Positions 1 to 64,000 of a DNA stretch of 64,000 nucleotides are shown here, one piece after another. The stretch lies in NCBI GenBank assembly GCA_017499595.2, contig CM039000.1, forward strand, positions 992,001 to 1,056,000, read 5' to 3'. Both the position numbers and the translations under genes were made by a program. Under the pieces are notes generated by a model. That model was not told the origin of the DNA and did not search any database. It worked only from the letters and a program-made list of their open reading frames with translations. This stretch comes from Psilocybe cubensis. Its lineage: Eukaryota. Numbering within the stretch: position 1 is the first letter of the stretch; every line of letters begins with the position of its first letter.

Positions 1-493
1 AGTTGAACGCTTATTTGATTATAACGTCCCTTCCAAGTGCATCGCGAGCTGCCCAGATTCGTATTGACCATGATATTCTTGGGTTGGGAGTCTTACTTGG
101 GACCTGACGTGCATATGGGTACGACGTGGTCTTTGCGGCAGATGGTACACAAGGAGGAATTAAGTCGCCAAAGCTGACAGGGTCTTCTCGGTACATCAAG
201 TACCCCCGCGAGAGAAAAAATGGGTGTAAGAGCAGCCAGATACGCTTTACGTAGATTAAATCCTCGAAAAAGGTTTCTTCGCTCTTGTGATACCAGTCCT
301 CAAGTGACTTTGGAAAGGAAGTTCGTGTATTGATCCAAGCCAGGCGCCATGTCCAAACCAGACTCTCCCAACCAGAGTCGAGCTTGGTGAATCTGACTTG
401 TACACGTTTGGTGGTCACTACGATCAAGGCAGGAAGGAAAACAACAAAAGCCAAAGTAATGATATCCATGGAGAGAGGAACAAAGGCGAACAT
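1..493 (-). pseudogene. Membrane-anchored atypical (AgaK1-like) kinase copy A, exon 1 only in window; first splice donor appears mutated
   Basis: ORF 11-493 aligns with exon 1 of the paralogs (hydrophobic N-terminus, WESLVWTWRL, FFLSRGY, WAARDALGRDVIIK). Where the paralogs read AA|GT(A/G)AG it reads AA|ATAAGC, giving an in-frame TAA. Confidence 0.6.
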
Positions 494-863
494 TTGAACA
501 TTGATATTACATAAAGCCTATATTCAGAGTGGAGGCAACTAACGGCATAATGACAACTATGATTTTCCGGCGTGAGAAGATACGCATTAACACCAAGGGC
601 ACAGGTAGCCTGGACTGTGTGTGTATCACATATATGTGGCTCAACACCAATTCGTAGATAATCTCCATGAAATCTGCTTCGAGATTTACATCATAGTATT
701 GTTAGGGTGTTTTGTTCCGCATCTTATACCTTATTACAACTGAGCGCCGTCACGGTGGCAGGGGATTCCTGTCGTTTGCAAAAAAAATCATAGATTCAAC
801 CAAAAAAATTACAAGGCAACATCATTGATTCATCTCAGAACAGTCGTGCACTCAAAAATCGAG

Positions 864-2355
864 CTACTCAGTAATTGTTATAACATCCCCATCTTTCTTG
901 TAGACAACACCGCCTTAGAAAACTACGTGAGCTTGAAGAATAAAATTAGCATTTCATCACATACCTCGGCACCAAATGAAACCGTCAAAGGATGCACTAG
1001 CCACCTCGGGGCTAAGATTATTGGATATCTCTGTAAAGCGAGCCAGTGCCTGGCTTGCTGAAGGCTGATTGGGGTCATTGATGTCAATTAAGGAGTCAAA
1101 GAATGGCCCAAGCTCTGGAATTTTACTTTCGAGGTGCTGAAGCGTAGATTATCTATCAGAAATCTGGACGGCATTAATCACGGCAAGGAAACTCACCCTA
1201 ACATATGTTTGAAGACATGTGCCCATGAATGCAACATCCACTCGAAATGGGTTGTATGGGTAAGTAATTGATTCCTTCGGTATGTAATGCCGGTCAAAGC
1301 TGAGAACGTGGTCCATACGCGCCTCTTCAATGACAGTGTCCTCAGGAAAAATGACAGCAGCATCAAAGTCAAAGAGGGCATAGCGAACTTCTTTTGGATC
1401 CCGTACTCCTGTCCTGCGATCTATTTCCGCAGTGGTCATAACAGCATTCATCCCCATATTTTGTGCAAGGCAGTCTAGATGTACAATCCTGTTGCGGTGT
1501 AAAAAATCAAAAGCCTATTTTGAGCTGTTCAGTAGATGTCTCAACGCGATCAGCGTGTTGTTACCTCGAGGATTATCTTGGTGAAATGCATAAGCTCGGA
1601 AACATTGGCAAATTCAGGAAAGATAGCACTATCCCATCTTTACAACATGAATATGAGCGCGACCCGATGATCAGAAACATTAGCGCCTACCTGGGCATCA
1701 CCACAAATACAAATTTGTCGAAAGTAATGTATTCGATGGCGTAGATGGTATGGTTAGCGGGGTCGGATCGCAGCCTTTTGCTGTTAAGCAGTTGCATGAC
1801 CTTCAGCTCATTTGACGGGTTGTCGACTTCAGATATCACCCTGAAAATATGAAAGGTGATCAACAAGTGGGGTAAACTCGATGGATACACTTACTTGATT
1901 ATAACATCTCTTCCAAGTGCATCGCGAGCTGCCCATATACGTGGTGCCCATACAGCCCTCGGGATGGGAGTCTTGCTTGGGAGTTGACGAGAATAAGGGT
2001 ACGAAGTAGCTTTTGCTGCGGGTGGAAATGGAGGAGGGTTTAGATTTCCCAGGCCGACGGGATCTTGTTGATACATCGCATAACCTCGCGAAACGAAGAA
2101 CGGGAGCACGAACATCCAGCAACTATGAATGTAGATAAAATCACCATGTGAATCTTCGAGATTCTTCAAATTCCAGTCCTCGAGAGCTTCTGGAAATATG
2201 ATGTTCGACCTCATGAGACGCCACGTCCAAAGAAGACTCTCGTATTTGGACTCGAGCTTGATGATTCGTGGGTACCTTTTGTAGTGGTAAACATAGAGCA
2301 CTGGCAACGATAGGATGACTGCAAAAATGATGGTAAGGGTGGGTAAGAATGGCAT
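864..2355 (-). CDS. Membrane-anchored atypical (AgaK1-like) protein kinase copy B, 6 exons
   Basis: Spliced by eye: N-terminal TM, VIIK lysine, IVHLDCLAQN catalytic loop, LFDFD, YNPFRVDV; same intron positions as copies C and D; stop TAG at 864-866. Confidence 0.75.
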
Positions 2356-2681
2356 TTTAATTAGGTGCCACAGATCAAGAGTATGCCGCGAGTAATCTGG
2401 GGGTAAGGATCGTCAATGAGTTGAAATTTCTTGAGATTCTGGCAGTGGCTGTCAATGGTGATGATTTACGAGTAAAAGTAAATCAGAGAGAAATTTAAAA
2501 GCTGGTAATATTTCAGAGATTAAACTGATGTCGAGGCAGAGGCCTGGGAGCCGGGGTTTGGTCGGAGTCAAGTTCAAGCCCTTACATAAGTATATTGTAG
2601 TCTGCCTCGTTACGCAACAACTTGGCAATGGGGCTTAGATGGGATATGTGGTCTGACTACTAAGAGAAACTACAGAAGGGC

Positions 2682-4198
2682 TCAGTCCTGCTCAGTCACT
2701 GTAATGGGTTGTCGTTGTTTCTTTTTGATGATGCCACCTAGGGTTTCCAGATTAGCATGAAAGTGCATTTAATGTATCCTCAAGAACTCACCTGGTCTCC
2801 AAGTCCAAGTATCAAATGACGATGAAGCAATTTCGGGACTGAGCCCGTCACATATTTCTTTGAATCGAGCGAAGGCTTGACTAGCTGTCAACTGATTAGG
2901 GTCATTCAAGTCAACCACCGAATCGAAGAACGGCCCGAGTTCAGGAATAAGGTGTTCAAGATGCTTTGGACAACGAATAATCAGAGAAAATTACGGCACA
3001 TAGGGCATTGCAAGTAAACTCACCCTGACATATAACTGAAGAGAGCTTGCTAGCATCGCTAAATCCGCCTTGAAGGGATTATATGGGTAGATGACCCAGT
3101 TGTCGGGTATATAGTGTACAAACCACGAATTATAGCGTATCATGCGTACGTCCTCTATGATCGTATCCTCGGGGAAAGCTATGGAGAAACCAAAGTCCAG
3201 GAGGGCATACCTCACTTCTTTTGGATCTCGCAATCCTGTTCTACGAAACAATTCCCTATGTTGAAGAATCACGTTCATACCAGTATTTTGCATAACAAAA
3301 TCCAGATGCACAATTTTGTTCCGATGTAGAAAGTCAAATGTCTGGTATCACTCATAGTAAGATACAACCACAATGGCCGACAATATGGCTGCGCCTACCT
3401 GAAGCCATATCAGCGCAAATGACATTAGCTGAGAGACGGTTTCAAACTCAGGGAACAAGGAAGAATCCCATCTAAAAGGCCATGTTCAAACCGATTAAAT
3501 ACATGAACTAATCATATCACGTACCTAGGCATTACCACAAAGACGAACTTGTCGAACGTGATATATTCTAGCGCGTAGATGGTGTTGTTCGCTGGATCCG
3601 CTCGAAGTCTTTTACTGTTAAGGCGCTGGAACACCCTCAGCTCTTGTGTTGGCTTGTCTGTTTCAGATATAACCCTGAAATAGAATAATTCCAATCGATT
3701 AGATCATGAATATGTTTGTTTGGTAGGTGCTCACTTGATAACAACCTCTCTTCCAAGTGCATCACGAGCAGCCCAAACACGAGGCGACCAGGACCACTTT
3801 GGGTCCGGATCATTGCTGCGAATGTGACGGGCATAAGGATATGACGCATCCTTTGCTTGAGGCGGCCAGGGAGCAGCGACTATATCACCCACCCAGTCTG
3901 GTTTTGGATGTTTTTGATAGAGAGTGTAGCCCCGCGAAGCGAAGAAAGGGCGGAGAAACAGCCAGAACTCTTTTATAGTGAATATCTTACCCAGCATAGA
4001 ATCCGAGTCGTTGGTTTTGTAGTACCAATCTTCAAGCTTCTCTGCAAAATGTAATTTCGACCTTCTGAGGCGCCAGGTCCAAAGCAGGCTTTCCCAACGC
4101 GAGTCGAGTTTGATAACTTTAATTGGAGTCCTTCTGAAGGTCACAAGTACCAAGGTAGACAGCATAATTGCAGCAATGGTAGAAATGATAGCAGACAT
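2682..4198 (-). CDS. Membrane-anchored atypical (AgaK1-like) protein kinase copy C, 6 exons
   Basis: ATG at 4198 (MSAIIST...), VVIK, IVHLDFVMQN, LLDFG, YNPFKADL; canonical splice sites; TGA at 2682-2684. Confidence 0.78.
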
Positions 4199-4567
4199 CG
4201 TTCGATTCAAACTTGATGAAAGCTGGGAGGTGTTGCGTTTCTCCCCGGATTTACCTTGTAAACTTTCACCTACCGCGGATCAGTTAGATATACAAATCCC
4301 ACTATTCTTAGAACACAGTAGATACCTCAGCGTAGAAAGGTGAGAAACACTCACCCGTGCGTCTTAAGATTTCAAAAAAAAGCACGAAGTCGCAACGAAG
4401 TCGGTGTTTGTGAAGGAAACATCCAAATTAGGAAGGAAGATAACAAAGCCAAACATCACTTCTGCCAGTCCTCGCAACTCGTCCTCAACGCCGCTGCCTG
4501 CTCCCGAATTTGCTTCACCGCTGTGCGAATTATACAAAAGACTCAACTACATTGATACCACAGTCTT

Positions 4568-7500
4568 ATGGGAGACGAATACCCCAGCTTGCTCCGTGAG
4601 TACAATGACACCTATGACGATATAAAGCGGACTACTAAAACTGGCGGAAGGTTCGGAGCAGATGAGCTTGGTGCAGCTTTTCGTGCCGACTGAAGTTGCC
4701 CACGACACCGTTGCAGAGCTCGGAGAATTAGGAGATGTACAGTTCAAAGATGTAAGCTCAAAGTCTCTGGGTGCACGATATACTCTGTACTCATGCCATT
4801 GTCGTACCATTGTGCTAGTTGAACCCGAATGTCAACCCTTTCCAGCGGTCGTTTGTTGGCGAAATCCGACGAATCGAGGATATGGGCCGTCGTGTTCGAT
4901 TTTTCGCGGCACAGATTGCGAAAGAGAAGGACGTGGTGCCTATTCGTTCGTTGTATGACTCGCCCCCTCTCGTCACCGTCGGCCCCCGTGCTGCGCAGGC
5001 GATTGATGAGCTCGACACGACTTTGGCCGAACATGAGAAGAGGCTAGTTAAGATGAATGAAAGTTACGAGACGTTAAGTGAGAGGGCGAAGGAGCTGATT
5101 GAGGCACGACATGTGTTGAGGGAGACGGCCGTGTTTTTCGACAAGGTGAGTTTGCTGCGGCTAATATATGCGCTTTTATTCAATGTATTTTATAGGCCCA
5201 GGGTCACCAAACGGATATCCGCTCCTCTTTCGATGACAGTGTTACCCCTTTGCTTCAAGACGACCATGAAGCTGCCATTTCTCACTCCAATATGCAATTT
5301 GACCTTGAGTTAGTGTTGTTCAGTAAAAACAGAAGTCAATATATGCTGACGTTTTGTTATAGGTTTGTTGCTGGAACTATTGAACGTTCCCGGATGCCGA
5401 CTTTTGAGCGTGTGCTCTGGCGTGTTCTCCGCGGTAACCTTTATATGAACCACACGGACATCCCTGAGCCCTTCGTCGACCCTGCTACTGGAAATGAAAT
5501 CCGCAAAAATGTGTTCATCATCTTTGCACACGGAGATACTCTGCTCGCCAAGATTCGCAAAGTTGCTGAGTCTATGGGAGGCACTCTTTATCCCATTGAC
5601 CCGAACGCGGACAAGCGGTCCGAGTCTCTTCGTGAAGTTTCCAACCGCCTCGAAGATACACAGACGGTCCTTTACAACACTGGATTGAATAGGCGTTCAG
5701 AGTTGATGACAATCGGCCAGAGTCTCCGCAGTTGGCAAGATGTTGTGAAAAAAGAAAAGATGATCTATGAAACCTTGAATCTTTTCAACTACGATGTCCG
5801 TAGGAAGACGTTGATTGCAGAAGGATGGGTTCCCACTAGAGACATTACCCAAATCCAACTGGCCCTGCGTTCCGCGACCGTTAGTGTCTCCGTTACATCT
5901 CAGAGATTGAAGATTAACACACAGTTTTTAGGAGGGTGCAGGAACAAGTGTTCCTCCTATCTTGCACGTGTTGACCACGCACAAGACGCCGCCTACTTTC
6001 CACCGGACTAACAAGTTTACTGAAGGTTATCAGACTATTATGGATGCCTATGGTATTTCAGCATACCAAGAGGTCAACCCCGGATTGTTCGCTATCATCA
6101 CATTCCCCTTCCTGTTCGCCGTCATGTTCGGTGATATTGGCCACGGAACGATTATCTTCCTTGCAGCTCTGTATATGATTCTCTCAGAAAGGAAGATGGC
6201 CAAAGCCGATCTCGGAGAAGTACGTCGCCGTCTATTCTAAACAGGCACAGCATATACTAACATTGTCTATTTACAGATTATTGGACAATTCTTCTAGTAA
6301 GTGACTTTGAGGTAATCCGGTATCAACACATCCGCTAATCACGATTTTGAAACAGCGGGCGATACATCATCTTGTTGATGGGCGTCTTCTCTATTTATAC
6401 CGGTCTTATCTACAACGATATATTTTCGAAGACACTCCATCTGTGGCATTCTGCGTGGTCGTTTGATGACACGAACTCGACAGTCGTGTCAGGAGTCCTC
6501 GGCGACCATCGGTACCCTTTCGGTTTGGACCCTGGATGGCATGGTGCCGATAACGCACTCGTGTTCACGAACTCGTACAAGATGAAAATGTCAATTGTGT
6601 TAGGCGTGATTCACGTAAGTATTTTGGACGTAAATTAGCATGAGATAATTAACATGTTTCTGTAGATGACATTCGCGCTGTGCTTGCAAGTACCAAATCA
6701 CTTCAAGTTTAAACGTTATTCGGACCTGTACACGAATTTCATTCCGCAAATGATTTTCCTACAGTCTATTTTCGGTTATCTAGTTGTTTGCATCTTGTAC
6801 AAGTGGTCGATTGATTGGTCGAAAGCGACAACGCAGCCTCCGTCGCTTTTGAACATGTTGATCACGATGTTCTTGCAACCAGGGACGGTTGAGGCGAGCA
6901 CCCAATTATACCGTGGTCAGGGAACGGTGCAAGTGATATTGTTGTTGTTGGCCTTGGTATGTGTGCCCTGGTTATTACTTACGAAACCGTATCTCGCCTG
7001 GAAAGAAATGCACAAAATCCAAGGTCAGGGCTACATGTCTATCGGCCACGACGGAGGCGCGTTGGATGATGTTCATCCCAATACCGCAGGTGTCCGGCTT
7101 GAAGATGAGGAAGAAGGACAAGCGATGATACAAGACGGGGACGGGGAGGAAGTAAGCTTTCTTAGCTCATGGCGTCAAATATATTTTTCTCACATGTTTT
7201 TGACAGGAACATCATGATTTTGGAGAGGTGGTTGTGCACCAGGTCATCCACACCATCGAATTTTGCCTCGGTTGTATTTCGCATACGGCTTCGTACCTGC
7301 GTCTGTGGGCTCTGTCCCTTGCACATGCGCAGCTCTCGGAAGTTCTTTGGAGCATGACCCTGGAGAGATTCCTCGGGCCGACATCGATTTTCGGATGGAT
7401 TATGCTGATCATTATGGGCTGTTTCTGGTTTGTACTGACTGTGGGCATCTTGTGTGTGATGGAGGTGCGTATGAAGCCATGTTTAGATCAAGAGCCTAAA

Positions 7501-7712
7501 CTGATGAACATGGATCTTCTGTGATCAGGGACTATCGGCGTTCTTACATGCACTCCGGTTGCATTGGGTGGAAGCCAACAGTAAGCATTTCGAAGGCGGG
7601 GGACATGTAAGTTGCCACGTTTCCAAGATGAGCCCGGCCGTGACTGATACGATCGGGATATGCACAGGCATTCACTCCACTCAGTTTTGCGAGTCAGGAG
7701 GCAGAGAAATGA
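4568..7712 (+). CDS. VPH1: V-type H+-ATPase V0 subunit a
   Basis: Spliced [20 protein letters not shown]..., [52 protein letters not shown]; multi-exon. Confidence 0.95.
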
Positions 7713-8289
7713 AGCGGGAATGCTCCGCGGTCTCGCTGGCAAGTGGGTTGGGGGTCCGTCGCTTATAAGCATTGTATGTAGATAGCGCGAATGTTATTAG
7801 CAGCTTGCACACTGCCCGGAACAGTCTGGGGTACCCCGCATCTCCGTCCAGAGCGCCACCAGGTCCAGAGGGTGTTGCTGTGACCAAGTGACAGTCACGC
7901 CGAGGTGATCTAACATATCCCGATATGGAAAGACCGATCTCTGCACAATTTTTTCAAACTCCGAGAATGGAGAGTTATAAGTATGGCGTTGCGTTTTTGT
8001 TCCTTTTTCTCCACCTCCCATCTTTTCCTTCTATCTTTCCCCTTCCCTCCATTCATAGAGGTCAGTCACCCTTGTTCTCCTTCATATCATTGTCTTCCGT
8101 GCTTATATTGTCCCTGTCCAGGCAATTTTTGCCACCGCATAGAATTAGAGCGTCCTCTTTGTTTCTTGCCAGCCTTTGCCAGCCATTAACGACTTAGACA
8201 ACTCTTCGATTATATCCCCACAAAAGGTGCGTTCATTGACCCCGTTGCTCTCCAATATCGCTTATTTTTTCGTGTTCTAGATATTAGAA

Positions 8290-11200
8290 ATGCCCGCCGC
8301 TGTTGCCTCCGCTGCCGCCGCCTCCACCCCCGCCTCCCTCAAAGCCGCTGTTGCTCCCATCGAGGGCCAGCTGGACATCACCGGTCTCTTCCAGGCCGAC
8401 AAGTCCACCCGCGAAGCTGCTGCCAAGTCTCTGGCCGCTATCGCCCAAAAAGACGGCCCCTCCGCCCTGACTTCCCTCAAATTTGGCGATGCTATCGTCA
8501 AGGCTATTGCCGACAAAAAATCCCCTGCCGCCCGTGAGGGCGCTGCGGATGCCATCTCCGCCCTTGTTAAGAACGGCGCTGTCAAGTCTTTGGAGCCAAT
8601 CTTCATCGACTCTGGCATCTACAATGCCCTCCTCGAGACCTTTGCCGACAAAATGCCCGCTGTCAGGACAGCTGCTGTTGAGGCCGTGCGTCTTTACATT
8701 TCCGCCATGAACCCCTGGGCTACTTCCCTCATCCTCCCCGCCCTTCTTCACGAGATCAAGACCGCCGGTAAATGGCAGGTCAAGATGGGCTCTCTCGTCG
8801 CTCTCGACCAGCTCGTTGTCAGCGCCCCCGTCCAGACCGCCCGCCTTATGCCCGACATCGTCCCCGTTCTCTCTGAGGCGATTTGGGATACCAAGGCCGA
8901 TGTGAAGAAGGCTGCTCGTGAATCGCTGACCAAGGCCACCGCTCTGGTGTCAAACAAGGACATTGAACGCTTTATTCCTGCTCTTATTAAGGCTCTTATT
9001 AATCCCGTTGAGGAGGTCCCTGGTACCATCGCCCTCCTCTCGGCCACCACATTCGTTTCTGAAGTAGATTCGCCTACCCTCTCCCTCATGGTCCCCCTGC
9101 TCTCCCGTGGTCTTTCTGAGAAGCTTACCGCCACCAAGCGCAAGGTCGCTGTGTACGTTGATTTTTTTTTTGCTCCGTGACAGCGGGTAATCTTACTAAT
9201 ATTCTAATTTTAGCATTGCTGACAACATGGCTAAGCTCGTCGACTCCCACGTCACTGTCCGACCTTTCATCCCTAAACTCCTTCCCGGATTCATCAAGGT
9301 CGAGGGCACCATCGGTGACCCCGAAGCGCGCAGTGTCGTCGCTCGCGCCATCGCCACCCTCCGTCAAGTTGGACAGGTTCCCGCTGACAGCGATGGTTCA
9401 GATCTCCCTCCTCTTCACCACGCTGACGAGAAGCAGCTCGCCCACTCCCTCATTGCCATCTACAAGAAGCTCGGCACTACCATCTCTGCTGGCAATGTCG
9501 ACACCATGTACGCTTCTTCCCTGGCTGCCAATCTCGTGAACGCCAAGAACTTTGATGTTCCCGAGTGGGATGGCCTTGCTCCTTACCTCGCCTTCGTCGC
9601 CTCCACCCCCGACCCCATTACTGTCGCTCGCGAGTGGGTTGTCCGTTCCGCCACCGAAGGAACTGATGACGGCGAAGTCCCTGAGGATGAGGAGGAGGGC
9701 GAGGACCTTTGCAACTGCCAGTTCTCCCTGGCTTATGGTGCTAAGATCTTGCTCAACACCGCCACCCTCCGTCTCAAGCGTGGACACCGCTACGGTCTCT
9801 GCGGTAAGAACGGTACCGGAAAGTCGACCCTCATGCGCGCCATCACCAACGGCCAGGTCGAGGGCTTCCCCTCCCCTGATGAGGTCCGCACTTTCTACGT
9901 CGAGCACGATATCGACGGCTCCGAGGAGGAGACCTCTGTCCTCCAGTTCATCCTCGACGACAAGCGTGTTGAGGTCAGCCGTGAGGAGATCGTCGAGACC
10001 CTCGCCTCTGTCGGATTCTCCGATGAGCGCCAGAAGCACGCCATTGGCAGTCTTTCTGGTGGTTGGAAGATGAAGCTCGCCCTTGCTCGTGCCATGCTGT
10101 TCAAGGCCGACATTCTCCTTCTCGATGAGCCCACTAACCATTTGGATGTCGTCAACGTCGCCTGGTTGGAGAACTACCTCACCAACCTCAAGACCTGCAC
10201 TTCCAGTAAGTTTGCTTTTTATGGTATGATCTTTGAAAATTTTCTAATCCTTTATTCTTTAGTCATTGTGTCTCACGACTCTGGCTTCCTTAACAACACC
10301 ATCACTGACGTTCTCCACTTGAACCGCTTCAAGCTCAAGAGGTACCGTGGTAACCTCGAGAAGTTCGTCCAGCAGGTGCCTGAGGCTAAGTCCTACTACA
10401 CTTTTGAGGCTGCCGAGGACTACAAGTTCAAGCTTCCCGACCCCCCTCTCCTTGAGGGTGTCAAGACCAAGGAGAAGTCCCTCCTCAAGATGTTCGTCTC
10501 TTTTTTTTTCTTTTTCAATTTTATCGCATGCTGACATTCTTATCTCTTCAGGCGTCAAGTTGGATTCCAATACCCAACTCAGCCCGTCCAACAGCTCTAT
10601 GACATCACCCTCCAAGTTTCCCTCTCCTCCCGTGTTGCCGTCCTTGGTCCCAACGGTTCCGGAAAGTCAACCCTCGTCAAGCTCCTCATCGGCGACATGG
10701 AGCCCAACAAGGGTGGTGAGATCTGGAAGCACCCTAACTTGGTCATTGGTTACGTTGCCCAGCACGCTTTCCACCACATTGACCAGCATCTCGACAAGAC
10801 TCCTCTCGAGTACATGCTTTGGCGTTACCAGACCGGAGAGGATCTCGAGGAGATGATGAAGGCTAACCGCGTCATCACCGAGGAGGAACAGGCCAAGATG
10901 AAGGAGGGTGCCAACATCGTCGTCGAGGGTCAGAAGCGCATCATCGACGAGATCATCAACCGTAAGAAGCTTAAGCAGTCTTACGAGTACGAGGTCTCGT
11001 TCAAGGGTCTCTCCTCGTCCGAGAACATCTGGATTCCCCGTGATGACCTCATCAAGCGCGGTTTCGAGAAGGTGTGTTTGTTTTGTTATTACTTTACATC
11101 CTTTGATACTGACATACCTTTTCTCTTTTTCAGAAAGTCCTCGAGGTCGATACCCGTGAGGCTCAGCGCGCCGGTATGTTGCGCCCTCTCGTCCGTCGCG

Positions 11201-11761
11201 AGATCGAGAAGCACTTCGCCGACTTCGGTCTCGAGGCCGAGTTCGTCTCCCACAACACCATGAGGGGTCTCTCTGGTGGTCAGAAGGTCAAGATCGTCCT
11301 CGGTGCTGCTACTTGGCGTCGTCCCCACGTTATCTGCCTTGACGAACCCACTAGTACGTTTTCTCTTTTTTTATATTTTACGATACATGTCTCATGTCTT
11401 CCTTTCAGACTACCTCGATCGTGAGTCGCTCGCTGCCCTCATCGAGGCCCTCAAGGTCTTCGAGGGAGGTGTCCTCGTCATTACCCACAACAGGGACTTC
11501 TCCGAATCCATCTGCAAGGAAGTCTGGGCTATGCGCGATGGTCGTCTCGAGGCTTCCGGCCACAACTGGGTTGAGGGACAGGGCTCTGGTCCCCGCATCG
11601 ACAAGGCTGCTGGTGAGGAGGAGGACCAGTACGACGCTATGGGTAACAAGATCGACAGTAAGAAGACGAAGAAGCTTACTTCTTCTGAGGCTCGTAAGCT
11701 GAAGAAGGAGCGTATGGCCCGCAAGAAGAGGGGCGAGGAAATCACCGATGATGAGCTCTGA
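8290..11761 (+). CDS. YEF3: Fungal translation elongation factor 3 (HEAT repeats + two ABC domains)
   Basis: [49 protein letters not shown], basic C-terminal tail; strong C-ending codon bias; probable 5'-UTR intron 8227-8280. Confidence 0.95.
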
Positions 11762-12856
11762 GCGATTCACCCTGTCTCTCACCTTATTATTGTATAGATA
11801 TCATTGGTTCATTCTCCTCTTCCTCTCGTCATCGCTTTTCTCTTTGTCTTCCATTCCTCATGCACGATCGACTTTATGACCTGTCTCTATTAGGTGTTAC
11901 TATAGCTGTCCTCTCTATGCTCCATACCATGCCTCTCTTCTCTTTGCTGTCTGTACATTCGAGTAATTTTTTATTATATGGCAATCTACTTCTTTTCTCT
12001 TGTATTTCTATGTGTGACTGCCCCTCTCATCTTCATTGTAAGATTGTGTTGGGCTGAACATGTTAAAATGTGTGGTGTAGTGACTTACAGTGAGTTCTTT
12101 CTTAACGTTTGGGACCTATGGATTTGATAGAACATCGACAGTGATTGGATCTGACGGAGATTAATTCGATGACACTGATTGCAATTACCCGGGCCCCGCA
12201 TCCTGCTGGACGCCATCAGAAGGCATCAGAAGGCCCAAACGTATCGCAAAGGTTGTGAACCTCAAGCTTCAAGCAGAACAAACGAACGGTGACAATTCAC
12301 AAGTAGGAAAGCATATGTGAAGACCTTAGAGACTGTCCTGAACACCGCGACGAAACAATCGGACTTGGTTGAACGTGGAAAAAGGAAATTCTTCCACGAC
12401 AGACAAAGAAGCTATGCGATTTGTTGACCTGGACGTGATGGATAGGAGTGTTTACGAAGGCGGGCTTGTTGTCATTGGAAAGTCAATTGTAAAGAAGGTT
12501 TTCGAGTAGGTAAGTCGGGTTTTTTTGAAAAAGGCGACTTTTGGTTTTTTTGAATTGGTTTTTTTGGTTCGTTTTCTGTCAGATATCAAGCCGATGAGGA
12601 GATAATAGGCGTAAACGGGGTTTTTTTACTGCAGCGCAGTGCGTCAAGGTGTGTCAATCAAAGTTTGTTTCTTGTCTTGTCCATGGTCTAAATTCACTGG
12701 GCTACCTTAAAAGCTTAATGAATCACGTTTTCGAAACGACGCGTTGTGATTATCTAACACGCGCTGGGACTTTTATAATGGGTGGCCTCAAGGCGACATG
12801 CTGGTCTTATCATCATCCCCTCTGCCACCGTCCAACTCGTCCCTCACCAATACAGG

Positions 12857-15800
12857 ATGTCTACCCAGCAAGGAAGCCCCGGCTATAGGCCCATCAAGCT
12901 CTTGACGAATGCCTTCGAGATAACGCAGCTCCCGACAAGGAAGTACTTGATGTATGACGGTGAGCGCTTCTCTCGGCCTGGACGATTCTTACATTGTTCT
13001 AAGATTGGGCTCATCAGAAACCAGCACCCTTACGTAATCAATGGGCTTGGCGCCAAGAGCGGCCAAAATCCAGCTCGAAAAAAAAATCAAAAGTTATGTT
13101 GACGGAAAATGGTTTCAGACAAAAAGTTTAAAAAAAAAAAATTCATAAATGTGCATATACAATCCTTACTACTAGCCTTTATGCCCACAATAATAGAATT
13201 ACACCTCAGAGGTCAAATTGTAGTCTCTGGAAGTCCATAATGAGTCTGAGAGGTATTACTTAGGCGTGACTTATTGTCACGTGTGGTCACGTGTACCATT
13301 ATATAAGCGGCCAAAAGAACATTGTCAAATTTTCGAAAATCTCCCAAACTCGAGAAAACACCATTTCTGACGTGTTAGACTAAAAAAAAAGGAAAAAAAT
13401 TAAAATCTTTATAACTTCTTGAGATCAAAATTTTTTTGAAAAAAAAAACCACAGATGTGTTCAAAGAAGCATAACCTACATATCTGTGGTTCAAAAATGT
13501 AGAATAGTGTGAGTGCAGAAGGGTTGAAAAGGTTCGGAGGTAAGCCAACTTTTGCTTACCTAAGGGGGTGCTGGTTCCTGATGAGCCCAATCTTATGTGG
13601 CCCGGATGGGAAACTGATGTCTTTTTTTTTCATCATCCTCGGTGTAAATAGTCGGTGAGTCGGTGGCTTTGTGTGTAACTTGTGCTATGTCGATTCGTTG
13701 CTGATCTTGCGGGGTGCGATGTGCGTGTGTGTGTGGTGGATGTGGATGTGGATGTGGATGTGTAGTCTTCAGCCCGCCGTGCACGATCCGGAATAAGCGG
13801 GTGCAGCTCATCCATCATCTGCAGGTTATGGTCGCCCCGGACGTGTTCACCCCCCGTGCATTGTACGACGGCCAGGCGATCGCGTACGCCCCTCGAGAGC
13901 TCGCGCTCGCGAACAATGGAAGCGGGACTGTGAGTAACATTTTTTTTTATTGATTTCATTGGGTTATTTCAAATTCTGTTTCGGCGCTTCCGAATGGGGT
14001 GTGGGTTGATGATGATTGTATACTGACTTGACGCGGTCTTTTTAAATCTTTTTGTAGTTCAATGTTAGATTGGGCGAAAATCGTGCTGCTGAACTGGGGG
14101 CAAGGGGGACGTATCAGATCAGGTTTACGTTGACGCTTGGTGAACAAGTTGATGCAAAGTAAGTTGTGGCTTGCTTTTGTGGCTTGGGTTGGTCGATGTT
14201 AACTTGTTATGTACCAGGCATGTCTATGATTTGATTCGCGAGAGGAAGACCTCGACTCGAGCACTTGTCGCAACGAACCTAATCCAGCTTATCATGCGTC
14301 AAGGCCCGAACATGTAAGTATACCAATGATTAAAAAAAACCTCAAAAATTCATGTATATTACTTCAGGCACCATACCAACAACGGCCGAGCGCATTTTAC
14401 TGGAAATGAAAAGATTACCCTTCCCAACAGCGGGCTCGAGCTCTGGAGAGGAACCTTTTTGTGCGTTGCTGTCTCGTCGAATGATCGTTTATTTCCCAGG
14501 CTGACGACTTTATTTAGATCTGTCAGGCCCACGATGGGCAAGATGATTCTCAACGTGGACACTTGCTCTGCCGCTGTGTAGGTCCAACTTCTACCTTGCG
14601 ACTTTTCATTGATTTCTAACTTGATTTTTTAACAGGTACCAAAGTGGCCCTCTTATCGCGATATGCATGCAGAAACTACGTCTTCGCGACGCCCGCGAGC
14701 TGGACTTGGGAGAGCGAGACCCGCGCTTCAAGACACTCGAAAAGTTCCTCAAGGGTCTGAGGATGAAGGTAAAAACCGGAGGTGGGAGATCTCGCACGCA
14801 GACTATTCGCGGTCTTGTCGCAAACGCGGGCGAATTCTCCTTTTGGAAGGATGATACTGTCGAGATGACAGTTGCTGTAGGTTTCTTTTCTTTTTTTGTC
14901 TCGACCCATTCCTGGCATCTGATTTTTTTGAATTGCAGGATTACTTTTACCAAACGCACAACATCCGCCTCCAGTATCCCGGAATAATTGGCGTTCGTCT
15001 CACACCAGACAGCAGCCCTCGTAAAGATGTTGTCCCATTGGAGCTCTGCGAGTTGGAATTTGGCCAACTCTTCAAGAGAAAGCTCCCTGATGAGCTGACT
15101 GCTGATATGGTTAGATTTTCAGCGATGAGGCCTCAGGAGCGCCTCCGAAAAATCCAAGCAGCTGTGAGTCCATCCATCAAACCATTCAAATTGTTTCTCA
15201 TTTGAGTATGCAGGCCAAAGAAACTGGGGGCTATGACTTTGTTCGTGAATCTGGGATGCATATGGACATCAATCCCATGAGGATTGATGCGAAACTGTTA
15301 GATGTGCCTCAACTTCACTTCGCTAACCTGCAGAAACCCCTGGTGAGTCATCCACCCATTATCTGTACCATCTCAGTAACCTGATATTTTCAACAGGATA
15401 TCACGAATGGCGCTTGGAACGTCGTGCGTCAACGCTTCACGAACCCTGCGAAAATGAAATATTGGATAGTAGTTTCTTTTGTCAACAACATCGATCAAGG
15501 GGCAATCGCTCAGCGCATGACTTCTGGCGGTGCCAGCTTGCTCAAATCGTGCCAGAACCTTGGTAAGTCTTTTTCTTCATTGGTTATGCATGGAATTATT
15601 CTAACCAAAGTCTTTTCAGGCATGCGTACGTTTTTTTTTTGCGCCTGATCGAACCTTTGAATTTAAATTTCCTTGTTATCAGAAATAAGCCCTACGCCAT
15701 TGATCAAGGCTCGCGCTAATCCACATGATGCTGCAGGCGTAAGTTTTACTGCTTCTCTGTCAATAGCATTCCTTGAAACAAATACTGATCCTCTAATAAT

Positions 15801-17472
15801 CACTAGGTATTGTATCAATCTGCCCGACAGTACTCCAAGCAAATAGGTGTTCCGGATGACAATGACAACTTTGACCTTTTTTTGGGACAGTTGATGGTGA
15901 TCGTAATATTGCCAACTAACGCCGCGGGAATTAGGAGTGCGGTCAAATATTGGGGTGATGTTAAGCAAGGTATGTTTACTTAATATACATCGCTCCTTAT
16001 AGTTGCTGATTACTTGCAGGGGTGGCCACACAATGCATTAGAGAGTCCAAATTTGATAAAGCGAATGATCAGTATTGGAATAATATTGCTCTAAAGTGAG
16101 TTTTCTTTACTTCTGGTTTGTACTGGCCTCTAATTCATATACCTTTTGAAATCAGAATAAATGCTCGTCTTGGTGGCACGAACTTTTTCAGCACCTCGGA
16201 GGCGCTCAAGGAAATCAAGAGTGAACCCTTCATGATCATGGGTATGATTTTATTTTTACTTCACTAAGCGGTTGCGTAACGATCTTCATTGTAGGTGCTG
16301 ATGTGGGACATCCTGGTCCAGGTGTTCAAAAGCCCTCCGTTACCGGGATTGTCTACTCTTACGATCAAAACGCGACCCGATACGTTGCTTTGACGGGCAT
16401 CCAGCCTCCCAGAGTTGAACAGATCGTTGATCTGAAGAAATATGTTTACCGTGCGATTAACAGCTTTGCTGTGAAGAACAATGGGCCTCCGGCTCGGTTG
16501 ATCTTTTACAGGGATGGGATATCCGAGGGTGAATTTAACAAAGTGGCCGCAATCGAAATTGGGGATATCAAAGAGGCCTTGGTGAAAGTGTACAAGGACA
16601 ATACAGTGCCGGCGAATAAGCCCCTGCCTCTGTTGACCTATATCGTTGTCGGTAAACGGTAAGTGGTTACACTGCTCCATGTTACATAGAGTTTCTAACA
16701 AGACCGAATTTGGAATAGCCACCATGCCGTTTTCTTCCCCGGTGACCAACAGTATGTATATTACTATTGTTTTTCGGTGCATCCAGCATATTACTCATTT
16801 CCTTCCGATCTGCAGGGGCGCAGACCCAAGGAATGGCAATGCACTGGCAGGTTCTTTGATCGACAGCGGCATCACTCATCCCGCTGTTCGTGACTTTTAC
16901 TTGCAGAGCCACGCAGCAATTCAAGGAAGTGAGGATCTTTTACTTTCTTATATCTTTTTTGTTGCTTATAGCTACCACAGCCTCCCGCTCGAGCCATTAT
17001 GTTGTTTTGCACGATGAAAACTGGAATTTCAATATGAAAAGGTGGATTGTTTCGGTTTTGTTCTATCTTATTTGTCATTTAATTGGTCCTTAGGGTGCAA
17101 CAAATCTCGTACACCCTTTGCTACAACTATGCAAAGGCGACACGTTCAGTTTCCATTCCTGCTCCTGTTTATTGTAAGCTGTTGCTCCTCCCTCTTCGAT
17201 CTCAACACAGTTAACAATATTTCTTCTAGATGCTGATGTAAACAATTATTTTCTCCATTGACGCTGACGATCCACTTACTGATTTTTTTTTCGTTCAACA
17301 GCTGGTATGCTCTCGTGGAATGTTCCACATCGACCCCAACGACAGGGAGCTCGGCTTCGACGACAACACCACCACCGCCTCGGGCTCTTCCACTACCTTG
17401 GACATGAGCAGGTGGCAAAGCGCCTTCCAGCCCGTCCACAGAAGACTTTCTAAGTCCATGTATTTCCTCTAA
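12857..17472 (+). CDS. AGO: Argonaute (N-PAZ-MID-PIWI), about 20 exons, DEDD tetrad intact
   Basis: Spliced by eye: LELWRG, SVRPT, VPLELC (PAZ), GAWNV, TQC, KINARLGG, GADVGHP, FYRDGISEG, VGKRHH, DFYLQSH, ATRSVSIPAPVYYADL, C-terminal MYFL*. Start may extend upstream because CAG precedes the ATG. Confidence 0.93.
13002..13593. mobile_element. Non-autonomous TIR DNA transposon (MITE), 592 bp, TA target-site duplication, inside Argonaute intron 1
   Basis: Left end TA|AGATTGGGCTCATCAGAAACCAGCACCC; reverse complement of the right end AGATTGGGCTCATCAGGAACCAGCACCC (27/28 match, extending imperfectly to about 40 bp), followed by TA at 13594-13595. A/T-run-rich interior with no transposase ORF. Confidence 0.88.
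13738..13761 (+). repeat. (GGATGT)4 microsatellite within a GT-rich tract next to the Argonaute intron-2 acceptor
   Basis: Four perfect copies read directly, followed by GTAG. Confidence 0.9.
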
Positions 17473-17978
17473 GAAGCAAGCTCTGGGTCCCATTTCAGTA
17501 TGATTCTCTCTTTTTGTCAGTGGTTCATTCATTTTCTTTCTAATTTTTCTCTTTGACTCTTGTGGAATTGCTGACGCTCTTTCCCCTGATTGCCTAGTGG
17601 TTTCAACTCATGAATATATACTCGGACTTTCCAAGAGTGGCCGGACGAAAGGAGCTGAGCATGTTATCGTGCTGCTGTCGAGTCCGACCGCTGTTGGAAA
17701 GCCCGAGTACGATACCCGCCCCCCTCATGTTTCTTGTACCAACCGATGTACACCGATGTTGACCGTCGGACGCCTCAAGCCTGGATCTGTGATATGTGTA
17801 TTTTGACTTTTTCCCAATTTCGATGTGTAGCTGACCTGACTGAAAATCAATATATACCTTGACGTTCTGCTAGTTAACTTGGAGTGAACACTTGAGATAT
17901 ATAAAACACCCATCACTATCTGATCTATAAGTACAAGATAATATACAGGTCAACATTGGTATGAAATATGAAGACCGC

Positions 17979-19223
17979 TCAAAGACTAGGCGTCCGCGGC
18001 AACACCTTCCAAAGTGTGTGCTGAGCATCTCCGCCAATGTTTCGAACAACACCATCGCCCTCCAATTTTCTGAGATGGAGGTCGATACCATGAGCAGCAG
18101 GAAGCCATAAATTCTCCGGATAGGCTTTGTAGATTACCCTAACCAAATTCCACGTCGTCCATGTCGTCTTTGTCTCGGCGTTCGCCCCGTCGTGCAGCTC
18201 GACGGGTACAGGCGACCGAAGGACCGCGAGCACCTGTGCCTCGCGCTCCAGCCGGTGTTGGATGTACGTCGAGATCGTCTGGCGGCCGTTGGCGACTATC
18301 GCGCCGTGTGCTGGGTAGAGCGTGACGTACTCTAAGTCGACTTCACCTGGCGACGCGGGAGGCGAGCCGAAATGGAGCATCTTGTTCAGGCTTGCGAGGT
18401 AGGTCGCGAGGTCCTCGAAGACGGCGGTACCGTGCCCGAGGACGGTGTCGGCGGTGTAGAGCGCGCGGTCTTGTGGGATGTACAGGCAGATGGAGTCGAC
18501 GGTGTGCCCTGGGGTGTGCAGCACACGCAGGAGGGGAGCTCCACTGTCGTTGCTGCTGTCCACGAACGTCTGTCCGTCGGAGAGGTCATGGAAGATGGTT
18601 CCAGACGGGGAGGGTGTGTACAACTCCGCAGGGATGTCGGCGATGACGTTGGGAAGGATGTTGTGCGGTGTGGTGTGCCGCCCTGGTTGGGTATTGGATG
18701 CAGGGTACTTGTGCAGACGTGGTGGGGTGTATGGTCGGTCGGGGAAGCGGTCTTTCCAGGTTTGCTTGAGAAGCTTGAGAACGGAGGGTAGGCCACCGAT
18801 GTGGTCGTGGTGCCAGTGGGAAAGGATGATATCCGAAACGTCTGGCTGGTCAGGGAGGACGCGTGCGGAATCAAGAGCACTCTGTAGTATAGGTATGTAG
18901 GAATCAAGGCCCTCTCCTGTGTCTATCAGGAAATACGGGTTCTGCGACCCAATCACGTATGTGTTTGTCCCTACAAAAAGTTAAGCTGATTGAAGGTAAT
19001 TGATGAACGATCTTTCTTTACCTTGAAGAGTAAACTTGCCAGGATTCTAAAAGAGAGGTTATATCGGGACCACTGAAAGCTTTTAAACATCGTTTACCTG
19101 CCCAAGGACCCGAAGAACATGTTTGCTGAGCTGCAACAGGAGATAAGATACATTTATCTTGCTGTATAGCAATGTACCTGCACTCACCCTCTCGATGTCG
19201 CCTAGTTTTTGGAGATCAGCCAT
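17979..19223 (-). CDS. Metallo-beta-lactamase fold protein, LACTB2-like
   Basis: Exons give RVLGQ|NPGKFTLQG|TNTY, LIDTG, SHWHHDHIGG, HTPGHT, DTVLGHGT, YPAHG, YIQHRLERE. Confidence 0.88.
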
Positions 19224-19662
19224 AGCGTTCCTGCACTGTATATCAGATGGGTGTTCGAGTTATATAGGCGGTGGCGAATAATTACAAAGACGGTCTTGTA
19301 CTTGGTCTCGGGAATGAGAATGAGCGGATAGGTCCATTAGCGGGTTCATGTGATTGGTTTTCCCTAAATGGTTGGATTTTACGCCTTGCATTCAAAAATG
19401 GCCGTATTATACTACATCGGAGTAGCATATCCCATGGCACTGAGGAATACTACAGAGCCTTGAGAGATTCAAACCTGAATATGTTGTTGAGTGAGAATAA
19501 GAATATCATGGTCGTTGGCGTTGAGTCCAGCTGGCGATGGCAATCAAAGCCAAACACTCATCCAAGTGGCGATGCGCTGACATTATGAACTTGCTCATCG
19601 TTGACCACAACGGTGACTAGCTCACTTTCAGCTACGGCTATTATACCTCCATATTCTCAACT

Positions 19663-22600
19663 ATGAGCTCCCCATCTGCCTCGGATGCAGCTGCTCATAA
19701 ACGAAAAAGGTAACTCTTGAATTTGCTCACATTCGTCCCATATTTTGACCACCAAGTTTGATTTCAGGTCTCCCTCGCAGACCCCAGAGGCGGACGGTGC
19801 GCCACCTTCAAGTCGAAGAAGAGCGAGGTCTCCATCTGAGGACTCGGGATCTGACTCGGAAGGACCATCACCACCCAAGGACGGAAAGCTCGAGGCGCGC
19901 GTAGCAGCCATGGACCTCGACAAGGCAGAGGACGAGGCCAAGTCAACAGCGCTCGTCAAGGCGGCGGAAAAAGAAAAGGAAAAAGAGTCTGCTCAAAGGG
20001 CAGAGTTTGCGAAGCTTCTGAATACCCGTTCTGGAGGTGTGTATATCCCCCCGGCGCGGCTGCGCGCTATGCAAGCCGCGGCCTCGTCCGACAAAAGCAG
20101 CCCTGAATACCAGCGTCTTTCGTGGGACGCCCTCCGCAAGTCGATTACCGGTATTGTCAACAGGGTCAACGTCACCAACATCAAGCTCATTGTCCCGGAA
20201 CTGTTCAACGAGAATTTAATCCGAGGACGAGGACTGTTCGCGCGAAGTGTGATGAAAGCTCAGTCTGCGAGTTTGCCTTTTACACCGGTTTTCGCGGCAC
20301 TTGTGGCTATCATCAACACCAAGCTGCCTCAAGTTGGAGAGTTGGTTCTCACTAGACTTATCAGCCAGTTTAGGAGATCGTTCAAGCGCAATGACAAGGT
20401 ACGCAACCATTCTCGCTGCCCTGTAACAGTGTTCTTACACACATATCCAAGACCGTGTGCCATTCCTCAACCACTTTTATTGCTCATTTGGTGAATCAGT
20501 CTGTCGCACACGAAATCATTGCCCTTCAAATTCTCGTTCTCCTCCTCGAGCGACCTACCGACGACTCCATCGAAATTGCCACGGGTTTCACTCGCGAAGT
20601 TGGCGCTTTCCTCGCTGAAAATTCTCCCAAAGCAAATGCAACCGTTTTCGAACGTTTCCGTGCTGTGCTGAATGAAGGCAAAATCAGCACTCGTGTGCAG
20701 TACATGATCGAGGTCTTGATGCAAGTCAGGAAGGATAAGTACAAGGATAACCCTATTCTGCCGGAGGGACTGGATTTGGTTGAGGAGGATGAGCAGATTA
20801 CGCATTCGATTCAGTTGGAGGAGGAGTTGCAAGTTCAAGAAGGACTCAGTGAGTTTTCTTTATGTGTCTGTCATCGCGCAGCTCTGCTGACTTTTTTCTT
20901 TTTAGATATCTTCAAATTTGATCCTAATTACCTCGAAAATGAAGAAAAATACAAGGCTATCAAAGCTGAGATTCTTGGTGAAGATTCTGACGACGAATCA
21001 GGATCTGGTTCCGAGGAGGAGTCTGATGAATCCGATGATGAAGGTACGTTTAGAGTAGTCTGCACGGCTCCATTCGCTCACCAGATATTACAGTGGCCGA
21101 AACGAAAGAAGGCATCGAAGACAGAACTGAGACCAACCTGGTCAATCTACGCCGTGTTATCTATCTTACTATCATGAATGCTCTCAACTACGAAGAAGCC
21201 GTCCACAAGCTGCTCAAAGTACAGTTGCAAGAAGGACAAGAAATTGAACTCGTCAACATGATTATCGAGTGTTGCTCCCAGGAGCGCTCGTACTCGACTT
21301 TCTATGGCCTCATCGGCGAACGGTTCAGCAAGTTGAACCGCGTATGGACTGACTCGTTCGAACAGGCCTTCCACAACTATTACACTACTATCCACAGATA
21401 CGAGACCAACCGTCTGCGAAACATCGCGCGGTTCTTTGGACATCTGTTTTCGACGGACGCGATTTCCTGGATGGTGTTTGAATGTGTCAAAATTAACGAG
21501 GATGACACGACGAGCAGCAGTCGTATCTTTGTGAAGATCATGATGCAGGAAATGATGGAGAGTATGGGGCTCAAGAACCTTGCTGAGCGGTTTAAGGACC
21601 CCGAGGTCAAGCAGGGCTGCGCGGGCATGTTCCCGATGGATATTCCCAAAAACACCAGGTTCTCAATCAATTATTTCACGAGTATCGGTTTGGGTGTTTT
21701 GACAGAGGAGATGAGAGAATACCTCAAGGTTAGTGCCAATTTGTTCTCCGTTTGAATTCATTCGGGGACCTGATTTCTGTTTTCGTCAGAACGCGCCCAA
21801 GTTGATCATGGAGCAACGTCGTGCGATGCTTGAGGCCGAAACGTCCTCTTCTTCCGACTCGGATTCAGATTCAGATTCAGACTCCTCCTCAGACTCAGAC
21901 TCCTCGTCTGACTCGGATTCATCCTCCGACGAGAGCTCCTCAGATGACTCGCGCAGAGGTGGAGGCCGCAGTCGACGCCGTGACTCGCGCTCGCGCTCGA
22001 GGACACCCCCTCGTCGCCGGGGAGGCAGGGACGACTCCCGCTCACGTTCCCGCTCGCGTACGCGTTCGCGCACTCCTCCGCGACGCAAATCGGACCGTTC
22101 GCCGCCGCCCGCTGCGTCGCGCCGTCGTGGCCATTCTAGCTCGCGGTCTCGGTCGCGATCGCGATCGCCCCCACCTCCTCGCCGTAGGGGGCGCGATGAG
22201 GATGGTTCGAGGTCACCGCCGCCGCCTCCACGACGAGACCGGGGCCGGGACCGGGATGCGTCGCCTGTGCCTCCTCCCCCGCGAGGTCCCAATGGTAGGG
22301 ATAGAGATAGGGATAGGGATATGATGGACACCAAGCTGGATGGCTCCTCTCGTCGTCCGCGTTCGCTCTCGCCTCCACCTCCCCCGCGTGGTGGTGGTGG
22401 GTATGGCCGTGAGCGTGATCAGCGAGATGGAGATCGATATGGCCGAGCGTCGCCCCCTCCTCCTCCAGTCGGTGGCAGAGGAGGTAGGGAGAGGTCGCCT
22501 CCACCCCATATGCGGGACGATAGGGCCAGGGATAGGGATGGAGGGAGGCGGTCGAGGTCCCCGCCTCCGCATATGTCTCGTGGTGGGGGCAGAGATGAGC

Positions 22601-22740
22601 CGAGGCGCGATGGTGGCTATAGGGACCGTCCTCGATCGCCCCCGAGGCATGAACGCGAACGCGAACGCGATAGGGATAGGGATGGAGGTAGAGGCGGGCC
22701 GTCTAGGGAACAGGATAACGGATACTCTCGCAGGCGCTAG
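19663..22740 (+). CDS. CWC22: Pre-mRNA splicing factor CWC22 (MIF4G + MA3, RS/RD-rich tail)
   Basis: GGVYIPPARLR, YQRLSWDALRKSI, ENLIRGRGLF, IHRYETNRLRN, TTSSSRIF, RFSINYFTSIGLG. Confidence 0.95.
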
Positions 22741-23457
22741 GTGACGGCGCGCGATGTGTGTGTGTGTGGATTGATCTGTTGATCAGAAAAAAAATTGTGG
22801 TAGTTCCAGTTTTCGCCTTGTATTCTCTTTAATCTTTAGGCTTTTAGTGGCTGTTATTCTTATTTTCTGCTCGATAAGGCGAAGTGTTGGATGCAAGATC
22901 TCGACTTGGTACGATCGTGATTATGCCAATGTTATATATCGAATCTGGTAACATTTTGTGCATCTCGGATGTGATTTTTTCAGTTGGATAGCTTAGCTTG
23001 TGTGATTTTGTCTTCAAACTTGTCATGATAGAAAAGGGATGCACAAAATTAAAGAGAACCAAGTCGAACGTGGGAGTAGTCTGTCATAATTACGGAATTC
23101 AATGAGAAAGTGCGGTTCAATAATAAATAGGCGCGCTGGGGAGAGAAGCGCCCTCGATGTACATACTTGTCGTTACTATGCAACTTCGCTAATGCGCACA
23201 AAGGTTGGACAAAAAAGGGTCGTGGAGGTTTTCGATTCTTCATTAACTAATTTAAATCTGATGTAAATGTCTGGTTGCCTTGCTGACTTTTCAACGAGAT
23301 TATAGTAGGGCCATAATTCCGAGTCTTAACTGTATCCTAGTACTTAGTATTAATTTCCGTGGCTACGAAGTCACGCCTGTTCTACATTTAGCACAATGTG
23401 ACTAATTAAGCGTGACCAAACATATAACCTAATTCAAGTTGATTCTTTCCCTCGACG

Positions 23458-24973
23458 ATGTCTGCTATTATCGGTACTATCTTAGCCATTCTTCCTACCC
23501 TGTTGCTTGCCTTGTCCAAAAAATTTCACATAAGAGCGATTAAACTTGACTCTTATTGGGAAAGCCTGGTTTGGACCTGGCGCATCACAAGGTTGAAATT
23601 ACATTTTCCGGAAAAACTTCAAGACTGGTATTATAAAAGCGACGATTCGGACTCGATGGTGGACGAACTATATGCTATAAAAGATTTCTGGTTGTTTCTT
23701 GGCCCTTTCTTTGCTACACGAGGCTACATAATCTATCAAGAACATCCAAACCCGCATTGGATGGGTGAGATAGTTCCTGCTCCCTGGCCGCCTCAGGCAA
23801 AAAATGCATCATACCCTTATGCTCGTCATGTACGAAGTAATGAACCGGATCCAAGGTGGATATTGTCGCCCCGAGTTTGGCCCGCTCGTGATACCCTTGG
23901 AAGAGAAGTAGTTATCAAGTGAGACTCATAAACCAAATTATTTATCGTCTAAATTGACTGGTCAACATTATACTCCAGAGTAATATCTGAAGTAGACAAA
24001 CCAACTCAAGAAATGAAGGTATTCCGGCGCCTTAATAGTAAAAAATTGCGAACGGACCCAGCGAACCATACAATCTATGCACTGGAATATATCACGTTCG
24101 ACAAGTTCGTCTTCGTGGTAATGCCCAGGTTCGTGCCATTTTTTCAAACATTTAATTAAAGTTGATTGTTCAGATGGGATATGTCTTCTTCTCCCGAGTT
24201 CGAAACCGTCGATCAGCTCATGTCATTTGCGCTTATATGGTTACAGGTTAGTGTGACAAATTTGTCAACCGCTGTGGTCCATATCATACCATGTGTTAAA
24301 ACAGACATTCGATTTTCTGCACCGTAATAAAGTCGTACATCTTGATTTTCTTGAACAAAATACCGGTATAAATGCAGTACTCCAGTTTTCGGAAAGGTTT
24401 CGTAGAACGGGATTGCGAGATCCAAAGGAAGTGCGGTATGCTCTTCTTGACTTTGGTTTTTCTATAGCTTTCCCCGAGGATACAGTCGAAGAGGACGTGC
24501 GCATGATTCGCTATAATTCATGGGGTCTACACGGTATACCCGACAACTCGGTTATTTACCCATATAATCCATTCAAAGCAGATATAGCGATCCTAGCAAG
24601 CTCTCTTCAAATGCATGTCAGGGTGGGTCAGTGATTTACATTGATTACCGACGTTCTCTGACTTTGCCTTTCCATAGCATCTTGAACCCATTATTCCTGA
24701 ACTTGGGCCATTCTTTGATTCCATTGTTGACCTTAATGACCCTAATCAACTGACAGCTGGACAGGCCTTCGCTCGATTCAAAGAAATATGCAATGGCCTC
24801 AGTCCTGAAATTGCTGGGTCATCATTTGATAGCTGGGTATGGTACCCAGGTAAGTTGTTGAGGATCAAGAAAAATCCATTCACAAGCCTCTTGCATTTCT
24901 AGGTGGAAGAATCAAGAAGAAACATGGGAAACCTATCACACTGGCTGATCCCCCATCCTCAAGTTGTGACTGA
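23458..24973 (+). CDS. Membrane-anchored atypical (AgaK1-like) protein kinase copy D, 6 exons
   Basis: N-terminal TM, VVIK, VVHLDFLEQN, LLDFG, YNPFKADI; closest to copy C; TGA at 24971-24973. Confidence 0.78.
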
Positions 24974-25408
24974 CCATGGGTTGGATTGACGTGGCAGATT
25001 GCTATCCAACCATGTATAGTCTAGTCAGTATATATAGCCGTGCGTTGGGCGTGGCACTATAGGCCCACCATATGTGCCACCTGGACGGCGCACAGAAAGG
25101 CAAGCGACAACAGTGCGGGAGACTATCAGTGATATCTCTTGAATTTTCATGAACATGTAACATAAATGGACCATAGACATTGGAAAACACATCTGGCTCC
25201 AAATACAGTGGATCGATACTCCTCTGAGGCTTGGGAGTTTTACTCTCCCGGTCTGAATCTCCGTAGCCATAAGCCGTTGTGATGCTTTCGTGCATGTTTT
25301 TTCAGGCCTGCCATTAAAATTGTGAAATAGTCAGTCAGCGGAGCTTCAAAAAAATAAGGGCCGTATCACAACAATGACAACGCGGATTCTTCCGGGATCT
25401 TCCCCGAC

Positions 25409-27881
25409 TTGCTTCTGAACTTTGCCAACTCATTTAGTCCTGAAGCCGCCAAATTACTTTCCACCCCAAGCATCGATACAAGAGTCGCGACAGCCATGAA
25501 AGGAAATGAAAACTATGCAAGCCAGGATATCAAGAGGTTCAAAATAGATGAATATTTGTTGTACCTCAACAATGGCGTAGAAAACATTCAAAAGCTCGAA
25601 AGCTTGAAGAAAAGGCCACTAGAAGAGCTTCAATCCAAAACAACGTTCATAGAAAATGCTAACGAGATCTCAAAGCATATACAAGAGACACAAAGATACC
25701 CAGGTAAGCTGAGAAGCCCCGGTAATACGTTAATCTTTGCTAATAACCTCCTCCAGCTCTCCTGGAATTCCGAAAGGTTGCCAATCGGAGACAATCGGGT
25801 TACTTCCGCAAGACTGCAAGCAAGCCTGGTGTGATTGCAGCGTTTACAAGTGAAAACTCAAGTGAGCCAATTGGCTGGCAATGCCCCGACAGAGTCTTCG
25901 GGTGGCCTTTCATACAGCTCATCGGAGATATCGCATCTGAAAGTTGTGATATCGAAGTAATAAAAAATCAGATTGCCCAAGACCTTCATTACATGGTCCT
26001 CGCTCGACCCGATCTTTATGTTTCTCATGCTCTACTTATTGAAGACTCGAGAATAACGTTTTTATGTGCTGTCACTGGCGAAGGCATATTCGATGTTCAA
26101 CTTGATTACACAGATCCGAACTTCCAACCGCTACTGTTTGCCTTGATCAGTCATATCTACGATTATGGTAGATTTAAAGACGAGCGTTACACCATCACTT
26201 ACAATGCAGAGAGTCGGCAGAGTGAATATACACTTAAATTCGAAACAGCGCCTGGGCTGACGCAATGGGAGACATTCCACCTCATCTATTCAAGCAGTCC
26301 GTTTGGAACGACCACCTACGTTTTCGCTGCACCCGACGAAAGTAACCCAATTATGGTCAATGGCCAGCGTTTGCGGGTGGTTAAAGACCAGTATTGCTAT
26401 CGAATGGCCCGTTTCTCTGAGCCAGATATTCTCAAGCATGTTCGCGGTACACCAGGCGTGGTAACGCTCGCGTACGATGAGGAGTGGGAACCACTTGTGC
26501 CAACCGCCACCCGCCGCGTCAAGCGCCGTTTGGGATTCGTTGAACAGGGAGACCCATTCATGAATATCCGGACGGTCAGAGAAATGCTAGAGATTGCATA
26601 TGACTTACTAGAAGGTCAGTGTGCCGTTTTTACACCCCGAAATCAAGTTAGTAACTGTGATTTACAGTGACCCGGTACCTTAGGTTTAAGCGCCACGTCC
26701 TTCATTGTGACCTTAGCAACGCCAATATTGTTGTTGATAGAGCACCCACAACTCCTGCGACGAATGAGTATGTCAACATCCAGTATAACGATATCAATGA
26801 GCACGACATTGTATTTATCAAGCATCTTTTGGGTGAAAGGTTCGGGTCGCAGGAAAATTTTGGGAATCATTCTAATCGTATCAATGACAGCAACAGCCCC
26901 CTTCAAACCCATGTTCTTCTCATCGACTTCAATCTGGCCGAGCGCCTGGATAGCACCGCAAGGCAATCTGAAATAAAGAAAAAGGTATGTTTCCCTTCAT
27001 GATATTACCCGCTCTTCTATGTACCCATGCTTGACAGGGAACACATCCTTTTATGGCAAGAGCAGTTGAAAATGAAGAGCCATACCCAGACCTTTCAACA
27101 CGAATGTTTACCCCTTTCACTGCATTACCACAAGCACCCTCAATGTACAAGAAACTTCACCCGGAGCGCACAACACGATTTGATTCAGAAAAACTTGGTC
27201 TCTATATTCTCAAGGAGGCCCCAGGCGACTTGAGGAGCGATCGGGTTTGGAGACACGAACTTTATCACGAAGCAGAATCCATTTTTTGGATCATCGTATA
27301 CTGGCTTCTCCGCGCCAATCCCGAACCCGGAACCGAGCTGTCGAAGGAAACAATCCCTCTTCCCATCTGGGTATCTCTCTTAGAAAGCGCTTATTCTCGC
27401 AACATCGTGATATTCTCTTTTCAGCAGAGCGCGAAATACTGCGCTCGTAACATCCACTCAAAATTATTGCCTGTTTTGGAACTGGTTAAAACTTTAGCAT
27501 GGGCTGTCTATCCTGGACCGTATTTTCTACCAGACGATAACCCTAGGACACAACCTGACTACTTACATGAGGTTTTCCAGCGGGCTATACTCGACTTCAT
27601 TTTAACGAACAAAAACGAGGAGTTTATGAACCTTGAGATTAATGTACTTAATCCCCGACACCATGATGATTATAAGCCGGAAGAACTGTCGAGCACTAGC
27701 CACCTTACGCCTAGTGAACCGTATAGATCACTTTCGAGTGCTGAAGATGAGCAAAGTGCTCCTGTCAATGATGTGCGCGTCTTTATTTTTGGATACCTGG
27801 ACTCAATTTACTCAACAAAATGTTTAGGCGTTACAAAAGTTTCGCTATGAAGGCGACGGCTCAGACCTTGAGGTTGCATGA
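25409..27881 (+). CDS. FunK1 (Pkinase_fungal)-type kinase; start uncertain (first in-frame ATG at 25496)
   Basis: LARPD, FGTTTYVF, VVKDQY, VLHCDLSNANI, LIDFNLA, TGTHPFMARA, RHELYHEAESIFW; 5 exons by eye. Confidence 0.75.
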
Positions 27882-27945
27882 AACAGGGTATAAATACGAT
27901 GTCATTAAAGATGTAAATATCTTAGGAATCTTTCAAATCTTGTTT

Positions 27946-29822
27946 TTAATCTAGGCGACGAGGCAAACGCGAAGCCAACACAATACCCCCCACTGTTAAG
28001 AGCATGAGAGCAATGTAGGCAGCATAGCCCCATAGTATACGGTGCTCAATGGAGAGAGAAAGCAGACTGCTTGCCATTACAGGTGCAAAGATCCTTCCGA
28101 TCGACACGAGGGTTTGTCCTAGGCCGTTGGTCGCACCCAATGATCTTTTGTTCGGTGCTGCGGCGGTTATAAACATGTATACACATCCTAGTAGAATGAA
28201 GTAGTGTTTCAGCAATGCTCTATCAATGGGCGTCTATCAGGGTGAGGAGCCATGTAAGAGCACTGTCCTACTTTACACCTGCACCTGAAGAAACGGAACA
28301 AAAAAATAGACGCACCATATCCTAGCTCCATAACGAGCGCACAGGAAAGCTGACATCCGAGCATAAACCATACCACGTATGAGAATCCATTTATCGAAAC
28401 AAAAAGATTCATCATTGGTGAGAATGTAAAGATCGGTATGAAGGCTGCGATTGCAGTCACAAAGACAGATTTAACGCCGAAGCGGCGTACTAGGCGCCCA
28501 AGCATGACCGTCTGGAAAATGCTATTCGTGATTCCGTACGTGCCAAGGATGATGCCTACTTCTCGGGGAGGTAGCGCGAGCCCGCCTAGCGAGACAGGCA
28601 TAGCAAGAAAGAGCGGTTGGATACAATTATACGAGGCGTGAAGAGCTGCGATGGAGACGTAGTTGAGGAGTGGAAGAAGTGTTTTCCATTTGAGGAGTAG
28701 TTTTAACGGAACGGGTTCTGGTGTTGAAGTTTTGTTGATTGAATGATCGGAAGATCGAAGAAGGGGCTCTTCTTCGCTGTCTAAAACGACATGCTTGAAC
28801 ATGAATCCCGTTGGAACGGTCTACAGTACAAGGTCAGTGCAAGACAGATCAGGAGATGGACCACAAACCTCATTTAAAAATAAAAAGACAACGCAGCATG
28901 CGAACATAGCCAAGGAAGCCATTAATCCACAAGGAAGAATGTAAGGGTATTTCACCCAGAATTGGCTAGAAAAAATGTCAGGGAAATGGTCGTGAGGGCG
29001 AGCAAGCAAGCCCCCCGAAAAGGCGCTGAGTCAAAAACTCAAAAAATGATCATAATCAAGATTCGAAAAAAGACACATACCCAAATGAGCTTCCTACAGC
29101 CCATGGAACGTGAAGTAAGGCAAAAGCGTCTGCGCTGTTGCTGTGGTCGGTTATTTCACCGACCATACTTTTGATGACACCTAGCGCCGAGTTCGACATG
29201 TTCATTGAGATGAAAACACTTTCAGTTTGCTTACCTGCATTGCTGTTCAGTGCAGTAAATATGCATCGGCTTAAAGGTGCATTTTTAGTTGTCATATCCT
29301 CGGATTACTCATGGAATGAATCATTACCTTACTACCAGTCCCCAGAAGGTTTTTGAGAAACCAAATGAGGTTGTGGCCACTGCCAATGCCAGGGTGCCAA
29401 GTAGGAGGATAGGTTTTCTTCCGATCTGGTCTGATAATTTGCTCCAATACATTACACTGACCAGAGAGAGAAGCTGTCGTATAGACTCCTACCAGAAACC
29501 GCAAGCAAACGTACGTTGAATATTATGATGCAGGGGTAATGTAGAGTAAAATTGGCTTACCATGACTCCTGCATAATAGCCCACTCGTGATCCATCACCA
29601 CCAGTAACAGAAGACAAGAGCTGACGACGTCATGGCGCATTTAGTCGAAGGTGAAGATCCAGACGACATCGCCCGCACCTCGTTCAAAAATGGAAATATC
29701 ACAAAGGTCGAAGCTGATTCTGTGAATCGTAGCAGTAGAAGAAGAGAAAGCTGGGCCACAGGAAGAGGAGTCCGGCGTGTTTTGAAATCAGTTCCTCGTG
29801 CTGCTGCAAGGGAACCAGGCAT
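27946..29822 (-). CDS. Major facilitator superfamily transporter (DHA1-like)
   Basis: TPLP..QL, IFPFLNE, GYYAG, WSKLSDQIGRKP (motif A), GLLARP, LGATNGLGQT; many TM segments. Confidence 0.85.
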
Positions 29823-30369
29823 GATTGTAACCTGTATCTCTTCCTCGAGCAGCCAGGAGTTGACTGGAGCTTATATAGCGACGCAAGAATATAGAATGAG
29901 TCTAGACACAGCGTAATTATATCCCAGCATATGCTGATATAGCTCATGGATGGACCAGAACACCTTCCGATAAGTCGCCAGCAAGGCCAAAATAACGTGT
30001 GCGGTCCGATGCTTTAGGTATCGATAAGCAGAAGAGAAACTTGGAGGCTCCTGTATGTCCACCTACACGTCTAACCTCGCGTACCGAGTCGAATGGCTAA
30101 AGAGACGCAAGCCTCTATCGAAGATGAGCTAGAAGTGCCTCTTCCGACTGACTCTTGAGGCGTTCGCCGATAGGAGAGAAGATGCCAAATTTAGTCCGAT
30201 AGGATGAATGGTGGCAGTGCCACTGCAAATCTTATCAGATAAGATTGATGACATCAATTAATGCTCTTCGAGTCAGTTCTTACTCTTTCCATCCCCATCA
30301 ATTCATATCGCGATTAACCAAACCCTCATCCACTTACATCTTTATAAATCTCAAAAGCAAAATACCAAT

Positions 30370-31510
30370 ATGCCACCAAAGGGTGGTAATGCAAAGAAAG
30401 AGAGCGGAAGGGCCAAAAAGGCAGAAAATGAAGCAAAGAAGCAGGAGGCAGCTGCAGCCGAGAAGGTAAACGTCGATCTGTATGATTTATAAACTTGAAC
30501 TCATACTTACCGCTCTTCCATCTCATATCAAATTCACACATCATAGGAGCGCAAAGAAGCCGAGAAGTGGGTTGACAAGGATGTAAAGGGAGGAAAGGCG
30601 AAACAAGAAGAGAAGGAAGAGAAGCGCAAGGCTGAGTTGGCACGCAAAGCCGAGAACGCGCGTCTCCTAGCAGAAGAAGAAAAGGCGGCCGCCTCATCCA
30701 AACCAAAGGCTGCATCAGGACCAAAGAAGAAGGCAGCTGCGACACCCAAGCCTGCTGGCCCTGGAGCTATCGCTGCTGGTGGGGGACTGGGAGGACCGTC
30801 TAATCCCAAGGCGAAGGAGCCGACGCCGGAGGTGGAGAGTTACGCTGCGACTGGCATTGATAATGCCCTGGATCTGCTCGAGGTTGTCACTGCGAAGATG
30901 GACAAAGCAAGCGTTGGGCAGCAGGCCGCTGGGATCGAGAGACATCCTGAGGTACGATCGTGTTTTTCTTGATTGATACCGTGTTTAATCACTTGATTTC
31001 TTTTTGTACAGCGTCGGTTTAAAGTATGTCAAGTTTTTCTGAAGATTTATGAATATCAAAATAATATGCACACCCTCAGGCCGCCTTCGAAGCATACCAA
31101 GAACGAGAAATGCCCAGAGTCAAAGAAGAGGTAACCTACTTCCCCTTGCTCACTCCGTCTATGACGCAATGCCTAAACACTCTTTTTCTTCCTTAGAACC
31201 CTGGCCTGCGGCTGCAACAATACAAGGTTCTTATCTATCTCATTTCAACTTGTCCCAAATATCCTAATGTCAACCTAAAATCTACAGGATCTATTGTACA
31301 AACAATTCCAGAAATCACCCGACAATCCGTAAGTACACCACCATCATGCATCTCATTTTACCATGCTCTGCATTTGTTGTTGTTTTAATACGCGTCTTTT
31401 CCAGATTCAATCAAGTCACAATCGAGTACAACGCGACAAAGGACGACAAAGTCGAGGCGCTCAAGGCAAAACAGGCGCAAATCGAACAGCGTCTGCGCGA
31501 ACACAAGTAG
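30370..31510 (+). CDS. CCDC124/Lso2/Oxs1-like (DUF1014) protein
   Basis: MPPKGGNAKKESGRAKKAENE..., ATGIDNALD, ERHPE|RRFK|AAFEAY, PGLRLQQYK, FQKSPDNPFNQ; several very small exons. Confidence 0.85.
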
Positions 31511-32351
31511 GATCGATATTACGTGCATCATTGCATTCAAAATTACGACCTTATCTGTTGCCGTAAACTTCGAGTATCTATCATTCCATGAGTACACTCA
31601 TCTAGATTCAAAAAATGGTTTCATTTCATCTGCCATGTTTGTTCATCAATCTCTAGTTCATATAAGTATGGGGTTACTATAAAACCTCAGTTCAGTGTAC
31701 TCTTTATCGACGATCATCATCATCAGACAGCAACCTCGCCATCCGAGATCACCTTTTCCGAGTTACAGTCCACTTGTAGGTAGGTTAGTAGCGGAATGTC
31801 CATCTCAGTAAACCGGTTTCTGAAAACTTGATGCTATCAAAACGCCACCTTCACTCGTCCTCGTACGCGTGAGGATGACGTTTGACGCTGATAGGCCCGG
31901 CCAGTGCTATCGACGATCACAGAATGTCAATGTCAATGCTCACGAGCAAGGGATGAGCGCTGATCCTGCTCTTTCTTAATCCATCATATCACCAGGGATC
32001 ATTGAAATCAACAGACTGACGTTGAACGAAATTGAGACGTTCAACGGAATCCATAAATTATGGTAACAACCGCGACGCGAATAGATATAGTTACAAGTGT
32101 AAGGAAGTGGTACTATTTATACAACTAAAACAAGATATACAGAAAAAAATAAACCAAGAACGAAGAGAGAACCGACAACATGCAAAAAATTTAGAGGAGT
32201 AGATATAGTGGTAGCAATAAGTAACCCAGGAGCGTCTAGCACTGTGCCGCAGGATTTCAGAGAGTATCATACAAAGTATTCCTGTAGAAAGAATGGGAAT
32301 AGGTCAGCTTCCGTGGTCGTTGTTAATTTAAGACGAGTCGGGCAGCATCGA

Positions 32352-32431
32352 TAAGATCAGTATTTAAAAGGCAATATTCGTTTTGTCTCCACAAGAGTCA
32401 GAACAGGTCTGAATGTGTATCATCCCGCAAG
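32352..32431 (-). ncRNA. Box C/D snoRNA, snR56/U25(SNORD25)-like, copy 2 (intron 32477-32282)
   Basis: Minus strand: C-like GGGATGA (32426-32420), guide CAGACCTGTT followed by D' CTGA, ATATTGCC element, D box CTGA (32360-32357). The guide is complementary to conserved 18S AACAGGUCUG. Confidence 0.8.
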
Positions 32432-32592
32432 CGATGGGCCGTGTGTAAAGGGGGGGTAGAAAGGAGCAAGAACTCACGGGTATGTTTAGGTAATCAATAC
32501 AGTAGGTGTTGTAGAGCAAGAACCTAAGGGGAGAAGTAGGATATTAGTATGAGTCGAATAGGGGATAATTGTGGAAGGACGTGTAAAAACAA

Positions 32593-32670
32593 AGGATCAG
32601 AATTAAAAGGCAATATCGGTTTGTCCTCAAAAAAATTCGGAACAGGTCTGATAATGTTTCATCATACGAT
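32593..32670 (-). ncRNA. Box C/D snoRNA, snR56/U25(SNORD25)-like, copy 1 (intron 32743-32524)
   Basis: Minus strand: C box ATGATGA (32665-32659), guide CAGACCTGTT followed by D' CCGA, C' TGAGGA, ATATTGCC, D box CTGA (32600-32597). Confidence 0.88.
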
Positions 32671-32764
32671 GGCGAGAGGACAGGAGGAAGAAGGTAAAGA
32701 TAGAAAGAGCACAATGATGATCGTCAGGGCGCAAATGACTCACAATAGAGCAAGAAGGAGGGCA

Positions 32765-33547
32765 CTAGTTGGAGGAGATAGGTGGAGGCATGGCGGTGGC
32801 GAAGGACCTCCATTTCTCTCTTGCCGGCGCAGTCTCGCCGTACACCCACTGGTCTTCCGAAATTTCGACTGTAAGATGCGCGTCGCAGTCCTCGACGTAC
32901 ACCCCTACACCGGACCCGTCCATGGGGTCCAGCAACTGCTCGAAGGCTGGTTGCTCTTCGAACGTCTGCAGCCTGCGGAGAGCCTGAATAAGGTCGTCGG
33001 CCAGGGGCGTGGCGTTCGGAGGGTCCTCTTTGATCTGTTCCCACCCCACAGGGGGTGAGCCAGGAGGCGAGATGAGGAAGTTCTTCTCGATCGCAGGAGG
33101 CTTCAAGTAGCTCGTGGTGGGGATCCAGGAGCGTTCGCCTCGTGGAATTAGGGGGTTAGGATCCGCACGGTACACGCGCAGCACAATCTGAGAGCTGAAA
33201 AAGATACACCCAAGTCAGCATGAGAGGATTCGGGATAGTTGAGCATAAAAGCGATCTGGAGAGAAGTCTCACCTGTCGAAGCCGCCATCGATGATGATGG
33301 GGTCGCTTTTGGCTTTTGCCAACTCCGCGTGGTGATCGTACTCATAAACGATGATAACGCGTCCAAAACCCGGGAGGGGTACCCACTGGTTGATATCACC
33401 AAAGGACGCAAAATGGTCGCGCAGCATGTTCAAAATCAACGGGTCAAAAAAGGACTTTGGCAGCGAGGTCACCGCCAGGGTGTTTGTGGGCTCAAGAACG
33501 GGAGGAGAAGAGGGCTCTGCGGGAGCTGTGAGGAACATTCTGGCCAT
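32765..33547 (-). CDS. RCN1: Calcipressin (RCAN/Rcn1 family calcineurin regulator), 2 coding exons
   Basis: RRM-like N-terminus, KNFLISPPGSPPVGWEQIKED signature, C-terminal TAMPP. Confidence 0.9.
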
Positions 33548-35504
33548 GGTTGCGGAGGTGAATTGGGGAAAGGGAGAAGAGGGCGGGTGGAGGAGAAGAT
33601 TGCGTTGGGCCGTCTCTTAAAGGTAATTTTTAAGGCTTTTCCCGAATTACATAATCTAGGTATCAATATATAGCTGTGCAGTTTATAATCGATGGTCCCC
33701 ACCCTCAATATTTCAATTGCTGTGAGCCTGTGGCACAGCACCAGTGACGGTGTTCTATCTTAATTTTTTCGCAGTCCAGCCAAGGTCAACTTTCCGATAT
33801 CGCAGCATTCAACAAAGGACCTGTGCTGAATTCAGAGTTTTCTCGTCCAAAAGGACTGCCCACTGTGTACACCGGCATGTCAGGAAAAGTTGCCGGACAG
33901 ACATTTCTTAGACATCTCGTCTGCGGCACACAGAATGCAATACACGAGGTAGTTGCATATATAGCATTGCCACTGGACTACTTAAATCGATTGACAAGGT
34001 ACGTTGAAAGATATTATTGCCATCTATTACCTCTGAACTTCGGCAAAACTGTGACATAGATTTTGTATACATACAATTGTGGGTAATCAAAGACATTCAA
34101 TTTTAAGGCGAGCCGTTGCGCCAAATATGGTGATCATGGCAAACATCTAAAGTACCTAAAAAGTGCTTTATATTGTGAAGAAATTGACCTTGTTCATCAA
34201 TTTTCACGAGCAGGATCTTCACCCAAAAATTTGGCGGTGGTCATAAAAAATTGCTAAAATCTCGGAAACTCATTACCTGCCTTGGCTTCGAGTTTTTAGA
34301 TAGCTTTCAATACTCTTTTTGTGTCCTAAAATTTAAAAGAACTATCAACATAATCAGAACGCATGATAACTGACCGTACTAATCTTGTTGTGCGACTCTG
34401 TGGATAGAGATATACTTGGATTAGCTTGGATTTCTGCCAATTAACTGAATTTAAAAGCCAGAATTCCCATGTCGTGTTAACCAAACCAAATTACACATTT
34501 TTACTATAGGTGTACCAGCCATATCCATGTAATCTGCTTAGGAATTTGTGCACTGACTCACAAAGACATTGACGTATTTTTAGCAGAACACGTTGTCAAC
34601 ACGTTATTATGCTCGGATTTGACATAGCAATACGCAGGTTTCTAGCGTGGAGTAAGGACGCACAGCTTAGCTCAACTTGATATCGAAATATCTGTATTCT
34701 CGGTAATGATGACTGACTGTAACTGCCTTCCATATAACGGGCCGCAATTTCAGCGATAAAGGCTGGATATTATGCTTCCTCAGAAGCAGTTCTGTATACA
34801 ACGAGGAACTTTCTGCACACATCTTACCCCGGAAAATCAAATGTACGGATTGTAAGTGGGAATATGTGATACGTCGATGCCCTTACATGTAGATATGGGT
34901 CGCCTATGACAAGCAAATAAGCTGATAGGGGTAGTTAAATTTAAGCAGTTGTTCGACTAGACTAGTCATACTGTGAGAGAATTCAAGAAGTGCTGGCAAG
35001 AAACAATATCCACCAATAACTCCTCATTTTGCCCCCCTGCGAATAAATGGCTTGATCATAATAAAGCAGAGTCTAGCATAACACAATCTCAGTATTATAT
35101 TATGGCATCTAAGTACATTTTTCTACAAGAAGAGCACGTACAAATGATTATCCGACAATTGGTGGAAAGAAAGCAGGTGCAAGGCTGAATCATGATTGCA
35201 TCATCCATCACATCAGATTTGCCTGGTTCTAGTACGACACAGTTCCGCAGAAAATGTAAAAATACAGGTTAGTATGATATGATTTATCCCATAGTGACAT
35301 AGTCAGAGTAAATACAGAGTTTCGTCTCAATAATGTCAACTTCGTTATTGCGGATCGGACAAAAAAGTCAGTTGGTCACGTGTGTGGTTCGTTTTGATGA
35401 CATCACTATTAATGTCCGTGCGCAACGCGGACCATGTGCACGGCGCACAGAGCACACCGCAGCAGGCAGTGGCAGCACAACGCCTTCCTTATCCTATCTC
35501 TGCG

Positions 35505-38103
35505 ATGAGGTCCTTATTCCTGATATCTTTGGTGGCCACCTCTCTCAATATAGCTGCAGGGGCACCTCCTAGTGGACTCTACAATGAAGCTTTGTCGTTC
35601 CAGAAACCTTTCCTCGATATATCAGGGGACGAATTTCTTGATGTTGCCTCGGAGTGGCTGGACGACGCCAAGAAGGCGATTCTGAAAGGGAAGAAAAACC
35701 TTGACAAGTGGTTCCATGATGGACGAGAATTCATAAAGCAAGATAACTTGCTCTGTAAGTCCGTGTTATATTCCTCATAATGCGACACATTCTGATTTTG
35801 TTGTTCTTAGACGAATATATTACGCATCCTGAATTCCAGAAATATGATTTGAGGGTGACGGAACCCAAGCTTTGTGACCCAACCGTCAAACAATTGTCAG
35901 GGTATCTCGACATTGCTGAAGACAAGCATTTATTCTTCTGGTTGGCATCTTTGTCCATGTTCAGATAACGACTCACCAGGCTTTCAAGGTTCTTCGAGTC
36001 TCGCAATGCTCCCGCCGATGCACCCTTAATCCTTTGGTTGAACGGTGGCCCTGGTTGCAGTTCCTCTACAGGGCTTCTTTTTGAACTCGGACCGTGTGCT
36101 GTTGCCAATGAAGGCCGCAACGTTACTTCAAACCCCTATAGCTGGAATACTAATGCAAACATAATATTCCTCGACCAACCGGTGAACGTCGGGTACTCTT
36201 ATGCTGATGACGGAACTTCTGTCAACAACTCTCCGGTTGCAGGGAAAGATGTCTACGCTTTCCTTGAACTCTTCCTGAATAGATACCCGCAATACTCTAA
36301 AGCACCATTCCATATTGCAGCGGAGAGTTACGGCGGCACTTATGCTCCCAACATCGCGAATGTCATCTTCAAAGCCAACCAAGAACTTGCGGTTTCGCCC
36401 AAGGCACACGTCAAACATATTAACCTTGCCTCAGTGATCCTCGCCAATGGCCTCACCGATCCGTATATTCAGCACGGCTCGATTGCTGACTGGGCATGCG
36501 AAGGGCCATATGCTGTCTACAATGATCCACAAGGTCCGGAATGCGAGGCTTTACGCACCAAGATACCCACATGCCAGAGACTCGTCAAGAGTTGTTATAA
36601 TTTCAATTCCAGGTTCACTTGTGTCCCGGCGATGGCATATTGCAACTCCCAACTTTTCGGCCCTCTCATGCGTAAGTTTTGCGCTTTTTTGGTTCTACTT
36701 TTAAATCTTACGTACGTACCTAAAGAACTTGGGCTAAACCCATATGACGTTCGTCGTAAATGCGACCGTAACTCGGACGGGCCTCTTTGCTACAAACAAA
36801 TGGAATGGATCGATACTTGGATGAATGAGCCCTCCAATAAAGCTGCCATTGGAGTTAATCCTTCAAGAAATTTCGAATCGTGTAACATGGCTGTGAACCA
36901 GGCATTCGCTCTGGCGGGCGATGGCGCTCACAATAGCGCCATCCTACTTCCAGAGTTGATTAACTCCGGCATAAGATTACTGGTCTATGCAGGCAATGCC
37001 GGTGAGTGCAACCTTCAAAGCCTCTATCATTCTCTATTTTCTTTGTCCTGCTATCTGGGAAGCGTCAATGTTGTGGTCAACCTTGTTGTGTGCTTGAATT
37101 CTATGTTGTTTCCTTGTTCTCGCTGTCGACGACCTTGTTGTTAAAAGCGATGCCGCCGCCGTTACACGTTGCACGCTCAACTGTGGGTAGCTCGGATCAT
37201 ACTACCATCCAGTACTCCGTTGTCCGGTTGTCATTCCCATTATCATGCATGATACACGGTGCCTCATTTGGTTCCGCTATCGGCCTTGGTCTCTGTTACC
37301 GGGATTATGTTCTCGTTTGGCCGGTCACCGTCGTCGTTACACGTTCCTCGTTGCACGATAGGCATGCAACGTTTTACAGCGACAACAAGGGCTTCTTTGT
37401 GCGAACGCTTTCTTCTTGTTTTTTTGTTTTTTTTTTTTTGTTTCGACGAAAGGGATTACACGACCGTACTGAATGTCGCTCTTGTTTCTTCCAGATATGA
37501 TGTGCAACTTCATTGTATGTCTCCCAACTAATCCATGGCGATGTTCTGTAATGATTTTTTTTGTTTTCCAAATTTAGGGAAACGAACGATGGGTCGAAAA
37601 GCTTGAGACTCAATTCACTTCCGAATTCACGCAGGCGCAGCCAGTTCCTTGGATCACTATTGAAACTGGCCGCAGTGCCGGCACAGTTCGAAGCGCCGGT
37701 GGAGGTGGTTTCGGAGCTGGAAACGTTACTTTTGTTACTGTTCATGAAGCAGGGTAAGGATTTCATTACAAACTTTCTGTTACTTTCGACTAGCAAAGCT
37801 AACCCAGTCTACTCACTCACAGTCATATGGTGCCATACGATCAGCCGGAAGCAGCATTGGTATGTCATCTCCTCTTGTTCCGGTCTGCACTCCGAGTGTT
37901 GGCCTTGGCATGTCCGCCGCCGCCATCCCGTACTTGCGAACTGCGGCCTGCAAGGCCCGCGGGCATCGTAGAACGTGCTAAAGCGTCGGACTTCTATGCG
38001 GAAAGTTTGAAATAAAGTTCTGACTCCGCTTCCCCGGTGTTTTCTTTTGCAGGACCTTATTACGCGATGGACCCAGGACATTTCTCTGTCGGTTACTAAT
38101 TAA
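35505..38103 (+). CDS. Serine carboxypeptidase S10 (carboxypeptidase Y-like)
   Basis: Signal peptide/propeptide, [27 protein letters not shown]; catalytic triad AESYGG, NA-D-MMC, AG-H-MVP. Confidence 0.93.
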
Positions 38104-39193
38104 GGACGCGCGTCGCGATCGCGTTCAAGACGCGTAGTTCGGGTGTGGGGTACAATAGGGCCCCGCCGGTGGGGCTTCATCATCTTTCGTCGTCATTTGT
38201 GATTCGATTTGATGGAGTATACGCGTCTTGAGAGGAGACAATACGGTTTGGATACATATTGCTCATTAACGGAAACCTTCCTATTTTCTTGTGGACTGCA
38301 TAGATCAACGGTGTATTGCTGTGTGATTTTTCTAGATAGTAACGTTATGTATGATGAATTTACCGAAGGGATAATTCGACGTCACGCGTCAAGTCGCGTC
38401 TTTGTTTACACTAATGAGTTATTCAGGGGCATGACATGTCTAACGGCGCGTTCTTGTTGTCGTCCTTTGTTGTTGTGCTAAGTACGCTTTTTACTCTCGC
38501 TGATAGTCTGCTCTTTTTCGAAGTCCGGTTCACGGCCATTCATACGACTCAGACATTCTCAATGTCTTTCAAGGCCTTCGAAATAGGCGTTCAGAAATGA
38601 GAAGAGCGCAAATGAACTTCGTTTCAGAAAGGCTATAGAAAATACAGAAAACGCGTACTACGACACAGAATAAATATAATCCAACAACAACAAAAAGCAA
38701 CCTCAGAATATACAGGAGAGAATACAAGTGGAAAGTCAAGAAATACAGTTGTGGCGAAGGGGTTTCTCTTTTGACCCGGTTTCGCGACAGGATGGGGTAT
38801 GATGAATAAGTTACAGAACAGAAAAGAATAATGATAATGAATAAAGATATGGGGGTGGGTGGATGTTGTTACACAGATTCCGAATGAAGAGAGACCTGAT
38901 GAAATAATACAAGTGGAAGCACTAGCCAGAGGAGCAGAAGGCAGAAGGCAGAGGCAAAGGGAGAAGCAGAAGCGGGAAGGAATACAAATCGGGAAAGTCG
39001 CCAAATAGAAGGGTAAAGACGACGATTTCCTGATAAACCGAAACAAAAGCCAACTTGAACGAAGGGTGAAGTAAAGAGATGGACCTGGACCTAGAGCTGT
39101 CCCCTAGAACCAAATACCGTGATTTTTGGACGCTAAGAGAAGGTGAAAAAGGTTGGCAGAGAAATGAAAGAAAAAGAAGTCAGATGCGGGCGT

Positions 39194-40664
39194 CTAATAA
39201 CTCAGATTGAATAATTCTTCGGCATCCATAGAGTAGATGGCCTCGGGAGTGGCGCCTGGCAGGTCGATAGGGGTACATCCAGTAGAATGGAGACCGTAGT
39301 CTGCCATACTCGACAAGTTTACGCCATTACCTGACTCGTCGTACTCTGGAATGGTGGGTACCGTGGAGCCAAGTGGAGAAGGGTCGGACGCCGAGTCCTG
39401 TGTGTTAGCATCAGATCCCAGTTCGTCACCCGCCGCTGTGGGTGCGGCGGCCTCTTCTGGATAGCTCTGGAGCTGAGGCATCCAAATATCGCCTTGTGCG
39501 CTGTAGTGACCCTGTCCCATGTTAAATAACTGGGATGGCGCGATGGGGTTGCCGCCGCTGGTGAATTCGGTGAGCATGGATCCGCCAGAGATGTCGATGC
39601 CAGAGAGGAGAGAGACTGAGGTCGACGAGAGGAACTGTGTTGGCTGTGGTACTGCCGCAACCATGCGCTCGCCATTCCAGTTGAGAAGGGAGGAACTGGA
39701 TGCCTGGAGAAGTCGGGGAAGGGGTGCTGGGGATACAGAGTATTCTCCTTGGGCGACGTCGGACATGATTCGCGTAGAAGTAGATAGATACTGTTCGAGT
39801 TCTCGTCAATGAACATGCTAAATTTCAGAGTATACAGGAACATACCTCTTGAGAGGAGCGCCTCTGGGTATCAGGGCCGACGGTCGAGTTTGAGATAGTA
39901 ATCCATCCTTGACTCGCAGTAGACCTCAAGCGTCGATGCTGCACTGGCTCCGTTTTCAGCTCGGGGACGGAAACGGATCGTCGAGGTCGCATTCTGTTCA
40001 TGGTAAGGTCGGCCACCGACGTATGACGCGTAACAGTGGGGGAAGCAGGCTCCTTATCGGACGCGTTGGGAGCTGGGACCTTCTCTGGAGAGCCACTCTG
40101 CTGTTTGTTGGGAGAGGAGCGCGTCTGGCGCCGTCGGCCTGCGGCACTTTTCTTGGGTCGGTATCTGTAGTCGGGATATCTACGCGCGTGCTCGTTCCTC
40201 TCGCCATTGGCGCGTTCCTTCCAGTAGAGACGCTCCTCCGGGGGAAGGTGGTGCCAGGCCTCGGCTGCCTGCTTGGAGAGAGTCTTCTCGGCCTCTGCAC
40301 CGGGAGGGCGTCTGACGCGCTTGCCCTCACGCGAATGCTTCCGGACGTAGTCGCAGCGGAACAAAATGAACTCGTTCCGGGGACGCGCGACCCACGACGG
40401 ATCAGCGTGTTTCCCGTGGCCTTCGACGCGTTTCTCGTTCGGAGACTCGCCGTCAGATGAAAGGGGCGAGTTGCTGGATGCAGGAGAGGTAGACTCGAAG
40501 TTTCTCGACGTAACGCGTCGCGGAGCGCGTCTAATAGGATTGGGCTCGGATATGTGGAACGTGGGGTTCTGGAGAGGGAGGAGAGGGCTCGAGGAGAGAG
40601 CGACGTCGAGGTAGTCCTCGTTGTCGGGAGGCGCCCATCCAAGTACGCGAGATAGTGAAGGCAT
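39194..40664 (-). CDS. MATA/SOX-type HMG-box transcription factor, 2 exons
   Basis: WVARPRNEFILFR...LSKQAAEAWHHLPPEERLYW...HARRYPDYRYRPKK; intron 39845-39791. Confidence 0.88.
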
Positions 40665-43009
40665 CGCGCTAATAATTGAGGGTTGGGTGGAAAGATAGAG
40701 TTGTAATCTATATCGCCCCTTTTCAAGCAGCACAGAATTCTACGCTGCTCAACCTAGTATAGATCTAAAGCTCGATCTCAGATGCTCAAGTGACCTCGAT
40801 CACGATCGCATACCCCAAATAGAATGCCAAGTAAATGTATATCCCGCTCGATGCTGTCTTCATCCCGGCCGGCCATCCATGCATATCGATGAATGCCAAA
40901 GTTCCTGCGCAGTTTTCCCACATCTGGAGAACGGTTTCGAGTGCAGCTGTGGTGAGAGGTCTACCACTCATCTCAGGCTCTCCTACACTGTCATAAGCTT
41001 TGGATTTCATACATTTCGATTGCATTTCGAAGGAAAACCGCGGTTGAGCTATTTTTAGCCTGTGCATTACACGATCATAAAAGACCCCTATTTCTCATTC
41101 CGTCTCTGTGTAGAATGCTCCGAGATAACCAAGAAAAAGCCTCGACCGCCATCGACTTTGCTGTGAACAAATAAAAACATCCAATGATAAGCAGCGAATT
41201 GGGGTCCGAGATATGGCAGAATGCAGGGAACTGAATGGTGATTACCTCTATGTGCAGTAAGCGCTCGTGGAACCCGTATGTCGAGTTGGCAACAAATAGA
41301 GTAGAGAGGGCGTTATGAATTCACAAATGAATAAGTTACCAGGCCGACTTGCAACTATCTTAAACCATCTCAGACTGGTTTGTATACAGACTCCAAGAAG
41401 AGGGATAGCAACACTACTCCTCTGCAGAATGAATTCCTCGAGCAAAACACAGATAAACACAAATATATATATAGTTCTACGATTACCAACCAAATGGAAA
41501 CAAAAGAAATGGATCCGAATGAGGTCATTTACACAGTAACCATGTAAATTATCAGTACACAGATTATAGGCCTCCGCTACTCATTTTTCGATCGTGACCC
41601 CATAATTTCGAGCCGGAACCAAATGTGGTAGCACACGTACTAGTCCTACATGGGCACTGACCGAGTCGTAATGTAATTGAACGCCGATTGCTCACATGCG
41701 CCAGCAAAACCAAATACAACCATCCAATCAGGTACATAATCAGTGGAGGCAAATAACCATGCCCATTCTTTACAACGTGCTGGGACTCGCAGAAAAAAAT
41801 CCTACCAGAGCGCAGGGAACTATGCTCATGTAATTTCCGAAATATTCGGTCTACTTCTTTGGGCATCACAGAAAGCAAACATGCGACCGTTCTGTACAAG
41901 AATCCTCCATCGGATCTAACAATAATTCAGAGAAAAATAATCGGCCAGCTTGAAGTTGAGAACCAGCCTCTGTTTGTACCTTTTCCAAATTTCTCGATGG
42001 GTAGATGATATGGTTTTGGAAGCCAATGAAGTGCCAAAAGGCATAGCAAGTAATTGACAACGAGCTAAAGCGAGGATGGTGATACTATTTAGCAGATTCA
42101 TTGGTCAATCTGTTATCGCCAGTGAGAGTGACCAGAGATCATAAGAGCCAAAGATGTTCCTGACAAGTAAAACAAAAAAAAAAAATTCTGTCGACAGCAA
42201 AGTATACACAGAGGAAGAGTTCTTTGGTCTGATTTACGTCAGTAAAAACCTAGGTGACGAAGGCATCATATCACCACCCAGCGTGCTCCAGGGGTAAGAG
42301 GCAGTCATAAACTTGTCACCACATTAAATATAATCGAACTGTCTTTGCCAAGTCGTGGAGAATCTTCATCCATAGAGAAAGCGCGACGTTTCGAAGAAAG
42401 GCCAATGAGAAGCGATTGTGTGTTCACAATCCGCAGAGTTTTAACCTTCAAAGGCTGGCAAGGACATAAAAGGGGTCCGCAGACGACTTTCAGAAAGTGC
42501 ACCTTACAGAAAGGCAGCTTTGACAGCCTATGCCGCAGAGGGACCGCCGCGAATGACACAGGTTCTTGACAGTCATCGAGCTGCGACGGGGACAAACCGC
42601 CGGAAACGTGAAGCCATCGCACCCGCTCGCCTCCGGTGGGCAAGGAAAGCGGTCACGTGAACGTCGGGTAATTGATGGTTGCCTAATTAAGACGCCTGGC
42701 ATGTGTCACTGAGAAAGAGCGGACTCAAGGCTGCTCGCTCCTCCTTTGTTATATTTACCCACCATCTGCTCGATGAGCTGGCCAACTTGAGAGACCATAA
42801 AGCCTGATGCGCTGAGTATCTCCAAAGGACCGCTATATTTCGACAAAACGCTTTTTCTTGTACCCTTTTTTCTCCTTTTCCACGGCATTTCACGAACCTT
42901 TGCACCGACGTCACTATCTAAAATTCTGGAACCCTCACAGGAGAAGCTGGAGAGAGATTCAGAGCAATTGAAGAGAACCTTTCTTACTAAACCCCATACC
43001 TTATTCCTT

Positions 43010-43913
43010 ATGAGCTCCATGGCCCACGAAAACGCAGCTTTAGTAGCTAAACGAGAAATACCCAAGATCAATGGATCAGCGACTGGTATGTCTTTTTCCC
43101 TAATTTGGATTGCGTGTGTATCAACCGTCAAATTGATATCTCTTTTTAAAAGCTTTCGTAGTCCTTGTGGTTGTTCTGGTCTTGATCATCCTTGTTGCAT
43201 GTTCAGCAATCGCTTACATCCTAAGAGCGGATATGGCGGAGGATGAAGAAGCGTTGACGCAGAGTAGTCGGGGCCGTTACCGGATATCGCGGGAAGGACA
43301 ATCATACCCTAAACGTTCAAGAAACTGGCTCTCAGACATTCTTCACCTTCCAAGGTCTCGTCAACGAAGCCCAAAAATGCGATCTGACAAACCCAGAATC
43401 GTCGTCGGGCACGCTGGGCAGGGCTGGATACCCGCAGGAAGTGGCAATGACTTTGATTTCGATTCCAGCGATAATCTGCCCTCTCAAAAGCGCAATCAGT
43501 CCACGCCTACAAAAACGCGGCTGGCTGATCAGGACACGTCGTCATTGGCGACGCCGCGGTCTTCTATTGCAGGCTCCCAACAACATGTATCTCGAATGTA
43601 CAGTTCGACGTCTGATGCTACATCGAGTGTGCGCTTTGACCCCCACAGTCTGCGTGGTCTTTCTTATGCAGACACTTCACTCTCGGCTCAGGGGATCATC
43701 CCCAGTATTCAATCACAACTTTATTCTCCGCCATCTTCTCCATCACTATCACCTATCCCGCATGATCCCAGTCAAACTCCGTTGACCACTTTAGAATCAC
43801 TAAAACACTCCAGATCCCTCGATTCTCTTGATGGGCCCAGTCAGCTTCTTGCTTCCACTCGTCCGTCGGTCCGAACCTTCGAAGGAGGGACAAAATTTAT
43901 TGAAGCCCTGTAA
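43010..43913 (+). CDS. Single-pass membrane protein with long Ser-rich cytosolic tail, unknown function
   Basis: Exon 1 MSSMAHENA...SAT, GTATGT..AAG intron, TM FVVLVVVLVLIILVACSAIAYIL, tail ending FEGGTKFIEAL*. Confidence 0.7.
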
Positions 43914-46900
43914 CTGTAAAACCAATTGGACTCCTCATTCCTTTTTTGTTTATTTTGTTTAAAGCTTTGCTTTCTTTGCTTGGACTTTCAATGCTCTCAT
44001 TATTCAGTAGTGTCTTTCTTGTACGAGTATTTCAATTGTAATTTACGCACGCAACTTTGTACAGTTCTTGTTTTCCAAAAACCTTTCACAGTTCTCGTCT
44101 GAATTAAACAGCCTGTCGGAAAGTTTTTGGTCCCTACTTATTGTGAAAGCACCCTTTTACTAAATAGCCGTTGATGAACCATGTGTCTCTCGATGTCTTG
44201 ATATGATTATGTGAAGACTTACGCGTTCTGAATAACATTTTCAGAATCGGGCAGACGTTGGCATTTTTTGATGATGCAGGTGGTGGGGGCCCTTATCTCG
44301 ACCGTGGACATATAAGAAGTTAGAATGGTCATCGTTAGTTAGTACAGCAACACCTTGACACCCACTTAAACGCTCCCCTAGCACCTCTGGAGCACTATGA
44401 AGAAGTACCCCATCTCACTAAATCACACTACGTAGCCGTGCATCCCAATGTCCGTACTGGTGATGTTCGACCATGTAGTAGCTGACGGCAGTGAATCATG
44501 ATGTACCTCTTCCAAAATGCTCATAAGATTACCGACACTGGATGTTGACTTATCTCGCAACTTGATTTTTCGAGATAGACCATGACCATGCAAACATGCA
44601 AACATGCATAACATGTAGATCCACTAGCAGATCATCACAATGTCACCTCAAACCTAAATAGACGGCATCAAAATTAAAACTTTGCCTCGCTGCTAATTTC
44701 AATATCAGGATAGGGGAAAAGGCTATACTCCGTTAATGAGAGGATGACGGTCACTCCAGTGGAGACAAACTTAGCTCTCTCAACGACGTGTTACTAACCC
44801 TCTGCCTTTCCGATATAAATGGTCTGGCTTTTACCTTTCGGAGGTTATGTTTTTGGGGTTTCTGTCATTTCATCCATTGCATATACCTCATCTATGACGG
44901 CACGGCTTCCTGTTCTGTTACCAGCTGATGGGTGCTTTCGAACACAGAAGTCGGAAAAACATCACACGGAGGCTAAACTTCAGCTTTCTTCTCGCCTTCT
45001 GATGACAGAGTAGAAGAGATAGTATAGAACCAACGAACCGCGCTAGAAAATCAAGATAAGAAAGATAAAATATCGATACACGAGGTGGTTGTATGGTCTC
45101 GTCATTTCTTTCTCATTCGAGTAATGAGGTGAGGGTCAAATGAGGAGATCAAATCGTGTCTGCATATTTGGTGTTGAGTTCACAGACTGGCACGTGCGCA
45201 AGTTCACGGGTAGAGACGCGACACCCATCATTTTGGCGGGTGTCCTCTTTCAACGTTCAACCCTCAACCCTCAGGAGCAAACTGGAAACGGAGAGCACGA
45301 CGCCCTGAATGATTCTATTTACTTCTCGAAGGGACCACTTTAGGGCGTGTACACGTCACAGGTATAACCCTCTTTCAGGCGGGTCTCAAATATTTCAAAA
45401 TTTATCTTATCATGGCGTCGTCTTCTACTCTTGCAAAGGCGCTAATCTGCACCAACGTGTCCCTACAGTCTCGGTGTCTTTTGTGCCACCTATGTCACTC
45501 AGGAACAAAGGGAAATGTGGCGCACTCTCGGACTGCACTGCGCAGGTACTATCGTTTGGCTTAGCTAATTGTTGCGGGATGTAGGTCGGAAGACCCTGAA
45601 CGCCCTGAAGAAGGTTGACATTCATTATCTGTCCTATTGCGTCTCTCAGAGCTAAACTCTATTTTTCTGCCTTCGTCAAACTGGACCATGCCTCTATGTC
45701 CTCATGTACACCGCCTTGAAATTCTATTGCGTGCTGCTCATGGTTAATCAATCTGGCGCCATCTGGTTTCCATCCCGAATTTACATGTCACAATTCCCCT
45801 GAGCTGATTTTTCACTACAAAATTTCTCCTATTCTAGTACTAGTTATTCGCTTCATCGGTCTCTGCTACTACTCAGGGTTTGACAATTGAATCGATCATC
45901 AAACTCAACTTCGACAGTCTCTAAATAGTACATTCAAACCGACCGCAGTTCACTCTAAGGCATCATTACGACACTGTGTATCCCCCACTGCATTCAGATT
46001 TTTGGGCAAGTTAAAAACGTATCCGGATTTCGGATGAAAGGCGAGCTCGTCTTTGTTTTTTTTGTCAAATCAGGCTTATTTTATTCGCTGTCGATGTAAG
46101 ATACAGATATCAAGACAACGTCAACAGTGTTCCAGGAGATTCCAGGTTAATATTTATGCCGACTCCCTTTGAGCCACAGAGTAAGCATGATCCACCGAGA
46201 TATACGATATATTAATGATACTGATATATCCTCCCATTCAGTTGCCCATGTGTCAATCCCCGAGTTGGTTACAGGTTTCCCGTTCCCCAGACATTGCATC
46301 TTAATTACCTTGCGCTTTCGGCTTGATGATCCAAGACCTACAACGGTTGCAAGATATCCCGCCCGTTTTGTATTCTCTTGAGCCGGTGTTGCGGACCGAC
46401 GCACAATGGTGAACAATGGTGAAAGGCCATGTACCTCCTCGTACCCGTCACAGGAACAAATAGACACGTTCCAAACGGCTTGCCATATGATAGCGCAATT
46501 CGCTTGCCACAAGGTTTTAGGTGTGTCATGATATGTGAGCTCATCGTGACCACAGCGCGTGCCTTTCTGATATATGCACACCGCATAGTACCACACCCTC
46601 TAAGCCACAAGGATTGCACCGGTGCCATATCCATAGATCAACTCACAGATATGGCACATTTCAATGTCATCCGCAAAGGGAACTTGTCTTTTTCTTTCAT
46701 CAGGTTTCTGATTATGCTACGATAACGCCTCGATGGCCGAGGAAAATTGAATGGCGAAACATGACTAGGACAGAGATACAGGATCTCATATTAGGAAAGC
46801 TCAAGACTAATTTGACGTGGGACAGATCGACGCACTCCGTTAGTCTTTCCATAGGATGGTAGACAAGCAAAGTATGTAAGGACAAGCCAGAACCTCCAGT

Positions 46901-49177
46901 AATTGTATCCAGGACTCAGTACCACAACAGGGCCCGCGGGGGACAATACCGGCGCTTGCCAGTGATAGGCACCTCGTTTAATGCCGCTTTATGATCTCAT
47001 CTTCCAATTTCAAAATTGAGCAGAGGTATCATGGGTACAGACGAGATCGAACCCGAACTTCGAAGGAAGGCTGGAGTTTGGCTGGGCCTCATGCGAGTTC
47101 GAAACTGCTTTTCGAATGTGTTGACATTTTATATTGGAGAAGCCCTTCCGTACTGACATAAGATGTACTTGCGATATACGGCGCCCGTCTGCTGCCTAGT
47201 GCCATTTTTCTTCTTGTCTAATGAGGGTTCCACTACAGCGCTCGGCCCTCTATGCTCAGCACCAAGGCTGTTTCAATTTACTATACATCATTTATACAAC
47301 ATAACTATCCTGACTGCTCCGGAGTCAAAAGCGCCTTTGGTGGATAGAATACCAAACAATTGGTTAAAAGACATACACCGCCGGTGTGTCCAGCTGGCCC
47401 TGAGTTGTACCGATTGGTATAGCATCATGAAAATTTCCAGTGTGCCCCTCTTCAGAAGGCAGAATTTGAGAACAGAAGCGAGAATTCACACAAATATCAA
47501 TCCATTTTATTTCACGGAAGAAGTAGATCGTACAGGTGCCTTTGACAGACCGTCACAGACGTAGTTTCCAAATTTCTAACCCTCTGCTCGACGACTACCG
47601 CAGTGCAGAAATACAATTCCGCTCTGTAGTCTCCGAACAATGCAATCACATACATCCATCTCGAAGGAGTGATATTTCCGACCAAAGCCTTGGATGGCTG
47701 AAGATGGAAACATTGTAACGGAAAATAATAACCTTGTTTCGTGCCCCACCAGTTGAAGGATATATCCGAGTAAATACCTACAGTGGACGTACGGTCTTTA
47801 ATGGGGGCGTTTGTTGCAAGTCCCGTTATCTCGGAGTCGGGCATGGGGATCCTTCTAAATCGCTGGATCTCGAGGTGATCCTGACCTTCATCCAGTGCTT
47901 CGCGGTTCTGAATCATGCCGTTACTACAGACTACATGAGTCGCCACTGCAGCTTGAGATTGCATATTTGGCAAAGCCTCATTAAACCTCCACTGATAATG
48001 AGTCTTGACAACCCGAGCCTTTCAGTCGAATTTAACCCAACTCGTCCGCCCATCCGTCCGCCCGTCCGTCCGTCCGAGCCCAAGAAGAGAATTAATCACC
48101 ATCTATCGATGATGAAACTCAAAACCTTCATCATACAATATAGATATCTATATAATGTGTCATGATTGTACTAGCCGCGCTGCTGCGTCGTCATCGGCGC
48201 CCCGTTAAGTGCTGAAATGAACTGTCCATTATTCTGTCAAAAGCCCCAAACCCGTCCAACACCAGCAGCCAGCCAGCCAGCCCATGAGGCTCCTTCCCAA
48301 ATTGGCGCGTTAAGGCCCCCTAGTACTACTAACGGGATTATTGAGCGCGAAAACGCGTGTACGTATTTTAATTCATGTTCGCCTTCAGTATATACTAGTA
48401 CGTCCGTAAAAACGTAATGTATGTACCAATAATACGTTCCATGCAGGCCAAAATAAGAACAGGTTCACACTTCGATAGTGACATATTGGCCGGTTTAGCT
48501 TCAGGGTTTACGAGGTAGATATGCGGCTATTTTTGCTTAGGATGGGCTTGAAAGTTGAGGAAGAATTGTTTGGATTGAATTTAGAAACCGTATATTAGCA
48601 TATCACCCCAAAAGCGAAAGTCGGAAAAAGCGTAACCGGAAGTGAATGGAAGTTATAGTAATAGTAAAAAGCGTGGATGAGAATATATGACACACAAGCC
48701 CCCCTAACGAGTGGTTAAATACTGTTACAGAAAAAAAAAACCAACAAAAAAGAAAGAAACAAATAAAAACCCATATGAAGTGTGAAAAGCGGATTCCGCA
48801 ATATTATATGTTATGCTGTGAATGTGATTGGAGATCGTGAAATGTGCGGGGGTTTGGATATGGACGAGCGGATAAAATGTGGGGGTATGCATCTGCGAGC
48901 AGACATGTCCTGGACATACTTACATAGTAGAGCAAAGACAAGCAACGATAGCACTGAAGAGCAACGATAGCGGAGAAACTTTTGATCGCCAGTTGATGGA
49001 GGGGTACCGCTGACGCGGCTGAGTAAAAAAGCGTTGATGTTAGAAGGGGACAAAACGACGAATCACCGTTGTTGACGGATGCAGATAACCAACTGCCTTA
49101 TACCAAGGCCGTCAGCGTGCGATCCACAACAAAGGTACGTCAACTTATGACTGTTGATTCCATCGGTGCCCCCCTCA

Positions 49178-51031
49178 TCAGAGAGTTTGAACGACGATAG
49201 ACGTATCGTCGATCCACGCCACATCCATGTCGAGGGTCAGTACTCTCGACACACCGAATCTGTCCTCGCCGCCCACAGCACGGCGAAGCAGCCTGAGAGC
49301 CATATTATCCTGACGAGAACCTGGTGCCGCGTCAGTCACAGTCTCCGGAGGGTTGCTGGATACCATGCCACGGGCCCAGCTTTCGATGATACGCTTCTGG
49401 CCTTCTCCATTGCACAGATCCGTAAAGCCATCAGATGCGAGAATGAGGAACCGGGGTAGTGGCGTGAGTGACTGCTGCTGCTGCTGTGAGGTCTTATTAC
49501 CCGACCAAAATAAGTTTTTGGTGATAGATGACCTGCTGCTGGATCTCGAGTTGTCCTCCGAAAGCGTCGTATTAGTGGGCGGCACGGAGGGGCACGCGTC
49601 ATCTCCATCTAATCGACGATGGATAATCTGTGGTTCGGCGGTGATGTAAGGCGGAGTTTGGTTGCGGACGAGGAACTCCTCCCATGGTGAGGTGTTGTGG
49701 AATCCCGGGAACAAATTATACAGGATGCGCCGAGTGAACGCGGGAGGCTGCTTGAAGGGGATGTCACCGAAACCTGCCGGGTACGTACACATAGTCCGAC
49801 GCCAGCAGTGTCAACAGATGAGGAGTCACGGTGGCGAAAGTGGAATATGAAGGAGATAATAAAAAAGAAAATACATGGAATCTCCGGTCAGATTGTCGTC
49901 CACAAGGAATATAAACTGAATAGAACATACATCTGGTTGGTGCGAGGGCGCCGAGGACTCTGCGGTCCATGATACATTCTGGTTCACCTGGATGGGTTTT
50001 TCTAACTCGGTCGAGTTCGGCGTCGTTATCCCCATTGTGGTTCGTAGTCAAAACTTCGATATTCCAGTCTTTCGCATTATTACCCGGAGATGCCATGACT
50101 GTAAGTGAGATGAGAATAAATCAGTAAAGCGATTGATACACGCGTATTTCCGCCCCGTCAAACAGTCGACGATGACAGGGTGACGCAAACAATATGACGG
50201 GGTTTGTCAAGGATGTATCCACGATCGCAGTAACACGGGGAAAGAAATTGCACTCACTGGCTTGACAATCCCCGAGGTTAGCAATCCAAAGATCCTTGTG
50301 CTCCGGGTCGACCAACGCAACCAACGCCGTAGTCCCATACATACAGAGTCTAGCCTTCCGCCAGTTTGCGCCGCCCTTGTGCTGGTCGTTGATGATTTCC
50401 CGGATTTGTGCGTCAGTGTACTCGGAAAGTTTGTCGACCGAACCGCCGAAGAGGTCCAGGACATCGTGCGCGATTGCATCGTCAAACGCCATGATTGCCT
50501 TTGTGAAAAGCTCGGATATTGATTCAGGAGTTAGTTTGCCAGGGCCGGACACACTCTCCGCCTCTCTCAAGAAGTCGCGAACGATGATGGGCAAATGGTG
50601 GGCAACGTGTTCAACCGTGACATCACCCAAATGACCTGTAAAAACAGGTAAACAACAGGAGTAAGGTATTGTCCACAAGGTGAGAAGCGGGCAAAAAAAA
50701 AGCATTGAAAACGGCCGGCAATCATGGACGCACCGTCAAAGACCCCCGTGAATGCCCAGAGCCGCCCATTCACCTCCAGCTGAGTGACCACATAGCGATC
50801 CTGCGTCTTCGTCGTAGGCGATGGCTGAAAGTTGATGCTGTCGGCCTTGAATTTCCCCTCTTTGCCGAGCTGCGAGGTCTGTGGTTTCGCGAGTGTCCTG
50901 AGCTCCCGCCAGAGCTCTCCCTCACTCAACACCTGATACGGCCGTGGCCAGGGTCCATCCTCAGGGCCACACCGGGAGCCTGGTATATCCTCCGAGTACG
51001 CCCAGTTATACGATGCGCGCTCTACAATCAT
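49178..51031 (-). CDS. PP2C-family phosphatase (pyruvate dehydrogenase phosphatase-like)
   Basis: QDRY, GVFD|GH, GTTAL, ANLGDCQ, PTR|CFGD, LILASDG, DDTSIVV; 4 exons. Confidence 0.88.
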
Positions 51032-51975
51032 AGCCAAAAACTGGTATACGCGACGAAGGGGTGGCAGCAGAATGGTGGGCGACAAAGCTTGCGCCTGGGT
51101 AAAAGCGAGAGAAAAAAAGAGTTGAGCTACTGGACGGCTGGGAAGAAAGGGAAAAAAAGGCTGTGGGTGTCGAGCTTTAAGGAAAAAGAGGCTCTACGGT
51201 GTAGTCAGCAAGGCTCGCCCACGCGACCGCAAGGTCCGATAAGACAGGCTTGAGAGTACGGTTCTTGAATCTTGGATAGACGGCCAGCAAATCTGCATCA
51301 CCTCCCTTGGATCTCTGATCACTCCCCGAGGATTGATATAACGCCGTCACGGGGGCAACCAGCTACCCTGAGATTCTAATTCCTTTCAAAACCATCCTAA
51401 ATCCGTCCGTATAATTATTTCTAGTGTGGGGTACCCCGACTAACGCTGCAAAACATTATCACGCGATGCAGGCACATTGCTTTCTTGTGTTGTTTCGTCT
51501 GCGAACCGACAGGCAATGGGGATACTGCCTGTCGCTTTGTCGGCGGTAATGAATGTTTCGGACATGAACAATGTCTTCTAGTTGGATTATAGCGAGACAA
51601 GCTGCTCGCACTACGTATACAGGTACATGTACAGCGAATAGGATAGTGTAGTACGAAAAAATGATTGGTGTTCCGATGAATGCTAAAAAGTGGTTAAATG
51701 AATGCTATGGAAGTGCAAAAAGAGATAGATGTGGATAGAACGACATGGCGTATAGTTCGAAATAAAGAGTCCAATGTTCCTCTAAAGTCGAGCGAAAGGA
51801 GAAAAAAAAACTAATAAATGAGATCACAAAGCAGCAAACAAACACGTCGGTCCGTCCGCCGTATCGGAAAATGACAATCCGTCATAAGGCCAAGGTGCAC
51901 GCCGCAAGAGTCAAGGACGAAGATCCTGCAATTTTTTTTTGCTTCATTTGCACAGCGGGGCGGTCCCTTGTTCGT

Positions 51976-54900
51976 TTAGAAGTGCCCTTGTCGGAACGGA
52001 TTACGAGAAGAGGTTCCAGTCATCATTGGCTGGAGAACAACTGTGTCGACAGAAGGGTAAGGGTCTTGCTGCTGTTGCTGAGGTGTACCAGTAGGAAGAG
52101 GCGCCACTGGTGTGAGCCAATATGATCCAGGAGTCATGTTCGAGCCCGGACCCAAGTGGATTGGAATAGGCATGACGCTGCCACCCCCACCAGTCATGGC
52201 AGGTCCCAGGACCGGTGGCGAAAGATTTGTTCCGAGGGCAGGTCGATTAGCCATTGCATATGCTTGGGCTTCCGTCACGGGCATCCCGAGGTTATACAGC
52301 AGGTTATGATTAGACGACGAAGCACCGGTGTTGGTCGAGGATAAGGGCACAGTCATCTGCAATGGAAAAGCGGGTGTACTCCGTTCTTCTCCGATGTCCA
52401 CTAACACGCCTTCCTTGGTACTAACTTCCCGTCTATTCGCGTACGTGTCAACGGTATTATTGGATAGCCTGGAAAGACCGGAGACGTCCCTCTTCAACGG
52501 TTGCCGGGGTTCTGGTGTGTTCCTCCGCACGCCCGTAACCTCGGCGTACAATGAATCATGCTCGATACGCCTCTCTCTGCTCCGCTGCCGATATTGGTGG
52601 CGATCATCAAGACCAGGCAAAGATGACGGCGAGTAACTTGATCTAGAACGCGTCGAATACGCGTACGCGTCAAGGAGACTGTCCGAATCGTTCGAATCGC
52701 GCTTCTTCTTCGATTGCTCGTTCTGAACCGGAGGGGCAGGTTTCCGCGTCACCAGGATCGGCTTCAGCTTGATATCCTGACGATAACTGGCAAGACTCTG
52801 AGGTCTCGAGTTCGCGAGGTGGCGATCATGGTGGTTATACGCAACAGGCAACATATCCGCGTCGCGTTGGGCGCCTCTCATCTTATGCAGCCTATCCCGA
52901 TGCCCAAAGAACCTCTCTCCAAAGCGCACCAGCCGGTCCCTCCACCGCCCAGGCCTATCAATTTTCTTCGCAGCCGCAAACATCGCCGTCCTCTTCGCCC
53001 TCTGCTTCTTCGCCCTCCGCCTCCACAGCATAACAATAACCACAAAAATAAACGCGCACCCGAGCGCCATGAGCAGGATTTGCCACCACGCCAGCGGCCG
53101 GCGCGTGTTGATCACAGTTGGGTCGCCGAGCCCCGAGATCGACGGCAAAGGGGGCGCGTTGGGGTCCGTCCTGCTGGGCGCCTGCACGAGTTCCGAAAGG
53201 CACACGCCGAGCCCAGGTACGACGTTCGACGCGCCGTTGCAGTTTGCAGACACGCATGAGCCGCCGCGGAGCACCTGCGTCGTGCTCGCGCACGCGAGAC
53301 AGTTTGAAGGGCCCGCGCCGGAGCAGCTCGAACAGCTCGAGTCGCAGGCCTGGCACGATGACGTTGTGGGGTCGAAGAACTGCGCCTTTGCGCATGTGGG
53401 GAGACAGCGTCCGTTGGTGAGCACGGGGCGATCCGGTGGGCAGGTCGAGCATTGGTTGAAGGAGGGTCCGGAGCATGATGCGCAGTCTGGGTGGCACTTG
53501 ATGCAGGAGCCAGAGGAGGCGAATGTATTGGAGGGGCAGGTGGATACGCATTGCCCGGATGAGGCTAATTGCCCGGGCTTACAGGTTAGGCAGAAATCTG
53601 CCGCACCCACACAAGTACCGCATGTGGAAGAACAGGCTATATTAAGGCATAAGTTTAAATTGTGTTGGACAGATGCCTAAATATGAACATACCGGTACAG
53701 GTAAGATTGTCCTGTGGCGAGACAAATGAACCTGTGGGGCAACTTGCGACGCATTTCCCTTCAGAAAGAACGAATCCAGGCAAGCAGTCGGTACATTGCG
53801 CCTGATCGAACGTGGACGCGAGTGTGAAGTTGGGAATTCTACAAGAGGTACACTTGGCTCCACAAGCTTGAGAAAAACAAACATGAAGAAGACTTCGAAA
53901 CACTGATTAAACACCGACTTACTATCGCATTCCTTTTTGACATTATCGGCTACCATTCCGTTGCTACCCTGACAAACACCATTAGAATCGGTGCCAACGC
54001 AGTTGCCGTTGAGACGGAACTGTCCCGAGGCGCAAATTATGCAGTCATTCGATGAAGGTCCGCTGCACGTTTGACAGGACGGAGAACACAGAGAGCATGA
54101 TGCACCATTCACGAAACTGCCGTCAGGGCATACATTTCCGGCACTTGTTTTTGGAGTTAGAGGGCTGCATTTAGTACCGTCGTTTGCATCTTGAGTGAGG
54201 CCTTCATCACACGATATACATGTCCCAGTCGTATCAGCGCACGAAGTGCATCCAAGTTGACAAACTTGTAAATTACGTCAACCAATTAACCCTTCCCAAG
54301 AACCATTGACAAACATACCTTTGCAATCTCCGGTGGACGTGAGGAAAAATCCAGGTGCACATTTAGCACAAGCGGTGCCGTTAGTGTTTGCCACCCAGCC
54401 AGGGTTACACGTACACTGGCCGTTACTCCCGCACTGGCCATTTAAGCAACTGCATGTCGATGGTGCATTGGGTACAGCTGGGGTCAAACATCTGCCTGAT
54501 CCTGAGATACCCTGATCGCAGGATGTACATCCACTCGGACACGGCTGGCATGTTGGACCAAAGAACCCGTCCGCACAGCTTTCACACGAAGATCCGGTGA
54601 ATCCTGCTGGACATATACACGTCCCCGAGGCTGAACACACGCTAGAGCCCGAGCACGGCGGAGAGCACGCTGTCGATTGCAGGTCTACCAGGGATAATGA
54701 CTGTGAGGTTCCGGACGGAAGCTGGGATATATCTGGAACCGAGTCCCAGAGCACAACGCGATTGTCACTTGAGCTGCTGCTCACAATGGCCCAGACATTG
54801 TCTGCTAGAACGAGAGAATTTGCGGCGAGGGGTGTCGAGATATTGCCAAGGGGTGATGTTGGGAGGCTCGAGAAGGCGGCTTGTCCAGAATATTTTGACT

Positions 54901-55312
54901 GTGCATAGACGGCGATACCTGGTTCGAGATTGATGTTAAGTGGCAATGAAACCGTTGTGCTTGAGTTGAATCCTGCCGAATTTGATAGAGACGCAGATGG
55001 CGATGTTAATAGTGAATGAACAAGTTGAGGGTTCGTAGTAGAAGTGTATTGTCCCGGTAGTAGAAGGACTGAGCCTGCTGTACCTGAAAGCTTGACACCA
55101 ACTGCACACAATCAGCAAGGTGATTATGCACAAGCGATAAATCACATACAAGTGGTATTGGAGATACCCTGCAAGCATTGCCCAGCAACGCATACAACAG
55201 AAGATTGCGCGACTAAGGCACCGTCAGCAACACAGCCAAAAGGTCAATTCAAGCACTCACCAACAGACGCGCTTAGAGAAACAAAATAAAGGAAAATGAA
55301 CAAACTATCCAT
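51976..55312 (-). CDS. Type I membrane protein with EGF-like and furin-like (CxxC) Cys-rich repeats
   Basis: Signal peptide, CICPAGFTGSSC, repeated CxxCxxxCxxCxGP..xxCxxC units, TM WWQILLMALGCAFIFVVIVMLW followed by RRRAKK, long tail ending RNPFRQGHF. Confidence 0.85.
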
Positions 55313-55905
55313 CGCGCTGAGAGGTGATGGTGGATGCAGAAGCAGACCAGTGTAGTCCAGCGTTTAACATGGTTCCGAATTCCTTGTAACTATAGTATTT
55401 CCGAAGGACAATGGCTAGTGTCAATTCAAGAACAATTGTCCACGCGAGAACAATACAATGGCATTACATTACGTAATACAAGGCAAACAAATTTGGTAAT
55501 GCCGCCCGTCGTCCTTTGTACTTTTCCCACTTTCCCCGACTGAGTGTTTGTGGATCTGGAATGGAAGTCCGGCTCATAATGTTGTGCTGGAGAACGTCGC
55601 CGACTCACTGGACGAATCACCCGCCTTTTACAAGCCTCAATTGTTCTTTAGGCTGATCAAAGCATTGATGTGATTTTCATCCACATCAACGAAGCCAAAA
55701 CGAAGGTAAGCTATTCTCCAAAGCACAGCGGAGATTTGAACGACGGAATACATCTAAGGGTAGTGCCTTGATAAATATAAGGCCTCGTACACATGAGGAG
55801 GTGGTAATAAAGTTACACCACGACTTCAAGCTCTTCCAGTGAGTCAGTGTTCAAGCAAAAATTGTCAAGTTGAACTAGGCTATAGACGAATGCCTCCCCG
55901 ACGCT

Positions 55906-57397
55906 TTATACAACGATGCATTTGCACCACGCCACACTTTCCTTCATGTCCTGATTTTCTTCCAACTTATCTTCTTGTTGCTCGGCTACTGTCGCTTCCA
56001 TCGCAGAATCCCTAGGTTCTCCTTCACCCACCGAAACACCCGTTTCGGGACGATCATCTTTGAATTTTCCCTCTGGTAGTTTGGTGAGCATCCACCATCC
56101 CGCAACGGGCTTGACTGTATCCTTCATGCCTCCATCAACGCTCTGGAGAATGCGCGTCCCCACGTGGCCAGCAACCATCATGCATCTGTACTCTGTGTCG
56201 TCGTCTTCTAAGAGGACATCGACTTCCGAGTAACCTGAGGGTACGTCCTGGGTATCTATTTGATGATAATATACCCCGTCGAGCTGTAGATGGTTTTTTT
56301 CAGATTGACTGTCACCTTCAATCTCATCCTCTTCTCCCCCTTCCTCTTCTGAAAGCGTTACAGGAGCAATATCGATATATTTTGAAAAAAAATCCGTGCT
56401 CGATAGTGACCGTGCGTTTGGAGACTCTGTCGCATTCTAAGTGATATGGTTGCATAAAAATTTTACTAATATTTTTAGATGATTGGCTCACACGAACCTC
56501 TGTAAAAGGATGTCCCAGCCACTTTCCTTTATCATCAAAGACACAGAACGCTGTGATCCAACCTCCCAAGTAGCTCGGCCCACTTCCACCACCTTCGTAA
56601 TGGGCCACTTTCTGCCAGAAATCGAGATTCTGTTCATTCTCTGGTTCATCAAATGATCTCACAAAGCGATCGATAATTGGGAAAAGCAGATGGTACCATG
56701 CAATCGTTGGTAAACCGTACTCTTTGAGCTTCTCTAACCTCGCAAAGATTTTCTCCCAGTCATCCTTTTCCCCGTCGAGAGTGACCCGCGGAATCCCGCA
56801 TAAGAGATGAATTTTGTAAGAGAAATACTCTTTCATTGCCGCCATCATGACAATGGAGCATACTGTCGTATCGTTTGCGGTGGTAGTGCTAAAATCCGGC
56901 AAAATCCAAGCACGGAGATGGGGGTCTACCACGTTTTTCTCGATTTCCTTCGTCATCTGGTTTGCTACGTGCCCATAGTCGACCTTTCTACGGTCGGCTG
57001 TAATGGTGAGTTCCTTCTGTCCTTTATGGCGCACAAATTGAGAACGTATATTCTCTGCATTGGCATTTAGGAAGGAGCTAAACTGGGTCAGGATTGCCAA
57101 CCATACGTCGTCAGGGCGTATAACCAAAGCACGGTGGTTATTATAAGCCTCGGTGACGGTGTTAACGAAGCCATTGCTTTGCGGTATGATGTGTATGTCA
57201 TCTGTTTTTGAGTCTTCATGAAGATTGTCGAATGAAGATTGGAGGATTTCGTCAGATTGCCTGTATTGATTGTAGCATGCGTCCTTCAGGATGATTCGGG
57301 GAGATATACCACCATCAGCCTTTCTAGAATGCCAGGACAAGTATTCGGGTTCAAAGGCCTTGAGAGGATGACTCGCTGGGGAGAATGTCACCGGCAT
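55906..57397 (-). CDS. DUF4419-like protein
   Basis: MPVTF, NGFV...AYNNHRALVIRPDDVWLAILTQF, WILPDFSTTT, CGIPRVTLDG..DW, GGSGPSYLGGWITAF, VKPVAGWWM. Confidence 0.8.
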
Positions 57398-57888
57398 GAT
57401 GATACAGAGCGAAAAGGAGGGAAAGATGGTTCAATGCCACTCTCTGGTGTGAAACAAATTACAGTGGAAACATGAGCCCCACACGAGGTTGTCGCTCATG
57501 ACTTCTGCCTTTACTCAAATCTTCTATTGATTGTGGTCTAATCCTAGATAGGGCACCTCGCTCCCAGAAGCTACATATTTAAGGCAATAGAATGACATCA
57601 CGCAATAACCAGTCTTTAAGGTTCGCGATTATGTTGTCGATATCATCTACTTTGGAAATACTTAATGGGAGGTTCATGTCCTAACGCTTCTTCGATTCGT
57701 TCAATGACCCCAATTTTAGACTTTTACGATCGGACTGTATGGATAGTATTACTGTAATTGTCCCATAGCTACTAAGTTGCCGAATCTTATGTATAAAATC
57801 CCTCGTGCGATGATAAACTCAAGTGGGAGTAACAATAGGTTCAGTCTGACAAAAAATGGTATAAAATGACTGCTGTTATTGCAACAAA

Positions 57889-59634
57889 CTATTGTAATAT
57901 GGTGACTGACATGTCAGTTGAAAAGGCAAAAGCGTCTAAAATCAGTACTGTCCCCCTATTCACCAATCGGTCGGATAATTTCTCGCATTCCAAAGCTAAT
58001 AAAGCGGTATTCCTCATATATTTCTCATCTCCTGGATCTGGGAATAACGCGTGGTGTGTACACACCCCTAGCTCCACCAATTCAACTTCTTTATCATACA
58101 CCACTTCTTTGTTGAAATAATCATCATCACTGAGCCTCGACTCGCCAGATACTACGACTGGGCGAATGTTCTCATCAGGGATATCAGAGAGGGGGATATT
58201 GGCATAGGCAGGATCATCGAACAAGCTAGCACAAAACATGACCATTAACCGTGATTCCTGGCTTCCCAACATGGCGCGTACAGTGCCGGTACTTCTGGAC
58301 TGGCTCCTCGAAGGATCCTTCCATAGTCTAAATCTCTCTTTCCGCGAGGTTATGGTTGTCCCAATCTCCCTTGTATATCTGGCAGAATTTGTAACCTCCA
58401 TGCGCTCGATTCCAAGAACTGGCTGAGATCCAATGACTCTTGGGAGAGCCGAATCATTGTTCTTTGCATCGAGCAAGCACCCCCAGTCCGTACCCAGAAC
58501 AATAGCCAGGATGTCCGGCTTCATCCCCTCGAACACCGCCATTTTAGCTTCATCGAATCCAATATTATACCGTACTTTAAAGTCTGCCATCTCCAAGATT
58601 CCAAGGACAGAATACATCATATCCTCAGGGTACATTGATTTACGCCCTCCAAGGATCGTCAGAGCTGTCGATATGAGCTTTGTCCGGGAAGGATTTTGCT
58701 TCATGCTGTAGATAATCTTACTCAACGTGCTGCGCCCAATCACAAGGTTCATGTCGGGACCAAACATCTCGTTGGTCAGATACGATGATACCGTGAGTTC
58801 TGGTCCCATCCATGTGTCTTCGTCAAAGCAACACGTCATCTTACCGTCTCTCGTCTCCAAAACGAATGTATTATCGTGGATAGAGGACCTGTATCGAACG
58901 AGAGTTGGAGTGCGAAGCTCTGTTATCGGGGATGGTAGGCGCGCTGAGTTTTGCTTCTTGAGCAGTTTGATGTCCCGCATGACATCTCCAGCAAAGCAGT
59001 AGCAATAAATGACGGTGTTGGACAGGACATACTCTTGTAGCGTCCAAGCTCGTGTTTCCCAGACTGGAAAATAAAGTTCCTTCGAGGACATGGCGACAAA
59101 GTTGGAACCGGTAGCATATGCATGTGTTTCAGAGGCCGCTGCGTATAATGAACCCATCTTCGGAACAAAGAAGGCCTTTTCTGCAGAAGAGTCTTGGTCT
59201 ATGCTGAGAACGTCGATCCAGAAGAGCGATTTAGATCGTGCGAGGACAAGAAAGCAAACTACCGTGAAGAACTGGTGAAAGGCCTTCATATCTTCCGACG
59301 CATCATTATCAGAGGGAGGTTGACTCGCTTTTTGGCTTGGGCCCAGAGAAAGGATCCACTTTCTCCACAAAAGCATGTTTTTCGACCAGGTATAAGATAT
59401 CGCTACGAAGTCAAGGCTTTGCAGATTTTCTACCTGAACAAACTTCAAAGCCCCTTGATGTATAAACGCATTGGCGTCGACAAACTTCCATTTGAAGCTG
59501 GGCTCGTCGGGACGATGAATAGGAGTGATGTTGCTCTTTACGATGTCTGTCGCAGGTGATTTCCCTCTTTCAAGATGCTTTTCCGATGATTTTTTGCCAC
59601 TCCTCAATCCAAGACAGTGAAAGCATGCGTCCAT
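57889..59634 (-). CDS. HET-domain (heterokaryon incompatibility-type) protein, single exon
   Basis: 581-aa uninterrupted ORF; FVAISYTW, FWIDVLSIDQ, MGSLYAAA, WETRAWTLQE, R.S.YPED..YSVLGI. Confidence 0.85.
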   Translation of the reverse strand: MDACFHCLGLRSGKKSSEKHLERGKSPATDIVKSNITPIHRPDEPSFKWKFVDANAFIHQGALKFVQVENLQSLDFVAISYTWSKNMLLWRKWILSLGPSQKASQPPSDNDASEDMKAFHQFFTVVCFLVLARSKSLFWIDVLSIDQDSSAEKAFFVPKMGSLYAAASETHAYATGSNFVAMSSKELYFPVWETRAWTLQEYVLSNTVIYCYCFAGDVMRDIKLLKKQNSARLPSPITELRTPTLVRYRSSIHDNTFVLETRDGKMTCCFDEDTWMGPELTVSSYLTNEMFGPDMNLVIGRSTLSKIIYSMKQNPSRTKLISTALTILGGRKSMYPEDMMYSVLGILEMADFKVRYNIGFDEAKMAVFEGMKPDILAIVLGTDWGCLLDAKNNDSALPRVIGSQPVLGIERMEVTNSARYTREIGTTITSRKERFRLWKDPSRSQSRSTGTVRAMLGSQESRLMVMFCASLFDDPAYANIPLSDIPDENIRPVVVSGESRLSDDDYFNKEVVYDKEVELVELGVCTHHALFPDPGDEKYMRNTALLALECEKLSDRLVNRGTVLILDAFAFSTDMSVTILQ

Positions 59635-60073
59635 ATCGTGAGCGTATACAGTGTTTTTCTGGTCTTGAAATTTTTATTTGTCCTATGCATCGATTAACAT
59701 ATTGAAATGAGAGTCAAGTAGAAGAACTCGCCGCACACAACGTGAAAAGTAATGATATGGCGATTTGGGCCAATACTTTCCAGTACTTAGCAAGGATGAG
59801 ACCAAATGAGGGTCCAAAGGGAAACCGAGGTGATCCTTAGAATTACCACTAACCCAACTTAAGTCATCCTGAACATGCCGCAAAAACGTGTGGAGCTCAT
59901 ACAGGCTGTTATCACAGTGGGGCAATCCAACAATAGCGAATTCGAGAAGTTCCACCTAAGCAATGGGCAGGTCACAGGGCATTTTGAGGCATAAGGGCAA
60001 ATGACATATAGCCCAGTCGTCGTTGTTGGTTGTCGCCAGCCAAATGTGCTATTTCTAAATCAAGTTGTAATAT

Positions 60074-60270
60074 TAGCCGCATACTTCGTCTGAGTGTCTT
60101 GACTCCACAATTTCATGGTTCATAAACTCCTCGTCCTTGTTGGCAATGATGAAATTCAGAATTGCTCGCTGGAATGCTTCATGGATGAAATCCACTTGCC
60201 TCAACCGCGTCTGCTAAAATCCGAACGAGTTTGAAAACAGGAGAGATTTTGGAGTGGATGATCTTCATGA
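60074..60270 (-). pseudogene. Decayed C-terminal fragment of a FunK1 kinase paralog
   Basis: Minus strand IIHSKISPVFKLVRILA, then after a frame change QVDFIHEAFQRAILNFIIANKDEEFMNHEI; matches NIHSKLLPVLELVKTLA...QPDYLHEVFQRAILDFILTNKNEEFMNLEI of the gene at 25409-27881. Confidence 0.8.
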
Positions 60271-60615
60271 CAGAATGACCCTTTACCTGTTTGTGGGCCT
60301 CTCGGAGTGAGATCGTGCTCGAAAACGGCTGGGGAGACTAGAGTCAACGTTCAACTGACCTGATTTTCTGGTCCCGAACCAATATCTTGGGTTAAAGTTT
60401 GTACGGACAAACATCAATCGGAACACAACCGGATCGTGCGGACAAGGATCGGACTGCGAAAATCAAGGTTTCGGAGCTCGAAATAGCTGAATCAGAAATA
60501 GTAGCCTAGCTGATTCTTTCCACATCATCTGAGCTTGTGTCTTCCTGAAGATTCACCGCGTTCCACCGACCAACTCATTTGTTACAAATATTCTACAGAT
60601 CATTTCAACATCCTT

Positions 60616-60912
60616 ATCTTTCCTGTTTCAAAACGTGTTCTCAGGAATAGACAGCGTAATCCGCTCGTTTGCTGGAGCATTGCTTTTTTTTTCTTTTCTG
60701 CGACTTCCATTCTACAAGAACGACATTCCTTCAATCCTTGGTTCTCAAATTTTTTGTCTTTTGATTGACGCGAGATCCCGTACCCATCTTTCCTGTTTCA
60801 AATTGTGTGTGTTGCGAATCTACTGCGCGCTTGTGTCCTTTCCTTTTTCGTAATTTCCATTCTACAAGAACAACGTTACTTGGTTCTCAAATTGCTTGCC
60901 TTTGATTGACGC
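60616..60912. repeat. Diverged two-copy tandem duplication (units start at 60616 and 60786)
   Basis: Shared blocks in the same order: ATCTTTCCTGTTTCAAA, TTCCATTCTACAAGAAC, CTTGGTTCTCAAATT, TTTGATTGACGC. Confidence 0.85.
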
Positions 60913-61774
60913 CCGCCAGTCAATAGATGAAGCAAACGACGAGAAAGATTTTGTTTTCCAGAAGAATGTATTGCGTTGATGGTTATGCCGACTAGTCACT
61001 AGTCAATCCCCATGCCTCATGTTTGATGATCAAGCCTCAAGCTTGCGTCTACACCTTCATCTTGAACAACGTGGGTTTGACAATTTCCATGTTCAAACTC
61101 CACATGGAGTATCGGAAGCAAAGATGGATCCTCTCAAATTCTTTACTGAACTTTAGCCTACTGCGCACAGAATGGACTTCTAGATCCCTTTTCCCTACAG
61201 TCAAGCCACATTCTGTTGCAATTCGTGCGCTGCAGTCAAGATGTACAATTTTGTATCACAATTTGCCAAAAAACTTCTTTGGCTGTATGTATACATATCC
61301 CTGCCGTAGAAGTACTCGGTTGGGGAAAATCGGAAATTAAACAGCTCCGCTATTCACCCACCTTTTATGTTACTGCCAACTGCCAACTGTTGATGCCCCA
61401 GGGACCGCTTACAATCTTAAATTTTTCATGCACAGGTCGACACAGGTTGTGGTTGACCCCTGTTCTATTAGTATTAGTGGTTGTGTTGATGTTGCCTTCC
61501 TTCCGGGGCAGTGATGTAGTTGCCCAGCAATCACGATTAGATTTGGCATCTATTCTTGAATATCTTGCATTTACCCTCCACGAGGCCTTACCTACTCTTC
61601 CCATTGACTCACTCAGACTACTTAGCGCCCCCGAAAGCGCGGAAGGACGATATAATCATACTGACGACCATACTATCGATTCATACTACCCACTAGCGCC
61701 TTCAAAATACTGGGAGGCTCCCTGGTCATCTTCACTTCCACCATCAGAGCTTCGTAGAAAGAAACACAGAAATC

Positions 61775-62758
61775 ATGGCCTCAGTTGGAAAATGGGCCCC
61801 GGGCGCTTCATGTACGTGTTAATCTGTCTGTATCCGCGGAGCAAATGACGCTGAACGCGACACTCGTCTATCTGCACTGTACAGACGGCCCCGTTCTCAG
61901 CCAAACGGATCTCTATCTCCTCAACAGCGGTCAAAACACCGAGCTGGAGCTGAACCCTATCATCGAGGGAAAGCTCGACAAAGTCCCTCTTCAATTCAAC
62001 TTGATTTCCGGTGAGTAGCTCCTACGCTCACTTCGTCTGATAGAACAAGGTACTGATCTCGATACGTGGACTTGAATTGAAAAGGCTACAGCGGTTCGAT
62101 GGTCACCAACCCGAATGGAGAGGCTGTCATGCAAGGCCGAGACGAGCCCGCTACACTACCGCGCGTATCCCAGCTCATCGTTATCTCGCGACACTCCCCT
62201 TGGTGCACGATAGTGAAAAAGGAGACGGGGGTGACAATCGGCGATCTGTGTTCGGCTCTGTTCAAAGAGTGCGTACTCATCCGCTTTGCCCTCTGCCCTG
62301 TCTCTGCTTCCGTTGAGCTTCCGTATTGACACATGCATACCATATGATTGGGTATTAGGTACACAGAGAACTATGTCACCGATGCTGAGCTCTCTACTGT
62401 CCCAGCGAGAGTGCAAGACCACATGAAGCGCACAGCAGCCAACAACTTCGTATCCGCACAGTCCAACCAGGTTCCCGCGGGCTGGGGATACAGCTACCCG
62501 CCAGCCAACCTCCCCGACAAAATCAGGCGTGTAGGTGCGTGACCATTTTTTTCGAATTCGCATCGCGCGCGATTTATCGTGCAGGCATGCGTATGTTTGG
62601 CATGGATGACTGATTGATGATATCCTGGTGCTTTCATTACTGTAGATTGGCTGCGCGAGCGAGTTTATGTGGATCGATTTGATAGGGACGATGGTTACGC
62701 GCGATCGCGGCTTGGGTTTAAAGCACCTAACGTCCTCGTCATGGATCTAACTGGTTGA
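61775..62758 (+). CDS. Conserved Agaricomycete hypothetical protein, DUF6699-like, 5 exons
   Basis: Spliced MASVGKWAPGAS|YGPVLSQTDLYLL..., EPATLPRV, SPWCTIV...GVTIGD, IRRV|DWLRE, RLGFKAPNV. Confidence 0.7.
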
Positions 62759-63571
62759 ATTCATCTATGTCGCCATATTCGTTATATATCTTTCTTTGGT
62801 CTTCGTGGATACCTCTCACAGCGCATACCTCCCGGTACCCCATCTTCTTTTTTTTCTTCCTCGCTTGCCACTGTAATTACCATTTCTTGTATACATATTG
62901 TTGTCTCGATATCAAAATTGCGGAATGTAAAATAAAAGAAAAAAAATGTTATTGAATCTGAAAGGGGATTGAAAATGGATGCATCGGGTCATAGGCTATG
63001 TAAGCAAAGCTTTTGGGAGAAAATGTCAGATATCGATAAAGTATGATAATCTGAAGCGGGGGTCATAAAGTTTGCATGAGAAGTGAGAGAAAATGAAATG
63101 ACGAGGAAGTCTTTAGGTATACATACGTCGTATGGCATAAGATATGAACCCAAAAGCAGAAAAAACGAAAAATAGAAAACGAGAAAGAAAACCTGACAAC
63201 ACATTTAAAGAGACAGAAAAGAAGATAAAAGGAAACGATGAACTGAGAGAAGAAAAGCAAGAAGTGGAAGTGAGATGGAGAACGGAAAAAATGGGAATGG
63301 TGGTTACAGTCACTGAAACGTGATAGTAGGATACAATACAGGGAGACGATATCTGTGCTGAGAGTACAGTGCGATAACAGTGCGAGTTGGGAGGGAATAT
63401 TGAGGAGGGATATGCAAGTGGCCTACAGTCCGTGGAGATCAAGGCTGAAAATGTTGCGATAGAAGAGCCGGAGTAGGATGCTGTTGCGAAGATAGAAGGG
63501 GAAAAACATAAACACGTAAAAATGAAAAAGGTGCAAAGGAGAAATGATCAAGGGCGGAGGGCAGAGGAGGA

Positions 63572-64000
63572 TCAACGATCATAGTCCGCAGAGTCGGTAT
63601 CAGAGCCACCCGTCGAGCTGGGCGATTCCACAGTGATACGTGCGTTCACCGAGCCAGCTCTAGATCGATGACCGTGCGAGCTCGCCGACTTCTGACGCGC
63701 CTCCTGGTCCCTCCGTTCCTTCTCCGTCATCGGGTACGAGGGCGACGTGCGCATCACCACGAAGCACGGGAGCGCCATGCCATGCATCCGCCGCACCACC
63801 CGGTCGTTCAGCTCGATCCCAGCGAACATCGTGCTCCGCCCGAGATAGTCTAGGCGCTTCATTCCCGCCCCCAGCTTGCCCCCCGGCACGTCCTGGTGGC
63901 GCTGCCTGTTGTACTCGTATGCGAACTTAAGGTCGCGTTTGGCCTGTGAAGATAGAAGCCTGTAGTCGGCTTCGGAAGCGAGGCGTCCGAGGCTGCGGCC
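63572..64000 (-). CDS. 3' part of a DUF6699-like protein (runs off window)
   Basis: GMKRLDYLGRSTMFAGI motif; stop at 63572. Confidence 0.6.
   Translation of the reverse strand, partial: GRSLGRLASEADYRLLSSQAKRDLKFAYEYNRQRHQDVPGGKLGAGMKRLDYLGRSTMFAGIELNDRVVRRMHGMALPCFVVMRTSPSYPMTEKERRDQEARQKSASSHGHRSRAGSVNARITVESPSSTGGSDTDSADYDR

What the first reader, a model, noticed from the sequence alone, without database searches (positions are those of the whole stretch)
32282..32764. Two duplicated snR56/U25-like snoRNAs, each in its own 3'-UTR intron of calcipressin
Seen: downstream of the RCN1 stop the minus strand has two complete introns. One is GTGAGT 32743...TACTAAT...TAG 32524, the other GTGAGT 32477...GCTGAC...CAG 32282, separated by a 46-nt non-coding exon. 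Each holds one ~75-nt C/D cassette with the same guide CAGACCTGTT next to D', while the spacers have diverged. Known: this guide pairs with 18S AACAGGUCUG, and the D'+5 rule targets the G methylated by yeast snR56 (Gm1428) and human U25 (Gm1490). The shared TATTGCCT could pair with the adjacent 18S AGGCAAUA. Inference: an rRNA-modification guide is co-produced with a calcineurin feedback regulator, which is not a typical snoRNA host, possibly tying Ca2+/calcineurin signalling to ribosome modification.
Basis: partly seen in the sequence, partly recalled or inferred. Interest (0 to 1): 0.8.

Follow-up and report, generated by a model that had tools for sequence, protein, structure and literature searches.

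The report
Two snoRNAs in calcipressin 3'UTR introns
A mushroom-forming fungus carries two copies of a ribosomal-RNA methylation guide (snR56/U25 family), each inside its own spliced intron in the 3' untranslated region of the calcipressin gene, and many related fungi share this layout.

Summary
Rfam finds two snR56-family box C/D snoRNAs on the minus strand. Copy 1 (32669-32595) scores 58.6 bits, above the curated cut-off of 54. Copy 2 (32430-32355) scores 48.4 bits, below it. The upstream gene is a two-exon calcipressin (Pfam PF04847).

One 1008-base spliced RNA contig from a public run joins both coding exons, the 21-nt UTR stub, the 46-nt mini-exon and the last exon. It removes exactly 32743-32524 and 32477-32282, so the snoRNA introns belong to the calcipressin transcript.

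The layout is old. Of 80 metagenomic calcipressin loci, 62 carry at least one such cassette just downstream on the same strand, and 43 carry two. The positive loci include Agaricales-like and Russulales-like lineages. Six well-covered loci have none. The cassettes are islands of conservation (76-81% identity against 21-44% for the surrounding UTR and intron).

The most likely mechanism is splicing-dependent release of guides for 18S Gm at the yeast G1428 equivalent, helped by accessory pairing.

The proposed link between calcineurin signalling and ribosome modification is untested. An NMD consequence of the second junction (67 nt past the stop) is only inferred.

I rate this a new member of a known kind, of moderate interest.

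The parts
33273..33547 (-). Calcipressin coding exon 1 (ATG at 33547)
   Evidence: ORF. Pfam PF04847 E 5.4e-8. Covered by the spliced RNA contig up to 33533.
33195..33272 (-). Coding-region intron, 78 nt, GT..AG
   Evidence: Joint skipping 78 bases in X1 and X2 contigs. Sequence.
32765..33194 (-). Calcipressin coding exon 2 with stop TAG at 32767-32765
   Evidence: Pfam PF04847 E 1.4e-20. 195 homologues at E<=0.001 among 621 candidates.
32744..32764 (-). First 21 nt of the 3'UTR, up to the first UTR 5' splice site
   Evidence: Sequence. Joint at 32742/32743.
32524..32743 (-). 3'UTR intron 1, 220 nt, GTGAGT...TACTAAT...TAG
   Evidence: Removed in X1 record 3. Its 3' part is retained in X2 record 7.
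32595..32669 (-). snoRNA copy 1: C box AUGAUGA, guide CAGACCUGUU, D' CCGA, C' UGAGGA, accessory UAUUGCCU, D box CUGA
   Evidence: Rfam RF01188 58.6 bits, above the gathering score of 54.
32543..32549 (-). Predicted branch site of intron 1 (TACTAAT). Branch A at 32544, 53 nt after the D box end and 20 nt before the 3' splice site
   Evidence: Read from the sequence. This is a consensus match, not mapped.
32478..32523 (-). 46-nt non-coding mini-exon
   Evidence: Piece 32477-32521 of X1 record 3, between two joints.
32282..32477 (-). 3'UTR intron 2, 196 nt, GTGAGT...GCTGAC...CAG
   Evidence: Joint in both X1 and X2 contigs.
32355..32430 (-). snoRNA copy 2: C box GGAUGA variant, same guide, D' CUGA, C' UGGAGA, accessory UAUUGCCU, D box CUGA
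   Evidence: Rfam RF01188 48.4 bits, E 4.8e-5 in 2 kb, below the gathering score. The GGAUGA C box is the commonest form among relatives.
32303..32308 (-). Predicted branch site of intron 2 (GCTGAC). Branch A at 32304, 53 nt after the D box end and 22 nt before the 3' splice site
   Evidence: Read from the sequence. This is a consensus match, not mapped.
32032..32281 (-). Last 3'UTR exon (minimum extent; the RNA contig ends at 32032)
   Evidence: Piece 32032-32280 of X1 record 3.

Best explanation
This is a dual-output gene. RNA polymerase II transcribes calcipressin together with a 3'UTR that holds two introns. Each intron carries one box C/D snoRNA of the snR56/U25 family. Splicing yields the calcipressin mRNA and two lariats. 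After debranching, exonucleases trim each intron back to the snoRNP-protected cassette of about 75 nt. Each snoRNP then uses the guide upstream of D' to direct 2'-O-methylation of the 18S G that corresponds to yeast G1428, in the decoding-centre A-site region. The conserved element upstream of the D box pairs with the adjoining rRNA stretch as accessory pairing, not as a second methylation guide. Shown here: the identity of the cassettes, the host gene, splicing of both introns from a CDS-bearing RNA, and conservation of the layout. Inferred: accumulation of the mature snoRNAs, the processing route and the methylation itself.
For: Identity of the cassettes: Rfam snR56 at 58.6 and 48.4 bits. 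The guide block is letter-identical to the family consensus over CAGACCUGU and the accessory block over UAUUGCCUUUU. The D'+5 position falls in the same register as in the consensus.

Host gene: Pfam calcipressin on both exons.

One transcript: X1 record 3 is 1008 nt. It runs 33533-33273, 33194-32742, 32521-32477 and 32280-32032, with three GT..AG joints. X2 shows the joints of the coding intron and of UTR intron 2.

Conservation: 62 of 80 related loci carry at least one cassette on the calcipressin strand just past the stop, and 43 of 80 carry two. Rfam independently finds 29 snR56 matches in 18 of the 20 loci tested. All are on the calcipressin strand and no other family matched.

Selection: against five relatives the cassettes keep 76% and 81% identity. 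The neighbouring intron and UTR segments keep 21-44%.

The unit moves with calcipressin. The CCDC124-like neighbour lies upstream in tandem in 44 loci and downstream convergent in 8, and the cassettes stay 3' of calcipressin in both layouts.

Geometry: both D boxes end 53 nt before a consensus branch site. A review states that the splicing helicase AQR/IBP160, which couples splicing to C/D snoRNP assembly, binds about 50 nt upstream of the branch site (passages).

Literature: yeast snR56 guides 18S Gm1428 (table). Neurospora has two intronic snR56/U25 homologues, CD19 and CD41, for 18S Gm1423 (table). snR56 is listed among yeast snoRNAs with extra base-pairing next to the target site.
Against: No small-RNA data were available, so the mature 70-80-nt RNAs are not shown. 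All RNA evidence comes from assembled contigs of one study (two samples). The kind 'RNA' is the tool's guess, although the three spliced joints argue for cDNA. A 31-mer cannot span both UTR joints across the 46-nt exon, so removal of both introns from one molecule rests on an unbranched assembly.

In X2 a contig runs from the mini-exon through the 3' splice site of intron 1 as far as 32643. Intron 1 is therefore not always removed, or precursors are abundant.

Copy 2 is below Rfam's gathering score. Copy 1 has a non-canonical D' (CCGA) and copy 2 a non-canonical C box (GGAUGA).

No 18S sequence of this organism could be read, so pairing to the target is inferred.

Six related loci with 633 to about 4000 bases downstream have no cassette, so the linkage is not universal.
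Confidence: 0.85

Rival explanations
1. The snoRNA introns belong to a separate non-coding host transcript that starts inside or just after the calcipressin coding region. Most calcipressin mRNA would then end before or within intron 1.
For: Contigs cannot show transcript starts (caveats). In X2 the CDS contig stops at 32747, just before the first UTR 5' splice site. A separate contig carries the mini-exon together with unspliced intron 1 sequence.
Against: The first UTR 5' splice site lies 21 nt after the stop codon, so its upstream exon must be coding sequence. X1 record 3 runs unbroken from 33533 through that joint. In 33 distinct two-cassette loci, including the window, a 5' splice-site motif lies 4-62 nt (median 23) after the stop. 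The cassettes follow calcipressin through an inversion relative to the neighbouring gene.
Confidence: 0.07
2. One copy, or both, is a decaying duplicate without function. Copy 2 has a C box with G in place of U. Copy 1 has D' CCGA.
For: Copy 2 scores below Rfam's gathering score. One Leucoagaricus gongylophorus-like group (L028, L029, L069) keeps a single cassette, while related loci keep two. The copies are therefore at least partly redundant.
Against: The GGAUGA C box is the commonest form among relatives: 26 of 35 upstream copies and 16 of 35 downstream copies. Both cassettes are far better conserved than their flanks. Downstream copies average 80% identity between loci. Reading the counts against the listing, every one of the 35 distinct pairs keeps at least one canonical CUGA D' box. 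van Nues et al. report that highly divergent C'/D' motifs are active (abstract).
Confidence: 0.1
3. The main selected role of the UTR introns is to control calcipressin, through EJC-dependent NMD or splicing-dependent expression. The snoRNAs would be passengers.
For: The second exon junction lies 67 nt after the stop in the window. It is predicted at 50 nt or more in 32 of 33 distinct two-cassette loci, though the 3' splice sites there are heuristic. Junctions at least 50 nt past a stop elicit NMD, and the EJC takes part in NMD in Neurospora (passages). Human snoRNA host genes are enriched among NMD targets (passages).
Against: Conservation sits in the cassettes, not in the rest of the introns or in the mini-exon. 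Among the 17 single-cassette rows, 11 put the only junction 5-26 nt after the stop and one puts it at 51 nt. In the other 5 rows (255-481 nt) an upstream cassette was probably missed. By the 50-nt rule, then, the single junction would not trigger NMD in most single-cassette lineages. The spliced contig has a depth figure as high as the neighbouring gene's in X1, although depth from contigs is a poor measure. NMD in these fungi was not tested.
Confidence: 0.15

Closest known systems
S. cerevisiae snR56, human SNORD25 (U25), plant snoR19, Neurospora crassa CD19 and CD41
   Same: Box C/D architecture, a length of about 75 nt, and a D' guide identical to the family consensus. The family target is 18S Gm1428 in yeast and Gm1423 in Neurospora. 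Neurospora also has two copies, both intronic. Accessory pairing next to the target is listed for snR56.
   Different: From recall, yeast snR56 is independently transcribed and human U25 sits in a non-coding multi-snoRNA host. Here both copies lie in 3'UTR introns of one protein-coding gene. The host genes of the Neurospora copies are not named in the text I read. They may be in supplements, which were closed.
Conserved intron-encoded snoRNAs in fungal protein-coding hosts (snR59 in RPL7, snR191 in NOG2)
   Same: One snoRNA per intron, and host and snoRNA are co-transcribed. The intron is kept across most fungi because of the snoRNA (passages of PMC8476143).
   Different: Those hosts act in ribosome biogenesis and their introns interrupt or precede coding sequence. 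Here the host is a calcineurin regulator and both introns lie after the stop codon.
Animal snoRNA host genes that are NMD substrates (Lykke-Andersen 2014, as cited in Colombo 2017)
   Same: snoRNAs are processed from excised introns. A 3'UTR intron more than 50 nt past the stop is the strongest NMD predictor. NMD is proposed to uncouple snoRNA output from host output (passages).
   Different: NMD sensitivity of this mRNA was not tested, and the first junction is too close to the stop to count.
Neurospora 3'UTR-intron / EJC-dependent NMD (Zhang and Sachs 2015)
   Same: It is a fungal precedent that spliced 3'UTR introns can control mRNA stability. I saw it only as cited in a review.
   Different: Those cases involve no snoRNA. 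I did not read the paper itself.

Membership tests
Rfam RF01188 snR56 (clan CL00049, with U25) | Covariance-model score at or above the curated gathering score (54 bits) | tested here: met
   Copy 1 scores 58.6 bits.
Rfam RF01188 snR56 (clan CL00049, with U25) | The same score test applied to copy 2 | tested here: not met
   Copy 2 scores 48.4 bits, below 54, though E is 4.8e-5 in the 2-kb search and the match spans the full model, 1-84. It is a family-like paralogue by every other feature.
Box C/D snoRNA | C box RUGAUGA near the 5' end and D box CUGA near the 3' end | tested here: met
   Copy 1 has AUGAUGA and CUGA. Copy 2 has GGGAUGA (U to G at position 2) and CUGA. The GGAUGA variant is found in 42 of 70 related cassettes.
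Box C/D snoRNA | Internal D' and C' boxes | tested here: inconclusive
   D' is CCGA in copy 1 and CUGA in copy 2. C' is UGAGGA in copy 1 and UGGAGA in copy 2. These are degenerate, as is common. Their activity was not testable.
snR56/U25 functional class (guide for 18S Gm1428 equivalent) | A guide of at least 10 nt upstream of D' that is complementary to 18S and places the target G opposite the fifth nucleotide from D' | tested here: inconclusive
   The guide is identical to the family consensus and in the same register. The family target comes from the literature. No 18S sequence of this organism was available from any tool.
snR56/U25 functional class | Accumulation as a stable RNA of about 75 nt bound by fibrillarin, and methylation of the target | not testable with these tools
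   No small-RNA or RiboMeth data were available. Contigs cannot show small RNAs.
Intron-encoded snoRNA, one per intron | The cassette lies inside a spliced intron of a polymerase II host transcript, on the sense strand | tested here: met
   GT..AG joints remove 32743-32524 and 32477-32282 from a CDS-bearing contig. Both cassettes are on the host strand.
Intron-encoded snoRNA, splicing-dependent assembly | The cassette ends about 50 nt upstream of the branch site | tested here: met
   The distance is 53 nt for both copies, measured to consensus branch motifs. The reference value comes from a review passage. The branch sites are predicted, not mapped.
Calcipressin (Pfam PF04847) for the host | Pfam score above the curated cut-off | tested here: met
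   33.3 bits and 74.3 bits against a cut-off of 23.5 for the two exons.

The most novel reading that the evidence does not exclude
The link between calcipressin and snR56 could be a conserved regulatory device and not just a convenient host. Two routes are possible. In the first, the snoRNA-bearing 3'UTR introns place the calcineurin feedback regulator under EJC/NMD and splicing control, with the second junction predicted at least 50 nt past the stop in 32 of 33 distinct two-cassette loci. In the second, calcineurin-dependent transcription of calcipressin sets the supply of the guide for a decoding-centre 2'-O-methyl group. That would give stress-dependent ribosome heterogeneity in mushroom-forming fungi.
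Probability: 0.1. Interest if true: 0.7.

Novelty: new member of a known kind. Interest (0 to 1): 0.42.

Why it matters
The locus gives a base-accurate annotation of a gene that pipelines get wrong. Several public gene models fuse calcipressin with its CCDC124-like neighbour, and none that I saw names the snoRNAs. It shows that a snoRNA pair can stay tied to a host unrelated to translation, in 3'UTR introns, across lineages whose calcipressins are only about 50-80% identical. It also offers a simple system for asking whether 3'UTR snoRNA introns make a fungal mRNA sensitive to NMD, and whether snoRNA supply follows a signalling-regulated promoter. A full-text search for 'calcipressin' together with 'snoRNA' returned 3 unrelated papers. 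The fungal snoRNAome survey never uses the term 'host gene' in its main text; its supplements were closed and may list these loci.

Tried and rejected
1. Whole-genome search: no genome is held for this window.
2. RNA holders: no listed holder is on record as RNA. X1 and X2 are labelled 'RNA?' as a guess. I used them because their contigs carry spliced joints.
4. External stems flanking the cassettes: RNAalifold on ten downstream copies with flanks found no flank-to-flank helix and no compensatory pair. Duplex energies of each cassette's own 5' and 3' flanks were no better than mismatched flank pairs (upstream copies -1.5 against -1.7 kcal/mol; downstream copies -4.7 against -4.2). Only WIN, L011, L012, L016 and L020 downstream copies have strong flank pairing, -9.8 to -12.4. 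I rejected this as a general feature.
5. Splicing in a second species: four short contigs (L005, L006, L010, L019) lack the coding intron relative to their nearest genomic loci and carry no cassette. Their UTRs are too diverged to map junctions. L006 against L001 gave only a co-linear chain of 8-13-nt matches with E 0.07-4. This is suggestive, not evidence.
6. Dating the duplication: the cassette tree has 77 columns. The upstream/downstream label needs 3 changes against 23.6 in shuffles (0 of 500 shuffles as low). The five upstream copies of the window's own group sit among downstream copies, which could mean gene conversion or re-duplication. This is unresolved.
7. Compensation between the stop-to-5'ss distance and the mini-exon length: Spearman -0.22, p 0.22, so not supported.
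9. Two paper searches failed on term syntax. One search was re-sent in corrected form; one search was not re-sent.
10. Weak Rfam hits in the region (snR61, NEAT1_2, Afu_294 and others, all far below their cut-offs) were dismissed.

Full report
THE OBSERVATION

On the minus strand a calcipressin gene runs from ATG 33547 to TAG 32767-32765. It has one 78-nt coding intron, 33272-33195. Both exons match Pfam PF04847, with E 5.4e-8 and 1.4e-20.

Downstream lie, in order:
- 21 nt of UTR;
- an intron at 32743-32524 (GTGAGT...TACTAAT...TAG);
- a 46-nt exon;
- a second intron at 32477-32282 (GTGAGT...GCTGAC...CAG).

Each intron holds one box C/D cassette. A composite pattern built from the C-box core, the guide with D', and the second conserved block matches exactly twice in 64 kb. 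It matched none of 100 shuffles.

Rfam at gathering threshold reports a single family in the whole window: snR56 at 32669-32595, 58.6 bits against a cut-off of 54. A local search adds 32430-32355 at 48.4 bits, E 4.8e-5. That match is full-length but below the cut-off.

ARE THE INTRONS PART OF THE CALCIPRESSIN TRANSCRIPT?

The run search listed five holders from two studies. None is on record as RNA. Two small runs of one study (X1, X2) held about half of the sampled words, as exons alone would.

Laid on 31500-33800, X1 gives one 1008-nt contig made of four pieces: 32032-32280, 32477-32521, 32742-33194 and 33273-33533. It therefore has three joints, of 196, 220 and 78 bases. Each reads CT..AC on the plus strand, which is GT..AG on the gene's strand.

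X2 shows the coding-intron joint and the intron-2 joint. Its mini-exon contig, however, runs on through the 3' splice site of intron 1 to 32643, so some RNA retains intron 1. X3 and X4 are unspliced DNA contigs, and X3 may be the source of the window.

Caveats:
- These are assembled contigs from one study.
- They cannot show transcript starts, ends or small RNAs.
- A 31-mer cannot bridge both UTR joints.

Even so, the first UTR 5' splice site is only 21 nt past the stop, so its upstream exon is coding sequence.

CONSERVATION

The nearest named calcipressins are from Agaricales. Tephrocybe sp. is the best named hit, at 71% over exon 2.

I scanned the metagenome collection with an alignment of 43 calcipressins. 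It matched 207 stretches, of which 177 were confirmed and the best 80 were kept.

A motif scan found a complete cassette (C-like box, guide core, D box) on the calcipressin strand, beginning 33-100 nt after the stop for the first copy and 239-310 nt for the second. This held in 62 of 80 loci, and 43 of 80 had two cassettes.

The 18 loci without a complete cassette fall into four groups:
- one cut-off partial cassette (L017);
- four contigs with at most 78 bases after the stop, or no stop in the contig (L024, L036, L066, L070);
- seven short contigs (1.0-1.6 kb) with an uninterrupted coding region. Four of these (L005, L006, L010, L019) lack the coding intron of their nearest genomic relatives and so look like cDNA;
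- six contigs with 633 to about 4000 bases downstream and nothing there (L067, L073, L074, L075, L079, L080).

Rfam confirmed both sides. At E<=1 it found no snR56 match in those six loci or in the seven short contigs. At E<=0.1 it found 29 snR56 matches in 18 of 20 positive loci. All were on the calcipressin strand, and no other family matched.

By best named hit, the positive loci include:
- Leucoagaricus gongylophorus-like contigs (92%);
- Amanita-like contigs (69-72%);
- a large group nearest to the russuloid Dentipellis (51-66%).

The six negative loci are nearest to Polyporales, but only at about 50-55%. These are rough placements.

SELECTION AND LINKAGE

In an alignment with five relatives, the cassettes keep 76% and 81% identity to the window. 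The intron flanks, the mini-exon and the UTR exons keep 21-44%.

The CCDC124/LSO1-2-like neighbour lies upstream in tandem in 44 loci and downstream convergent in 8. The window is of the convergent type. The cassettes stay 3' of calcipressin in both layouts, which argues that they belong to its transcription unit.

THE TWO COPIES

Downstream copies resemble one another between loci (mean 80%) more than they resemble their own upstream partner (mean 71%). On a cassette tree the position label needs 3 changes, against 23.6 in shuffles. The pair is therefore old.

The window's own group is an exception. Its upstream copies sit among the downstream ones, and with only 77 columns this cannot be resolved.

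Box variants are systematic:
- GGAUGA is the commonest C box.
- Upstream copies have D' CCGA in 17 of 35 pairs.
- Downstream copies have D' CUGU in 13 of 35 pairs.

Read against the listing, every pair keeps at least one canonical CUGA D'. One L. gongylophorus-like group has a single cassette. This pattern fits partial redundancy.

MECHANISM

The guide block is identical to the snR56 consensus and sits in the same register relative to D'.

Yeast snR56 directs 18S Gm1428 near the decoding-centre A site (table). The two intronic Neurospora homologues direct Gm1423, and the same table lists U25 and snoR19 as the human and plant counterparts.

The second shared block ends eight nucleotides from the D box, so it cannot place a target at D+5. 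It fits the 'extra base-pairing' class, in which snR56 is listed.

The cassettes lack general flanking stems. Both D boxes end 53 nt before a consensus branch site. That is close to the roughly 50-nt position at which the spliceosomal helicase AQR/IBP160 links splicing to C/D snoRNP assembly.

The likely route is splicing, then debranching, then exonucleolytic trimming (figure legend). All of this is inferred and none of it was observed.

No 18S sequence of this organism was available, so pairing to the target rests on family identity.

POSSIBLE CONSEQUENCE FOR THE HOST

The first junction is 21 nt past the stop and the second is 67 nt past it. With heuristic 3' splice sites, the second junction falls at 50 nt or more in 32 of 33 distinct two-cassette loci. 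Most single-cassette loci have their only junction at 5-26 nt.

Junctions at least 50 nt past a stop can elicit NMD. The EJC acts in Neurospora NMD, and human snoRNA hosts are enriched among NMD targets.

Whether this mRNA is an NMD substrate is open. The single-cassette lineages argue against NMD being the reason the layout is kept.

VERDICT

The proposed tie to calcineurin signalling remains an untested idea.

The elements are of known kinds: the snR56/U25 family, one snoRNA per intron, and a protein-coding host. The placement in two 3'UTR introns of a signalling regulator, kept over long evolutionary distance, has not been reported in the literature I could search.

Noticed in passing
window 30262-31780 (+); loci L007-L080: A CCDC124/LSO1-2-like gene lies convergent to calcipressin in the window (Pfam LSO1_2-like, 28 bits against a cut-off of 27, on 30547-30972). 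In 44 of the 52 loci that hold it, it lies upstream in tandem. In 8 it is downstream and convergent, as in the window, which suggests a local inversion. Several public gene models fuse the two genes into one protein (P0004, P0007, P0009, P0010, P0040, P0065).
   Followed up: partly
L041-L047, L050, L052, L053, L057, L059-L061, L063, L064, L068 (upstream cassette): In the Russulales-like group, 12 of 35 distinct pairs have an upstream copy that keeps the D' guide but replaces the accessory block with a different, conserved 13-14-nt element ending three nucleotides from the D box. From memory its reverse complement matches the 5' domain of 18S rRNA near yeast position 49. That would be a new predicted methylation target. 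It was not checked with any tool.
   Followed up: no
L012, L016, L020, L030-L039, L041-L068 (upstream cassette): Many upstream copies carry a short GC-rich hairpin between D' and C'. The window's upstream copy has a U-run there instead.
   Followed up: no
window 32477-32643 (-): The X2 contig retains the 3' part of intron 1, including half of snoRNA copy 1, and stops inside the cassette. It also has a 1-base deletion in the T-run at 32629 and an A>C change at 32589 relative to the window. X1 and X2 share several other single-base differences, so they come from another strain.
   Followed up: no
window 31837-32021: Low-depth RNA contigs (depth 9-12) cover the gap between the 3' ends of the two convergent genes. 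This may be read-through or overlapping 3' ends.
   Followed up: no
L028, L029, L069 versus L030-L039, L049: Contigs 90-92% identical in calcipressin to Leucoagaricus gongylophorus have one cassette. Related Leucoagaricus-like contigs (78-89%) have two, which implies a recent loss of the downstream copy.
   Followed up: partly
L010 1394-1612 (-): A cDNA-like contig joins a spliced calcipressin coding region to the 3' end of the convergent CCDC124-like gene. This would be expected if the two transcripts overlap or were merged in assembly.
   Followed up: no
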